The notes: a model not told the origin generated them from the letters alone. A stretch of 64,000 nt of DNA from Nocardioidaceae bacterium (GCA_029266455.1 JAQSWV010000004.1:23330-87329), one strand, 5' to 3'; shown: positions 1 through 64,000, counted from the stretch's first letter. Numbers and translations: made by a program.

Positions 1-1
1 G

Positions 2-1081
2 GACGTCAGCCCGGCCGGTGGCGGCGACTCGGTGGCGCGCGACGGCCTGGTGGCGTTCGCTGCCGATACCGGCGCGATCCGGCCCGCGTTCCACCCCACC
101 CACAGCGGTCGCATCACCTCCGTCCTCCCGGCCGGCGACGGAGCGACCGTCTACGTCGCCGGAAGCTTCCGTACGTTCGAAGGCGAGACCCGGAGCCGGG
201 TGGCGCAGATCGACGCCACCGACGGCTCGCTGGTCCCGGGCTTCAAGCCCCCCGGCATCGGCGCCGTGGTCAACGACCTGGCGCTCTCCGGCGACACGCT
301 GTACATCGGCGGCGCGTTCAAGACCGTGAAGGGCCAGCCGCGCTCCGCACTCGCTGCCTTGGACGCCTCCACCGGCGCCGACACGGGCAGTGTCGACCTG
401 GCCTTCTCCAATACGTGGAACGGCGGCAAGGTCAACGTCCAGAACCTTGACGTGAGCCCCGACGGCTCACGCCTGGTGGCAATCGGCAACTGGCGCAGGG
501 TCGACGGGCAGTCCAGGCCCCAGATCGCGGTCGTGAACACGGCCGCCTCGCCGGCCACGGTGGCCGGCTGGGCGACCGCCGGCTTCACGAAGACCTGCGC
601 CGGCGTCTTCGACACGTACATGCGTGACGTCGACATCGCCCCCAGCGGCGACTACTTCGTGGTCGTGACCACCGGCGCCTACGCGGGTGGCCAGAAGGCC
701 GGGACGCTGTGCGACACGGCATCGCGTTGGGAGCTGAGGCGTCGGAGCGCGGGGCAGACCCCGACCTGGGTCAACTACACCGGCGGCGACTCCCTGACCG
801 CGGTGAAGATCACCGGTGCCAGCGTGTACGTCGGCGGTCACCAGCGCTGGATGGACAACGGCTTCGGCGAGAATCGCGCAGGTCCGGGCGCGATCCCGCG
901 CGCCGGCCTTGCGGCGCTCGAGCCTGCAGATGGAGCCGTCACCGACTGGGATCCCGGCCGGGCGCGCGGCTACGGCGTGACCGCTTTCGAGTCGCTGTCC
1001 GACGGCCTGTGGATCGGCCACGACACGAACCGGCTCGGGGGCGAGGTCCGGAAGCGCGTCGCGTTCATGCCGCTGCCGTAG
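2..1081 (+). CDS. beta-propeller repeat protein (repeated ..V[YF].GG.F....G..R..LA.LD..TG.. blades), 5' end cut by the window edge
   Basis: The frame is open from nt 2 with no stop before the GTG at 32. The sequence repeats blades such as VYVAGSFRTFEGETRSRVAQIDATDGSL and LYIGGAFKTVKGQPRSALAALDASTGAD. Third-position GC bias fits coding. Function is unknown. Confidence 0.55.
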   Translation, partial: DVSPAGGGDSVARDGLVAFAADTGAIRPAFHPTHSGRITSVLPAGDGATVYVAGSFRTFEGETRSRVAQIDATDGSLVPGFKPPGIGAVVNDLALSGDTLYIGGAFKTVKGQPRSALAALDASTGADTGSVDLAFSNTWNGGKVNVQNLDVSPDGSRLVAIGNWRRVDGQSRPQIAVVNTAASPATVAGWATAGFTKTCAGVFDTYMRDVDIAPSGDYFVVVTTGAYAGGQKAGTLCDTASRWELRRRSAGQTPTWVNYTGGDSLTAVKITGASVYVGGHQRWMDNGFGENRAGPGAIPRAGLAALEPADGAVTDWDPGRARGYGVTAFESLSDGLWIGHDTNRLGGEVRKRVAFMPLP

Positions 1082-1111
1082 CCGCGGCACGACCCGTACT
1101 AGCGTGGCGGC

Positions 1112-1891
1112 GTGACCCCACCAGAGATGCCTGTGCCCTCGTCCGACGTGCTGTCCGACGACCATGCGTTCGCCGCCTGGCTCGCGACAGTGGCAGGCGA
1201 GCGGCTGGAGCACGTACGGCAGTCGGGCCTCGAGGGCAGGGAGCTCAAGGATGCCGGCGACGAGGCGAGCCATGACCTGCTGATGGCCCTGCTCGACGAG
1301 CACCGGCCCGGGGACGCGGTGCTGTCGGAGGAGGGCCGCGACGACGTCGGGCGCACCACCGCGTCGCGCGTCTGGATCGTCGACCCGCTGGACGGGACCC
1401 GGGAGTTCTCCGAGCCACCCCGCGACGACTGGGCCGTGCACGTGGCGCTGTGGGCGGACGGGGACCTCGTCGCCGGGGCGGTGGCGCAACCCGGGTTGGG
1501 CGAGACCTTCTCCACAGGGGCGCCGCCGCCGCTGCCTCCCTCCACCGCGGCGCGGCCGCGGATCGCCGTGAGCCGCACCCGCCCGCCGGCGTTCGTCGAG
1601 CAGCTGGCCGCCGAGCTCGACGCCGAGCTGGTCCCGATGGGCTCCGCCGGCGCCAAGGTCATCTCGGTGGTGCGCGACGTCTCCGACGCCTGTGTGCGCG
1701 CGGGCGGCCAGTACGAGTGGGACTCGGCGGCCCCGGTCGCCGTGGCCCGGGCGGCGGGACTGTTCACCTCGCGGGTCGACGGCTCCCCCCTCGAGTACAA
1801 CCGCCTCGACCCGATGCTCCCCGACCTGATCGTGGCGCGGCCGGAGCTGGCCGACCGGATCGTCGAGTTCGTCGCCGCGCACGACGCCTGA
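1112..1891 (+). CDS. inositol monophosphatase family / 3'(2'),5'-bisphosphate nucleotidase (CysQ-like)
   Basis: Contains the metal-binding motifs EEG..D and WIVDPLDGTREF, plus a C-terminal WDSAAP motif. All three are typical of the IMPase/CysQ family. Confidence 0.8.
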   Translation: MTPPEMPVPSSDVLSDDHAFAAWLATVAGERLEHVRQSGLEGRELKDAGDEASHDLLMALLDEHRPGDAVLSEEGRDDVGRTTASRVWIVDPLDGTREFSEPPRDDWAVHVALWADGDLVAGAVAQPGLGETFSTGAPPPLPPSTAARPRIAVSRTRPPAFVEQLAAELDAELVPMGSAGAKVISVVRDVSDACVRAGGQYEWDSAAPVAVARAAGLFTSRVDGSPLEYNRLDPMLPDLIVARPELADRIVEFVAAHDA

Positions 1892-2088
1892 CCGCCAGGT
1901 CGCGCCCGCCTGACAGCCGGGGCCGCGCCACACCCATCCCGTAGGCTGGACGGGCCCGGGGTCGCGGACGGATCCCCCGGCCGGGACGGAAGTGCGGGTG
2001 CGCGTCACACGGCCCCGGCCGGATCGCTCAGCGCCCCGCTTCGACGTCCCACTGTTTCCGCCCTGCCGATCCGCTGGAGCTCCTCTCG

Positions 2089-5000
2089 ATGTCGCTGTCC
2101 GGCCTCGCCACCCTGGTCACCTCCGACCCGGTGCTGGCCGCTGCTCTCGAGGCGGCGCGTGTCCATCCGGACACGCTGACCACCCTCGACCTGACCGGGC
2201 CTCCCGCGCTGCGGCCGTTCCTGGTCGCGGGGCTCGCCGGCGACGCCGGGCCGGGTGGGTGGTCCGGTGCGCGCACCGTGCTGGCCGTCACCGCGACGCA
2301 GCGGGAGGCCGAGGAGCTCGTCGAAGCGGTCGGCGACCTGCTCGACCCCCATCAGGTCGCGTTGTACCCCGCGTGGGAGACGCTTCCCCACGAGCGCCTG
2401 TCGCCGCGCGCCGACACGGTCGGCCGCCGGCTGGCTGTGCTGCGCCGGCTCGTGCACCCGGGAGAGCCAGGAACGCCCACGGGTCCGCTGCGCGTCCTTG
2501 CAGCGCCGGTGCGATCGGTGCTGCAGCCACAGGTCAGCGGGCTCGCCGACATCGAGCCGGTCCGGCTGGCCGCCGGCGACGAGGCCGACCTGGACGACGT
2601 GGTGCGCCGGCTGGCAGGTGCCGCGTACTCGCGGGTCGACCTGGTGGAGCGCCGTGGCGAGTTCGCCGTGCGCGGGGGAATCGTCGACGTGTTCCCGCCC
2701 ACCGAGGAGCACCCGTTGCGGGTGGAGTTCTGGGGCGACACGGTCGAGGAGGTGCGGTCCTTCGCGGTGGCCGACCAGCGATCACTGGACGCGGCGCCGG
2801 AGCTGTGGGCGCCGCCGTGCCGCGAGCTGCTGCTGACCGACGACGTCCGCCGCCGCGCCGCCGCCCTGGTCGACGAGCACCCCTCGCTCGCCGAGATGCT
2901 CACCCGGCTGGCCGACGGACACGCGGTCGAGGGCATGGAGTCGCTGGCGCCGGTGCTCGTCGACAGCATGCAGATGCTCACCGACCTGCTGCCTCCCGCC
3001 TCGCACGTCGTCGTGTTCGACCCCGAGCGGGTGCGCGCCAGGGCGGCCGACCTCGTCGCGACCAGCGAGGAGTTCCTCCAGGCGTCATGGGGCGCCGCGG
3101 CGGTCGGCGGTGAGGCGCCGGTCGACCTGGGCGCCAGCGCCTACCGCTCCCTGGCCGACGTGCGTGCCGACGCGATCGCGAGCCGGCTGCCGTGGTGGAG
3201 CACCTCACCGTTCGGGCTCGACCCCGTGGATGACGGTGCCATCCGTACGGCAGACCCCCTTCGCACCGAGGCCGGCGAGGTCGTGTCGCTCGATGTGGAC
3301 GTCGACGCCGGCGCGGTGACGTCGCGGACGGTGGGGTTCGCCCCCGCACCGGTCTACCGCGGCGACACCGACGGGGCGGTCGCCGACGTCCGGGCCTGGC
3401 TGGCCGCCGGGCACCGGGTCGTCGTGGTCACGCCCGGCGCCGGGCAGGCCGCGCGCACCGCCGAGCTGCTGGCCGAGCACGATGTTGCCGCCCGGCTCAC
3501 CGATGCGCTCCCGGTCGACCCCGAGCCCGGTGTCGTCCACCTGGCCCAGGGCTGTCTCGGGCACGGGCTCGTCTCCGAACGACTGTCGCTCGCGGTGCTG
3601 ACCCACGACGACCTGGTGACCAAGCGTGCCGCCAGCCGCGACGAGCGGCGGTTGCCGGCCCGCCGCAAGCGACAGGTGGATCCCCTCGAGCTGACGCCGG
3701 GCGACCTGGTGGTGCACGACCAGCACGGGGTGGGCCGATACGTCCAGATGGCTCAGCGCACCGTGCAGGGGGCCACCCGCGAGTACCTCCTGGTCGAGTA
3801 CGCGCCGTCCAAGCGGGGACAGCCGGGCGACCGGCTGTTCGTCCCCACCGACCAGCTCGACCAGGTGACCCGGTACATCGGCGGCGAACAGCCGGCGCTG
3901 GACAAGCTGGGCGGCGGCGACTGGGCCAAGCGCAAGGGCCGGGCGCGTCGTGCCGTCCGCCAGATCGCGGCCGAGCTGATCAAGCTGTACGCGGCCCGCC
4001 AGGCGACGAAGGGCCACGCGTTCGGCCCGGACACCCCGTGGCAGCGAGAGCTGGAGGAGGCCTTCCCGTACGTCGAGACCCCGGACCAGCTCTCGACCAT
4101 CGAGGACGTCAAGGCCGACATGGAGCGCACCGTGCCGATGGACCGGCTGGTATGCGGCGACGTCGGTTACGGCAAGACCGAGATCGCCGTTCGCGCCGCG
4201 TTCAAGGCGATCCAGGACGGGCGGCAGGTGGCCGTGCTGGTCCCCACGACGCTGCTGGTGCAGCAGCACACCGAGACGTTCAGTGAGCGGTACGCCCAGT
4301 TCCCGGTCGTGCTCAAGGCATTGTCACGGTTCCAGTCGGACGCCGACGCCAAGGCGGTGCTGGCCGGTCTGGCGGACGGGAGCGTCGATCTGGTGATCGG
4401 CACCCACCGGCTGCTGGCGCCCGAGACCCGGTTCAAGAACCTGGGCCTGGTGATCGTCGATGAGGAGCAGCGCTTCGGGGTCGAGCACAAGGAGCAGCTC
4501 AAGCACCTGCGCGCCGCGGTCGACGTGCTGTCGATGTCGGCGACCCCGATCCCGCGCACCCTGGAGATGGCGATCACCGGCATCCGCGAGATGTCCACCA
4601 TCATCACCCCGCCAGAGGAGCGGCACCCCGTGCTCAGCTTCGTCGGTGCCTACGACGACGGCCAGGTGACCGCCGCCCTGCGTCGCGAGCTGCTGCGCGA
4701 CGGTCAGGTCTTCTACATCCACAACCGGGTGCAGTCCATGGAGCGGGTGGCCGACCACCTGCGCAGCCTGGTGCCCGAGGCACGGATCGCCACCGCGCAC
4801 GGACAGATGGGCGAGCACCGGCTCGAGCAGGTGATGGTCGACTTCTGGGAGAAGCGCTTCGACGTGCTCGTGTGCACCACCATCGTCGAGTCGGGGCTGG
4901 ACGTGTCCAACGCGAACACCATGGTGATCGAGCGCGCTGACGCGCTCGGCCTGTCCCAGCTGCACCAGCTGCGCGGCCGGGTGGGCCGCGGGCGCGAGCG

Positions 5001-5745
5001 CGCGTACGCCTACTTCCTCTACCCGACCGACAAGCCGCTGACCGAGACCGCCCACGACCGGCTGGCCACCATCGCGCAGCACTCCGAGCTCGGCGGCGGC
5101 ATGGCGGTCGCGCTGAAGGACCTCGAGATCCGTGGCGCCGGGAACCTGCTCGGCGGCGAGCAGTCGGGGCACATCGCCGATGTCGGTTTCGACCTGTACG
5201 TGCGGCTCGTCGGTGAGGCCGTCCAGGAGTTCCGTGGCGAGGGACCCGGTGAGGAGCCGGAGGGGAGCATCGAGCTCCCGGTCGACGCGCACCTGCCGCA
5301 CGACTACGTGCCGAGCGAGCGGCTGCGGCTCGAGGCGTACAAGCAGCTCGCGGCGGTGCGCACCGAGAACGAGGTCCAGGAGATCCGCGCGGAGCTCGTC
5401 GACCGCTACGGCGACCCACCGCCGCCGGTCGAGACCCTGCTGCACGTCGCGAGACTCCGGGCCCGGGTCAAGGGCGCCGGGCTGACCGATGTCACCGCGT
5501 CCGGACCGCACATCAGGTTCGGCCCGGTCGACCTCACCGAGTCCGGCAGGCTGCGGCTGCAGCGGCTCTACCCGAAGAGCGTCGTGAAGCCCGCGGTGCG
5601 TACGATCCTCGTGCCGCGGCCGAAGACGGCGCCGGTGGGTGGGAGCCCGCTGCGCGACGAGGCACTGCTGGACTGGTGTCGCCGCGTCATCGACGATGTC
5701 CTGGACCGACGAGACGACCCGGTCGTCGCCGGGGCGGCGTCATGA
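2089..5745 (+). CDS. mfd: transcription-repair coupling factor
   Basis: 1218 aa. It has a UvrB-homology N-terminus, a CarD-like RNAP-interaction region (DLVVHDQHGVGRY), the helicase motifs GDVGYGKTE and DEEQRFG, and a TRG/C-terminal domain. Confidence 0.97.
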   Translation: MSLSGLATLVTSDPVLAAALEAARVHPDTLTTLDLTGPPALRPFLVAGLAGDAGPGGWSGARTVLAVTATQREAEELVEAVGDLLDPHQVALYPAWETLPHERLSPRADTVGRRLAVLRRLVHPGEPGTPTGPLRVLAAPVRSVLQPQVSGLADIEPVRLAAGDEADLDDVVRRLAGAAYSRVDLVERRGEFAVRGGIVDVFPPTEEHPLRVEFWGDTVEEVRSFAVADQRSLDAAPELWAPPCRELLLTDDVRRRAAALVDEHPSLAEMLTRLADGHAVEGMESLAPVLVDSMQMLTDLLPPASHVVVFDPERVRARAADLVATSEEFLQASWGAAAVGGEAPVDLGASAYRSLADVRADAIASRLPWWSTSPFGLDPVDDGAIRTADPLRTEAGEVVSLDVDVDAGAVTSRTVGFAPAPVYRGDTDGAVADVRAWLAAGHRVVVVTPGAGQAARTAELLAEHDVAARLTDALPVDPEPGVVHLAQGCLGHGLVSERLSLAVLTHDDLVTKRAASRDERRLPARRKRQVDPLELTPGDLVVHDQHGVGRYVQMAQRTVQGATREYLLVEYAPSKRGQPGDRLFVPTDQLDQVTRYIGGEQPALDKLGGGDWAKRKGRARRAVRQIAAELIKLYAARQATKGHAFGPDTPWQRELEEAFPYVETPDQLSTIEDVKADMERTVPMDRLVCGDVGYGKTEIAVRAAFKAIQDGRQVAVLVPTTLLVQQHTETFSERYAQFPVVLKALSRFQSDADAKAVLAGLADGSVDLVIGTHRLLAPETRFKNLGLVIVDEEQRFGVEHKEQLKHLRAAVDVLSMSATPIPRTLEMAITGIREMSTIITPPEERHPVLSFVGAYDDGQVTAALRRELLRDGQVFYIHNRVQSMERVADHLRSLVPEARIATAHGQMGEHRLEQVMVDFWEKRFDVLVCTTIVESGLDVSNANTMVIERADALGLSQLHQLRGRVGRGRERAYAYFLYPTDKPLTETAHDRLATIAQHSELGGGMAVALKDLEIRGAGNLLGGEQSGHIADVGFDLYVRLVGEAVQEFRGEGPGEEPEGSIELPVDAHLPHDYVPSERLRLEAYKQLAAVRTENEVQEIRAELVDRYGDPPPPVETLLHVARLRARVKGAGLTDVTASGPHIRFGPVDLTESGRLRLQRLYPKSVVKPAVRTILVPRPKTAPVGGSPLRDEALLDWCRRVIDDVLDRRDDPVVAGAAS

Positions 5746-6425
5746 GGGCCGGAGGAGCTGTGAGAGGTCGAGGTGTCGCGCTCGTCGTCGCGGCCGGGCT
5801 CGCGCTGACCGCGTGCGGGGACGTGTCCCCAGGGGCGGCTGCCACGGTCGACGGCACGAAGATCTCGCGGGAGACCGTCGACGAGATGGCGCAGGCTGTC
5901 TGCACCGCCGAGGTGACCTACGCCGGGCTCGTGGACCAGCCCGTGCAGCCGACGCCCACCTCGATTTACCGCGAGCTCTCGCTCAGCCTGCTGATCAACG
6001 AGCAGCTGGCGCTCGACGTGGCCGACAGGCTGGACATCGACGTACCACCCAGCAGCTACCAGGCCGGACAGGACGCCGGACTCGAGGGCCTGTTCGAGGC
6101 GCTGCCGTCGTCCGCGCTCGAGCCGTTCCAGGACTATGTGGAGTCGTACAACCGGCTGCAGGCCCTGTACGCCGCCATCGGGACGGAGGTGGGGGAGGCG
6201 AGCGGTGACACCCCGCAGGCAGCGGCGGAGGCCGGACGCGCGTACGTCGCGCAGTACGCGGAGCAGCAGGACATCACCGTCGACCCGCGCTTCGGCGGGT
6301 TCACCGACGGACGGGTGGCGGGGGGCAGCGGCTCACTGTCCGTACCGGTCGACGCCGCGGCCGGCGTCCGTCCCGGCGAGCCCCCCGACGTCTCCGGGCT
6401 GCCTGACTCGCAGATCTGCCAGTAG
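5742..6425 (+). CDS. lipoprotein, SurA-N-terminal-domain-like (function uncertain)
   Basis: The ATG at 5742 overlaps the mfd stop (ATGA). It has a signal peptide with lipobox LALTAC. I take the ORF-track start at 5676 to be an upstream extension. Confidence 0.6.
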   Translation: MRAGGAVRGRGVALVVAAGLALTACGDVSPGAAATVDGTKISRETVDEMAQAVCTAEVTYAGLVDQPVQPTPTSIYRELSLSLLINEQLALDVADRLDIDVPPSSYQAGQDAGLEGLFEALPSSALEPFQDYVESYNRLQALYAAIGTEVGEASGDTPQAAAEAGRAYVAQYAEQQDITVDPRFGGFTDGRVAGGSGSLSVPVDAAAGVRPGEPPDVSGLPDSQICQ

Positions 6426-6437
6426 GCAGAGCATCCC

Positions 6438-7163
6438 GTGGACCAGCCCAGGCACCAGCGCGTGGACCAGCCTCCTGACCGGCACGTCGACGCCTCCGGT
6501 CCCGCCGGACCGGGGGTCGTCCCGGGCGTGGCCCTGCTCGAGCTGGTCACGGTCATGGACCGGCTGCGGTCGCCGGGCGGATGCCCCTGGGACGCCGAGC
6601 AGACGCACCAGAGCCTGACGCGGTACCTGCTCGAGGAGACGTACGAGGTGCTGGAGGCGCTGGACTCCGGCGACCGTGACCACCTCCGCGAGGAGCTGGG
6701 CGACCTGCTGCTGCAGGTGGTGTTCCATGCCCGGATCGCGGCTGAGGATGCCGACGACGCGTGGGACATCGACGACGTCGCCCGCGACATCGTCGCCAAG
6801 CTGGTGCGCCGTCATCCGCACGTGTTCGCGGACGTGCCCGCGACCGGGGGGCCGGTGGACGCCGAGGCCGTGCAAGCCGGCTGGGACCGGCAGAAGTCGG
6901 TCGAGAAGGGCCGGACGTCGGTGCTCGACGGCGTCCCCACCGCCCTGCCGGCGCTCGCGTTGGCTGACAAGCTGCTCGGCCGGCTGGCGCGCGCGGGACT
7001 CGACGTCGCGCCGGTCGTCGACGGGGACGCATCCGTCGGGTCGCGGCTGCTGCAGCTGGTGGCGGAGGCCCGTGCGGAGGGGACCGACCCGGAGGCGGCC
7101 CTGCGAAGCTCGCTCGCAGAGCTCGCGGCCCGGGTCCGCACGGTCGAGGCCGACGGCTCCTGA
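6438..7163 (+). CDS. mazG: nucleoside triphosphate pyrophosphohydrolase MazG
   Basis: Contains CPWDAEQTHQSL..YLLEETYEVLEA..LGDLLLQVVFH, the classic MazG core. The true start may lie downstream of 6438. Confidence 0.88.
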   Translation: MDQPRHQRVDQPPDRHVDASGPAGPGVVPGVALLELVTVMDRLRSPGGCPWDAEQTHQSLTRYLLEETYEVLEALDSGDRDHLREELGDLLLQVVFHARIAAEDADDAWDIDDVARDIVAKLVRRHPHVFADVPATGGPVDAEAVQAGWDRQKSVEKGRTSVLDGVPTALPALALADKLLGRLARAGLDVAPVVDGDASVGSRLLQLVAEARAEGTDPEAALRSSLAELAARVRTVEADGS

Positions 7164-7178
7164 CCCTCCACAAACCCG

Positions 7179-9085
<1,907 letters not shown>

Positions 9086-9096
9086 ACGGCACTTCG

Positions 9097-9501
9097 GTGG
9101 GCTCCACCCGGGCACCTGCGGGTCCGCGCTTCACCAGCCGGGCCATCGTGCTGGGCGTGGTACTGCTGGTGCTGGTGATCTCGTACGCGTCCAGCCTCCG
9201 GGCCTGGCTCGACCAGCGCGAGCAGATCGCTGAGACCCGCGAGCAGATCTCGTCGGTGCGCCAGCAGGTCGACGACCTCGAACGGGAGCGGCGCCGCTGG
9301 GCCGACGACGCGTACGTCGAGCAGCAGGCGCGCGCACGGCTCGACTTCGTGATGCCGGGCGAGACCGGCTACCGGGTCATCACCCCGGATGGCGCGACGA
9401 TCGACACGCAGGTTGAACCGCGGCCGTCCGACCAGGCGGCCCCACGCGACTGGTACGAGACCATGTGGGCCAGCGCCCGGCGCGCGGGCAGGGCCGGGTG
9501 A
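9097..9501 (+). CDS. ftsB: septum formation initiator (FtsB/DivIC family)
   Basis: One N-terminal TM helix followed by a coiled coil (REQIAETREQISSVRQQVDDLERE). Its position directly after eno matches other Actinomycetota. Confidence 0.8.
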   Translation: MGSTRAPAGPRFTSRAIVLGVVLLVLVISYASSLRAWLDQREQIAETREQISSVRQQVDDLERERRRWADDAYVEQQARARLDFVMPGETGYRVITPDGATIDTQVEPRPSDQAAPRDWYETMWASARRAGRAG

Positions 9502-10022
9502 GCGCGACAGCAGACTGCTCGGACTCCGACCTGGCCGCCGTGCGAGCCCAGCTCGGTCGTCCGCCGCGCGGGGTGCGGTCGGTGGCGCACCGGTGCCCCT
9601 GCGGCCTACCCGACGTGGTCGAGACCGCCCCCAGGCTGCCGGACGGGACTCCGTTCCCCACGTTGTTCTACGTGACCTGCCCCCGGCTCACGGGCGCGGT
9701 GTCCACGCTCGAGGCGGCCGGGCTGATGCGGGAGATGACGGCGCGGCTGGACACCGACACCTCGCTGGCCACGGCGATGCATGCGTCGCACCAGGCATAC
9801 CTGGCCCGGCGGGAGCAGCTGGCCGTGGTGCCGGAGATCGCCGGGATCTCCGCCGGGGGCATGCCGGGCCGGGTGAAGTGCCTCCACGTCCTCGTCGGGC
9901 ATGCCCTCGCCCAGGGGCCGGGCGCGAACCGGCTCGGCGACGAGGCGCTGCAGCTGGTCGAGCCGTGGTGGGCGGCCGGGCCCTGCCGCGACCCCGCGGG
10001 CGGCGGGACGAGCGTGCCGTGA
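9498..10022 (+). CDS. DUF501 domain protein
   Basis: Contains CPCGLPDVVETAPRL.DGTPFPTLFYVTCP, the DUF501 signature. The GTG at 9498 overlaps the ftsB stop (GTGA). The ORF-track start is 9465. Confidence 0.8.
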   Translation: MSATADCSDSDLAAVRAQLGRPPRGVRSVAHRCPCGLPDVVETAPRLPDGTPFPTLFYVTCPRLTGAVSTLEAAGLMREMTARLDTDTSLATAMHASHQAYLARREQLAVVPEIAGISAGGMPGRVKCLHVLVGHALAQGPGANRLGDEALQLVEPWWAAGPCRDPAGGGTSVP

Positions 10023-10981
10023 GGGTGGCCGCGGTCGACTGCGGCACGAATGCGCTCAAGCTGCTGGTCACCGACCTCGACGCCGCGACCGGCGCGCAGA
10101 CCGACCTCGTGCGCGAGCTGCGCATGACCCGCGTCGGCGAGGGTGTTGACAGCGTGGGCCGGATCACCCCCGCGGCGCTGCGCCGCACCCTGGCCGGCTG
10201 CGACGACTACGCCGCCGCCATCGACCGGCTGGAGGTCGAGAGACTCCGATGTGGAGCGACGTCGGCGGCGCGGGACGCAGCCAACGGCGCCGAGCTCGTG
10301 ACCGGGATGCGCGCGCGCTTCGGCGTGCCGATCGAGGTGCTGAGCGGAGAGCGGGAGGCGGCGCTGTCGTACGCGGGGGTGGTCCATGGGCTGCGCCGGT
10401 CCGGCGTGACGGCCGCCGGCCCGATGCCTGCCGGCCAGACGCTCGCCGAGCCGATGCTGGTCGTCGACATCGGGGGTGGCTCGACCGAGCTGATTCTCGG
10501 TCAGGGGACGCAGGTGCGGGCGGCGGCGTCGGCCGACGTGGGCGCGGTCCGCCTCACCGAGCGACATCTGCGCGACGACCCGCCGACGGCCGCGCAGCGC
10601 GACGCCGCGGTGGCCGACGTCGATGCCGCGCTGCTGACCCTGCCGGTGCGACCCGCCGACGCGGGCACGCTGGTGGGCGTGAGCGGCACGGCGGTGACCG
10701 TGGCCGCGCTCGCGCTGGGACTGGACACCCTCGACCCGGATCGCCTGCACGGGGCGCGGATCAGGGCCGACGCGGTACGGGACGCGTGTGCCGCGCTGCT
10801 GGCTGCGCCCGTCGCCGAGCGGCTGGCGCTCGGCGTGATGCATCCCGGTCGAGCCGATGTGATCGGCGGAGGCGCCATCGTGCTCGACCGGGTGCTGGTG
10901 GCGGCCCGGGCCGAGGAGCTCGTCGTCAGCACCTGCGACGTCCTGGACGGCATGGCGTGGTCCCTGGTGGCACCCGCATGA
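10019..10981 (+). CDS. Ppx/GppA family phosphatase (exopolyphosphatase-like)
   Basis: The N-terminus [17 protein letters not shown] and an internal DIGGGSTEL motif fit the ASKHA fold of Ppx/GppA. The GTG at 10019 overlaps the DUF501 stop. Confidence 0.85.
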
Positions 10982-11937
10982 CGACCCCGTCGGCGCCCGA
11001 CGACGGCCGTACGCCCCGGCTGCCTCATCCGGGCACCGGCCGGCCCTTCCCGAGCCCGGTCCCGCCCGGGACAGGGTGGCCTGACGATCCCGCCGACGCG
11101 ACCACCCCGGTGGCGGTCGACGCCGCCTCGGTGGTGGGGCTGGCCGACCCGGGAGCGGGTCTGGCCGAGCTGAGCGCCCGCGTCTCCGTCTGCCGGGCCT
11201 GCCCGAGGCTGGTCGGGTGGCGCGAGCAGGTGGCGGTCGAGAAGCGTCGAGCGTTCGCCGCCGAGCCCTACTGGGGGCGTCCGTCCACGGGGTTCGGCGA
11301 CCCGCAGCCCCGGGTGCTCGTGGTCGGGCTGGCGCCCGCGGCGAACGGCGCCAACCGCACGGGCCGGGTCTTCACCGGTGACCGATCGGGCGAGTGGCTG
11401 TTCGAGGCCCTGCACGCCGCAGGTCTGGCCACCAGCAGCGAGAGCCGGCACGCCGGTGACGGGCTGACGCTGCCCGGCGCACGCATCGTCCCCGCCGTAC
11501 GCTGCGCCCCTCCCGGCAACGCTCCGACCCCGGCGGAGAGGGACACCTGCGCGCCATGGCTGCGGGCCGAGGCCACGCTGGTCTGGCCGACCGTCGGCTC
11601 GGTGGTGGCGCTCGGCCGGTTCGCCTGGGACGCGGTGCTGCGGCTGGTGCGGGACAGCGGTGGCACCGTGCCGCGACCGGTGCCACGGTTCGGGCACGCG
11701 GCCGAGTCGGTGCTCGCCCGCCCGGGAGGAGGCCGGGTGGTACTCGTCGGCAGCTTCCACCCCAGTCAGCAGAACACGTTCACCGGCCGGCTGACCATGC
11801 CCATGCTCATGGCCGTGCTGCGCCGGGCGGCCGCTCTGGCGACACCTGACCGGGTCCGCGGCCCGGTCGGCGACCCACCCGCGGGCGGCGCCAGCAGCGG
11901 TCCCCCCACCGACCCCGAAGGTTCCGGCGGCACCTGA
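10978..11937 (+). CDS. uracil-DNA glycosylase, family 5 type (UdgB-like, Fe-S)
   Basis: Contains the motif [24 protein letters not shown] (a GLAPA-type motif A), Cys ligands (CRAC...C) and a late HPS motif. The ATG at 10978 overlaps the ppx stop (ATGA). Confidence 0.8.
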
Positions 11938-11950
11938 TACAACCGCACCC

Positions 11951-13276
11951 ATGGCGTCGGGCGAGCACGGCAACGGGGTGGCGCAGCGGCTCTACGACCT
12001 GCTGGTGCACCTGTTCGACGTCGAGCCGCCGCTTCGGCTGGCCGCGTGGGACGGCACCGAGGCAGGTGCCGCCGACGGTCCGACGCTGCACGTGCGCAGC
12101 CGGCGGGCGGTCCGCCGGCTGCTGTGGAACCCCGGTGAGCTGGGGCTGGCCCGCGCGTACGTCTCCGGCGAGATCGATGTGGACGGAGACCTCACGGAGG
12201 GCCTTCGGACGCTGGCCGAGTACGGCAGCCTGGTCGCGGCCAAGCCGGCGCTGACGGCCAGCGACCGCCGCGAGGTCCTGCGCACCGCGGTGCTGCTCGG
12301 TGCTGTCGGTCCGGCGCCGAAGGCCCCGCCGGAGGAGCGGCTGCTCGCCGAGGGTCGACGGATCGGTACCCGTGGCGTCCGCGGCGCCCGTGAGCTGGCG
12401 GCCGCAGACGTCCCGGACGACCGCGGCCTGGGCCTGATGCGCTCCGTGCTGGGCGACTCGCTGGCGTACTCCTGTGCCTACTGGTCGAAGACTCCGGTCG
12501 AGGACCCGGCTCCCGGTCCGGGCGCGGTGCAGCCCGAGGACGACATCGACGCGGCACAGCGCGCCAAGCTCGACCTGATCTGTGACCGGTTGGGGCTCGA
12601 GCCGGGGATGCGGCTGCTCGATCTCGGGTGCGGGTGGGGCGCTCTGGTCGTCCACGCCGTCCGGTACCGCGGCGTCGAGGCCGTCGGCCTGGTGCGGTCG
12701 GCCGATCGGGCCGAGGTCGTCAGGCAACGGCTCGGCGCCCTCGACCTGTCCGACCGGGCGGAGATCCGGCTGGGCGACGTCGATGCCGTCGACGACGGTC
12801 CGTACGACGCGATCGCGGCGATCGAGTCGCTCGAGCATGTCCCCGAGGCGGACCTGCTGGAGCAGATGGCCCGCTTGCAGCATCTGCTGCGCCCGGGCGG
12901 CCGGCTGCTGATCCAGGCACTGACCCGTCGGGCGGGACCCGGTCGCCCAGGGCCGAGATTCATGACCGCCTACGTGCTGCCCGAGGGTCCGCTGCCGCCG
13001 ATCGGCGTGCTGGTGTCCGCCGTCGAGGACGCCGGTGTCGAGGTGCGGTCGGTGGAGGCGTGGCGCGAGCACTACCCCCGCACCCTGCAGGCGTGGCTGC
13101 GCCGGGTCGACCAGCAGCCGGACGCCGTGGCCGAGGTGGTGGGGGCGACCCGGCTGCGGGTGTGGCGGCTGTCGCTGGCGCTGTCGACGGTCGGGTTCGA
13201 GCGCGACCACATCGGCGCGCACCAGCTGGTGGCCGTGCGTCCCCACGCCGACGGCCGGTCGGGCATGCTGGCGTAG
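11951..13276 (+). CDS. cyclopropane-fatty-acyl-phospholipid synthase family SAM-dependent methyltransferase
   Basis: Has the SAM motif LLDLGCGWGAL, and the overall length and layout of the CFA/mycolic-acid methyltransferase family. Confidence 0.85.
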   Translation: MASGEHGNGVAQRLYDLLVHLFDVEPPLRLAAWDGTEAGAADGPTLHVRSRRAVRRLLWNPGELGLARAYVSGEIDVDGDLTEGLRTLAEYGSLVAAKPALTASDRREVLRTAVLLGAVGPAPKAPPEERLLAEGRRIGTRGVRGARELAAADVPDDRGLGLMRSVLGDSLAYSCAYWSKTPVEDPAPGPGAVQPEDDIDAAQRAKLDLICDRLGLEPGMRLLDLGCGWGALVVHAVRYRGVEAVGLVRSADRAEVVRQRLGALDLSDRAEIRLGDVDAVDDGPYDAIAAIESLEHVPEADLLEQMARLQHLLRPGGRLLIQALTRRAGPGRPGPRFMTAYVLPEGPLPPIGVLVSAVEDAGVEVRSVEAWREHYPRTLQAWLRRVDQQPDAVAEVVGATRLRVWRLSLALSTVGFERDHIGAHQLVAVRPHADGRSGMLA

Positions 13277-13319
13277 CCGGGGTCGACGCGGGACCCGCCC
13301 GCCGCGGGACCCCGGCCGG

Positions 13320-13394
13320 GCCCCCGTAGCCCAATCGGCAGAGGCAGACGGCTTAAACCCGTCTCATGTGTGGGTTCGACCCCCACCGGGGGCA
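13320..13394 (+). tRNA. tRNA with anticodon UAA (would decode Leu UUA). It has a Leu-like D-arm and A73 but only a 6-nt variable region.
   Basis: Hand fold of the 75-nt gene:
- Acceptor stem GCCCCCG/CGGGGGC, 7/7 paired.
- D-arm GCC-CAAUCGGCAGA-GGC.
- Anticodon stem GACGG/CCGUC with loop CUUAAAC.
- Variable region UCAUGU.
- T-arm GUGGG-UUCGACC-CCCAC.
- Discriminator A, with no encoded CCA. Confidence 0.8.
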
Positions 13395-13589
13395 CGGGGA
13401 CGGATCGACGGGTCGGGACGGTGGGGAGCGGCGCCGACAGACCGTCGCCCGGTGGGGTGGGAGGCGGAACGTAACGGAGCCTCACGGCGTTGTACCGGGT
13501 GCAGCCACGGGAGGCCTTCCACCGGACAGGCCCGCGGTAGGCTGTGCCCCCGGCCCCCGCCGGGGACGGTGACTTCTCGGAGGACGAGG

Positions 13590-14480
13590 ATGCAGAGCAG
13601 CAACCCGGTGTTCACCCGCAACGACACGTTCAACGGCCGCGCCGCGCGGAGTGGCGGCACGACCCGCTCCAGCCCGTCGACCTGGTCCGTGGGAAGCCCG
13701 GGGCAGGTCCCGGGGCAGACGTCCGGCCAGGGCTATGGCCAGGGCTACGACCGGGGCACCGCGACGCCGCCCTCGGTGGGCACGGATCGCATGACCATCG
13801 ACTCGGTCGTGCAGCGCACCGCAGCGACGCTCGGTCTGCTGGTGCTCTCGGCCGCCGTCACGTGGGTCCTGATCGGCGAGATCGGTGGCAGGTCTGAGGC
13901 GGCCGCCGACAACCTGGCCCAGGCCCAGGCCCTGCTGCTGATGGGTGCGCTCGGTGGTTTCGCGCTGGCCATGGTCAACAGCTTCAAGCGGGTCATCAGC
14001 CCCACGCTGGTGCTGGCGTACGCCGCTGTGCAAGGGGTCGCGATCGGTGCGATCTCCAAGGTGCTCGAGACCTGGTACGACGGCGTCGTCCTGGGGGCCG
14101 TGTTCGGCACTGTGGCGGCCTTCGCCGGCACCCTGACCGCCTACAAGGTGCTCAACATCCAGGTGACGGCCAAGTTCCGTCGCGGCGTGGTGGCCGCGAT
14201 GTTCGGCTTCGTGGCCCTGGCGCTGATGGACCTCGTGCTCAGCTTCTTCGGCGCCGACTTCGGCTTCAACGGCTTCGGCACGCTCGGTCTCATCTCCAGC
14301 GTGGTCGGCGTCGTGTTGGGTGTGCTGATGCTGATCCTCGACTTCGACTTCGTCGAGAGGGCCATCGCGGCCGGCGCCCCGGAGCGCGAGTCGTGGCGGG
14401 CGGCCTTCGGGCTCACCGTCACCCTCGTGTGGCTCTACATCGAGCTGCTGCGGATCCTCGCCATCCTGCGCGGCGAGTGA
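13590..14480 (+). CDS. Bax inhibitor-1/YccA family membrane protein
   Basis: The ATG at 13590 is preceded by ggagga. The N-terminus MQSSNPVF is followed by a Gly/Gln-rich linker and 7 predicted TM helices. The ORF-track start at 13035 is an extension across the tRNA. Confidence 0.85.
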   Translation: MQSSNPVFTRNDTFNGRAARSGGTTRSSPSTWSVGSPGQVPGQTSGQGYGQGYDRGTATPPSVGTDRMTIDSVVQRTAATLGLLVLSAAVTWVLIGEIGGRSEAAADNLAQAQALLLMGALGGFALAMVNSFKRVISPTLVLAYAAVQGVAIGAISKVLETWYDGVVLGAVFGTVAAFAGTLTAYKVLNIQVTAKFRRGVVAAMFGFVALALMDLVLSFFGADFGFNGFGTLGLISSVVGVVLGVLMLILDFDFVERAIAAGAPERESWRAAFGLTVTLVWLYIELLRILAILRGE

Positions 14481-14513
14481 GCGCTGCCTCCGTCACGGAC
14501 CTGTGACACCGGT

Positions 14514-14542
14514 GCTGCCCGGGCCTGACCGGCCCGGGCAGC
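14514..14542. terminator. 12-bp perfect GC hairpin between convergent genes (candidate bidirectional terminator)
   Basis: The sequence is gctgcccgggcc-tgacc-ggcccgggcagc, followed by a gccgtttcccgtt tract. Confidence 0.5.
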
Positions 14543-14620
14543 GCCGTTTCCCGTTCAGTGAGTTGCCGCCCCGAGCCCTGGCGTCCGGCGGGTCCGTGGG
14601 CGGAGCGAACCCGGCCGTGC

Positions 14621-14851
14621 CTAGCTGAAGCTGCGGCGGGAGCGCCGCAGGTCGCGCTCGTGCACGATCGCGGTCGCGTGCCCGTGGGCGAGCCCGTACT
14701 CGTCGCGCAGCCACTTGACCCGGTCGTCGAAGCGTGAGAACCCGGGCCCGTCGTCGAGGCACTGGAACCACTCCGGAAGCTCCCTGCCGGTCACCGCGGG
14801 AACCTTGGCGACCAGCAGCTGATGGGTCTCTTCGGAATGGTGCAGGGCCAT
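14621..14851 (-). CDS. DUF4287 domain protein
   Basis: 76 aa, MALHHSEETHQLL...WLRDEYGLAHGHATAIV. A ggaggc lies upstream of the ATG at 14851. The rest of the 246-aa ORF is an Arg-rich extension. Confidence 0.7.
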   Translation of the reverse strand: MALHHSEETHQLLVAKVPAVTGRELPEWFQCLDDGPGFSRFDDRVKWLRDEYGLAHGHATAIVHERDLRRSRRSFS

Positions 14852-14946
14852 CGTGCCTCCTTCTCGGAACCGGTCCTGCGAGGGTGCCTCATGGCCCCGG
14901 GCCGGCACAAGGGCGCACGTCCGTGCGAGCGGTCGTGGGCGGGTCG

Positions 14947-15942
14947 TCACGGGGAGACGGGGGCGGTACCGGCCAGACCGGTACGCCGCACCCGGTGCCG
15001 GATCTGCGCCCACCGTCCGCGGGGCCCGCGGTCGCGGCCGGCGACCTCGGTGGGCGTCACCTCGGTGCCGGGCTGGCGGACGGCCTCGGCGGCGGCGAAC
15101 GAGATCGGCAGCACGGTGTCGCCCGGCAGCATCTGCGGCTCCTCCTCGTCGTCCCAGACTCCTGCCGCCGCCGCGACCGACGGCAGCAGGGAGGCGACCA
15201 TGCTGGCGTACCCGGCCGCGGAGGGGTGGAACCGATCGGGTCCGAACAGCTCGCCGGGAGCAGCGGTGAAGCTGGGGCCGAGCAGCGCGGCCAGGGACAC
15301 CGAGCGCCCGCCGGCCTCGACCACGGCGATCGTCTGGGCGGCCGCCAGCCGGCGGCTCCACTCCCGAGCGAGCAGCCGCAGCGGGATCGGAACCGGCTTG
15401 ATCGAGCCCAGGTCGGGACAGGTGCCCACGACGACCTCGCAGCCGGCCGCGCGCAGCCGGCGCACCGCCTCCGCCAACAGTCGTACGGACTCGGACGGGC
15501 GCACCCGGTGGGTGACGTCGTTGGTCCCGACGACGATCACCGCGACGTCCGGGTGCTCGGACAGGCCGGCATCGATCTGGTGCTCGAGACCCGACGACCG
15601 CGCCCCTACCTGGGCCATGCTGGTGATGCGGACCGGGCGGCCGCTGATGTGCGACAGCCCGGCTCCGATCATGCCCGGCGGCGTGTCGTCGGCCGACTCC
15701 ATGCCGTAGCCGACTGCTGCGGAGTCGCCGAGGATCAGCACCGAGACAGGCTGGCCGGGCAGCGACGCACCGTACACGGCCTCAGGGGGAGGTGGCCGGG
15801 TCTCGGCCGGCCCGATGATCCGCCGGGCCCAGGACGCCTGAGCCCGCATCACTGCGTACAACGCACCGCCCAGCACACTGAGCCCGCCGCCGCCGTACAT
15901 GGCGGCGGTGGCCAGGCGGCGGGCTGCGGACGCACGAGTCAT
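14947..15942 (-). CDS. SGNH/GDSL family hydrolase
   Basis: Contains block I ILGDSAAVG and block V VGTNDVTH. There is an N-terminal hydrophobic segment. Confidence 0.8.
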   Translation of the reverse strand: MTRASAARRLATAAMYGGGGLSVLGGALYAVMRAQASWARRIIGPAETRPPPPEAVYGASLPGQPVSVLILGDSAAVGYGMESADDTPPGMIGAGLSHISGRPVRITSMAQVGARSSGLEHQIDAGLSEHPDVAVIVVGTNDVTHRVRPSESVRLLAEAVRRLRAAGCEVVVGTCPDLGSIKPVPIPLRLLAREWSRRLAAAQTIAVVEAGGRSVSLAALLGPSFTAAPGELFGPDRFHPSAAGYASMVASLLPSVAAAAGVWDDEEEPQMLPGDTVLPISFAAAEAVRQPGTEVTPTEVAGRDRGPRGRWAQIRHRVRRTGLAGTAPVSP

Positions 15943-15980
15943 GGCCTGTCCATGCTAGGCCGACGCCTACTCTGGCCCGT

Positions 15981-17378
15981 GTGCGCTACGTCGACTCTGT
16001 GATCGATCTCATCGGCAACACGCCCCTCGTCCGCCTCCACCGGGTGCCGGGGCCAGGCGATGTGCCGGTCCTCGCCAAGGTGGAGTACTTCAATCCCGGC
16101 GGGAGCGTCAAGGACCGGATCGCCGTCCGCATGGTCGACGCCGCCGAGGCGGACGGTGCCCTGCGGCCAGGGGGCACGATCGTGGAGCCGACGTCCGGCA
16201 ACACCGGGGTGGGCCTGGCCCTGGTGGCCCAGCAGCGCGGCTACCAGTGCGTGTTCGTCTGTCCGGACAAGGTCAGTGTCGACAAGATCAACGTCCTGAA
16301 GGCGTACGGCGCCGACGTGGTCGTGTGCCCCACCGCGGTCGACCCGGACGACCCGAGCTCGTACTACAGCGTGTCCGACCGGCTCGTCACCGAGATCGAG
16401 GGCGCGTGGAAGCCGGACCAGTACTCCAACCCGCAGAACCCGCGCAGCCACTACGAGACCACCGGGCCGGAGCTGTGGGAGCAGACCGAGGGGCAGATCA
16501 CCCACCTGGTGACCGGCATCGGCACCGGCGGGACCATCAGCGGCGCCGGGCGGTACCTCAAGGAGGTCAGTGCGGGACGGGTGCGTGTGGTCGGCGCCGA
16601 CCCGGTCGGTTCGGTCTACTCGGGCGGCAGCGGCCGCCCGTACCTCGTCGAGGGGGTGGGCGAGGACTTCTGGCCGGCGACCTACGACCCAGAGATGTGC
16701 GACCGGGTCATCGCCGTGTCCGACGGCGATGCGTTCGAGATGACTCGTCGGCTGGCCCGGGAGGAGGGCCTCCTGGTGGGAGGGTCGTGCGGCATGGCGG
16801 TGGTCGCGGCGGTGCAGCTGGCGGCGGAGCTCGAGCATGCGGGTGAGACCGAGGCGGTGGTCGTCGTGCTGTTGCCCGACGGTGGCCGGGGGTATCTGGG
16901 CAAGGTCTTCGACGACGCGTGGCTCGGACAGTACGGCTTCGGCGAACCGCGCCAGCAGCAGACGGTCGGTGACGTGCTGCGCGGCAAGCACGAGGGTGGC
17001 GAGGGGAACCTCCCCGACCTGGTGCACACCCATCCGGCCGAGTCGATCGCCCAGGCCGTGGCGATCCTGCGGGAGTACGCCGTGTCCCAGATGCCGGTCG
17101 TCCGTGCCGAGCCGCCGGTGATGGCGGCCGAGGTCGCCGGAGCGGTCAGCGAGCGCGCGCTCATGGATGCGTTGTTCTCCGGCCGGGCGCGACTCGCCGA
17201 CCGGGTGGGCGACCACATGGACGAGCCGCTGCCGACCATCGGCTCCGGGCAGCCGGTCGGCGACGCGGTGGTGTCGCTGGAGAACGCGGACGCCCTGCTG
17301 GTGCAGGAGGACGGCCGACCGGTCGGAGTCATCACCCGGCAGGACGTCCTCGGCTACCTCAGCGCACGCGCGCGCTGA
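15981..17378 (+). CDS. cbs: cystathionine beta-synthase (PLP domain plus tandem CBS domains)
   Basis: Contains NPGGSVKDRIA (PLP lysine), GTGGTISG, and a C-terminal CBS pair. Confidence 0.9.
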   Translation: MRYVDSVIDLIGNTPLVRLHRVPGPGDVPVLAKVEYFNPGGSVKDRIAVRMVDAAEADGALRPGGTIVEPTSGNTGVGLALVAQQRGYQCVFVCPDKVSVDKINVLKAYGADVVVCPTAVDPDDPSSYYSVSDRLVTEIEGAWKPDQYSNPQNPRSHYETTGPELWEQTEGQITHLVTGIGTGGTISGAGRYLKEVSAGRVRVVGADPVGSVYSGGSGRPYLVEGVGEDFWPATYDPEMCDRVIAVSDGDAFEMTRRLAREEGLLVGGSCGMAVVAAVQLAAELEHAGETEAVVVVLLPDGGRGYLGKVFDDAWLGQYGFGEPRQQQTVGDVLRGKHEGGEGNLPDLVHTHPAESIAQAVAILREYAVSQMPVVRAEPPVMAAEVAGAVSERALMDALFSGRARLADRVGDHMDEPLPTIGSGQPVGDAVVSLENADALLVQEDGRPVGVITRQDVLGYLSARAR

Positions 17379-18846
17379 CCCCGAACTCGAAGTCGCGGAC
17401 GCGAACCCGGCGGGTCGCCAGCCAGTACTGCCAGGTGAAGTACGGCCAGATGGCGAAGTTGCGCCCGGACTCGTCGAGATACCAGCTGCGGCAGCCGCTC
17501 CACACGCTGCCGGACAGCCGGGCCTGCACTCGGTCGTCGAACCGCCGTTGCGGCCCCTCGCGCACGGCCATCCAGTCGGCGCGGCGACCGCGCATGGCGG
17601 CCAGTGCGCGTACGACGTAGTCCGCCTGCTGCTCGATCATGAACACCAGCGAGCTGTGACCCAGGCCGGTGTTGGGCCCGGAGAGCAGGAACAGGTTGGG
17701 GAAGCCGGGAACGGTGATGCCGAGGTGGGCGCTGGCACCCACGCGGCGCCAGTGCTCGGTGAGCACCCTGCCGTCGCGCCCACGGATGGCCATGCGGGTG
17801 AGGCTCGCACTGACCCGGAAGCCGGTACCGAACACGATGGTGTCGGCCGGCCGCATCGTGCCGTCCGCCGTCACGAGACCGGTCGGAGTCACCTCCCGGA
17901 TGCGGTCGGGAACCACCTCGACGCCGGCGCGGGCCAGTGCGGGGTAGTAGTCGTCACTCACCAGCACCCGCTTGCATCCCATCGGGTAGTCGGGAGTCAG
18001 CCGCGCGCGCAGCGCCGCGTCGTCGACCTGCCGGTCCAGATGACGCCTGGCCGTCGCCTCCATGCGCCGCATCAGCCGGGGGTGGACCGTGAACCCGACA
18101 CCGCGCAGCTCCAGCGCCCAGAAGATCGCGTTGCGGAACATCCGCTGGGTGAGCGGAACCCTGGCGTGCCAGCGCTGTTCCCGCGTCCCGATGGGGCGGT
18201 CCGGCCGGGGAATGACCCACGGCGCCGACCGCTGGTAGACGTCCAGTCGGGCCGCCCGGTCAGCGACGTGCGGGATGAACTGCACCGCGCTGGCGCCGGT
18301 GCCGATCACCGCGACCCGCTCGCCGGTCAGGTCGTGCTGGTGGTCCCAGCGCGCGGAGTGGAAGGTCGTACCACGGAAGGACGCCATGCCGGGAAGCCGG
18401 GGGTATCTCGGCTCGTGCAGCGCACCCACGCCGGCCACCACGACACGGGCGCGCACGGTGTCGCCCGCAGCGGTGGCCAGGGTCCACTGCGCGGTGCGGT
18501 CGTCATAGTCGGCGCCGACCACCTCGACGCCGTACTGCAGGTGCCGCGTCAGCCCGTACGCCTCGACACAGTCGCGCAGGTAGGCCCAGATCTCCGGCTG
18601 AGCGGAGAACATCCGCGACCACCGTGGGTTGGGCCGGAACGAGTAGGAGTACAGGTGGCTGGGGACGTCGCATGCGCACCCCGGGTAGGTGTTGTCGCGC
18701 CAGGTACCGCCGAGGTCGTCGGACTTCTCCAGGATCACGAAGTCATCGATGCCCGCAGCCAGCAGCTTGATGCCCATGGCGATGCCGGCGAATCCGGCGC
18801 CGATCACCGCGACCCGGTACTCGGCGGGCTGGCGGTCCGTCGTCAA
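17359..18846 (-). CDS. flavin-dependent monooxygenase (Baeyer-Villiger/EthA-like class B FMO)
   Basis: Contains VAVIGAGFAGI (FAD binding), DLGGTWRDNTYPGCACDVPSHLYSYSF (a BVMO-type fingerprint region) and a second GxGxSA NADPH motif. Confidence 0.85.
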   Translation of the reverse strand: MTTDRQPAEYRVAVIGAGFAGIAMGIKLLAAGIDDFVILEKSDDLGGTWRDNTYPGCACDVPSHLYSYSFRPNPRWSRMFSAQPEIWAYLRDCVEAYGLTRHLQYGVEVVGADYDDRTAQWTLATAAGDTVRARVVVAGVGALHEPRYPRLPGMASFRGTTFHSARWDHQHDLTGERVAVIGTGASAVQFIPHVADRAARLDVYQRSAPWVIPRPDRPIGTREQRWHARVPLTQRMFRNAIFWALELRGVGFTVHPRLMRRMEATARRHLDRQVDDAALRARLTPDYPMGCKRVLVSDDYYPALARAGVEVVPDRIREVTPTGLVTADGTMRPADTIVFGTGFRVSASLTRMAIRGRDGRVLTEHWRRVGASAHLGITVPGFPNLFLLSGPNTGLGHSSLVFMIEQQADYVVRALAAMRGRRADWMAVREGPQRRFDDRVQARLSGSVWSGCRSWYLDESGRNFAIWPYFTWQYWLATRRVRVRDFEFGVSARVR

Positions 18847-18880
18847 GGCAGCGTCGCCCGGGCGCTGCGACCCACGCGGC

Positions 18881-19141
18881 TCAGCGGCGCGCGGGTGACG
18901 TGCCTGTCATGGACTCTGCGGTGCCGATCAGGGCGACGGCGGAGCCGATCGCCACGACCGACCCGATCAGGTCGAGCTCCCAGATGGATCCGGTCCCGAG
19001 CATGCTCGCGACGATGCCGCCGATGACGGACCCCACCAGGCCGAGGCCGAGCGTGGCGAGAATGCTGAGGTTCTGCTTGCCGGGCTTGATCAGTCGCGCG
19101 AGTGCGCCGACGACAAGACCGAAGACGATGAACCCGAACAT
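18881..19141 (-). CDS. GlsB/YeaQ/YmgE family stress-response membrane protein
   Basis: 86 aa with Gly-rich TM helices (GLVVGALARLI.PGKQ). Confidence 0.8.
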   Translation of the reverse strand: MFGFIVFGLVVGALARLIKPGKQNLSILATLGLGLVGSVIGGIVASMLGTGSIWELDLIGSVVAIGSAVALIGTAESMTGTSPARR

Positions 19142-19195
19142 GAGATGGTGCTCCTTTGTCTGCAGGCGAACAGGCGAGTCTAGCGGTGGGTCGGG

Positions 19196-19831
19196 TCAGC
19201 CGGCGTACTCGACACCGGTGGCGTGGAGCGGGCAGTAGCCGAACGGGTTCTTCACGAGGTACTGCTGGTGGTAGTCCTCGGCGTACCAGTACTCCTCGAG
19301 CGGAGCGATCACCGTGGTGATCTCGCCGTAGCCGCGGCCGGTCAACGACTGCTGGTAGGCGGCCCGGGACTTCTCCGCCTGCTCCTGCTGCTCGGGAGTG
19401 GTGGTGAGGATCACCGAGCGGTACTGCGTGCCCCGGTCGTTGCCCTGCCGCATCCCCTGCGTCGGGTCGTGGTTCTCCCAGAAGACCTTCAGCAGCTGCT
19501 CGAACGACACCTTGCTCGGGTCGTAGACCACGCGCACGACCTCGGCGTGCCCGGTGCGCCCGGAGCAGACCTCCTCGTACGTGGGGTTCGGGGTCACGCC
19601 GCCGGCGTAGCCCACCGACGTGGACCAGACCCCGTCGACCTCCCAGAAGGTCTTCTCCTCGCCCCAGAAGCAGCCGAGCCCGACCACGACCTCCTCGAAG
19701 CCCTCGGGCACCTCCGCCTCGATCGGCGTGCCGAGCACGAGGTGTCGGTCGCCGACACCGAACGGGCGCCGGTCGCGCCCCCGCAAGGCGGTGTCGCGGG
19801 TGGGCAGCTCTGTCTTGGTCCGACCGAACAT
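19196..19831 (-). CDS. msrA: peptide-methionine (S)-S-oxide reductase
   Basis: Contains the GCFWG active-site motif and the overall MsrA core. The start chosen at 19831 (MFGRTKTE) has an aaggac upstream. The ORF-track start is 19867. Confidence 0.9.
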
Positions 19832-19919
19832 GCATGTCCTTTCCAGGAGGTCCTCTACCGCCCCCAACGCGCGAGGACCCCTGCTGCTTCCCGACCGCGG
19901 CGCCTCCGCCCGCCGATCG

Positions 19920-20065
19920 GCGTCACCGTAGTGCGCGGATGATCGGGGAGCGGGGAGCGGGGAGCGCGGAGGGGGAGCGGGGAGCCCCCCGGGAAGGGGG
20001 AGCGGGGAGCGCGGAGGGGGAGCGGGGGAGCCCCCCTGGGCATCATCCGCGCACTACGGTGACGC
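19920..20065. repeat. 146-bp palindromic element: 24-bp perfect terminal inverted repeats flanking two ~40-nt G-run direct repeats
   Basis: The left arm gcgtcaccgtagtgcgcggatgat (19920-19943) is the exact reverse complement of the right arm atcatccgcgcactacggtgacgc (20042-20065). The 98-nt core holds ggggagcggggagcgcggagggggagcgggg(g)agcccccc twice. Confidence 0.85.
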
Positions 20066-20082
20066 TGGCTAACCTCGGCGGT

Positions 20083-21249
20083 ATGGCTTTGACGCCCTCC
20101 GACGACGGCTTCGAGACCCGGGCGATCCACGCCGGGCAGGACCCCGACCCCCGCACCGGGGCGGTGGTCCCCCCGATCTACGCGACCAGCACCTACGTGC
20201 AGGACGGGGTGGGCGGCCTTCGGGAGGGGTACGAGTACTCCCGCTCCGCGAACCCGACCCGCACAGCGCTCGAGGAGTGCCTGGCCTCGCTGGAGAACGG
20301 GGTACGGGGCCTCGCCTTCGCCAGCGGTCTGGCCGCCGAGGACAGCCTGCTGCGGACCGTGTGCGCACCGGGCGACCACGTGGTGGCCCCGGACGACGCG
20401 TACGGCGGGAGCTCGCGGCTCTTCGAGAAGGTGCTGCGGCCGTGGGGTCTCGAGCACACCCCGGTCGCGTTCTCGGACCTCGACGCGGTGCGCGCCGCCG
20501 TCCGGGCCGGCAGTACCCGCGTGCTGTGGGTGGAGACGCCGACCAACCCGCTGCTCGGCATCGCCGACATCGAGGCGCTTGCCGGCATCGCGCACGAGGC
20601 CGGAGCGCTGCTGGTGGTCGACAACACGTTCGCATCGCCGTACCTGCAGCAGCCGCTGACGCTCGGCGCCGACGTGGTCGTCCACTCCACCACCAAGTAC
20701 TGCGGTGGTCACTCCGACGTGATCGGCGGTGCTCTCGTCGTGGCCGACCACGAGCTCGGTGAGCGGCTGGCCTTCATGCACAACGCCGTGGGGGCGGTCG
20801 CCGGTCCGTTCGACGCCTGGTTGGTGTTGCGCGGTCTGCGCACGCTCGCGGTGCGGATGGAGCGGCACTGTGACAACGCCGAGCGCGTGGTGGAGTTCCT
20901 CGGCAGCCGGCCCGAGGTGTCGCAGGTGCTGTATCCCGGCCTCCCGGAGTTTCCCGGCCATGTGGTGGCGCGGCGGCAGATGCGTCGCTTCGGCGGGATG
21001 GTGGCGTTCCGGCTGCAAGGCGGCGAAGCCGCGGCCCTGGAGGTGGTCGAGCGCTCCCGGGTCTTCACCCTCGCGGAGTCCCTGGGTGGCGTGGAGTCGC
21101 TCATCGAGCATCCGGGGCGTATGACCCACGCCTCCGTGGCGGGGTCCCCCCTCGAGGTCCCCTCCGATCTGGTTCGGCTCAGCGTGGGCATCGAGACCGC
21201 TGACGACCTGGTCGCCGACCTGGCCCACGCCCTCGACGGCGGCGCGTGA
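20083..21249 (+). CDS. metB: cystathionine gamma-lyase/gamma-synthase family PLP enzyme
   Basis: Begins MALTPSDDGFETRAIHAGQ, has the PLP-lysine block STTKYCGGHSDV, and is 388 aa. The ORF-track start at 19834 runs through the repeat element. Confidence 0.9.
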   Translation: MALTPSDDGFETRAIHAGQDPDPRTGAVVPPIYATSTYVQDGVGGLREGYEYSRSANPTRTALEECLASLENGVRGLAFASGLAAEDSLLRTVCAPGDHVVAPDDAYGGSSRLFEKVLRPWGLEHTPVAFSDLDAVRAAVRAGSTRVLWVETPTNPLLGIADIEALAGIAHEAGALLVVDNTFASPYLQQPLTLGADVVVHSTTKYCGGHSDVIGGALVVADHELGERLAFMHNAVGAVAGPFDAWLVLRGLRTLAVRMERHCDNAERVVEFLGSRPEVSQVLYPGLPEFPGHVVARRQMRRFGGMVAFRLQGGEAAALEVVERSRVFTLAESLGGVESLIEHPGRMTHASVAGSPLEVPSDLVRLSVGIETADDLVADLAHALDGGA

Positions 21250-22613
21250 GCCTCGTCGTCTGCGCCGACTTCGGCTCGACGTTCACCAAGGCACTCCTGG
21301 TGGACGTGGACGCGGGAACGCTGGTCGCCTCGGCGTCGGCACCCACGACCGTCGACACCGACGTGCTCGAGGGCTGGGACCAGTGCCGTGCCGCGCTGGC
21401 CCGGACGGAGCCTGGGGCGGCGCGCGCGCAGGTGCGTGCCTGCTCGTCCGCCGGTGGCGGTCTGCGGATCGGCGTCGTGGGCAACGAGGAGCTGGTGACG
21501 GCCGAGGCCGGCCGGCGGGTGGCGCTGTCCAGTGGCGGTCGCGTCGTGCACGTGGGCGCCGGTGGCCTGGACCATGGCCGGATCGAGGCGCTGCGAGCGA
21601 GCCGTCCGGACCTCGTGCTGCTGGTGGGAGGCACCGACGGGGGGAACGCGGAGGTCGTCGTGTCGGCGGCCGGCAGCCTCGGCAAGGCCCGTTGGCCCGG
21701 ACCGGTCGTCCTGGCGGGCAACGCGGACGCGGTGGAACAGGCCGGCGCCGCGCTCCGCGCGGGAGGTGTGCACCACGAAGTGGCCGGCAACGTGATGCCA
21801 CGGATCGGTGTGCTCACGCCCGAGCCTGCCCGCGCCGCGATCCGGGCAGCCTTCCTCCGGCACGTCATCGGCGGGAAGCACCTGTCCGCCTCCGCGGAGT
21901 TCGAGCAGATGGTCACGGGTCCCACGCCGGACGTGGTGCGCCGCGGGGTCGAGCGGCTCGCCGCAGTGGTCGGTGACGTCGCCGTCGTCGACGTCGGAGG
22001 CGCCACGACCGACGTGTACTCGGTCGTCGAGCCCGACCCGGAGGACGCCGGCCTCGCGCGGCAGGTGGTCGCCCCGACCCGCACGACCCGCACCGTGGAG
22101 GGTGACCTGGGCATGCGGTGGAGCGCGGAGTCGACCGTGCAGCAGGGCGCCGATGCCGGCCTGGTCGGTCCTGGCGAGGTCGAGGCGGACCTGGCTGCAG
22201 CAGCGCGGGAGCGCCGCATCCACCCTGCTCTGGTGCCGGCTGACGAGGCCGGTCTCCGGACGGACCTGCGACTGGCGGAGGTGGCCGCCGGGGTGGCGCT
22301 GCGTCGGCACTGCGGGCGGCAGCGGGTGGTGCTGAGCCCCGGTGGCAGGGTGGTCGAGCGGACCGGCAAGGACCTGCGCGAGGTCGGCCTGCTGGTGGGC
22401 TCGGGCGGCGTCCTGCGACATGCCGCCCCCGTCGCGGCCGAGCGCGTGCTGGCTGCGTCCACGGGTACGGAGGTCGCGGGTGGCTGGCTGCTGCCGCGCG
22501 CCCCGAGACTTGCCGTCGACAGGGCGTACGTCCTGATGGCAGCCGGCCTGCTCGCGGACGACCTCCCTGACGCCGCCGCCGCCCTGCTGACCACGTCCTT
22601 CGGCGGTGCGTGA
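21246..22613 (+). CDS. GlmL/MutL-family ASKHA ATPase (glutamate mutase L-like)
   Basis: Contains N-terminal CADFGSTFTK, then LLVGGTDGGN and DVGGATTDVYS phosphate-binding blocks. It is about 455 aa, as in GlmL. The GTG overlaps the metB stop. Confidence 0.65.
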   Translation: MSLVVCADFGSTFTKALLVDVDAGTLVASASAPTTVDTDVLEGWDQCRAALARTEPGAARAQVRACSSAGGGLRIGVVGNEELVTAEAGRRVALSSGGRVVHVGAGGLDHGRIEALRASRPDLVLLVGGTDGGNAEVVVSAAGSLGKARWPGPVVLAGNADAVEQAGAALRAGGVHHEVAGNVMPRIGVLTPEPARAAIRAAFLRHVIGGKHLSASAEFEQMVTGPTPDVVRRGVERLAAVVGDVAVVDVGGATTDVYSVVEPDPEDAGLARQVVAPTRTTRTVEGDLGMRWSAESTVQQGADAGLVGPGEVEADLAAAARERRIHPALVPADEAGLRTDLRLAEVAAGVALRRHCGRQRVVLSPGGRVVERTGKDLREVGLLVGSGGVLRHAAPVAAERVLAASTGTEVAGGWLLPRAPRLAVDRAYVLMAAGLLADDLPDAAAALLTTSFGGA

Positions 22614-23892
22614 GACGGGGGAGCCCCGCGGAGAGGAAGATGGCGGGGTGAGACGACGATGGCATCCGGCCGACCGGGTGCGTGCCCTGGCCAGTGCCGC
22701 CCGGGAGGGTCGCGACGAGAGGCAGCGGCTTCTCGCCGGGCTGCCGCCGCGGCCGGTCTCGGTCGAGGGGCCGCCGGTTTCCCCGGAGCGGCTGTCCGGC
22801 CTGGGGGTGCCTCCGCTGGTCATCAAGACCACGGCGTGGGGGCTGTGCCTGATCATCCTGCTGGCAGCGGGCGCCCAGCTGCTCGCACTGCTGGACTTCT
22901 TCAGCGAGGTCACCGTCCCGCTGGCGATCGCCATCCTCACCACCGCGCTCGCCGCGCCCGCGGTGGACGTACTGGAGCGGCTGGGAGTGCACCGCGGGCT
23001 GGCGGCGGGTCTGGTCGTGCTGCTGGGCGTGGTCGTGGTCTTCGGCCTGCTCACGCTGGTGGGCACCCAGGTGGCGTCCCAGGCCACCCGGTTGAGCGAC
23101 GACGTCGTCACCGGCCTCGGGCAGATCCAGGACTGGCTCCGGGACGGCCCGCTCGGCCTCAGTGACAAGCAGCTGTCCGCTGTGATCACCGCCGCCCAGG
23201 ACACCGTTCAGGGCGCCGGTGGCAGTGAGGTGGTGGCCCGGGCCGGGGAGGTGGGGACCACGGTGACCCGGGTCTTCACCGGAGCGTTCATCGTGCTGTT
23301 CGCGACGTTCTTCTTCTGTGCGCAGGGCGGCCGCATCTGGACCTGGCTGGTCAACCTCCTCCCGCAGTCGGCGCAGTACGGGCTGGACGCGTCGGGCCGG
23401 GTCGCGTGGGTCTCGCTGACCGCGTTCGTCCGGGCCACCATCCTGGTGGCGCTGACCGACGCGGTGGGTATCGGCGTCGGCGCGCTCATCCTCGGCGTGC
23501 CCCTGGCGCTCCCGCTGGGCGTGCTCGTCTTCCTGGGGGCGTTCGTGCCGATCGTGGGCGCGGCGGTGTCCGGCGCGGTCGCTGTGCTCGTGGCCCTGGT
23601 GGCTCAGGGCCCGCTGATCGCGCTGGTGATGCTGGGTGTCGTGGTGGCCGTCCAGCAGCTGGAGTCGCACGTCCTGCAGCCGTTCCTGATGGGACGGCTC
23701 GTGGCGGTGCACCCGCTCGGCATCATCCTCGCCATCGCCATAGGCCTGGTCGCCGGCGGCATCGTCGGAGCCCTGATCGCGGTGCCCATCGCGGCGTGCG
23801 GGAACGCCGTCCGCAAGTTCTGGGCGGGTCATGCCGCGGCTCCCGAAGTCGACACACCGTCCGCCGTCGAGCCGTCTCCGGATCACGCGTGA
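22606..23892 (+). CDS. AI-2E family transporter (PerM/UPF0118)
   Basis: Has multiple TM helices and the conserved C-terminal block FVPIVGA...LESHVLQP.LMG. The start codon is uncertain. Confidence 0.8.
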   Translation: MRETGEPRGEEDGGVRRRWHPADRVRALASAAREGRDERQRLLAGLPPRPVSVEGPPVSPERLSGLGVPPLVIKTTAWGLCLIILLAAGAQLLALLDFFSEVTVPLAIAILTTALAAPAVDVLERLGVHRGLAAGLVVLLGVVVVFGLLTLVGTQVASQATRLSDDVVTGLGQIQDWLRDGPLGLSDKQLSAVITAAQDTVQGAGGSEVVARAGEVGTTVTRVFTGAFIVLFATFFFCAQGGRIWTWLVNLLPQSAQYGLDASGRVAWVSLTAFVRATILVALTDAVGIGVGALILGVPLALPLGVLVFLGAFVPIVGAAVSGAVAVLVALVAQGPLIALVMLGVVVAVQQLESHVLQPFLMGRLVAVHPLGIILAIAIGLVAGGIVGALIAVPIAACGNAVRKFWAGHAAAPEVDTPSAVEPSPDHA

Positions 23893-23938
23893 GGCGGACG
23901 CCCGAGACAAGTCCTCCGGCGCACGGTAGAACTGCGCC

Positions 23939-25702
23939 GTGACCGACACCGCTGCCGACGCGCCGATGCTGGTGCTCGGCCCCCTCCTCCGGCATGCCTC
24001 CGAGACCACGGCGACGGTCTGGGTGGAGACAGCTCGTCCTGCCGAGGTGTCGGTGCGGACGGCGGCCCACCGTGGGGACGCCACCACGTTCACCGTGCAC
24101 GGGCACCACTACGCCCTCGTGGACGTGACCGGCCTGACCCCCGGCTCCGCCGAGCCGTACGAGGTGTGGATCGACGATGCCACCGCCGGGCCGGACGGCG
24201 GCTCGCAGCAGAAGGCCTGGCCGCCGCCACGGTCGGGGTTCCCACCGAGCGCCCTGCGGACCCTCGACCTGTCCCGGCCGCTTCGGCTCGTCTTCGGGAG
24301 CTGTCGCGAGAGCCTGCCGCACGACCACATCACCAACCGCCGCTATGGCGTGGACGCGCTGCGGGCGCTGTCGCTCCGGCTGGCGTACGAAGGACCACCC
24401 GGACCCGACGACCCCGAGCGCACGGCGTGGCCGTCGCTGCTGCTGTTCCTCGGCGACCAGGTCTACGCCGACGAGACCTCGAACGGGATGCGTGACTTCA
24501 TCGCCTCCAGGCGGGACATCGCCGTTCCGCCGGGGGAGGAGATCGCCGACTACGACGAGTACGCCTACCTGTACCGCCTTGCGTGGACGGAGCCGACGGT
24601 GCGCTGGTTGCTGTCGACCGTGCCCAGCGCGATGGTGTTCGACGACCATGACGTGCGCGACGACTGGAACACCTCGCACACGTGGCGCGAGCAGATGGAG
24701 GCGCACAGCTGGTGGCACCACCGGATCGTGGGCGGCCTGGCGTCGTACTGGGTCTATCAGCACCTCGGCAACCTGTCTCCCGCCGAGCGTGCCGACGACG
24801 CTGTCTGGCGTGATGTCCAGGAGGCGTCGGCCGCCGGTCATGACGCGGGAAAGGTGCTGGACGCCTTCGGCGACTGCGCCAACGCCGACCCGGGCTGCTA
24901 CCGGTGGAGCTATGCCCGCGACATCGGCGGCACCCGGCTGGTCGTCATCGACTCCCGCGCCGGACGGGTCCTCGACCCCGAGCGGCGCGCGATGCTCGAC
25001 GACGGCGAGGAGGCCTGGCTCGAGGACCAGATGACCGGCGGCCACGACCACCTGCTGCTGGCGACGTCGCTTCCGTTCCTGCTGCCCATCGGGCTGCACC
25101 ACATGGAGGCCTGGAACGAGGCGGTGGCAGGGGGCGTCTGGGGGGACCGCCACCGGGGCTGGGGCGAGACGATCCGCCAGACCTTCGACCTCGAGCACTG
25201 GGCCGCCTTCCAGGGGACGTTCCAGCGGCTGGCGACCCTGTCGGCCGACGTCGCTGCAGGGCGGCGTGGCCCCGCGCCGGCCACTGTCATGTGGCTCGCG
25301 GGCGACGTGCATCACTCCTACCTCGCCGAGGCGGTGCTGCCCGCGGCCCCGGATCCCCAGGGCACGCCGGACGGGGACGGGCGTCCCGGGCAGGGTCCGG
25401 GACGGCTCCTGCAGGCGGTCTGCTCACCCATCCGGAACCCGCTGCCCCGGTCGATGCGCTTCGTCACCGCGGCGCTCGCCTACGGCGTGGCCAACGCCGT
25501 GGGCATGGCGGTCGCCCGCAGCGCGAGGGTGCCGGCCCCGCCATGGCGGTGGAAGGTGCGGTGCGGACCCTGGTTCGACAACTCCCTCGCCACCCTCGAC
25601 CTCGATGGACGGCACGCCAGCATCTCCTGGCAGGGCGCGGTCGAGGGCCCCAGCGACGACACGCTGCGGTGGCGCCGGCTGCACCACGTCACCTTGTCCT
25701 GA
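23939..25702 (+). CDS. PhoD-like metallophosphatase (alkaline phosphatase D family)
   Basis: Has an N-terminal beta-sandwich and the metallophosphatase blocks GDQVYADE and VFDDHDVRDDWN. No obvious Tat or Sec signal. Confidence 0.8.
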   Translation: MTDTAADAPMLVLGPLLRHASETTATVWVETARPAEVSVRTAAHRGDATTFTVHGHHYALVDVTGLTPGSAEPYEVWIDDATAGPDGGSQQKAWPPPRSGFPPSALRTLDLSRPLRLVFGSCRESLPHDHITNRRYGVDALRALSLRLAYEGPPGPDDPERTAWPSLLLFLGDQVYADETSNGMRDFIASRRDIAVPPGEEIADYDEYAYLYRLAWTEPTVRWLLSTVPSAMVFDDHDVRDDWNTSHTWREQMEAHSWWHHRIVGGLASYWVYQHLGNLSPAERADDAVWRDVQEASAAGHDAGKVLDAFGDCANADPGCYRWSYARDIGGTRLVVIDSRAGRVLDPERRAMLDDGEEAWLEDQMTGGHDHLLLATSLPFLLPIGLHHMEAWNEAVAGGVWGDRHRGWGETIRQTFDLEHWAAFQGTFQRLATLSADVAAGRRGPAPATVMWLAGDVHHSYLAEAVLPAAPDPQGTPDGDGRPGQGPGRLLQAVCSPIRNPLPRSMRFVTAALAYGVANAVGMAVARSARVPAPPWRWKVRCGPWFDNSLATLDLDGRHASISWQGAVEGPSDDTLRWRRLHHVTLS

Positions 25703-26938
25703 GTGCGGTCGTACGCTGCCGAGGTGCTGGAACGTCAGGTCACCCTCGACGACGTCAGGGCGGCGCAGGAGCTGGTGGCGGGTGTCGCACTGCGGACGCC
25801 GGTGGAGCAGTCCCGCTGGTTGGCCGGGGTGGCGGGCTCCGACGTGCACCTCAAGTGCGAGAACCTGCAGCGCACCGGGTCGTTCAAGATCCGTGGCGCC
25901 TACGTCCGCATCTCGCGGCTCACCGACACCGAGCGGGCCGCCGGTGTGGTGGCCGCCAGCGCCGGCAACCACGCGCAGGGGGTGGCGCTGGCGGCGGCGA
26001 TCCTGGACATCGGGGCCACGGTGTTCATGCCCGAGGGTGCCCCCATCCCCAAGGAGAACGCCACCCGCGCCTACGGGGCGGACGTACGCTTCGCAGGCGC
26101 CAGCGTGGACGACGCCCTCGCGGCTGCCCAGGAGCACGCGGCCTCGACCGGAGCCGTGCTCATCCATCCCTTCGACCACCCGGACGTGGTGGCCGGGCAG
26201 GGCACGCTCGGCCTCGAGCTGATCGAGCAGGTCCCCGCTGCGGCCACCGTGCTGGTGCCGTGCGGAGGTGGCGGGCTGCTGGCCGGCGTGGCCACCGCCA
26301 TGCGGGCGCTCAACCCCGGCGTTCGCCTGGTGGGGGTGCAGGCCGAGGACGCGGCCGCCTACCCGGCCAGCATCCGGGCGGGAGAGCCGGTGGCGCTGAC
26401 CGCCATGAGCACCATCGCCGACGGCATCGCGGTCGGCCGTCCCGGCGAGGTACCGCTGGCGACGGTGCTGCGTGATGTCGACGAGGTGGTGACGGTGGGA
26501 GAGGAGGCGCTGTCCCAGGCTCTGGTGCTGCTGCTCGAGCGCACCAAGCAGGTCGTCGAGCCCGCCGGCGCGGCAGCGGTGGCGGCCCTGCTGGACCAGC
26601 CCGGGCGCTGGCCGGGCCCGATCGTCGCGGTGCTCTCGGGCGGGAACATCGACCCCCTGCTGCTGCTGCAGGTGGTGCGGCACGGCCTCGCTGCGGCCGG
26701 TCGCTACCTGTCGTTCAGAGTACGGATCCCGGACCGGCCGGGTGAGCTGGCGCGGCTGTTGGGTCTGCTCGCCGACGCCCGGGCCAACGTGCTCGACGTC
26801 GTGCACCAGCGCGTCTCCGCCCAGCTGCACGTCGACGAGGTCGAGGTGGCGTGCCAGGTCGAGACCCGGGGCGACGCCCACCGTGCCGGCGTGGTGGCAC
26901 GGGTCCGGGAGGCGGGCTACCCGCTCGCCTTGGTCTGA
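25703..26938 (+). CDS. ilvA: threonine ammonia-lyase (short form with one ACT-like domain)
   Basis: Contains the SFKIRGAY PLP-lysine motif and GGGGL, and is about 410 aa. Confidence 0.9.
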   Translation: MRSYAAEVLERQVTLDDVRAAQELVAGVALRTPVEQSRWLAGVAGSDVHLKCENLQRTGSFKIRGAYVRISRLTDTERAAGVVAASAGNHAQGVALAAAILDIGATVFMPEGAPIPKENATRAYGADVRFAGASVDDALAAAQEHAASTGAVLIHPFDHPDVVAGQGTLGLELIEQVPAAATVLVPCGGGGLLAGVATAMRALNPGVRLVGVQAEDAAAYPASIRAGEPVALTAMSTIADGIAVGRPGEVPLATVLRDVDEVVTVGEEALSQALVLLLERTKQVVEPAGAAAVAALLDQPGRWPGPIVAVLSGGNIDPLLLLQVVRHGLAAAGRYLSFRVRIPDRPGELARLLGLLADARANVLDVVHQRVSAQLHVDEVEVACQVETRGDAHRAGVVARVREAGYPLALV

Positions 26939-27318
26939 CCCTGACCCTGCTGCTGCTCCTGCTCCTGCTGGGCGAGCTGGCGCCGTACCTCGTCCATGTC
27001 GACAGCGCGTACGGCGTCGATGAGCTGCGCCAGCGCTGGTGCGGGCAGTGCGCCCGCCTGCGCGTGCAGCAGGATGCCGTCGCGGAAGGCCATCAGGGTG
27101 GGGATGGACGAGATGCCCAGCCCGCCCGCCAGCGCCTGCTCGGCCTCGGTGTCGACCTTGGCGAACGAGATGTCCGGGTTCTCCTCGGACGCCTTCTCGA
27201 AGACCGGGGCGAACTGCCGGCACGGCCCGCACCAGGCGGCCCAGAAGTCGACCAGCAGGATGCCGCCGCTCTCGATGGCCGGCTCGAACGTCTCGATGGT
27301 CAGGTCAGTGGTGGGCAT
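26917..27318 (-). CDS. trxA: thioredoxin with a Gln/Glu-rich C-terminal tail
   Basis: Contains the FWAAWCGPC active site. A gggagag lies upstream of the ATG at 27318. Confidence 0.9.
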   Translation of the reverse strand: MPTTDLTIETFEPAIESGGILLVDFWAAWCGPCRQFAPVFEKASEENPDISFAKVDTEAEQALAGGLGISSIPTLMAFRDGILLHAQAGALPAPALAQLIDAVRAVDMDEVRRQLAQQEQEQQQGQGQTKASG

Positions 27319-27331
27319 CAGCTCTCCCTGG

Positions 27332-27475
27332 TCAGCCGCGGAACGGCTCTTCCGATCAGCCGCGGAACGGCTCTTCCGATCAGCCGCGGAACGGCTCTTC
27401 CGATCAGCCGCGGAACGGCTCTCCCGATCAGCCGCGGAACGGCTCTCCCGATCAGCCGCGGAACGGCTTGGCTTC
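27332..27475. repeat. 24-bp tandem repeat x6. The sixth copy is the 3' end of greA, including its stop codon.
   Basis: The unit is tcagccgcggaacggctcttccga at 27332, 27356 and 27380. A ctcccga variant occurs at 27404 and 27428. The parental copy tcagccgcggaacggcttggcttc is at 27452. Confidence 0.95.
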
Positions 27476-27961
27476 CACGATCTCTACGGCGACGGTGCGA
27501 CCGTTCGGCGCCTGGTAGGACGCCGAGTCGCCGACGTCCTTGCCCCGGATCGCCGCGCCCAGCGGGCTCTGCGGCGAGTACACGTCGAGGTCGACCGAGT
27601 CGTCGAGCGCGAGTACCTCGCGCGAGCCCAGCAGGAACGTCTCGGTGCCGTCGGCGCCGGCGAACCGGATGGTCACCACCATTCCCGCGTCCACGCCCGA
27701 GCCCGAGTTCGGAGGATCGCCCACCTCGGCCCGGCGGAGCATGTCCTCGAGCTGGCGGATGCGCGCCTCGGACTTGCCCTGCTCCTCCTTGGCGGCGTGG
27801 TAGCCGCCGTTCTCACGCAGGTCGCCCTCGTCCCGGGCCTCGCCGATGCGGGCCGCCAGCTCGGAGCGCGCGGGGCCACGGAGGTGGTCGAGCTCCGCCT
27901 GCAGACGGTCGTACGCATCCTGGGTGAGCCAGATGACGGTCTCCTCGGTCGGCTGGGACAC
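27452..27961 (-). CDS. greA: transcription elongation factor GreA
   Basis: Has a coiled-coil N-terminus (LTQDAYDRLQAELDHL...AR..GDLSENGGYHAAKEEQ) and a C-terminal FKBP-like domain. Confidence 0.95.
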   Translation of the reverse strand: MSQPTEETVIWLTQDAYDRLQAELDHLRGPARSELAARIGEARDEGDLRENGGYHAAKEEQGKSEARIRQLEDMLRRAEVGDPPNSGSGVDAGMVVTIRFAGADGTETFLLGSREVLALDDSVDLDVYSPQSPLGAAIRGKDVGDSASYQAPNGRTVAVEIVEAKPFRG

Positions 27962-28100
27962 GGCTGAGAGCTCCTCGATACGGCACAGGGGGTAGGCCCG
28001 CGGTTGCGGGGCAAGCCGTCAACGGTAGCAAGTGGAGGCAAAGGCCCGGGCCTGCACGCAAGAGGTTGCCCCCGGTCGTCGAACCCGTCGGTCCGGCCCG

Positions 28101-28514
28101 TCAGTCGAGCGTGCACTCGCGCACCGTCGCCGAGGTCGCGCGCCGCTCGGTGGCGATGCTGACCGTCGCGTCCACGGTGCCCGGCTCCGCGGCGTCGAGC
28201 AGGACCTCGCGCTCCCCGACGATCGAGGTGTCCGGCGCCTGGGCGTACACGGTGCACCGCACGGCACCGGGTACCCGGCGTTCGACCTCGAGCGTGACGT
28301 CGGTCCGCCCGTCCGACACGACGTCGAAGCCGGTCACCCCAGCGGCGACGTCCGGGGTGGACTGCAGCGTCGCCGCCCACAGCAGCCAGCCGAGCCCGAT
28401 GACGGCAACGACGACGGTCACCGCCACCACCAGCAGCCGACGACCCCGGCGCGATGGCCCGTACCGCTCCGGCATGGCCGCGCGTGCGGCGGCTGCCGGA
28501 CCCGTTGCCGCCAT
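28101..28514 (-). CDS. DUF4307 membrane-anchored protein
   Basis: 137 aa with one TM helix and then a beta-rich domain. It lies between greA and mca, which matches my memory of mycobacterial gene order. Confidence 0.75.
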
Positions 28515-28531
28515 GCTGCATTCTTTCAGGT

Positions 28532-29404
28532 GTGACCGCGTCCTCCGACCTGCGTCTGCTGCACGTTCATGCCCATCCGGACGACGAGTCCAGCAAAGGG
28601 GCCGCCTCCACGGCGCGGTACGTCGCCGAAGGTGTCGACGTCCACGTGGTGACCTGTACCGGCGGTGAGCGCGGCTCGATCCTGAACCCGAACATGGACC
28701 GGCCGGAGGTCCTGGCCAACATCGCCGAGATCCGCCGGCAGGAGATGGACCGGGCCCGGGAGATCCTCGGTGTCTCCCAGGACTGGCTGGGATTCGTCGA
28801 CTCGGGGTATCCCGAGGGGGACCCACCGCCACCCCTGCCGGTGGGCTGTTTCGCCAGCCTCGACGTCGCGACGGCAGCGGCTCCGCTGGTGCGGCTGATC
28901 CGGTCGTTCCGGCCGCACGTCGTCACGACGTACGACGAGCGGGGTGGGTACCCGCATCCCGACCACGTGATGTGCCATCGCGTGTCGGTGCTGGCGTACC
29001 AGGCCGCGGGCGACCCCGAGCAGTACCCGGACTGCGGGGCACCCTGGGAGCCGCAGAAGCTCTACTACCACCACTCGTTCCACCGCGAACGCACGCAGGC
29101 GCTGCACGACGAGATGCTGCGTCGCGGTCTGGAGTCGCCGTACGCCGACCGGCTCGCGGAGTGGAAACCCGATCCCGCACACGACGATCGGATCACCACG
29201 CGGGTGCCGTGCGCCGAGTACTTCGCCGTCCGCGACCAGGCGCTGCTGGCCCATGCCACCCAGATCGACCCCGAGGGGGCGTGGTTCGCCTGCCCGCTGG
29301 ACGTGCATCAGGCGGCCTGGCCGACCGAGGACTACGAGCTGGTGCACAGCCGGGTATCGGCTCCGATCCCCGAGGACGACCTGTTCGCCGGGCTCCGCGA
29401 CTGA
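28532..29404 (+). CDS. mca: mycothiol S-conjugate amidase (LmbE/PIG-L family)
   Basis: Contains [11 protein letters not shown] and HPDH zinc ligands and is 290 aa. Synteny with greA favours Mca over MshB. The GTG is at 28532. Confidence 0.82.
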
Positions 29405-29432
29405 CCCGACCGGGAGTTCAAGCAGTGGCCGG

Positions 29433-29463
29433 GAACGTGTCCCATATGGGCGGTGACACGTTC
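29433..29463. promoter_or_regulatory. 9-bp perfect inverted repeat GAACGTGTC-N13-GACACGTTC with an internal CCATATGG palindrome
   Basis: Read directly from the sequence. It lies in the 109-bp gap between the mca stop and the ScyD/ScyE-like gene start. Confidence 0.4.
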
Positions 29464-29513
29464 GCCGAAACGCGGTAGAACAAGCCGCACCAACTCCAGC
29501 GGAGAGGACCGCC

Positions 29514-30704
29514 ATGTCCCCGGGAACAACGCTCAGAGTCTGCCGTCCGCGCGTGCTCGCCGTCGCGATCGCCGGTCTACCGCTTGCCGCCGCGGCCGTG
29601 CTGTCTGTGCCTCAGGCGGGCGCCAGCAAGGTGGGCGACGACCACCTCCCGTTCTCGGAGCGCGCCTTGCGGGCAGCGGCAGCAGCTTCAGGGGACGCGG
29701 GCAACGCCGGTGTCCGGGTGCCCACGGACGCCACGCGCCTCATCAGCGGTCTGGACAACCCTCGCCAGCTGTCGCGCACCGAGGGCGGAGCCCTGGTGGT
29801 GGCCGAGGCCGGGCACGCCAACCCCAACAACTGCGGGAGGGACGCGTGTGTGGGCTTCAGCGGCAAGGTCAGCCTGGTCAAGCACGGGAACAAGCGCGTT
29901 GTCATGCGGCGCCTGATCTCGCTGGCCGGGCCGGACGGGAGCTTCGCCGTGGGCCCTGACGGCGCGAGCAAGACACCGGGCGGGCCGTTCCTCGCCGTGG
30001 AGACCTTTGCCCCGCCACGGTTGCTTCCGCCGGGCACGGACACCAAGCAGCTGGGCAAGCTGTTGGCACGTAAGGTGCCCGGCGGGGTGACGCACATCCG
30101 CGCGAACATCACCGCCTTCGAGCGCAAGCACGACCCTGACGGCGAGGGCTTCGACTCCAACCCGTACTCCGTGCTGGGCCTCAAGGGCCAGACTCTGGTC
30201 GCCGACGCCGCGGGAGACTCCATCCTGCAGCTGAAGGGCGGGAAGCTACGGCTGTGGGCCGAGCTGGACCCCGGCCCGAAGCTCGACGCGGTGCCGACCG
30301 TGATCAGCAAGGGCGGCAACGGTCACATCTATGTCGGCACGCTCTGGTCGGAGAAGCCCGGCGCGGCCAGGGTCTTCGAGTTCACGCGCGCCGGCCGCCT
30401 GCTGCACGTCTACCGGGGGTTCACCGGGATCACGGGTGTCGCGGCGTCGCGGGACGGCACGCTGTACGTCAGCGAGCTGTTCTCCGGGTGCGGCTTCGAC
30501 CAGGCGCCGCAGTGCTTCCCGGGGCGTGTGGTGAAGGCGAACACCGGCGGTGACGGGCGCAGCCATATGCGCGTCCCCTTCCCCGCCGGCATCGTCACCG
30601 CCAAGGGAGACTCGGTGCGGGTCGCGGCGTGGTCGATCGCGCCGTCCTCGGGCTTCGAGGGCAACCCGCGGTACAGCGGGCGTATCCTGCGCCTGCACTT
30701 CTGA
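29514..30704 (+). CDS. secreted ScyD/ScyE-family beta-propeller protein
   Basis: Has a signal peptide, then GLDNPRQL...ALVVAEAG and repeated blade motifs, including NPYSV..L and ..LYVSEL. Confidence 0.65.
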   Translation: MSPGTTLRVCRPRVLAVAIAGLPLAAAAVLSVPQAGASKVGDDHLPFSERALRAAAAASGDAGNAGVRVPTDATRLISGLDNPRQLSRTEGGALVVAEAGHANPNNCGRDACVGFSGKVSLVKHGNKRVVMRRLISLAGPDGSFAVGPDGASKTPGGPFLAVETFAPPRLLPPGTDTKQLGKLLARKVPGGVTHIRANITAFERKHDPDGEGFDSNPYSVLGLKGQTLVADAAGDSILQLKGGKLRLWAELDPGPKLDAVPTVISKGGNGHIYVGTLWSEKPGAARVFEFTRAGRLLHVYRGFTGITGVAASRDGTLYVSELFSGCGFDQAPQCFPGRVVKANTGGDGRSHMRVPFPAGIVTAKGDSVRVAAWSIAPSSGFEGNPRYSGRILRLHF

Positions 30705-30718
30705 GCCGGCGCTGACCC

Positions 30719-30743
30719 CACCGGGCACCCGCGGTGCCCGGTG
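30719..30743 (+). terminator. 10-bp perfect hairpin caccgggcac-ccgcg-gtgcccggtg after the ScyD-like gene
   Basis: Read directly from the sequence. There is no U-tail, which is common in high-GC actinobacteria. Confidence 0.45.
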
Positions 30744-30772
30744 CGGTTGCGCGTAGTGGGCACTATGGCGAC

Positions 30773-31026
30773 ATGGACCCCACCTGGCTGGCCGGGCTCG
30801 ACCCCGACACGGTCAAGCCCGGCGTGCTCGGCCTGGTGGTCGTGCTGGCGCTCGCGATCGCCACGGCCGTGCTGCTGCGCAGCTTCACCCGGCAGCTGAA
30901 GAAGATCGACTTCGACGAGGGGGAGGCGCCCTCCGACCGGGCAGACCTGCCACCGGACCCTGCGGCTCCACAGCCGGGTGATGACGACACCGGGCCAGGG
31001 CCGGGGCCGGCGTCAGAGCCGCCCCG

Positions 31027-31030
<4 letters not shown>
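30773..31030 (+). CDS. small membrane protein (one TM helix, Pro/Asp-rich tail)
   Basis: Begins [35 protein letters not shown]. Its stop overlaps the start of the next gene (ATGA). Confidence 0.55.
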
Positions 31031-33054
<2,024 letters not shown>

Positions 33055-33060
<6 letters not shown>

Positions 33061-33070
33061 TCGTGTAATC
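33055..33070. repeat. 8-bp tandem duplication gtgtaatc x2 spanning the yyaL stop codon
   Basis: Read directly from the sequence. The TAA stop at 33058-33060 lies inside copy 1. Confidence 0.8.
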
Positions 33071-33078
33071 ATTGCTCC

Positions 33079-33624
33079 ATGACTGACAACGAGACACTTC
33101 GCGGCTGGCTCACCGGCCGCCTTCCCGACGACTGGTTCGAGTCCGAGCCCACCGTCACCGTCGACCGTGACGAGATCCTCATCCTGGGTCGCCTCCCGCT
33201 GCCGCAGACGGCGGCAGGCGCCTCCGCCGCCGAGCAGGCGGCCGCCGTCCGAGGGCGCATCAAGGGCTTCCGCGAGGACACCCGCGACCGGCGGATCACG
33301 ATCGCCCGCGAGCTCGAGCACCGCAGCGGCCGAAAGGTGGCCTGGGGCGTCGAGTGCGGGGACACCACGCAGGTGTTCAGCCAGCTCGCCGCTCCGGTGA
33401 TGACCCGGCTGCGCCAGCCGGAGCGCCAGGTGCTCGACACGCTGGTCGACGCAGGTGTCGCCAGGTCCCGCGCCGACGCTCTCGGGTGGTGCGTCCGGCT
33501 CGTGCAGCAGAACGCCGACAGCTGGCTGGCCGAGCTGCGCACGGCCATGGAGAAGGTCGAGGAGGTCCGCGCCCAGGGACCGGACCGCACCCCCGACGAC
33601 CCCGCCTCGGCCGACCCCACCTGA
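33079..33624 (+). CDS. conserved hypothetical protein (no family recognised)
   Basis: Clean coding-type composition, 181 aa, with no obvious SD sequence. TGTAAT lies about 10 nt upstream of the ATG, so the transcript may be leaderless or have a short leader. Confidence 0.6.
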   Translation: MTDNETLRGWLTGRLPDDWFESEPTVTVDRDEILILGRLPLPQTAAGASAAEQAAAVRGRIKGFREDTRDRRITIARELEHRSGRKVAWGVECGDTTQVFSQLAAPVMTRLRQPERQVLDTLVDAGVARSRADALGWCVRLVQQNADSWLAELRTAMEKVEEVRAQGPDRTPDDPASADPT

Positions 33625-33647
33625 GCGAGATCCGCCCCCCCTCTTGT

Positions 33648-33666
33648 GCATCATCCGCGCACTACG
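33648..33666. repeat. solo copy of the 19-nt arm gcatcatccgcgcactacg of the 19920-20065 element
   Basis: An exact 19/19 match to 20040-20058. As in the full element, a C-run precedes it. Confidence 0.85.
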
Positions 33667-33702
33667 ACGATTGCTCACCGAACGGCCCGGCCGACGCGTC
33701 AG

Positions 33703-33746
33703 CCGGCGGTCACCCGGCGGTCACCCGGCGGTCACCCGGCGGTCAC
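33703..33746. repeat. 11-bp tandem repeat ccggcggtcac x4 (plus a partial copy). The last copy contains the hlyIII stop codon.
   Basis: Read directly from the sequence, with period 11 (t at 33710, 33721, 33732, 33743). Confidence 0.9.
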
Positions 33747-34444
33747 ACGGCGTAGGTGGCCAACGAGATGCCGACGTAGTGGACGGTGAAGGCAGCGATG
33801 GTCAAGGCGTGGAACACCTCGTGGAAGCCGAACCACCGCGGGAGCGGGTCCGGCTTCTTGACCGCGTAGACGAGACCGCCCAGCGAGTACAGCAACCCGC
33901 CCACCACCATCAAGGTGAGGACGGCGGTGTTCGCGGACGCGGCGAAGTCACCGGCCCAGAACGCCGCCGCCCAGCCCAGCGCCACGTAGACGGGCACGTA
34001 GAGCCAGCGCGGCGCCCCTACCCAGAGCACGCGGAACGCGACCCCCAACAGAGCACCCACCCACACGATGGTCAGGAGCACTTCGGCGTTGCGCGTGTCG
34101 AGGAGCAGCAGCGCGAACGGTGTGTACGTCCCGGCGATGAGCAGGAAGATGTTGGCGTGGTCGAGGCGCTGCAGGACGCCGTGCGCGCGGGTCCCCCAGG
34201 CGGGCGTGTGGTAGACGGCGCTGACGGTGAAGAGCAGGACCGACGTCACCGTGAACACGACCGCACCCGTGCGCGCCTCACCCCCCGGTGACAGCACGAC
34301 CAGCACGATGCCCGCAGCCAGCGACAGCGGCACGGTGGCCGTGTGCAGCCACCCGCGGAGTCGCGGCTTGATCTCGCCCACCGTGTCGCGCAGGCGGTCA
34401 CCGACCTCGTGGCCCATCGCCTGCATCCGTCCGGGGCCTGTCAT
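33743..34444 (-). CDS. hemolysin III / PAQR family membrane protein
   Basis: Has 7 TM helices and the conserved motifs LDHANIFLLIAGTYTP and HEVFH. Confidence 0.9.
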   Translation of the reverse strand: MTGPGRMQAMGHEVGDRLRDTVGEIKPRLRGWLHTATVPLSLAAGIVLVVLSPGGEARTGAVVFTVTSVLLFTVSAVYHTPAWGTRAHGVLQRLDHANIFLLIAGTYTPFALLLLDTRNAEVLLTIVWVGALLGVAFRVLWVGAPRWLYVPVYVALGWAAAFWAGDFAASANTAVLTLMVVGGLLYSLGGLVYAVKKPDPLPRWFGFHEVFHALTIAAFTVHYVGISLATYAV

Positions 34445-34525
34445 GCAACTCAGCGTAGATGCGCCCCGCGCGGGGCACCCGGCGATAGCCTGAGGTGCTG
34501 ATCACGTTGCCGTGGCGAGGGGCGG

Positions 34526-35320
34526 ATGCGGATGGGCAGGGCCAGGCGAACAGTTCGCGACATCGCGTACGCCGTGTACACCCGACGACTGCAGCGACGC
34601 CTCGAGTCCGCAGCCATGCCGCGGCACGTCGGCGTCATCGTCGACGGCAACCGCCGCTGGGCCCGCTCCTCCGAGGCGAACGACGGGAGCGGCTACCGGG
34701 CCGGCTACCAGGCCGGGGCGGACAAGATCACGGAGTTCCTCGGCTGGTGCGAGGAGGCGCGCGTCGAGGTGGTGACCCTGTGGCTGCTGTCGACCGACAA
34801 CCTCAACCGCGAGTCCGAGCAGCTGACCGAGCTGATGTCCGTGATCGTCGACCTGGTGCGGTCACTCGCCGAGAGCGGTCGATGGCGGCTCCAGCCGCTC
34901 GGCGCGCTGGACCTCCTGCCGGCGGACGCCGCCGAGGCGATGAAGGAGGCGGCCGCGACGACCGACCAGGTCGACGGGCTCACCGTGAACGTGGCGGTGG
35001 GCTACGGCGGACGGCGCGAGCTCACCGACGCGGTGCGTGCCCTGCTGACGGAGCACGCGTCCCGCGGCGTCTCCATCGAGGAGCTCGCCGAGAGCCTCGA
35101 CGTCGAGCACATCGCCCGTCACCTGTACACCAAGGGACAACCCGATCCCGACCTGGTGATCCGCACCTCCGGCGAGCAGCGGCTGAGCGGCTTCCTGCTC
35201 TGGCAGAGCGCGCATTCGGAGTTCTGGTTCTGTGACGCGCTGTGGCCGGACTTCCGGCGGATCGACTTCCTCCGGGCCCTGCGGGCGTACGCCGCCCGGG
35301 AGCGCCGGTACGGCGTCTGA
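34526..35320 (+). CDS. isoprenyl transferase (cis-prenyltransferase, UppS/Z-FPP synthase family)
   Basis: Contains HVGVIVDGNRRWA and the ..IRTSGEQRLSGFLLWQ motifs. Confidence 0.9.
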   Translation: MRMGRARRTVRDIAYAVYTRRLQRRLESAAMPRHVGVIVDGNRRWARSSEANDGSGYRAGYQAGADKITEFLGWCEEARVEVVTLWLLSTDNLNRESEQLTELMSVIVDLVRSLAESGRWRLQPLGALDLLPADAAEAMKEAAATTDQVDGLTVNVAVGYGGRRELTDAVRALLTEHASRGVSIEELAESLDVEHIARHLYTKGQPDPDLVIRTSGEQRLSGFLLWQSAHSEFWFCDALWPDFRRIDFLRALRAYAARERRYGV

Positions 35321-35533
35321 CGGCGGGAGCGGCTGGCTGGCGACGATTGCGCCCGCAGGCATGGCGTGTCGGGACCCGCACCGCGACGGGCAGCCGTAGC
35401 GTCGGCTCCGACGGCCGGGCAGCCGGTCGCCCCGGGAGGCCCAGTGACGCTCGGCACCGCTCCGCGCGCCGTTCCCGGTCCCTTCGACCTGGGACCGGGC
35501 GCCGCAGCAGCGCATGGTCCGGAAGGATCCACC

Positions 35534-36865
35534 GTGCCTGATCCCGTTCGCGAGCCGGTTTCTTCGCCCGCCGACCCGGTTCGCACGTACGTGCTGGACA
35601 CCAGCGTCCTGCTCGCCGACCCGACTGCGCTGGGCCGCTTCGAGGAGCACGAGGTCGTGCTCCCCGTGGTGGTCGTCTCGGAGCTCGAGGCCAAGCGACA
35701 CCACCCCGAGCTGGGCTACTTCGCCCGCTCGGCGCTGCGTCGGCTGGACGAGCTCCGGGTGCTGCACGGACGGCTCGATGCGCCGGTACCCATCGGCGAC
35801 GGCGGCGGAAGTCTGCGAGTCGAGCTGAACCACACCGATCCCGAGGTGCTGCCGGCGGGGTTCCGGCTCGGTGACAACGACACCCGGATCCTCGCGGTGG
35901 CACGCAACCTGGCGCAGGAGGGGCGTGCCGTGACGCTGGTCTCCAAGGACCTGCCCATGCGCGTCAAGGCCTCCGCCGTCGGCCTCGCCGCCGAGGAGTA
36001 CCGCGCCGAGCTGGTGCCCCAGTCGGGGTGGACCGGCGTGGCCGAGATGGAGGTCGCCGGTCACGTCGTCGACGAGCTGTACGACGACGGCCTCGTCGAC
36101 GTCGACGAGGCGCGCGACCTGCCCTGTCATGCCGGCGTGGTGATGCTGTCCGAGCGTGGCAGCGCCCTCGGCCGGATGGGACCTGACAAGCGGGTGCGCC
36201 TGGTCCGGGGCGACCGCGAGGCGTTCGGCCTGCGCGGCCGCTCGGCCGAGCAGCGCGTCGCGCTCGACCTGCTGCTCGACCCCGACGTCGGGATCATCTC
36301 CCTCGGCGGCCGCGCCGGCACCGGCAAGTCGGCGCTGGCCCTGTGCGCCGGGCTGGAGAACGTCCTCGAGAGGCGGCGTCACCGGAAGGTGCTGGTCTTC
36401 CGGCCGCTGTACGCCGTGGGGGGCCAGGACCTCGGCTACCTGCCCGGCAACGAGTCCGAGAAGATGCACCCCTGGGCCCAGGCCGTCTTCGACACGCTGG
36501 GCGCGCTGGTCAGCACCCACGTCGTGGACGAGATCCTCGACCGGGGCATGCTCGAGGTCCTGCCGCTCACCCACATCCGTGGCCGGTCTCTGCACGACGC
36601 CTTCGTGATCGTGGACGAGGCGCAGTCCCTCGAACGCAACGTGCTGCTCACCGTGCTGTCGCGGATCGGCGCCAACTCCCGGGTCGTCCTCACCCACGAC
36701 ATCGCCCAGCGCGACAACCTGCGGGTGGGCCGCCACGACGGGGTCGCGGCGGTCGTCGAGACACTCAAGGGGCACCCGCTGTTCGCCCACGTGACGCTCA
36801 CCCGCTCCGAGCGGTCGCCCATCGCCGCGCTCGTCACCGAGATGCTGGAGGGCTCCGCACAGTGA
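35534..36865 (+). CDS. phoH2: PhoH2-type protein: N-terminal PIN domain fused to a PhoH-like ATPase
   Basis: Has a PIN domain ([12 protein letters not shown] ... [11 protein letters not shown]) and a PhoH Walker A (GRAGTGKS). The GTG at 35534 follows ggaagga. The ORF-track start is 35366. Confidence 0.85.
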
Positions 36866-37017
36866 CGAGAGGTATCGCAACGGTGACCACCCCGCTCGCT
36901 CAGGGCATGCCGCTGCATATCAATCCGAACACGGTGTGACCGCCGGGTGTCGGGCCGGTGCGATCCAGGTCACAGCCTGGCATAGTGCGCGTCAGACCAG
37001 CCCGGCCAACTCAGGAG

Positions 37018-37027
37018 ATCTGCAGAT
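37018..37027. promoter_or_regulatory. perfect 10-bp palindrome ATCTGCAGAT about 70 nt upstream of the sugar ABC operon (candidate operator)
   Basis: Read directly from the sequence. It sits in a relatively AT-rich 228-bp intergenic region. Confidence 0.3.
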
Positions 37028-37093
37028 GCCACAGTCAGCACGCTGCGACAAGTCGCCGTTGGGCGGACCTCGCGACTACTCCGCGAGAACGAG

Positions 37094-38389
37094 ATGAGGC
37101 AGAGGGTGCGCAAGCCCCGGAAGACGGCGCTCGCCGCCGCTCTCGCGGTCGGCATGTCGCTGCTCGCGGCTTGCGGAGGCGACGACACCGGACCGCCGAC
37201 GTTGACCTGGTACACCAACCCGGACACCGGCGGCCAGGACGCCCTCGCGGAGAAGTGCACCAAGGAGGCCAACGGCGAATACGAGATCACCACCAGTGGT
37301 CTGCCCACGGACGCCACGGCGCAGCGCGAGCAGCTCCTGCGCCGACTGGCGGGCAGCGACTCCTCCGTCGACCTGATGAGCCTCGACCCGCCGTTCACGG
37401 CGGAGTTCGCCACCGCCGGTTTCCTCGCCGACATCCCGGAGGATCGCGCCGCGGAGTTCACCGAGGGGATCTTCGAACCGGCCGTGACCAGCGCGACCTG
37501 GGAGGACAAGCTGGTGGCGGTGCCGTTCTGGGCCAACACCCAGCTGCTGTGGTATCGCAAGAGCGTCGCGCAGGCGGCCGGCCTGAACATGTCGCAGCCG
37601 GTGACGTGGGACCAGATCGTGCAGGCCGCCGACAGTGAGAACAAGACAGTGGCCGCCCAGGGGCTGCTCTACGAGGGCTACACCGTGTGGATCAACGCGC
37701 TGGTCGAGTCGGCCGGCGCCAACGTGGTGACCAACCCTGAAGCACCGCCGGAGGACATCGAGCTCGGCATCGACTCGCCAGAAGGTCAGGCGGCGGCCGA
37801 GGTCATCAACCAGGTGGCGGAGGTCGGCGGTCCCGCGCTGTCCACCCAGGAGGAGGAGGCAGCCCGTCGCCTCTTCCAGGGCCCCGACGGTGGCTTCCTG
37901 GTGAACTGGCCCTATGTCTGGGCCGCCTGGCAGGGCGAGGTCGACGCCGGCACGCTCGGCAAGGACGTGCTGAACGACATCGGCTGGACCATGTACCCGC
38001 GCGTCAGCGAGGACCAGCCGTCGGCGCCACCTCTCGGCGGCATCCACATCGGCATCGGCGCCTTCTCGGAGTACGAAGAGGAGGCTCTCGCCGCCACCGA
38101 GTGCATCACGTCCGAGGAGAGCCAGAAGTACTACATGCTGACGAACGGCAACCCGGCCGCTGCGGAGGCGGTCTACGACGACCCCAAGGTCCGTGAGGCG
38201 TACCCCATGGCCGACGCCATCGTGGCGAGCATGGAAGCAGCAGCGCCCCGGCCGTTGACGCCGTACTACACGGAGGTGTCGTCCTCCATCCAGCGGGAGT
38301 TCCACCCACCGTCGTCGGTGACGGCCGAGACGCCCCAAGACGCCGCCGAACTCATCAACGGCGTGATCAGCGGAGAGGTGCTGTTGTGA
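37094..38389 (+). CDS. carbohydrate ABC transporter substrate-binding lipoprotein (family 1 SBP)
   Basis: Has lipobox LLAACGG and the typical SBP_bac_1 layout. Its stop overlaps the next gene (GTGA). Confidence 0.88.
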   Translation: MRQRVRKPRKTALAAALAVGMSLLAACGGDDTGPPTLTWYTNPDTGGQDALAEKCTKEANGEYEITTSGLPTDATAQREQLLRRLAGSDSSVDLMSLDPPFTAEFATAGFLADIPEDRAAEFTEGIFEPAVTSATWEDKLVAVPFWANTQLLWYRKSVAQAAGLNMSQPVTWDQIVQAADSENKTVAAQGLLYEGYTVWINALVESAGANVVTNPEAPPEDIELGIDSPEGQAAAEVINQVAEVGGPALSTQEEEAARRLFQGPDGGFLVNWPYVWAAWQGEVDAGTLGKDVLNDIGWTMYPRVSEDQPSAPPLGGIHIGIGAFSEYEEEALAATECITSEESQKYYMLTNGNPAAAEAVYDDPKVREAYPMADAIVASMEAAAPRPLTPYYTEVSSSIQREFHPPSSVTAETPQDAAELINGVISGEVLL

Positions 38390-39339
38390 GCACAGCGATG
38401 ACTGAGCGCCCGACCGAGAAGAAGGCCGACCCGGCCAAGACGACCGACCGGGCGCGAGGGGAACGGCGGCTCGGCTGGATGCTCGCCGGCCCGGCGTTCT
38501 TCGTCATGCTGGCGGTGACGCTCTACCCGATCCTCAACGCGGTCTGGCTGTCGCTGTTCAACTACCGCCTGACCGACCCGGACAACCGGTCCTTCATCTG
38601 GTTCAAGAACTACAGCGTGATCCTCACCGACCCGTTGTGGTGGCAGGTCATCTGGGTGACGCTGCTGATCACGGTCATCACCGTGGTGGTCGAGCTGGTC
38701 ATCGGCTTCGCGCTGGCCATGGTGATGAACAAGGCGATCAAGACCCTGCGCCCGTTCCTGCGTACGGCGATCCTCATCCCCTACGCGATCATCACGGTGG
38801 TGTCGGCGTTCGCCTGGCAGTTCGCGTTCGCCCTGGACACCGGGTTCGTGAACAGGTGGCTGGGCTGGGTGCCGGGCATCGACGCCCAGACCGACTGGTT
38901 CGGCTCGTTCTGGCCGTCGATCGCCATCATCTGCCTGTCGGAGATCTGGAAGACGACGCCCTTCATCTCGCTCCTGCTCCTGGCCGGTCTGGCCCAGGTT
39001 CCCGAGGACATGCAGGAGGCGGCGAAGGTCGACGGCGCCACCGCCTGGCAGCGTCTCTACAAGGTCACGCTGCCCAACATGAAGGCCGCCATCATGGTCG
39101 CGGTGTTGTTCCGGACGCTCGACGCGTTCCGGATCTTCGACAACGTGTTCGTGATGACGGGCGGTGCCAACGAGACCGAGACGGTGTCGTTCCTGGCCTA
39201 CCGCACGACCATCGAGCGAGTCGAGATCGGGCTGGGGTCGGCCGTCTCCGTGCTGCTCTTCCTGTGCGTGGTGCTGATAGCCGCCGTCGCCATCAAGTTG
39301 TTCAGGGTCGATCTTTCTCAGATGCGAGGGGACAAGTAA
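38386..39339 (+). CDS. carbohydrate ABC transporter permease (MalF/SugA-like)
   Basis: Has 6 TM helices and the EAA loop (EAAKVDGATAWQRLYKVTLP). Confidence 0.9.
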   Translation: MSTAMTERPTEKKADPAKTTDRARGERRLGWMLAGPAFFVMLAVTLYPILNAVWLSLFNYRLTDPDNRSFIWFKNYSVILTDPLWWQVIWVTLLITVITVVVELVIGFALAMVMNKAIKTLRPFLRTAILIPYAIITVVSAFAWQFAFALDTGFVNRWLGWVPGIDAQTDWFGSFWPSIAIICLSEIWKTTPFISLLLLAGLAQVPEDMQEAAKVDGATAWQRLYKVTLPNMKAAIMVAVLFRTLDAFRIFDNVFVMTGGANETETVSFLAYRTTIERVEIGLGSAVSVLLFLCVVLIAAVAIKLFRVDLSQMRGDK

Positions 39340-40172
39340 TGGAGCGGCGTAACACAGCGCTGTGGTGGATCGGCGGCGCGGTGATCTTCGTCTACTGCCT
39401 GGTGCCGGTGGTCTGGATCGTCATGCTGTCCTTCAAGACGCCGGCGGCGCTGTCGGACAAGCGTTTCATCCCCGAGACCTTCTCGACCCAGAACTACGAC
39501 TTCATCATCAACGGAGCAGGCTCCGACCTGTTCCTGCCGGCACTGCGCAACTCGTTCGGGATCTGCCTCATCGCGACCTTCATCGCGGTGATCCTGTCGA
39601 TGTTCTGCGCGTACGCCATCGCCCGTCTGGAGTTCCCCGGGAAGCGGATCATCCTGACCAGCGCGCTCGCGGTCGCGATCTTCCCGGTGATCTCGATCGT
39701 GACGCCGCTGTTCAACCTGTGGCGTGAGATCGGTCTCTACGACACGTGGCCCGGCCTGATCATCCCCTACCTGTCGCTGACGCTGCCGCTGTCGATCTGG
39801 GTGCTGTCGGCGTTCTTCCGGGAGATCCCCTGGGAGATGGAGCAGGCGGCGCAGGTCGACGGGGCGACGGCATGGCAGGCCTTCCGCAAGGTCATCGTTC
39901 CGCTTGCCGCACCCGGCGTGTTCACGACCGCGATCATCGCGTTCTTCATCGCATGGAACGACTTCGTCTACGGCATATCGCTCAGCTCGACCGAGGCGAG
40001 CCGGCCGGTTCCGGCAGCGCTGGCGTTCTTCACCGGCGCGTCCCAGTTCGAGCAACCGACCGGTGCCATCGCGGCAGCTGCCGTCGTGGTCACGATCCCC
40101 GTCGTCATACTCGTCCTGCTGTTCCAGCGGCGCATCGTCGCCGGCCTCACCAACGGTGCCGTCAAGGGCTGA
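39339..40172 (+). CDS. carbohydrate ABC transporter permease (MalG/SugB-like)
   Basis: The ATG shares one nt with the upstream TAA (TAATG). It has the EAA loop (EQAAQVDGATAWQAFRKVIVP). Confidence 0.9.
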   Translation: MERRNTALWWIGGAVIFVYCLVPVVWIVMLSFKTPAALSDKRFIPETFSTQNYDFIINGAGSDLFLPALRNSFGICLIATFIAVILSMFCAYAIARLEFPGKRIILTSALAVAIFPVISIVTPLFNLWREIGLYDTWPGLIIPYLSLTLPLSIWVLSAFFREIPWEMEQAAQVDGATAWQAFRKVIVPLAAPGVFTTAIIAFFIAWNDFVYGISLSSTEASRPVPAALAFFTGASQFEQPTGAIAAAAVVVTIPVVILVLLFQRRIVAGLTNGAVKG

Positions 40173-40202
40173 CGCCGCTACCTGTCAAAGGAGATTCCCC
40201 AG

Positions 40203-41459
40203 ATGGCTGCCATCACAATGAACAACATCGTCAAGAAGTACGGTGACGGATTCGCCGCGGTCAACGACGTGAGCCTGGACATCGCCGACGGTGAGCTGAT
40301 GATCCTGGTCGGACCCTCCGGCTGCGGGAAGTCCACGCTCCTGCGCATGATCGTCGGGCTCGAGGACATCACCTCGGGCGACATGCTGATCGGCGGCAAC
40401 CGCGTCAACGACAAGGCGCCCCGCGACCGCAACCTGTCCATGGTGTTCCAGAACTACGCCCTGTACCCCCACCTGTCGGTGTACGAGAACATTGCGTTCC
40501 CGCTGCGGCTGGCCAAGACGCCGGACGACGAGATCAAGCGGAAGGTCGAGGCGGCGGCGGATCTGCTGGAGCTGAAGGAGCACCTCGACCGCAAGCCCGC
40601 GAACCTGTCCGGCGGCCAGCGGCAGCGGGTGGCGATGGGCCGGGCGATCGTCCGCGAGGCCGACGCCTTCCTCTTCGACGAGCCGCTGTCGAACCTCGAC
40701 GCCAAGCTCCGCGGACAGATGCGCACCGAGATCTCGCGGCTGCAGCGGTCGCTCGGCATCACCACCGTCTACGTGACCCACGACCAGACCGAGGCCATGA
40801 CGCTGGGCGACCGGGTGGCCGTGCTGCGCAAGGGCCTGCTGCAGCAGGTGGCGTCTCCGCGCGAGCTGTACGAGCAGCCGCTCAACCTCTTCGTCGCCGG
40901 CTTCATCGGATCGCCGCCGATGAACTTCCTGCCGGCCAAGGTCGAGGGGTCCGCACTGCAGACGCCGTTCGGGAAGTTCCAGCTCGACGAGCGCATGGCC
41001 TCCAAGGTGTCCGGCAAGGAGCTCGTGCTCATGGGTGTGCGGCCTGAGTACTTCGAGGACGCCTCGCTCGTCGACGAGGCAAAGCGCGACAAGGGGTCCA
41101 CCTTCACCGCGCACGTCGACGTCACTGAATGGCTGGGGGACGCGCAGTACGCCTACATTCCGTTCGAGGCGTCCGAGGCGGTGACCGAGCAGCTGCGCGA
41201 CCTCTCGCGCGAGCTCGACAGCGACCAGCTGCGGACCCAGGCCATCGTGTCCATCGACTCGACCAGCCGTATCCGCTCGGGCCGTGACGCCGAGTTCTGG
41301 GTCGACACCCGCAAGATCCACGTCTTCGACCCCGAGTCGGGCGACAACCTGACCCGCGACGAAGAGGCCGGGGCCGAGCTCACCCGGCAGGTGACCGAGG
41401 ACCGCGAAGAGGACCAGAAGCGGGCGGCTGAGGACGAGAAAAGTGACGCGCTGCGGTAG
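40203..41459 (+). CDS. ABC transporter ATP-binding protein, MalK/UgpC/SugC type, with an acidic C-terminal tail
   Basis: Has Walker A GPSGCGKST, signature LSGGQRQR, Walker B FLFDEPLS, and a C-terminal regulatory (TOBE-like) domain. Confidence 0.9.
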   Translation: MAAITMNNIVKKYGDGFAAVNDVSLDIADGELMILVGPSGCGKSTLLRMIVGLEDITSGDMLIGGNRVNDKAPRDRNLSMVFQNYALYPHLSVYENIAFPLRLAKTPDDEIKRKVEAAADLLELKEHLDRKPANLSGGQRQRVAMGRAIVREADAFLFDEPLSNLDAKLRGQMRTEISRLQRSLGITTVYVTHDQTEAMTLGDRVAVLRKGLLQQVASPRELYEQPLNLFVAGFIGSPPMNFLPAKVEGSALQTPFGKFQLDERMASKVSGKELVLMGVRPEYFEDASLVDEAKRDKGSTFTAHVDVTEWLGDAQYAYIPFEASEAVTEQLRDLSRELDSDQLRTQAIVSIDSTSRIRSGRDAEFWVDTRKIHVFDPESGDNLTRDEEAGAELTRQVTEDREEDQKRAAEDEKSDALR

Positions 41460-41500
41460 CCCCGCTTGACGCGACGCACGCCACGCGGTGTGCTGCTGTC

Positions 41501-41547
41501 TCCCACTTCACGACGGATCGTCCGGCACGTGCCTGCCGGTGAAGGGA
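41501..41547 (+). promoter_or_regulatory. imperfect hairpin in the leader of the second ATPase gene that pairs the purine-rich SD region (candidate msiK RNA motif)
   Basis: CTTCAC (41506-11) pairs with GTGAAG (41539-44). An inner stem CGGCA/TGCCG lies at 41523-27/41534-38. GAAGGGA sits just before the ATG at 41558. Confidence 0.3.
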
Positions 41548-41557
41548 TGGACCTCCC

Positions 41558-42655
41558 ATGGCCACGGTCACCTATGCGCAGGCGTCGCGGATCTACCCCG
41601 GCGCAGAGCACCCAGCGGTCGACAAGCTCGACCTCGAGATCCACGACGGCGAGTTCATGGTCCTCGTCGGGCCGTCAGGCTGCGGCAAGTCCACGTCGCT
41701 GCGGATGCTGGCCGGCCTCGAGGAGGTCTCGGACGGCACCATCCACATCGGCGACCGCGACGTCACGCACATGCCGCCGAAGGACCGCGACATCGCCATG
41801 GTCTTCCAGAACTACGCGCTCTACCCCCACATGACGGTGGCCGACAACATGGGTTTCGCGCTCAAGATGGCCGGCATCGACAAGGAGGACCGGGCCAAGC
41901 GGGTCCGGGAGGCGGCGAAGCTGCTCGACCTCGAGGACTTCCTCGACCGCAAGCCCAAGGCGCTGTCGGGTGGGCAGCGCCAGCGGGTCGCGATGGGCCG
42001 GGCGATCGTCCGCGAGCCGCAGGTGTTCTTGATGGACGAGCCACTGTCCAACCTGGACGCCAAGCTCCGGGTGTCGACCCGGGCCCAGATCGCCGCCCTG
42101 CAGCGCCGGCTGGGCGTCACCACGGTCTACGTCACCCACGACCAGATCGAGGCCATGACCATGGGTGACCGGGTGGCGGTGCTCAAGGACGGCCTGCTGC
42201 AGCAGGTCGACAGCCCGCTGAACCTGTACGACACCCCGAAGAACGCCTTCGTGGCCGGCTTCATCGGCTCCCCGGCCATGAACCTGTTCGAGGTGCCGGT
42301 CGAGGGCGACGTCGTCAAGCTCGACAACCTCGACGTGCCGGTCAGCCGCGACGTCAAGCAGCGCATCGGCGGCGCCAGGACCGTGACCCTGGGCGTGCGA
42401 CCCGAGTCCCTCAAGGTGGGCAGCGAGAACGACCAGGGCGTGCCGGCCACGGTCGACGTGGTGGAGGAGCTCGGAGCGGACGCCTACGTCTACGCGCACC
42501 GGCAGGGCGAGGAGGCCACCGAGGGGAGCACCCTGTTCGTCGCCCGGCACGACGCGCGGATGTCGGCCAAGCCGGGATCGACCGTGCGCTTCGCCGTTGA
42601 CCCCGACAAGATCCACCTGTTCTCGGTGGAGACGGGCGAGCGGCTCAGCGACTGA
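41558..42655 (+). CDS. ABC transporter ATP-binding protein, MsiK/MalK type
   Basis: Has the Walker A, signature and Walker B motifs. By eye it is roughly 60% identical to the preceding ATPase over the N-terminal 240 aa. Confidence 0.9.
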   Translation: MATVTYAQASRIYPGAEHPAVDKLDLEIHDGEFMVLVGPSGCGKSTSLRMLAGLEEVSDGTIHIGDRDVTHMPPKDRDIAMVFQNYALYPHMTVADNMGFALKMAGIDKEDRAKRVREAAKLLDLEDFLDRKPKALSGGQRQRVAMGRAIVREPQVFLMDEPLSNLDAKLRVSTRAQIAALQRRLGVTTVYVTHDQIEAMTMGDRVAVLKDGLLQQVDSPLNLYDTPKNAFVAGFIGSPAMNLFEVPVEGDVVKLDNLDVPVSRDVKQRIGGARTVTLGVRPESLKVGSENDQGVPATVDVVEELGADAYVYAHRQGEEATEGSTLFVARHDARMSAKPGSTVRFAVDPDKIHLFSVETGERLSD

Positions 42656-42793
42656 GCCCGCTGCCGGGTCGTCGGGACACACAGGGTGCGCCGCTGGTGT
42701 GATGTCAAGCACACAAGGCGAAACGAATAGGTTGCGATTTGATAACGGGGGACGGGCCTGCCAGTCTGCTCGGGTTCTGCTTGCCGTCAACCC
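42656..42793 (+). promoter_or_regulatory. AT-richer 138-nt leader upstream of the transglycosylase-like gene (candidate cis-regulatory RNA, possibly ydaO-like)
   Basis: This is the locally lowest-GC stretch (aaacgaataggttgcgatttgataacggggga). It contains ACGGGGGAC and CCGTCAACCCGTGGAG, which only loosely resemble ydaO core blocks. Confidence 0.25.
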
Positions 42794-43573
42794 GTGGAGT
42801 GTCAGCCTGTGTCCGACGAGCCCAGCGAGCCCGCCGGCCGCACCTCATCCCCCGCTCCTGCGCCGACCCGGTCCGTCCGTACCTGGCTGTCCACTCTCGC
42901 CAACCCACCGGGTTGGCTGCGACACGGCCGTCGCCCCGCGGTCGCTGCGGTCGTCGTCGCCGGTCTGACGCTGGGGGGCGTTGCGGCGGGGAACGCCGCC
43001 GCCGAGGACTCCGGCGCTGATGGCGTGGCAGCCTCGGCAAGCGACTTTGTCGCTGCTCCGGGGGACTCCCGCGACCGCGCCGGTGTCACGGGCGCGCCGG
43101 CCGCCTCCGAGGAGGTCTCGCGGGGCGGGGCTCGTCCGGCCCTGACCGGAGCGGCCACCACCGACGGCACGCGGAACGCGGCGTCCCGCGGTGGCGGCAA
43201 CCGTGCCTCCGTGCCGCCGGACCGTCAGGGAGCCGAGGCAGGCGTGTCGGGTTCGGCCACCGTGCAGGCACCCGCCGACCCGCGCGACATCGCGCGGGTG
43301 ATGCTCGCCCGACACGGGTGGTCGGGCTCGCAGTTCAGCTGTCTCGACGCACTGTGGATCGGCGAGAGCAACTGGGACCCGCTCGCCGAGAACCCGACCT
43401 CGGGCGCGTACGGCATCCCGCAGTCGCTGCCCGCCGACAAGATGGCGGCGGCCGGACCGGACTGGCGGACCAACCCGGTGACCCAGATCAAATGGGGCCT
43501 GTCCTACATCGCGGCGGTCTACGGCTCACCCTGCGCGGCCAACTCGTTCAAGATGGCCAACAACTGGTACTGA
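42794..43573 (+). CDS. secreted protein with a C-terminal lytic-transglycosylase-like (Apf C-terminal-like) domain
   Basis: Has a TM/signal segment, a low-complexity linker, and then WSGSQFSCLDALWIGESNWDPLAENPTSGAYGIPQSLP...WRTNPVTQIKWGLSYI. Confidence 0.7.
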   Translation: MECQPVSDEPSEPAGRTSSPAPAPTRSVRTWLSTLANPPGWLRHGRRPAVAAVVVAGLTLGGVAAGNAAAEDSGADGVAASASDFVAAPGDSRDRAGVTGAPAASEEVSRGGARPALTGAATTDGTRNAASRGGGNRASVPPDRQGAEAGVSGSATVQAPADPRDIARVMLARHGWSGSQFSCLDALWIGESNWDPLAENPTSGAYGIPQSLPADKMAAAGPDWRTNPVTQIKWGLSYIAAVYGSPCAANSFKMANNWY

Positions 43574-43630
43574 CCCGCGGGTCGGCTGACGTACAGTCGG
43601 AGGTTCAGGTCATCGATCGGGACTGACGTC

Positions 43631-46600
43631 GTGTCGTGGGTCGACGCTCCTGCCCCCGATCAACTCCTCGGGGAAGGGGCTACGCTCGTGGGCACGGTGT
43701 CGCGAGCTGCACGGTCGGCGAGGGGAGTGCTCGCGGTCGCTACCGCCGCGCTCGCCCTTCCCGCCCTCGCGCTGCCATCGTCGCCCACTGAGGCGGCCCC
43801 TGCGGCCGACGGGGACTACAGCGGCGGCTCCTACATCGTCGTGCTTGCGCACCCGCCCGCCGCGTCGTACCGAGGCGGGTTTCGGACCCTCGCCCGCACC
43901 GCGCCGCGGGCTCCTGCGGCGTACGACGCGTCGTCGGTGGCGGTGGATGAGTACACCCGGTTCCTGCGCCGTGAGCAGAATCAGGTGGCCGACGCGGTCG
44001 GTGCTGACCCGATCTACCACTACACCACCAGCCTCAACGGTTTCGCCGCTCCGCTGACCGCCGCCCAGGCCGGCTCACTGTCCCGCCGGGACGGTGTCGT
44101 CGCAGTGGTCCCCGACCGGGTGCGCCAGCTGCAGGACCGGCCGAGCGCGGCCCGGTTGCCGGTGTCGCCCGACGTCGCCACCACACCGGGCCCACGTCGC
44201 CACGCTCGGGCCGGTGCTGGTGCCGGTGTGGTGATCGGCGTGGTCGACACCGGGATCGACTCCGACAGCCCGGCATTCGCCCGGCGTACAGTCGCGACGC
44301 CCACCACGTACACGGGCGCCTGCTCGGCCGGCGGGGACCCCGACCCCGCGGCAGCCTTCCGCTGCGGGGGCAAGCTGCTCGGCGGGCGCTACTACGCGCG
44401 GGGCCAGGGTGGCGGCGCGGCGTTGTGGAGCGGCGAGTACCGGTCGCCCGAGGACCAGCAAGGGCACGGAACCCGGGTGGCATCGGCTGCTGCCGGTGCT
44501 GCGACGGTCAGGTCGAGCGAGTCCGGCGCCGAGCTCGCCCGGCTGACCGGAGCATCCCCTGGCGCCCTGCTGGCGTCCTACAAGGTCTGCTGGGCAGCCG
44601 AGGACGGCGGCGCCTCGTGCCTGACCTCGGACACCCTCGCCGGGATCGACCAGGCGGTGGCCGACGGTGTGGACGTGCTGAGCCACGGCGTGGCCGGTGC
44701 GGCGACCGACATCGCGGACCCCGTCGAGCGCGCCTTCCTGCATGCTGCCGACGCCGGGGTCTTCGTCGCGACCGCCGCCGGTAACGGCGGGCCCCGGCCC
44801 GCGTCGACCGTTCACCCGGGTCCCTGGCTCACCACTGCGGGGGCCATCGGCCAGGACCCCCCGGCGGCCACGCTGGTGCTGGGCAACGGCGAGAGACACG
44901 AGGGCACATCGGTGGCACCGGCGGATGTCGCCGCACCGGTGCTGCTCGGAGCGGACGCAGCCGCCGACGGCGCCGGCAGGTCGGAGGCACGACTGTGCCT
45001 GCCCGGCTCACTGGACCCTGACGCCGTCTCCGGCGCGATCGTGGTCTGCGATCGTGGCACCAGTGACCGCGTGGAGAAGAGCGTGGCGGTCGGGGCCGCC
45101 GGTGGTGTGGGGATGGTGCTGGTCAACCAGGCCGCCGGCAGCCTCGAGCCGGACCTGCACGCGGTGCCCTCCGTGCACCTGCCCGCGGCCGCCTACGACA
45201 GCCTGTACGCGTACGCAGGCAGCGCGGACGCCGCGACGGCGGTCATCCGTGCCGACGCCGCGGGTGGCGGGGGACCACCCCCGCGGCTCGCCCGGTTCTC
45301 CGGTCGCGGGCCGACGCGCGCGATCGACGGCGACCTGCTCAAGCCTGACCTGGTCGCTCCCGGCGTGCAGGTGCTCACCGCCCTGCCCGGTCATGAAGGC
45401 GACGGCGGTCCACGCAGCCGGGCCCGTTACGGCCTGTCGACGGGGACGTCGGTCGCCGCGGCACAGGTGGCCGGCCACGCCGCACGGGTCATCCAGGCCC
45501 ATCCCGACTGGTCGCCGATGGCGGTGAAGTCAGCCCTGATGACCACCGCTCAACCCGGCGCCGGGTCCGCCGGCCCGTTCGGCGAGGGAGCGGGCGCGAT
45601 CCGTGCCCGCCGCGCCGTGGACCCGGGCCTGGTGGTGGACAGCGGGTGGCGCGACTGGGCCGCCTTAGTGCCCGGCGACGCTGCTGGGGGCACATCGACG
45701 GCTCGGCCGTTGCCGGCGAGGGATCTCAATGTCCCCTCGGTGGTGATCGGCGATCTGACCGGACGCCGGACGGTGGACCGGACGGTGACGAACGTCGGTG
45801 CGGACACCGCGACCTACTCGGCAGACACCGTCGACATCGACGGAATCAGCATCACCGCGTTGCCGTCGGTCTTCACGCTCCGTCCCGGCGAGCGCCAGAC
45901 GATCAGCCTCCGCATCGAGCGGGACAACGCCGCCCTGGGCAGGTACGAGACGGGTGCCCTCGTGCTGAACGACGGGCCCGCCGGGCACCGGGTCAGACTG
46001 CCGGTGGCGCTGCGGCCCGTCGGCATCGAGGCGCCGGCGCAGGTGCGGCTGGACGACCGGCTCCGGTCGCTGACGACGACGTCCGGCATCCGTGGCACCT
46101 TGCGGGCGCGTGTGCACGGGCCAGTGCAGGGCGAGGACACCGACGCCAGTGGGTCGGACACCGGAGGTGTCGACTTCGACGCGGGCATGCCCGGGCTGTG
46201 GTGGCAGACGATCGACGTCGGTGGACCACGCGAGTGGTGGCGGATCCAGGCGCTGGCCGACGACCCGGGCGACGACCTCGATGTGTTCCTGGTCGACGAG
46301 GGCGGCAAGGTGGTCGCGTCGTCGGCCACGCCGAAGCCCTCCGAGACGGTGACCGTGCGCGGTCTCGGGGCCGGCACCTACCGGCTCGCGGTCCAGCCCT
46401 GGTTCGTGGCCGACCCGTCCGGCGACACGACGTTCACGGTCCGTACGTTCGACGTCGCGCCACCGGCGACGGGCGCGCTGAGCGTCGAGCCGCGGCGCCA
46501 GGGGGCATCGCCCGCGCGGCGCAACACCTGGTCGCTCGGCCGGGCATCGCAGTCCGGGACACCGTGGTTCGGCTGGATCGGCTGGCACGCAGGCGACGAC

Positions 46601-46633
46601 CAGGTGGGTCGGACCCTGGTGTCGTGGGACTGA
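43631..46633 (+). CDS. secreted subtilisin-like serine protease (S8 family) with I9 propeptide, PA-type insert and a long C-terminal beta-rich region
   Basis: The catalytic triad blocks are VVDTGID, HGTRVASAAAG and GTSVAAAQVAGHAA. An I9-like propeptide (YIVVL...FAAPLT) is present. It contains a TTA codon at 45665. An alternative start is the GTG at 43688. Confidence 0.9.
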   Translation: MSWVDAPAPDQLLGEGATLVGTVSRAARSARGVLAVATAALALPALALPSSPTEAAPAADGDYSGGSYIVVLAHPPAASYRGGFRTLARTAPRAPAAYDASSVAVDEYTRFLRREQNQVADAVGADPIYHYTTSLNGFAAPLTAAQAGSLSRRDGVVAVVPDRVRQLQDRPSAARLPVSPDVATTPGPRRHARAGAGAGVVIGVVDTGIDSDSPAFARRTVATPTTYTGACSAGGDPDPAAAFRCGGKLLGGRYYARGQGGGAALWSGEYRSPEDQQGHGTRVASAAAGAATVRSSESGAELARLTGASPGALLASYKVCWAAEDGGASCLTSDTLAGIDQAVADGVDVLSHGVAGAATDIADPVERAFLHAADAGVFVATAAGNGGPRPASTVHPGPWLTTAGAIGQDPPAATLVLGNGERHEGTSVAPADVAAPVLLGADAAADGAGRSEARLCLPGSLDPDAVSGAIVVCDRGTSDRVEKSVAVGAAGGVGMVLVNQAAGSLEPDLHAVPSVHLPAAAYDSLYAYAGSADAATAVIRADAAGGGGPPPRLARFSGRGPTRAIDGDLLKPDLVAPGVQVLTALPGHEGDGGPRSRARYGLSTGTSVAAAQVAGHAARVIQAHPDWSPMAVKSALMTTAQPGAGSAGPFGEGAGAIRARRAVDPGLVVDSGWRDWAALVPGDAAGGTSTARPLPARDLNVPSVVIGDLTGRRTVDRTVTNVGADTATYSADTVDIDGISITALPSVFTLRPGERQTISLRIERDNAALGRYETGALVLNDGPAGHRVRLPVALRPVGIEAPAQVRLDDRLRSLTTTSGIRGTLRARVHGPVQGEDTDASGSDTGGVDFDAGMPGLWWQTIDVGGPREWWRIQALADDPGDDLDVFLVDEGGKVVASSATPKPSETVTVRGLGAGTYRLAVQPWFVADPSGDTTFTVRTFDVAPPATGALSVEPRRQGASPARRNTWSLGRASQSGTPWFGWIGWHAGDDQVGRTLVSWD

Positions 46634-48060
46634 TCTCGCAGGAGCCGGTGACGGCCGACCCGGCGACCTCAACGCGCGGCGCGCGGCCAACGCTCCTGGC
46701 GGTGGTTGTCGCGGCCGTGTTCGGCGCCTTGTACGCCACCTTGTCGGTGGCACGCTACGACCGTCTGGACGCGCGCTCCTGGGACCTCGCGATCTTCGCG
46801 CAGGCGGCCCGCAGCTACGCCGAGCGGGGCTACCCGGTCGTCGACATCAAGGGTCCCGGCTTCAACCTCCTCGGCGACCACTTCAGCCCGGCCGTGGCGC
46901 TGTTCGGGCCACTGTGGGCGCTGGCGCCGTCGCCGGTGACGCTGCTGGTGGCGCAGGCGGTGCTGCTCGCCGTGTCCGTCGGCGTCGTACTGGTGGCGGC
47001 GGTCCGACACCTGGGTACCGCAGGCGGCACGGCGGTGGGTCTGGCCTACGGGCTGTCGTTCGGCCTCGCCGAGGCAGCCGACTTCGACGTGCACGAGGTG
47101 GCTTTCGCCGTCCCGCTGCTGGCACTTGCGGGCAGCGCCTACGTGCGCCGCGACTGGCGAGGCGTCTGCCTGTGGGCCCTTCCCCTGCTGCTGGTCAAGG
47201 AGGACCAGGGACTCACCGTCGCAGCGATCGGCGTGGTGCTGCTGCTGAGCGGTGCACGGCGGTGGGGCCTCGGCCTGCTGGTGGTGGGCATGGCGACGAC
47301 CGCCGTCGTCCTGCTGCTGGTCATCCCGGCGCTCAACCCCGAGGGGGGCTACGACTACTGGGACCGGCTGGCAGGCGGCGATGGCGGCGGGCTCGGCCAG
47401 GCCGTGCTGGCGCTGCCCCGCGAGGCGATGCTCCCGCCGGTGAAGGTCGAGACGCTGCTGATCACCTTCGGCATCACCGGCTTCCTGGCGCTCCGCTCTC
47501 CGTGGGTGCTGGTCGCGCTGCCCACGCTGGGGTGGCGCTTCCTCAGCGACGAGCCGTACTACTGGGGCACCGAGTGGCACTACTCGGTGACGCTGATGCC
47601 GATCGTGTTCCTGGCCATGGTCGACGGCGTCATCCGCTCGCGCGGGTCGACGCCCACCTGGCTGGCGCGGTACACGCACTACGTCCCGAGCATCGTCCTG
47701 GCCGTGGCGCTCGCCCTGAGCCTGCACTCTCCGCTGCGCGACCTGACCCGGTCGTCGACGTACGCCGACAGCAGTCGCGAGCAGTCGGCGTCCCGCGTGC
47801 TGACTGCCATCCCCGACGGCGACACGGTGGCGGCGGACATCGCCCTGATGGCACCGCTGGTGGCCGACCACACCGTCTACTTCATCGGCACCGACGTGGG
47901 GCCGCAGGCCGTGGTCCCGGAGTGGGTGGTCGTCGGAGCCGAGCCCGGCTGGCAGCCGGGCGAGCTGGCCGACTGGGCCGGCCAGCAGTGGCCCGGCAGC
48001 TCATGGCGCGACGTCGACGTCGGACCCGACTACCTGCTCGCACGGCGTACCCAGCCCTGA
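46624..48060 (+). CDS. DUF2079 family integral membrane protein
   Basis: Contains ARYDRLDARSWDLAIFAQA...GDHFSP and many TM helices. The proposed GTG at 46624 overlaps the protease 3' end by 10 nt. The start is uncertain. Confidence 0.78.
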   Translation: MGLISQEPVTADPATSTRGARPTLLAVVVAAVFGALYATLSVARYDRLDARSWDLAIFAQAARSYAERGYPVVDIKGPGFNLLGDHFSPAVALFGPLWALAPSPVTLLVAQAVLLAVSVGVVLVAAVRHLGTAGGTAVGLAYGLSFGLAEAADFDVHEVAFAVPLLALAGSAYVRRDWRGVCLWALPLLLVKEDQGLTVAAIGVVLLLSGARRWGLGLLVVGMATTAVVLLLVIPALNPEGGYDYWDRLAGGDGGGLGQAVLALPREAMLPPVKVETLLITFGITGFLALRSPWVLVALPTLGWRFLSDEPYYWGTEWHYSVTLMPIVFLAMVDGVIRSRGSTPTWLARYTHYVPSIVLAVALALSLHSPLRDLTRSSTYADSSREQSASRVLTAIPDGDTVAADIALMAPLVADHTVYFIGTDVGPQAVVPEWVVVGAEPGWQPGELADWAGQQWPGSSWRDVDVGPDYLLARRTQP

Positions 48061-48082
48061 TCCTCCAGCGCGAGCGGGGCCC

Positions 48083-49477
48083 TCAGGGAGCCGTCATCGA
48101 CAGGACGTCGAGCGCATCGTCGAGCTGTTGCTCGGTGAGGTCACCGCGCTCGACGTAGCCGTTCTCCAGGACCACCTCGCGAATGGTCCTGCGCTCCTTC
48201 ACCGCCTGCTTGGCGACCTTGGCGGCGTTCTCGTAGCCGATGTAGCGGTTGAGAGGTGTGACCACCGAGGGTGACGACTCCGCGTACTCCCGGCAGCGGT
48301 CGACGTCGGCGGTGATGCCGCTGACACAGCGGTCGGCCAGGATCCTCGACGCGTTGCCGAGCAGCCGGATCGACTCCAGCAGGTTGCGCGCCATGACCGG
48401 GAGCATGACGTTCAGCTCGAAGGCGCCCGACGCGCCGGCCACCGTGATCGTCTGGTCGTTGCCGACGACCTGCGCACAGACCATCAGCGTGGCCTCCGGC
48501 AGCACCGGGTTGACCTTGCCGGGCATGATGCTCGAGCCCGGCTGCAGGTCGGGCAGCGCGATCTCGGCCAGGCCGGTACGCGGCCCCGAGCCCATCCAGC
48601 GCAGGTCGTTGCAGATCTTCGTCAGTCCCACCGCGATCGTGCGCAGCTGACCCGAGAACTCCACCAGCCCGTCGCGGGCTCCGTGCGCCTCGAAGTGGTC
48701 GGGTGCCTCCGTGATCGGCAGACCGGTCCGCTTCGCCAGCAGCTCGATCACCCGCTGCGGAAAGCCCACCGGGGTGTTGATGCCCGTACCCACGGCGGTG
48801 CCGCCGAGGGGTACCTCCGCCAGCCTCGGCAGCGACGCCTCGATGCGCTCGATCCCGCGGCGCAGCTGCGCGGCGTAGCCGCCGAACTCCTGCCCGAGCG
48901 TGACCGGCGTGGCATCCATCAGGTGCGTCCGCCCGGACTTGACCACCTGCGACAGCTCGGCCGCCTTCGCCTCGAACGCCGCGGCCAGGTGGTCCAGAGC
49001 GGGGACCAGGTCCCCGATCGCGGCCTCGGTCGCTGCCACGTGGATCGACGTCGGGAACACGTCGTTGCTCGACTGGCTGGCGTTGACGTGGTCATTGGGG
49101 TGCACATCGCGCCCGAGCGCCCGGGTGGCGAGTGTGGCGACCACCTCGTTGACGTTCATGTTGGACGATGTTCCCGAGCCGGTCTGGAACACATCGACAG
49201 GGAACTGGTCGTCGTGCGCCCCGGAGGCGACCGCGTCGGCCGCCTCAGCGATGGCGTCGGCCATGTCCTTGTCGAGAACGCCCAGCTCGGCGTTGACCGT
49301 GGCGCAGGCGCCCTTGATCTGGCCGAGCGCCCGGATGTGCGCCGACTCCAGCGGCGTGCCCGAGATCGGGAAGTTCTCCACTGCTCGCTGGGTCTGTGCC
49401 CGCCACAACGCGTCGCGAGGCACCCGGACCTCGCCCATGGTGTCGTACTCGATGCGGTGCTCGCCCTCGTCGCTCAT
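48083..49477 (-). CDS. fumC: class II fumarate hydratase
   Basis: Contains the [11 protein letters not shown] signature and is 464 aa. Confidence 0.96.
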
Positions 49478-49486
49478 GCTGCGACG

Positions 49487-50164
49487 TTAGTGGCCGCGGT
49501 GAGGGCGCGCTGCCGGGGTGGCGACGTGCAGCCAGTACGTCTCGTCGCGGGCGCCGAGGCGCACCGGGCACGGTTGGGTCTGCACCTGCCCGAAGACGGC
49601 GCCCAGCCGGTCGGCCAGGACTCTCGACTGGCTCATCGACCAGACCACGAGGGCGCCGCGGACGTCGAGCATCCGCCGGCACGCCCGCAGGAACGGCACC
49701 CGGTAGAGGTCGGCGTTCGCGTCGTGAACAAGGAAGTCGGGACCGTTGTCGACGTCGAGGAGCGCCAGGTCGTACGCGCCGGTGCCTGCGACCGCGACGG
49801 CGTCGGCGACGTCGGCGACCAGCACCGAGACCCTGGGGTCGGCCAGCGTCGCCGCGCCGCCGGGCACCAGCCCGGAGCGCAACCAGTCGACGAGTGCAGG
49901 CTCGAGCTCGACCACCGTCACCTGCTCGACGCGCGGGTCGTCCAGCACGGCCCGGAGCGTGACACCGAGGCCCAGCCCGGCCACCAGCACCCGGCGGGGG
50001 CTGGCGACCGCGGCCATGCCGGCCACCGCGAGCTGCCGCTCGCTGGTGGCTGCGGCGGCGTCCATCACGAAGACACCGTTGACCCGCAGCTCCAGTGCCT
50101 GGTCGTCGCGGCGGCGAAGGACCAGCTCGCCGCGTTCGGAGGCCGATCGCGCGAGCTCGGTCAC
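49487..50164 (-). CDS. spermidine synthase-like SAM-dependent methyltransferase fold protein
   Basis: Contains VLVAGLGLGVTL and ..DLALLDVDNGP, a pattern typical of spermine/spermidine-synthase-like proteins. Confidence 0.65.
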   Translation of the reverse strand: MTELARSASERGELVLRRRDDQALELRVNGVFVMDAAAATSERQLAVAGMAAVASPRRVLVAGLGLGVTLRAVLDDPRVEQVTVVELEPALVDWLRSGLVPGGAATLADPRVSVLVADVADAVAVAGTGAYDLALLDVDNGPDFLVHDANADLYRVPFLRACRRMLDVRGALVVWSMSQSRVLADRLGAVFGQVQTQPCPVRLGARDETYWLHVATPAARPHRGH

Positions 50165-50261
50165 GTGCCGTCGTCAGGGCCGGTGCGGGCGGTCGGGCTC
50201 ATCGCCACAGGGTGGCATGCGATTGCGCACGGGTCGCCGGTTCCCCGCTAGCGGCTCGGTC

Positions 50262-50296
50262 GCAGCCCGTGGCAGCCCGTGGCAGCCCGTGGCAGG
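50262..50296. repeat. 10-bp tandem repeat gcagcccgtg x3 plus a partial copy, nested between the 10-bp inverted repeats TGCGCACGGG (50224-33) and CCCGTGCGCA (50311-20)
   Basis: Read directly from the sequence. Confidence 0.85.
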
Positions 50297-50334
50297 CATG
50301 GCCGCGACTTCCCGTGCGCACTAGGGTCGGCCGC

Positions 50335-50748
50335 GTGGACGACGCCCTACCTGCCGACGCCCGTCGGGCCTCGCACGCCGACCGCGACGCCGTCGCCGAG
50401 CGGCTGCGCGAGGCCGCGGCGGACGGGCGGCTCACGCTCGACGAGCTCGGTGGCGTCGACCTGGATCTGCGCGAGGCCGAGCTGGAGTCGCGCGAGGTGG
50501 TCATCCGGGTCTTCGCGTTGCTGGGTGGCGTCGACATCGTGGTCCCGGACGACATGGTCCTCGACGCCAGCGGCTTCGGCTTCATGGGCGGCTTCGAGCA
50601 GCGCGACCCCGCCGGGGACCCCCCTCCCGACGCGCCGGTGGTCAAGGTCCGCGGAATGGCGCCGATGGGCGGCATCGATGCGGTACGCCGGCCGCGCCGG
50701 GGCAACACCGCGGTGGAGGCGCCGCACCATCGCGAGCTCGGCCGGTGA
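50335..50748 (+). CDS. DUF1707 domain protein (short form)
   Basis: Contains RASHADRDAVAERLREAAADGRLTLDEL. The GTG is at 50335. Its stop overlaps the start of the next gene. Confidence 0.6.
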   Translation: MDDALPADARRASHADRDAVAERLREAAADGRLTLDELGGVDLDLREAELESREVVIRVFALLGGVDIVVPDDMVLDASGFGFMGGFEQRDPAGDPPPDAPVVKVRGMAPMGGIDAVRRPRRGNTAVEAPHHRELGR

Positions 50749-52187
50749 GAAGGCTCAGCGCGCTGGACGCGCAGTTCCTCAACGTCGAGAGCCGTACCAC
50801 CACCGGCCATGTCGGAGCGGTGGTGCTGCTCGACCCGGCGGACACCGACAGCGGAGAACTGACTCTCGACGACGTGCGGGACGTGCTGGAGCCTCGGCTT
50901 CACCTCGCCGCCCCGTTCCGCGAGCGGCTGGTCGAGGTGCCGTTGGGGCTCGGCTACCCGTACTGGGCCGACGACCCGGAGTTCGACCTCGAGTACCACC
51001 TGCGGGAGGTGGCACTGCCGCAGCCCGGCACGGACGAGGAGCTGGGTGAGCAGGTGGCGCGGATCCACTCCCGCCCGCTGGACCGCTCCCGGCCCCTGTG
51101 GGAGATGTACCTCGTGCACGGCCTGGCCGACGGCAGGGTGGCGCTCTACGCAAAGATCCACCACGCGGCGATCGACGGTGTCTCCGGCGCGGAGATCCTG
51201 GCGACGATCATGGACACGACGCCCGAGCCGCGCGACGTCGACCCCGGCGGCTGGGAGCCGGACCGCGTGCCGTCGGCCTGGGAGCTGCTGCCGCGGGCGC
51301 TCGCGTCGGTGGCCGACCGGAGCCTCGACATGGTGACCGGTCTGCCCCGCTCGCTGCCGCACCTGACCGCGGTGCCGGGCGCCCAGCGGTTGCCCGGCGT
51401 CCGAGCGGTCGGCGAGGCGGTGACGGTCGTACGGGCCATCGTCGGGTTCCCGAGCGGTCCACGGACGTCGCGCGACCTGGTCGCTCCCCGCACGCCGTTC
51501 AACGGGCCCATCACCGCGCACCGGCGGGTCGCGTTCGCGTCGCTGCCGCTCGACGAGGTCAAGCAGGTCAAGGACGCGTTCGACATGACGGTCAACGACG
51601 TCGTGCTCGCACTCACCACAGGGGTGCTGCGCCGCTGGCTGCTCGACCGCGACGCGCTGCCCACCTCACCGCTGGTCGCGGCAGTGCCGGTCTCGGTACG
51701 CGACGACCGCTCCGAGTCGGGCGGGAACCTGATGTCGGTGATGGTCGTGGCGCTGCCGACGAACCTGCCCGATCCCGCGGCCCGGCTCGGAGCGGTGCAC
51801 CAGGAGGTGACGGCGGCCAAGGCGGAGTTCGACGCGGTGCCGGCGACGCTGCTGCAGGATCTCGCGACGCTGATGCCCACCGCCTTGAGCGGGCTGGCCT
51901 CGCGGGCACTGTTCCGGATGATGACCGCACCGGGAGCGCTGTTCAACCTGTTCGTGTCCAACGTGCAGGGACCACAGCTGCCCCTCTACATCGCCGGCGC
52001 CAAGGTCGACGCGGTCTACCCCGTCTCTGCGGTCAGTGACGTCAGTGGTGGGCTCAACCTCACCCTGTTCAGCTACGACGGCGCGCTCGACATCGGGCTC
52101 ATCGCCTGCCGCGAGATGGTGCCGGACCTGTGGGTGCTGGCGGCCTACCTCCGCGACGAGCTGGACGCCATGCTCGACCTCGTCTGA
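50745..52187 (+). CDS. wax ester synthase/diacylglycerol acyltransferase (WS/DGAT)
   Basis: Contains the active-site motif HHAAIDGVSG and is 480 aa. Confidence 0.9.
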   Translation: MRRLSALDAQFLNVESRTTTGHVGAVVLLDPADTDSGELTLDDVRDVLEPRLHLAAPFRERLVEVPLGLGYPYWADDPEFDLEYHLREVALPQPGTDEELGEQVARIHSRPLDRSRPLWEMYLVHGLADGRVALYAKIHHAAIDGVSGAEILATIMDTTPEPRDVDPGGWEPDRVPSAWELLPRALASVADRSLDMVTGLPRSLPHLTAVPGAQRLPGVRAVGEAVTVVRAIVGFPSGPRTSRDLVAPRTPFNGPITAHRRVAFASLPLDEVKQVKDAFDMTVNDVVLALTTGVLRRWLLDRDALPTSPLVAAVPVSVRDDRSESGGNLMSVMVVALPTNLPDPAARLGAVHQEVTAAKAEFDAVPATLLQDLATLMPTALSGLASRALFRMMTAPGALFNLFVSNVQGPQLPLYIAGAKVDAVYPVSAVSDVSGGLNLTLFSYDGALDIGLIACREMVPDLWVLAAYLRDELDAMLDLV

Positions 52188-52221
52188 CGTCATCCGGAGT
52201 GGGGGATACCGGCGGCGGGTC

Positions 52222-53127
52222 CTATGACGTTGCGCGGGAGCGGGTGCGGGAGGCGGTGCGGACGATCGCCTCCACGAACACCGGCCACAGCGACCGCGGC
52301 AGGTCGTGCGCCATGCCGGGGACCAGGACCAGCTCGGCGTCCGGCACCGCCCGGGCGGTGGCCCGGCCGCCCGACGGGTGCACCAGCCTGTCCTGGAGGC
52401 CGTGCACGACGCAGGTCGGCATCCGCAGGCCGCGGAGCGCCTCGGTGCGGTCCGGCTGGGTGACGACCGCGAGCGTCTGCCGGGTCGCACCGGCCCGGTC
52501 CGGTCCGCGCTCCCAGGTCTCGGCCGCGCGCTCGCGGACCTCCTCCTCGCTCTGGGGATAGCCGGGGGAGCCGATGACAGCCCAGGCGGCGGGTGCCCGC
52601 CTGATGTACTCCTCCCGGGTACGGGCCGGGGGCGCCAGCAGCAGCCGCAGCAGCCGCGGGGACGCCCAGCCGACCCGACGGCTGCCGGTGGTCGACATGA
52701 TCGACACCAGTGAGCGGACCCGCCCCGGCCGGGCCACCGCCATCGTCTGGGCGATCATGCCGCCCATCGAGACGCCCGTGACGTGTGCTGACACGATGCC
52801 CAGCGCGTCCAGCAGCCCGAAGGCGTCGTCGGCCATGTCGCTGAGCTGGTACGGCGCCGAGCCGCGGTCACCGAGGTAGGCCCGAAGCAGCCGTTGACGG
52901 GTCAGCCTGGCGCTGTCCTGGATTCGCGACGAGCGGCCGATATCGCGGTTGTCGTAGCGGATGGCGAGGAACCCTCGCTCGGCCAGCATCGTGCACAGGT
53001 CGCGGTGCCACCAGTTCATCGGACCGCCGAGGCCCATGACCAGCAGCAGGGGCTCGGCGCCTGCGTCGCCGAAGGTCTCGTACGCGATGTCGATACCGCT
53101 GGCCAGGCGCACGGATGCTTCGGTCAC
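52222..53127 (-). CDS. alpha/beta hydrolase
   Basis: Has the nucleophile elbow GVSMGGM and the HG oxyanion region LLLVMGLGG. Confidence 0.8.
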   Translation of the reverse strand: MTEASVRLASGIDIAYETFGDAGAEPLLLVMGLGGPMNWWHRDLCTMLAERGFLAIRYDNRDIGRSSRIQDSARLTRQRLLRAYLGDRGSAPYQLSDMADDAFGLLDALGIVSAHVTGVSMGGMIAQTMAVARPGRVRSLVSIMSTTGSRRVGWASPRLLRLLLAPPARTREEYIRRAPAAWAVIGSPGYPQSEEEVRERAAETWERGPDRAGATRQTLAVVTQPDRTEALRGLRMPTCVVHGLQDRLVHPSGGRATARAVPDAELVLVPGMAHDLPRSLWPVFVEAIVRTASRTRSRATS

Positions 53128-53143
53128 CGGATCGAGGTTACCG

Positions 53144-54109
53144 CTAGGAGCTGACCGCCTCCGGGTCAGCGGACGGGCCCCCGGCGAGCGCCGGGAGCTC
53201 GTTGATCCAGGGCGGGTCTGCGCCGGGTCGCGAGCAGGTCACGGCGGCCGCCCCGATCGCCAGGGCCCCGAGCCAGGCCAGCGTGTCCCCGGCCGTCTCG
53301 TCGGTGGTCAGCGTCCGAGGCGACAGCAGGTCGTGCTGCAGCAGGCCGGCCAGCAGGGCGGACATGAAGCTGTCCCCGGCACCGATCGTGTCGGCCACCT
53401 GGACGGGTGGGGCCGCCACCCGCTGCCGCCGCTCGCCCGCAGCCAGCACCGCGCCCTCGCCGCCCCTGGTCACGGCGACGAGCGGCTCGCTCGGCGCCCC
53501 GGCCAGCGTCGACACCACCGTCTCCAGTGCCTGCCCCGGCCACAGCACCTCGGCGTCCTCGTCGCTGAGCTTGACCACGCTGGCCAGCTCCAGCATCTCC
53601 TCGACGAGGACGCGGACCTGGTCGATGTCGGGGGTGAGGCTGGGCCGCACGTTGGGGTCGATGGAGACCGGGACACCGGCACTGGCGGCCGCGCGGACGA
53701 GCCCCCGCACTGCGCTCGCGCCCGGAAGCAGGGTCGCGCCGATCGACCCGACATGCACGAGCCTGAACCCCGCCGGGTCGGGCAGCTGGACCGGGTTCCA
53801 GGTGATGTCGAAGTCGTAGGTCGCCGAGCCGTTGTCCCGCAGGGTGGCGGTCGCCGTGGCCGTGTCGTGGTGCGGAGGCAGGCGCAGCAGCCTGACCCCG
53901 GAGTGCTCCAGGTGCGCGGTGACCGCGGCACCGTGCCGGTCGTCGCCCACCTGCGCGCCCAGCGTGGTGGGCAGGCCGAGCCGGCCGAGCCCGACCGCGA
54001 TGTTGAGCGGCGAGCCTCCCGGGTGCTCGGTGCGCTCGCCGTCGCGAACTCGCACGTCGACGAGCGCCTCGCCGACCACCAGAACCCGGCCCGGGTCACC
54101 GTCAGCCAC
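53144..54109 (-). CDS. PfkB-family carbohydrate kinase (fructokinase-like)
   Basis: Contains the C-terminal DTIGAGDSF motif and an N-terminal GEALVD. Confidence 0.8.
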   Translation of the reverse strand: MADGDPGRVLVVGEALVDVRVRDGERTEHPGGSPLNIAVGLGRLGLPTTLGAQVGDDRHGAAVTAHLEHSGVRLLRLPPHHDTATATATLRDNGSATYDFDITWNPVQLPDPAGFRLVHVGSIGATLLPGASAVRGLVRAAASAGVPVSIDPNVRPSLTPDIDQVRVLVEEMLELASVVKLSDEDAEVLWPGQALETVVSTLAGAPSEPLVAVTRGGEGAVLAAGERRQRVAAPPVQVADTIGAGDSFMSALLAGLLQHDLLSPRTLTTDETAGDTLAWLGALAIGAAAVTCSRPGADPPWINELPALAGGPSADPEAVSS

Positions 54110-54118
54110 TGCCGCTCC

Positions 54119-55186
54119 TCACTGTCCGAAGTCGACCGATGCGTACGCGCGCAGCTTCTCCAGCCGGTGCGCACTGCTGATCTCGCGGATCGTCCCGCTG
54201 CGCGAGCGCATCACCAGCGAGTGGGTGCTGCAGGAGCCCGACGTGTAGCGCACCCCCTGCAGCAGCTCGCCATCGGTGATTCCCGTGGCCACGAAGAAGC
54301 AGTCGTCGCCCGACACGAGGTCGTCGGTGGACAGCACCCGCTCGAGATCATGGCCGGCATCGAGGGCGCGCTGCCGCTCGTCGTCGTCGCTGGGATGCAG
54401 CCGGGCCTGCAGAACGCCGCCCATGGCCTTGAGCGCGCAGGCCGCGATGATGCCTTCGGGGGTTCCGCCGATCCCGAGCAGGAGATCGACACCGGTGCCG
54501 GGGCGGGCGGCCATGATGGCCCCGCCCACGTCGCCGTCGGTGATGAACTTGATCCTCGCGCCGGTCGCGCGCACCTCGTCCACGATGCCGGCGTGCCGCG
54601 GCCGGTCGAGGATGCAGACCGTCACGTCGCCGGGGGAGCAGCCCTTGGCCTTCGCCACCGCGGCGATGTTCTCGGCGGCCGGCAGCCTGATGTCGACGGA
54701 GTCCGCCGCGTCCGGCCCGGTGGCCAGCTTGTCCATGTAGAACACCGCCGACGGGTCGTACATGGTGCCGCGGGGCGCGACCGCGAGCACCGACAGCGCG
54801 TTGCTCATGGCCTTGGCCGTCAGGGTGGTCCCGTCGATCGGGTCGACCGCGACGTCCACCTCCGGGCCGGTGCCGTCCCCCACCTCCTCGCCGTTGTACA
54901 GCATCGGGGCATGGTCCTTCTCGCCCTCACCGATGACGACGACGCCGTTCATCCCCACGGTGCTGATGAGCACGCGCATGGCATTGACCGCGACTCCGTC
55001 CGCGCCGTTCTTGTCGCCGCGGCCGACCCAGCGTCCGGCTGCCATCGCTGCCGCCTCGGTCACGCGAACGAGGTCGAGGGCGAGGTTGCGGTCCGGTGCC
55101 TGGGCAGGGGTGTCGAGGTGGCCCGGAGGCCGGCCGTCGGCCGGGGGCGTGTCGGGGGGACCGGGTTGCTCCTGCGTCGTTGACAT
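54119..55186 (-). CDS. glpX: class II fructose-1,6-bisphosphatase
   Basis: Shows full-length GlpX-type similarity (RVTEAAA.A...VGRGDKN.AD..AV..MR). It is adjacent to fumC, which matches my memory of mycobacterial gene order. Confidence 0.95.
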
Positions 55187-55277
55187 CCCACGCCCCTCAC
55201 CGCTCGGCTGCTTGCCCGGATGCTACTGCCCCATGTCGACGCGGCGCCGGTGTCGAGCGCGACGGACGCATCCGGGC

Positions 55278-56384
55278 TCAGGCGGGGTACACCGTGACCT
55301 CGGTCGCCTTGACCGACACCCACACCGGGGCGGCCGGCGCCAGGTCGAGCTCGGCGACCGCGGCCGGCGTGACGTCGGCCAGCAGCGACACCGGTCCCGC
55401 CACTTCCAGCCGCACGATGTCGCCGTGCGGTGTCATGCCGGTGATCTCACCACGCCACACGTTGCGCGGGCTGCCCTCCGGCCGCTGCCCGTGGACGGAG
55501 ACCGCGCCCGGTGCCCAGCAGCAGAACACGTCGCCGTGCTGCTCCGTGGCGGTGACGACCTGCGCGGGCTCGCCGGTGCCGCCGGTGCCGTCGGTGCCGC
55601 TCGTCATGGTGACCAGGTGCCCGGCCGACGTGCCCCGGACGAGGTTGAGCCCGACCAGCGCCGCGACGTGTGCGCTGCGTGGCCGTCCGGCCACCTCGGC
55701 CGGCCGGCCGGCCTGCTCCACCCGCCCGGCGTCGAGCACGACCACGACATCAGCCAGCACCAACGCGTCCAGGGCGTCGTGGGTCACGAGCACGGTCGGC
55801 ACGCCGACGTGGGCCAGGTGGTGCCGCAGGAAGCTGCGCAGCTCGAGCACCGCGCGCACGTCCAGCGCGGCCAGCGGCTCGTCGAGCAGCAGCAGCGCGG
55901 GCCGGGCGGCCAGCGCGCGCACGATGGCGACCCGGCGCGCCTGGCCGCCCGACAGCTCTGACGGCCTGCGGTCGGCCAGCTCACCGAGGCCGGTGCGCTC
56001 CAGCCACCCGGTGGACTCGCGGCGCGCCTCGGCCCGATCGGCGCCACGGTGGCGGAGTCCGAAGGCGACCTGGTCGCGTACTCGCAGGTGCGGGAACAGC
56101 AGGGACTCCTGTGGGACGAGCCCCACCCCCCGCCGCTGCGCCGGCACCCGGATGCTGCGGCCGGGCTCCTCGAGGCTGCGTCCGCCCAGGCGCACATGTC
56201 CCGCCGACAGCGGGTGCAGTCCGGCGAGCATGCGCAGCGCGGTGCTCTTGCCGGCACCGTTGGGTCCCAGCACGGCTACCACCTCTCCGACGCCGGCCGC
56301 GAGTCGGACGTCGAGGGTGAACGCGCCCGTCCCCCGGGGCGGTGCCGTGACCAGATGGGCGTCGAGCGGGCCCGGGCGGGTCAC
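55278..56384 (-). CDS. modC: molybdate ABC transporter ATP-binding protein with a C-terminal TOBE domain
   Basis: Has GPNGAGKST, LSGGQARR and LLLDEPLAALD motifs plus a TOBE-like C-terminus. The GTG at 56384 was chosen. The ORF-track start at 56597 is inside modB. Confidence 0.82.
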   Translation of the reverse strand: MTRPGPLDAHLVTAPPRGTGAFTLDVRLAAGVGEVVAVLGPNGAGKSTALRMLAGLHPLSAGHVRLGGRSLEEPGRSIRVPAQRRGVGLVPQESLLFPHLRVRDQVAFGLRHRGADRAEARRESTGWLERTGLGELADRRPSELSGGQARRVAIVRALAARPALLLLDEPLAALDVRAVLELRSFLRHHLAHVGVPTVLVTHDALDALVLADVVVVLDAGRVEQAGRPAEVAGRPRSAHVAALVGLNLVRGTSAGHLVTMTSGTDGTGGTGEPAQVVTATEQHGDVFCCWAPGAVSVHGQRPEGSPRNVWRGEITGMTPHGDIVRLEVAGPVSLLADVTPAAVAELDLAPAAPVWVSVKATEVTVYPA

Positions 56385-56397
56385 GAGACGCTGCCCG

Positions 56398-57231
56398 TCA
56401 CGAGACGGGCCCGGCCATCCAGCGCTCGCGCAGCAGGGCCAGGATGGCGACGCTGACCACCAGCAGCACCAGGCTGAGCAGGATCGCGGCCTCGAAGTCG
56501 GTGTTGCGTGCCGCGTAGATGGCCAGCGGCATCGTCCGGGTGGTGCCCGGGTAGCTGCCGTTGAAGGTGATGGTGGCCCCGAACTCGCCGAGCGCACGGG
56601 CCCAGGCGAGCACCGCCCCAGAGAGTACGCCGGGTGCCGCCAGCGGCAGTGTCACCCGGCAGAACGTCTGCCACCGGCTGGCCCCGAAGGTCGCGGCCAG
56701 GTCGTCGTACCGGGCGTCGGCCGAACGCAGCGCCCCCTCGACCGCCAGCACGAGAAAGGGCATCGCCACGAAGCTCTGTGCCACCACGACCCCGAGCGTG
56801 GTGAACGGCAGCCGCAGCCCCAGCGTGTCGTCGAGCCAGCCTCCTGCCACGCCGGTTCGGCCGAACGCCGCCAGCAGGGCCACACCGCCGACGACCGGTG
56901 GCAGCACCAGAGGAACCGTCACCATCGCGCGTAGCACCCGGCGACCGGGGAAGCTGGCCCGCGCCAGCAGCCAGGCCAGCGGCACGCCGAGCAGCAGGCA
57001 GACCACCATGCTGGCGGTTGCGGTCAGCAGGCTGAGGCGCAGCGCCTGACCGACCTCCGGGTCGGTGAGGCGCGCCGGAAGGGTGGACCAGGGTGCCCGG
57101 ACCAGCAGGCCGGTCAACGGCAGCACGAGCAGGGCGACGGCGAACGCCGCCGGCACCAGCAGCTGCCAGGGCACCCGCCCGGTCGCAGCGCCGGTGCCGG
57201 CCCCCAGCGCGACGGCGGGCCGCCCGCTCAC
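56398..57231 (-). CDS. modB: molybdate ABC transporter permease
   Basis: Has 5-6 TM helices and an EAA-like loop (ALGEFGAT). The GTG at 57231 overlaps the modA stop. Confidence 0.88.
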   Translation of the reverse strand: MSGRPAVALGAGTGAATGRVPWQLLVPAAFAVALLVLPLTGLLVRAPWSTLPARLTDPEVGQALRLSLLTATASMVVCLLLGVPLAWLLARASFPGRRVLRAMVTVPLVLPPVVGGVALLAAFGRTGVAGGWLDDTLGLRLPFTTLGVVVAQSFVAMPFLVLAVEGALRSADARYDDLAATFGASRWQTFCRVTLPLAAPGVLSGAVLAWARALGEFGATITFNGSYPGTTRTMPLAIYAARNTDFEAAILLSLVLLVVSVAILALLRERWMAGPVS

Positions 57232-58016
57232 GGCGACTTCTCCGCGGCTGCCGGCGCGGGCAGGAACCCGTGGTCGAGCAGCACCCGCCGACCGGCCCTG
57301 GAGATCAGCAGGTCGACCCACACCTGTGCCGCGTCGGTGTCGGGGCCATCCAGCACCACGGCCACGTCCGGGGTGCGGACGTTGTCCGCCGCCGGCACCG
57401 GGATCGCGCGCACGCGCCCGCCTGCTGCCTGCGCGTCGCTGGCGAAGACGAGCCCGGCATCAACCTCACCCTCGACGACCTTGCCGAGGGTGTCGCGTAC
57501 GGAGTCCTCCTCGGTCACCGGAGGGGCGGTCACCCCGGACCGGGCGAGCAGCGTCGCACTGGCGGCGCCGCACGGCGCCTCGGGCACGCACACGGCGTAC
57601 GCCACGTCGCTGTCGTCGAGGTCGGTGATCCCCTCGATGTTGCCCGGGTTGTCGGCCGGGGTCACGAGGACCAGCTCGTTGCGGGCGAAGACGACCGGCT
57701 CCGCACCGAGGCCCTCCTCGACGACGGTGCGCATCGTTGCGCGGTCCGCGGTGGCGAGCACGCCGGCCGGAGCCCCCTGCACCACCTGCTCGGCCAGCGT
57801 GCTGGACGAGTCGAACGACAGCTGCACGTCGACGTCCGGGTGCTGAGCCTCGTACGTGCCCTCGAGATCGTCGAAGACGTCGGTCAGCGAGGAGGCGGCG
57901 AGCACGGTGAGGGTCGAGGCGGGCTCGTCGCCGCCGGCCCCGCATCCGGCGAGTCCCAGCACGGTGGCGACCAGCCCGGCGGTGAGGGGGACCGCGGCGA
58001 CCGACCGGACGGTCAC
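57228..58016 (-). CDS. modA: molybdate-binding periplasmic lipoprotein
   Basis: Has lipobox LGLAGCG and a ModA-type core (LTVLAASSLTDVF...SF.SS..L..Q). The GTG at 58016 overlaps the upstream gene's stop. Confidence 0.85.
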   Translation of the reverse strand: MTVRSVAAVPLTAGLVATVLGLAGCGAGGDEPASTLTVLAASSLTDVFDDLEGTYEAQHPDVDVQLSFDSSSTLAEQVVQGAPAGVLATADRATMRTVVEEGLGAEPVVFARNELVLVTPADNPGNIEGITDLDDSDVAYAVCVPEAPCGAASATLLARSGVTAPPVTEEDSVRDTLGKVVEGEVDAGLVFASDAQAAGGRVRAIPVPAADNVRTPDVAVVLDGPDTDAAQVWVDLLISRAGRRVLLDHGFLPAPAAAEKSP

Positions 58017-58408
58017 GGGGTCTCCACCACCACCGTGGTGGCCTTGACGACGGCGTCGGCGACCACGCCGGGCTGGAGACCGAGGGCGTCCGCCGCCTCC
58101 CGGCTCATCAGTGAGACCACGCGGTACGGGCCGCAGCACAGCTCCACCTGGGCCATCACGGTGTCGCGGGTGACGTCGGTGACGATGCCTCGGAGCCGGT
58201 TGCGAGCACTGGTCGTCGTGGGGCTGGTGGCAGCGCCCTCCAGGTGCGCCCGGTCGGCGGCCAACGCGGCGAGCTCGCGCCCGTCGATGCCCGCCGCGCC
58301 GGCAGGGGTGGTGGTCGGGGTGACCCGTCCCTGGTCGGCCCACCGGCGCAGTGTGTCGTCGCTGACCCCGAGCAGCGCGGCGGCCTCGGAGAGCCGGTAG
58401 ACAGGCAT
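58013..58408 (-). CDS. MerR/excisionase-type HTH fused to a TOBE (molybdopterin-binding, Mop-like) domain; probable molybdate-responsive regulator
   Basis: Has the N-terminal HTH YRLSEAAALLGVSDDTLRRWADQG and a C-terminal SARNRLRGIVT...V.V TOBE pattern. It is the first gene of the mod operon. Confidence 0.75.
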   Translation of the reverse strand: MPVYRLSEAAALLGVSDDTLRRWADQGRVTPTTTPAGAAGIDGRELAALAADRAHLEGAATSPTTTSARNRLRGIVTDVTRDTVMAQVELCCGPYRVVSLMSREAADALGLQPGVVADAVVKATTVVVETP

Positions 58409-58468
58409 CGGCAGAGGCTACCGCAACTGCGGCTTGTCTGTGCGTGACACGTGTAGCGAATGCGGCGG

Positions 58469-59878
58469 CTAGGGGGCGGCTGTATCGGTATCCGCGGAAG
58501 CGCCGCGGCGCCTGCGCCGGCGCAGGCGCTGCAACGGGTTGAGACGTGGGTGGCGGGGCCCGACCAGCCGTGGGCCGGCCAGCCGGTTCTCCAGCCGACG
58601 GGCCTCGCGCTTGAGCGGCTGCGCGATGTACTCGCCCAGCAGGACGCCGGACGCCAGGCCGATGGCGATGCTCATCGCGGTCAGCAGTGACAGCAGCCCG
58701 GCGAGGTCGTCCTGGGTGAGCAACTCGGTCAGGCCGCGATAGATGGTGAGACCGGGCAGCAGGCCGACGATGCCGCTGACCACGATGATCAGGGGCGGGA
58801 CGCGGAACCGGCCGGCCAGCGAGTAGCTCGCGATGCCGATGACGACGGCGGCCATCGCGGAGGACCAGGCGACCCCGATCGCGGCACTCGTCAACGGAAC
58901 GTACACGGCCTGCCCGACGAGCCCGACCGCAGCGATGGGCAGCAGCGCGCGCGTCGGCCCGAAGCAGCTCACCGCGAACGCGACCGACACCACGGTGCCG
59001 CCCATCAGCGCGGACGGGAGGTCCGAGAGCTGGGTGGGCACGGCCGCCTCCAGAGGAAGGTCGAAGCCCAGCCGCACGCCGGCGCTGAGACCGAGGCTCA
59101 CGCCGGCGATGACGCCGCCGGTGAGCAGCAGGGACTCGAAGGTGCGCGCCGTCGCCGTCACGTAGTAGCCGGTGAGGGCGTCCTGCACCGCACCCACCAG
59201 CGTGATGCCGGCCAGTCGTACGACGATGCCCGACGCGACTATCAGCGACGGGGCGACCGGCACGTCCAGCTCGTGCAAACCGTGCGCGACCAGGGTCACG
59301 ACGAAGCCGGCCGCGACCTGGTGGTAGAAGACCGGGATCCGCCAGCGGATCAGCATGCGCACGATCTGGTCGACCAGAAGGGCGCTCACGAGTGCTCCCG
59401 CCACCGCGAGCAGGCTGCCCTGCAGCAACATCGCCACACCTGCGGCCATCGCGCCGGCCGCCGCCGACGCCAGCCAGTCGGGGTAGCGAGACGGGGTCGA
59501 GCGGATCGTGTTCAGCCGGCTGCTGGCCTCCGTACGGGTGATCGAACCGTCTCTCAGCTCACGGACCAGCTGATCGACGTCGGCCAGCAGGCCGTAGTCG
59601 GTGCCGCGGTACGTCACCGTGCGCGTGAATGTCTGTGGCGCCGCCTCCGACCGGGACGAATAGGAGACGGTGATGGTGGTGAAGCTGACGTCCACGGCAC
59701 ACCCGCGCAGCCCACCAGCGGTGGTGACGGCCAGCGCCGTCGCGGACACGTCCGCCGCCCCGGCGCCGTTCGACAGCACCAGCTCACCGACCCGCAGGGC
59801 CAGGTCGATGACCCGTCGGGTCTCGACGGCCTCGCTCTCGTCGTCCGTCCCCTCCTGCAACTCCACGCGTGGCAGCAT
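58469..59878 (-). CDS. threonine/serine exporter family protein (ThrE; fused DUF1212 and DUF3815)
   Basis: Contains IDLALRVGELVLSNGAGAADV and about 10 TM helices. The ATG at 59878 was chosen. The ORF-track start at 60211 is an Arg/Pro-rich extension. Confidence 0.8.
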   Translation of the reverse strand: MLPRVELQEGTDDESEAVETRRVIDLALRVGELVLSNGAGAADVSATALAVTTAGGLRGCAVDVSFTTITVSYSSRSEAAPQTFTRTVTYRGTDYGLLADVDQLVRELRDGSITRTEASSRLNTIRSTPSRYPDWLASAAAGAMAAGVAMLLQGSLLAVAGALVSALLVDQIVRMLIRWRIPVFYHQVAAGFVVTLVAHGLHELDVPVAPSLIVASGIVVRLAGITLVGAVQDALTGYYVTATARTFESLLLTGGVIAGVSLGLSAGVRLGFDLPLEAAVPTQLSDLPSALMGGTVVSVAFAVSCFGPTRALLPIAAVGLVGQAVYVPLTSAAIGVAWSSAMAAVVIGIASYSLAGRFRVPPLIIVVSGIVGLLPGLTIYRGLTELLTQDDLAGLLSLLTAMSIAIGLASGVLLGEYIAQPLKREARRLENRLAGPRLVGPRHPRLNPLQRLRRRRRRGASADTDTAAP

Positions 59879-59949
59879 GCCACCGGATCCGGAGGCTGCA
59901 GGCTGGCCAGGTCGGCGCCCGTCCCTCCCCCCGATGGCAGGATCGTCCG

Positions 59950-61470
59950 GTGAGCCAACCGCCCGAGCAGCCCGCATCCGGCCGCCCGCCGTCCAGCAGG
60001 GGGAACCCGGCGATAGGGGACATCCTCCGGTCGGTGCTGGTGCTCGCGGTGGCGGTGCTGGCGGTGGTCTGGATCGGCGGAGGCTTCGACTCCGACCCCG
60101 TGGCGGAGCCGGAAACCGTCGACGTCGAGGCGGTGGCCCGGCGCGCCGCCGACACCGCCACGTACCCCCTGCTGGCGCCGTCGGCCCTCCCGGCAGGGTG
60201 GCGGGCCACACAGGCGCGTTGGGATCCCACAGGTCAGCAGTGGCACCTGGGGCTGCTCACCGACGACGAGGCCTACGTGGGCCTGGAACAGGCGCGGGGC
60301 GTGCCGATCGCCGAGCTCGTCGAGAGCTTCCTCGGATCGGCGGAGCCGGATGGTGAGCAGGTCGTGGGCGGCACGCCCTGGCGCGTGTACGTCGACACGG
60401 CAACCGGCCGAACCGCGCTGCTGAGCAGCGACGGGGGAGTCACCACGATGGTGCTCGGCTCGCCGCCCCGCGCCACTCTCGTGGCTTTCGCGGAGACGTT
60501 GCGGCCGACGCTCGGTGGCGGTTCGCAGCCATCCGCGATCGGCGCCCGGGCCGACGAGCCCGCAGTCCCCGGACCTCGGAAGAAGCGAGAACGACCCCAC
60601 CCGGTGTCCATCGCCGCACTGGTGGAGCACGAGTACGACGGCCGCGGCCTCCGCCTCGGCCGGTCGCTCGGCGACTTCGGCGCCTACACCCGCCACTACG
60701 TGACGTACCGCAGTGAGGGCCTGCGCATCTCGGGGATCCTCAACATCCCCGCGGGGAAGGGGCCGTTCCCCGCACTGGTGCTGAACCACGGGTACATCGA
60801 CCCGGCCGAGTACGTGAACGGCCAGGGGCTGGCCCGCGAGCAGGACTACCTCGCCCGTCGGGGCTTCCTCGTTCTGCACACCGACTACCGCAACCACGCC
60901 GGCTCGGGCTCCGACCCGGGCAACGACCTGCGCCTGCGCCTTGGCTACACCGTGGACGTGGTCAACGCCGTCCGGGCCCTGCGACGGTCGTCGCTCCCGG
61001 TTGACGACGACCGGGTCGGGCTGCTCGGTCGGTCCATGGGGGGTGGGGTCACCTACAACGCGCTGGTGGCCCGGCCGGGGCTGGTCGACGCCGCAGTGGT
61101 GTACGCACCGGTCAGCTCGTTGGCGGCGCAGAACTTCGAGCGCTGGATCCGGGACGACCCGGACGACGACGGCCTTTCCGCGCGCATCCTCGAGCGGTAC
61201 GGCTCACCGGAGCGCAACCCGGAGTTCTGGCGTGACGTGTCACCGCGTCCCTTCTTCGGCCGGATCACCGAGCCGGTGCTGATCCACCACGGCACCGCGG
61301 ACAGCACCTGTCCGCCGGCGTGGTCGCGTGCGACGCTGCGCGCCATGCGCGCCGCCGGCGTCCGCGCCCGGCTGCTCGCCTACCCCGGTGAGGAGCACGC
61401 CTTCGTCCCGCAGTGGGAGGAGTCGATGCAGCGCACGACCGACTTCCTGCGCACTCACCTTCGCGGGTGA
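59950..61470 (+). CDS. single ORF joining a DUF4245-like membrane-anchored domain to an alpha/beta-hydrolase (S9/dienelactone-hydrolase-like) domain
   Basis: The N-terminal half has a TM helix, then YPLLAPSALPAGWRATQARW...LGL, as in DUF4245. The C-terminal half has GRSMGGG (nucleophile) and HHGTADSTCP ... EEHAF. There is no stop between the halves. Confidence 0.7.
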   Translation: MSQPPEQPASGRPPSSRGNPAIGDILRSVLVLAVAVLAVVWIGGGFDSDPVAEPETVDVEAVARRAADTATYPLLAPSALPAGWRATQARWDPTGQQWHLGLLTDDEAYVGLEQARGVPIAELVESFLGSAEPDGEQVVGGTPWRVYVDTATGRTALLSSDGGVTTMVLGSPPRATLVAFAETLRPTLGGGSQPSAIGARADEPAVPGPRKKRERPHPVSIAALVEHEYDGRGLRLGRSLGDFGAYTRHYVTYRSEGLRISGILNIPAGKGPFPALVLNHGYIDPAEYVNGQGLAREQDYLARRGFLVLHTDYRNHAGSGSDPGNDLRLRLGYTVDVVNAVRALRRSSLPVDDDRVGLLGRSMGGGVTYNALVARPGLVDAAVVYAPVSSLAAQNFERWIRDDPDDDGLSARILERYGSPERNPEFWRDVSPRPFFGRITEPVLIHHGTADSTCPPAWSRATLRAMRAAGVRARLLAYPGEEHAFVPQWEESMQRTTDFLRTHLRG

Positions 61471-61473
61471 GGC

Positions 61474-61722
61474 TCAGCCCTCCTCGCCCGCGGTCCCGCC
61501 TGCTTCGCTGCCGGTGCCGGGTTGCACCGCCTCGAGGCGGGCGCGGGCGCCCTCCAGCCACCGCTCACAGATGCGGGCGAGCTCTTCGCCGCGCTCCCAC
61601 AGGGCCAGCGAGTCCTCCAGGGTGGTGCCGCCCGCCTCGAGACGGCGGACGACCTCGACCAGCTCGTCGCGCGCCTGTTCGTAGCTGAGACCGGCCGACT
61701 CAGCCGCTGTGTCGTCACTCAT
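61474..61722 (-). CDS. xseB: exodeoxyribonuclease VII small subunit
   Basis: Contains [41 protein letters not shown]. It overlaps the xseA stop. Confidence 0.9.
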
Positions 61723-62950
61723 CGTCGCCTCCCGGGGGCTCAGAGGTCACGGTCTCGACGCGCACGCCCACTCGCCCGTCGTGCAGCCGCACCGACAGGG
61801 TGTCGCCCGCGGCGGCGGCGGCGGCTCCGGCCAGTACGTGGCCACTCTGGGTCTGCACCACCGCGTAGCCGCGGCGCAGCGTGGCCAACGGCGACAGGGC
61901 ACGGGCGCGGGCCCGCTGGTGCCCGACCTCGTCCGCGGCCCGGTCGAGCCGGTGCGAGAGAGTGCGGCGGGCCCGGTCACGCATGGCGTGCAGCGCCTCC
62001 CGTCGCGCGTCCAGGCCGGCGTGCGGCGCGCCCAGCGCAGGGCGCGAGCGGAGCGTGGCCAGCTGGCGGGTCTCGCCCGCGATGTGCCCGGCCACTGCGC
62101 GGCGCGCCCGGTCCCGGGCCTGACGTACGCCGGCGAGCTCCTCGGTGACGTCCGGCACCACCTGCTTGGCGGCGTCGGTGGGGGTCGCCGCCCGGACGTC
62201 GGCCACCAGGTCGAGGATCGGGTTGTCGGGCTCGTGGCCGATGGCGCTGACCAGCGGAGTGCGCAGCGCGGCGACGACGCGCACCAGCCCCTCGTCGCTG
62301 AACGGCAGCAGATCCTCCATCGAGCCGCCGCCTCTCGCCACGACGATGACGTCCACGTCGACGTCCGCATCCAGCCTGCGCAGCGCCTCTATCACCTGCA
62401 GGGCTGCGTCGCGGCCCTGCACGAGCGTGTGCTCGACGCGGAACCGCACGCCGGGCCAGCGGCGCCGGGCCACCTCGAGCACGTCGCGCTCCGCGGCCGA
62501 ACCCCTGCCCGTCACCAGGCCGACGCCGCGGGGCAGGAACGGCAACGGCATCTTTCGTTCGGCGGCGAACAGCCCCTCTGCGGCCAGCAGCCGGCGTCGC
62601 TGCTCGAGCCGCGCCAGCAGCTCACCGAGGCCTACCGGGCGGAGGACGTCGACGTACAGCGAGAGCGAGCCACGCCGGTCGTAGTAGCTCGGTCGGACGT
62701 GGGCGACCACCCGGGCACCCTCGGTCAGCGGCACGGTCATGGCGTCGAGCAGCCGGCGCGAGCACGAGGCCTGCACCGACATGTCGGCGAGCGGGTCGCG
62801 CAGGGTCAGGTAGACGCGGTCCTGGCGAAGAGTGAGCTCGGCCACCTGCGCCTCGACCCAGACCGTGCCGAGGCGCCCCAGCCACTGCCCGATGGCGGCC
62901 GACACCACCCGCAGCGGGGCGGGGTTCTCGGGTGACGTGTCCAGGGCCAC
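61715..62950 (-). CDS. xseA: exodeoxyribonuclease VII large subunit
   Basis: The GTG at 62950 gives [24 protein letters not shown] (OB-fold N-terminus), followed by the catalytic core GRGGGS.EDL. The ORF-track start at 63424 runs antisense into ispH. Confidence 0.9.
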
Positions 62951-63013
62951 GGCCGAAGCGTAGGCAAGCCGCCGATGTCGTGCTTCCCCGACGCCTACGA
63001 TGAGGGTGTGTCC

Positions 63014-64000
63014 ATGCTCCTCCCTGATCCTGTCGTGCCCGGGCCCGAGGCTCGCGAGGTGCTGCTCGCCGCACCCCGCGGCTACTGCGCGGGCGTCGAC
63101 CGTGCCGTGATCACCGTGGAGAAGGCACTCGACCTGTACGGGGCACCGGTCTACGTGCGCAAGCAGATCGTGCACAACAGGCACGTCGTGGAGTCGCTGG
63201 AGCGTCGCGGCGCCGTGTTCGTCGAGGAGCTGAGCGAGGTGCCGGAGGGGTCGACCGTGGTGTTCTCCGCACACGGAGTCTCCCCGGCGGTGCACACGCA
63301 GGCGGCGGAGCGCGACCTCAAGACGATCGACGCCACCTGTCCTCTGGTGACGAAGGTCCACCACGAGGCGCGGCGCTTCGGCAACGACGGCTACGACATC
63401 CTGCTCATCGGTCACGAGGGCCATGAAGAGGTCGAGGGGACGGCGGGGGAGGCCCCGGAGCGCACGATCCTCGTGCAGAGCCCGGCCGATGCCGAGACCG
63501 TGCAGGTGCGAGACCCCGAGCGGGTCGCCTGGCTGTCGCAGACCACGTTGTCGGTCGACGAGACGATGGCCACCGTGGACCGGCTGCGCGAACGCTTCCC
63601 CGCGCTGCTCGACCCGCCCAGCGACGACATCTGCTACGCCACCCAGAACCGTCAGGTGGCGGTCAAGCAGATCGCCCGGGACGCGGACCTGGTCGTCGTC
63701 GTCGGCTCGGCCAACTCCTCCAACTCGGTGCGACTGGTCGAGGTGGCGCTCGAGGGCGGGGCAGCCGCGGCATACCGGGTCGACGACGCGAGCGAGATGG
63801 ACGAGGCCTGGCTGGACGACGTGGAATCCGTCGGCGTCACCAGCGGTGCCTCGGTCCCCGAGGAGCTGGTCGAGGGCGTGCTCGACTGGCTGCGCGCCCG
63901 GGGATACCCGGACGCCCGAGCGGTCCGTACGGCCGAGGAGAGCTTGATCTTCTCGTTGCCCAAGGAGCTGCGCCGTGACATGAAGGCCGCCGGGCTCCCG
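63014..64000 (+). CDS. ispH: 4-hydroxy-3-methylbut-2-enyl diphosphate reductase, 3' end cut by the window edge
   Basis: My own translation from the ATG at 63014 reads [32 protein letters not shown]...[10 protein letters not shown]...GHEGHEEV...TTLS...ICYATQNRQ...SANSSNS. It is not in the ORF track because no stop falls inside the window. Confidence 0.9.

Follow-up and report, generated by a model that had tools for sequence, protein, structure and literature searches.

The 64,000-nucleotide stretch of DNA analyzed here (the window) carries a single tRNA gene, which very probably encodes a functional cytoplasmic type I tRNALeu(UAA) of the native actinomycete kind, that is, a leucine-charged UUA decoder with a short variable loop in the chromosomal slot that bldA occupies in Streptomyces (Table 1). 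The gene, its fold, family membership, conservation, and synteny, and the rarity of its codon were read directly; expression, leucylation, decoding range, and evolutionary polarity are what we infer. Short-armed tRNALeu are already documented in actinomycetes and are common in their phages, and the window tRNA is an ordinary member of that family. The shared slot with bldA is the new point, apparently unreported, and a modest evolutionary lead.

Table 1. Features of the tRNA locus, with positions counted from the first nucleotide of the window
Feature	Position	Strand	Basis
Type I tRNA-Leu(UAA) gene, short variable loop, 75 nt	13320..13394	+	ARAGORN, Rfam, covariance model R1, sequence
Leu-type D-arm, GCC-CAAUCGGCAGA-GGC	13329..13345	+	Sequence, Rfam alignment
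Anticodon UAA (T13354-A13355-A13356), in loop CUUAAAC (13352-13358)	13354..13356	+	Sequence, ARAGORN, Rfam
Variable loop UCAUGU, 6 nt, no stem	13364..13369	+	Sequence, family alignment
Discriminator A73	13394..13394	+	Sequence
cfa-like cyclopropane fatty-acyl phospholipid synthase gene, upstream synteny anchor	11951..13276	+	Pfam CMAS, 2e-55
GC-rich hairpin between cfa stop and tRNA 5' end	13276..13316	+	Folding; inverted repeat I3
BaxI_1 (Bax-inhibitor-like) membrane protein gene, downstream anchor	13590..14480	+	Pfam BaxI_1, 2.5e-75
divIC-DUF501-ppx-UDG block, conserved upstream synteny	9097..11937	+	Domain matches, locus comparison

A short-armed tRNALeu gene and its family

The original prediction described a leucine-type cloverleaf that lacks a long arm and reads UUA, and every structural detail it gave (the stems, UAA anticodon, D-arm, 6-nt variable loop, and A73) is present in the sequence. 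The gene reads GCCCCCG-UA-GCC-CAAUCGGCAGA-GGC-A-GACGG-CUUAAAC-CCGUC-UCAUGU-GUGGG-UUCGACC-CCCAC-CGGGGGC-A, with all 7 of 7 acceptor pairs formed (GCCCCCG/CGGGGGC), an anticodon arm of GACGG-CUUAAAC-CCGUC, and a T-arm of GUGGG-UUCGACC-CCCAC. The D-arm consists of a 3-bp stem and an 11-nt loop, with a C13/A22 mismatch and with A14, A15, G18, and G19 in place; U8-A14, A15-U48, and A73 are likewise all present. CCA is not encoded, the bases that follow the gene being CGG.

Software agreed with the predicted fold and anticodon. ARAGORN called a tRNA-Leu(taa) at 13320-13395 as the sole tRNA in 64 kb, and Rfam model RF00005 matched 13320-13394 over its full length (model positions 1-71) at 52.3 bits (gathering score, 29; E = 2.4e-8), with 13:22 as the only nonstandard pair. 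The minimum free energy fold recovered the acceptor, anticodon, and T helices (-34.3 kcal/mol; z = -2.5). The tRNA is not a sequencing artifact, since three independent JGI metagenome contigs, the only records with the exact cfa protein, carry the tRNA and the whole cfa-BaxI spacer in a form identical to the window.

A BLAST search with the 75 nt returned full-length matches with 76 to 86% identity, all of them armless. Anticodons of the fetched loci were taken from ARAGORN, and the remaining phage matches are given by their GenBank tRNA-Leu annotation. Short tRNALeu(taa) genes were found in Nonomuraea gerenzanensis, Nocardia farcinica, an Arthrobacter replicon, Jiangellales genomes, a soil MAG, and Streptomyces Karimacvirus phages, and a tRNA cluster on a Curtobacterium plasmid includes another; further short tRNALeu matches lay in Corynebacterium and Mycobacterium phages. 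On a Tsukamurella tyrosinosolvens replicon (L002), a short tRNALeu(CAA) at 3001-3077 adjoins a site-specific integrase gene (3090-4280), which suggests that tRNAs of this family are used for integration as well. A pattern scan of IMG/VR recovered at least 120 contigs with the scaffold (L010-L129), and the matches listed comprised 97 TAA and 31 CAA tRNAs, all 73 to 78 nt long. Type I tRNALeu is native to Actinomycetota and widely phage-borne. The premise of the original prediction that every bacterial tRNALeu is class II is outdated: the short form has been published for Streptomyces and is abundant in actinobacterial genomes and phages, so that the rule breaks down systematically across Actinomycetota and many phages, where a short tRNALeu is no reason to call a gene aberrant or a pseudogene.

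Gap-free BLAST matches, mostly annotated as tRNA-Leu, were also seen in phages of Erwinia, Salmonella, Hafnia, Pseudomonas, Acinetobacter, Prochlorococcus, and Enterococcus; within this set, the gene for which the short form was verified is that of Erwinia phage phiEa21-4 (L269, 294-370), a short tRNALeu of 74 nt plus CCA with anticodon caa.

The family was characterized from an alignment (A2) of 75 distinct short tRNALeu members. Standard pairs filled 98.3% of cells, compared to 33 to 48% paired in slid controls, and both-sided (compensatory) changes occurred at 17 of 20 pairs. The covariation score of 0.726 was reached by none of 500 shuffles, which scored 0.20. The D-stem, A14, A15, G18, and G19 were invariant in 75/75 members, these being bases fixed by the search patterns. 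A73, U8, and U48 lay outside those patterns, and the identity positions were conserved in nearly every member (A73, 75/75; A15/U48, 74/75; U8/A14, 74/75). The variable loop was 5 nt long in 66 members and 6 nt long in the other 9, with the consensus NCAGU. The alignment also contains a G1-U72 wobble pair in 35 of the 75 members. Position 38 (13358 in the window; column 39 of the alignment) is C in the window tRNA, in the tRNA of the nearest MAG (L130), in Streptomyces phage CeilingFan, and in Streptomyces bldA (CUUAAAC), and it is A (CUUAAAA) in 56 of 75 members; this difference may bear on the modification of A37.

We searched IMG/VR by the D-arm motif alone (TAGCCCAA-N-GGCAGAGGC), without an anticodon constraint, and recovered at least 178 tRNAs whose anticodon belongs to Leu (taa, 99; caa, 39; tag, 32; gag, 4; cag, 2; aag, 2). 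Among the matches listed (L210-L268 included), all tRNAs were short and three carried non-Leu ARAGORN calls, namely, Gly, Phe, and a "tRNA-Stop(tta)" (L104) that is TAA by pattern-based extraction. The short Leu scaffold is very common in viral contigs, and its occurrence as one body with all six Leu anticodons, which belong to two unrelated codon boxes, is the pattern predicted for a LeuRS that recognizes the body and is blind to the anticodon.

A covariance model (R1) was trained on 72 short tRNALeu sequences, with the window tRNA and that of the nearest MAG left out. The window tRNA scored 85.7 bits and the MAG tRNA 89.7 bits, compared to 41 to 62 bits (maximum, 61.7) for neighboring class I tRNAs (Ile, Met, Lys, Thr, and Gln) in the same loci and 38 to 45 bits for Streptomyces bldA. 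These scores place the window tRNA within the short-loop tRNALeu family of actinomycetes and phages and, together with the D-arm, A73, and the UAA anticodon, bear out the reading of a leucine-type UUA reader without a long arm.

The bldA slot

The gene order in the window is eno-divIC-DUF501-ppx-UDG-cfa-tRNA-BaxI-DUF4287-GDSL lipase-PALP/CBS, and the tRNA starts 43 nt past the cfa stop codon. The hairpin in this spacer (-30.7 kcal/mol; z = -2.2) may be an mRNA 3'-end or processing structure, and a shorter hairpin lies at the equivalent place between cfa and the tRNA in the nearest MAG (5278-5294). GC content is uniform over the tRNA region (70 to 76%). A scan of 12900-13700 found no sigma-70-like promoter or intrinsic terminator, and it was uninformative because this DNA is 73% GC. 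Farther along the window, GC content dips to 0.645 to 0.674 over 38 to 42 kb. An msiK RNA motif (RF01747; 41494-41554, plus strand; 52.4 bits; E = 6e-10) immediately precedes a gene for a MalK/MsiK-like ABC ATPase (41543-42655), and a second MalK-like ATPase gene (40173-41459) lies just before the motif.

With one genome per GTDB species, the closest relative of the cfa product was that of an uncultured Actinomycetota MAG, L130 (76% identity), followed by those of Jiangellaceae (Phytoactinopolyspora) at about 50%. Since Streptomyces homologues were only 40 to 45% identical, these matches place the host in an uncultured actinomycete lineage outside Streptomyces. L130 has the same gene order from eno to CBS (eno-divIC-DUF501-ppx-UDG-cfa-tRNA-BaxI-DUF4287-GDSL-CBS), with a 74-nt short tRNALeu(UAA) 28 nt past cfa. 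The two tRNAs differ at four positions (three substitutions and one extra variable-loop base in the window), while the spacers on either side are diverged or deleted; because the tRNA is nearly unchanged where its flanks diverge or are lost, it is under purifying selection.

We ran ARAGORN on 80 cfa loci with 4-kb flanks and compared them by tblastn of the window proteins. Short UAA tRNAs also occur 1.2 to 1.9 kb downstream of cfa at another locus (L136) and at three loci from Jiangellales, and Nonomuraea has the order UDG ... short UAA tRNA-BaxI-DUF4287. At 13 Streptomyces and Actinacidiphila loci, the cfa homologue is followed after 1.3 to 3.9 kb by a tRNALeu(UAA) gene of 83 to 88 nt, and most of these loci have divIC-DUF501-ppx upstream as well. 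These longer tRNAs have a single-G D-loop and a 15- to 17-nt arm starting UGCCC or UGGCC, which fits the published description of bldA. Some Streptomyces loci probably miss bldA by a few bases, because it often lies 3.8 to 3.9 kb past cfa and the flanks extended 4 kb. At two loci (L183 and L188) the order is cfa-bldA-BaxI, with the tRNA directly upstream of BaxI, and BaxI is the downstream anchor common to the window, Nonomuraea, and Streptomyces. The comparison with the Streptomyces bldA locus proposed in the original prediction is therefore positive, and the window tRNA is the positional counterpart of bldA in the slot ppx-UDG-cfa-[tRNA]-BaxI.

Sharing a slot does not extend to sharing a sequence. 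With the D-loop and variable region set aside, identity to the window tRNA is 53% for bldA, compared to 97% for the tRNA of L130 and 81% each for the Nonomuraea and phage short forms. The idea that the extra arm of a long-armed tRNALeu collapsed, which would imply a recent deletion confined to this lineage, is not sustained, since the short form stands at the same locus in several orders and is the closer match. A simple arm deletion of bldA was considered as a candidate and rejected on the 53% identity and on differences in the D, anticodon, and T stems. With only 53% identity despite the shared slot, the window tRNA is not a collapsed bldA, and by this comparison it belongs to a different tRNALeu sequence lineage.

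Since at least four lineages outside the streptomycetes carry the short form in this slot, parsimony over these few lineages suggests that it is probably the older state at the locus. Whether the slot is ancient in Actinomycetota and originally short-armed, with the long-armed, G19-lacking bldA as a replacement in Streptomycetaceae and the window preserving the pre-bldA state, we regard as an evenly balanced question. If so, the replacement by bldA would coincide in time with the emergence of developmental control through UUA. Short-armed tRNALeu(UAA) genes in the bldA slot of other lineages offer a testable handle on how and when bldA gained its distinctive form, and the contrast between occupants of the slot bears on whether arm type alters LeuRS kinetics enough for UUA-dependent regulation. 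No paper on bldA-slot synteny and no survey of short tRNALeu across Actinomycetota was found in our literature search, the coverage of which was incomplete, leaving absence unproven.

A search of PLSDB found bldA-like sequences only on Streptomyces plasmids and none in the 11.85-Mb Nonomuraea record. A total of 14 Streptomyces plasmids, mostly from S. anulatus, carry long-armed bldA-like tRNALeu(UAA) genes that are 79 to 90% identical to chromosomal bldA; such plasmid-borne extra UUA decoders could bypass chromosomal bldA control.

Charging, decoding, and alternative explanations

In Streptomyces coelicolor, four tRNALeu isoacceptors, bldA (UAA) among them, are long-armed and one (CAA) is short-armed, and both types are substrates of the only LeuRS in the cell (Fan et al. 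2019, NAR 47:6369, PMC6614811). The short tRNALeu(CAA) is leucylated in vitro and in vivo, with a kcat/Km about 2-fold below that of the long-armed form (6.25 versus 14.2 s-1 uM-1) (PMC6614811). Its charging depends on the U8-A14 pair and on a variable loop no shorter than 5 nt, and not on A73; the variable-loop variants assayed were deletions and a long-arm swap (PMC6614811). The loop of the window tRNA is 6 nt. E. coli LeuRS cannot charge the short Streptomyces tRNALeu, and the ability to do so is conferred by the leucine-specific domain of LeuRS (PMC6614811). With its anticodon changed from CAA to UAA, the S. coelicolor short tRNALeu is reported to suppress a bldA mutant (Pettersson & Kirsebom 2011, cited in PMC6614811). 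Work on mycobacteria points in the same direction: in Mycobacterium tuberculosis, a long variable loop is named for tRNALeu-2, -3, and -5 only (PMC11541572), which would leave two short tRNALeu if the numbering means five in total, and a short-loop tRNALeu(TAG) has been reported from mycobacterial tRNA clusters (PMC6582537).

These results change the grounds for expecting the window tRNA to be charged. The original prediction argued from E. coli LeuRS, the enzyme that fails on the Streptomyces short form, and it counted A73 as a Leu identity element, which A73 is not for S. coelicolor LeuRS (PMC6614811). Its expectation that an armless tRNALeu could still receive leucine has been demonstrated for the S. 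coelicolor short tRNALeu(CAA) (PMC6614811) and would carry over to the window tRNA by analogy.

Under the proposed mechanism, the gene would be transcribed either together with cfa or from an internal promoter, both of which are possible. The transcript, in which the tRNA begins just past the hairpin at 13276-13316, would be processed at both ends, and CCA would then be added posttranscriptionally because none is encoded. By analogy with S. coelicolor, an actinobacterial-type LeuRS of the host would charge it with leucine (PMC6614811); no LeuRS gene lies within the 64-kb window. Such an enzyme would neither read the anticodon nor need a long arm; recognition would instead depend on core features of the tRNA (U8-A14, the D-arm/elbow, and a variable loop that is 5 nt or longer). 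By general decoding rules, the charged tRNA would read the very rare UUA and probably also UUG by U34 wobble. Across 55 GC3-supported ORFs in the window (19,242 codons), TTA occurred once and TTG 91 times. The only in-frame TTA is codon 679 of a secreted-type subtilase gene (I9-S8-PA-fn3_6) at 43631-46633 on the plus strand.

The alternative that survives best, though we consider it unlikely, is that the gene encodes a regulatory tRNA like bldA, limiting or temporally controlled, such that genes with UUA are expressed only under certain conditions. It has the same chromosomal slot as bldA, UUA is as rare as in Streptomyces (1 in 19,242 codons, in a single secreted subtilase gene), and the loop CUUAAAC with C38 is common to bldA, most short members having A38. 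However, the host is not a streptomycete, and Chandra & Chater argue that bldA probably has no such role in development outside Streptomycineae (PMC4255298). No adpA-type target was seen, and if the cell has no separate tRNALeu(CAA), the 91 UUG codons would also be part of the load of this tRNA, which would then not be dispensable. A bldA-style regulatory role is possible but unsupported.

Much less likely is that the gene is an accessory tRNA recently acquired from a phage or mobile element and not the cell's own UUA decoder. The closest database matches do include a Streptomyces phage tRNA-Leu(taa) (81% identity), short tRNALeu genes are frequent in viral contigs, and related copies lie beside an integrase in Tsukamurella and within a plasmid tRNA cluster in Curtobacterium. 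Yet integrase and phage genes are absent from the flanks, the surrounding housekeeping block is conserved across orders, GC content is uniform over the region, and the nearest MAG has the same gene in the same place, with 97% identity in the compared stems and loops.

We give even less credence to a mis-identity tRNA, a class I body charged by another synthetase so that UUA is read as another amino acid. Anticodon-shifted mistranslating tRNAs have been reported from Streptomyces, and the class I shape is atypical of the textbook bacterial tRNALeu. The D-arm, however, has the Leu layout and is tied almost exclusively to the six Leu anticodons, A73, U8-A14, and A15-U48 are conserved, and leucylation of a sibling short tRNA has been shown both in vitro and in vivo (PMC6614811). 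A pseudogene in decay, derived from a formerly long-armed tRNALeu, which the missing arm and the one extra variable-loop nucleotide relative to relatives might suggest, is the least probable reading of all given four perfectly paired helices, strong conservation relative to the flanks, identity in three metagenome contigs, and 85.7 bits on a family model with extensive covariation.

Comparison with known systems

The native, leucine-charged UUA decoder that we favor most resembles the S. coelicolor tRNALeu(CAA), which is likewise an actinobacterial cytoplasmic tRNA with a short stemless loop, U8-A14, G18G19, and A73 that reads a UUR codon; its variable loop, ACAGC (PMC6614811), is close to the family consensus NCAGU. 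The window tRNA differs in its anticodon (UAA, not CAA), in its loop length (6 nt, not 5), in its uncultured host lineage, and, compared by published description, in occupying the bldA slot and not the Streptomyces CAA slot. In comparison, bldA shares with it UAA in CUUAAAC, A73, a host in which UUA is extremely rare, and the neighborhood divIC-DUF501-ppx-cfa ... tRNA-BaxI, but has a 15- to 17-nt variable arm with a stem and a single-G D-loop.

Phage short tRNA-Leu are similar in size (74 to 75 nt) and have the same D-arm; that of Streptomyces phage CeilingFan (taa) is 81% identical to the window tRNA and has a 6-nt variable loop, TCAAGT. The phage genes belong to phage tRNA clusters, whereas the window gene is embedded in a block of chromosomal housekeeping genes that is conserved. 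Animal mitochondrial tRNALeu(UUR) shares the class I shape, UAA, and A73 but belongs to a different lineage with organellar structural peculiarities, and human mt-tRNALeu(UUR) is not charged by S. coelicolor LeuRS (PMC6614811). Canonical class II bacterial tRNALeu, as in E. coli, have the same A14, A15-U48, G18G19, and A73 as the window tRNA and differ in their long variable arm. The D-arm layout of the E. coli tRNALeu, GCN-NAAUNGGNAGA-NGC, is the same as that of the window tRNA.
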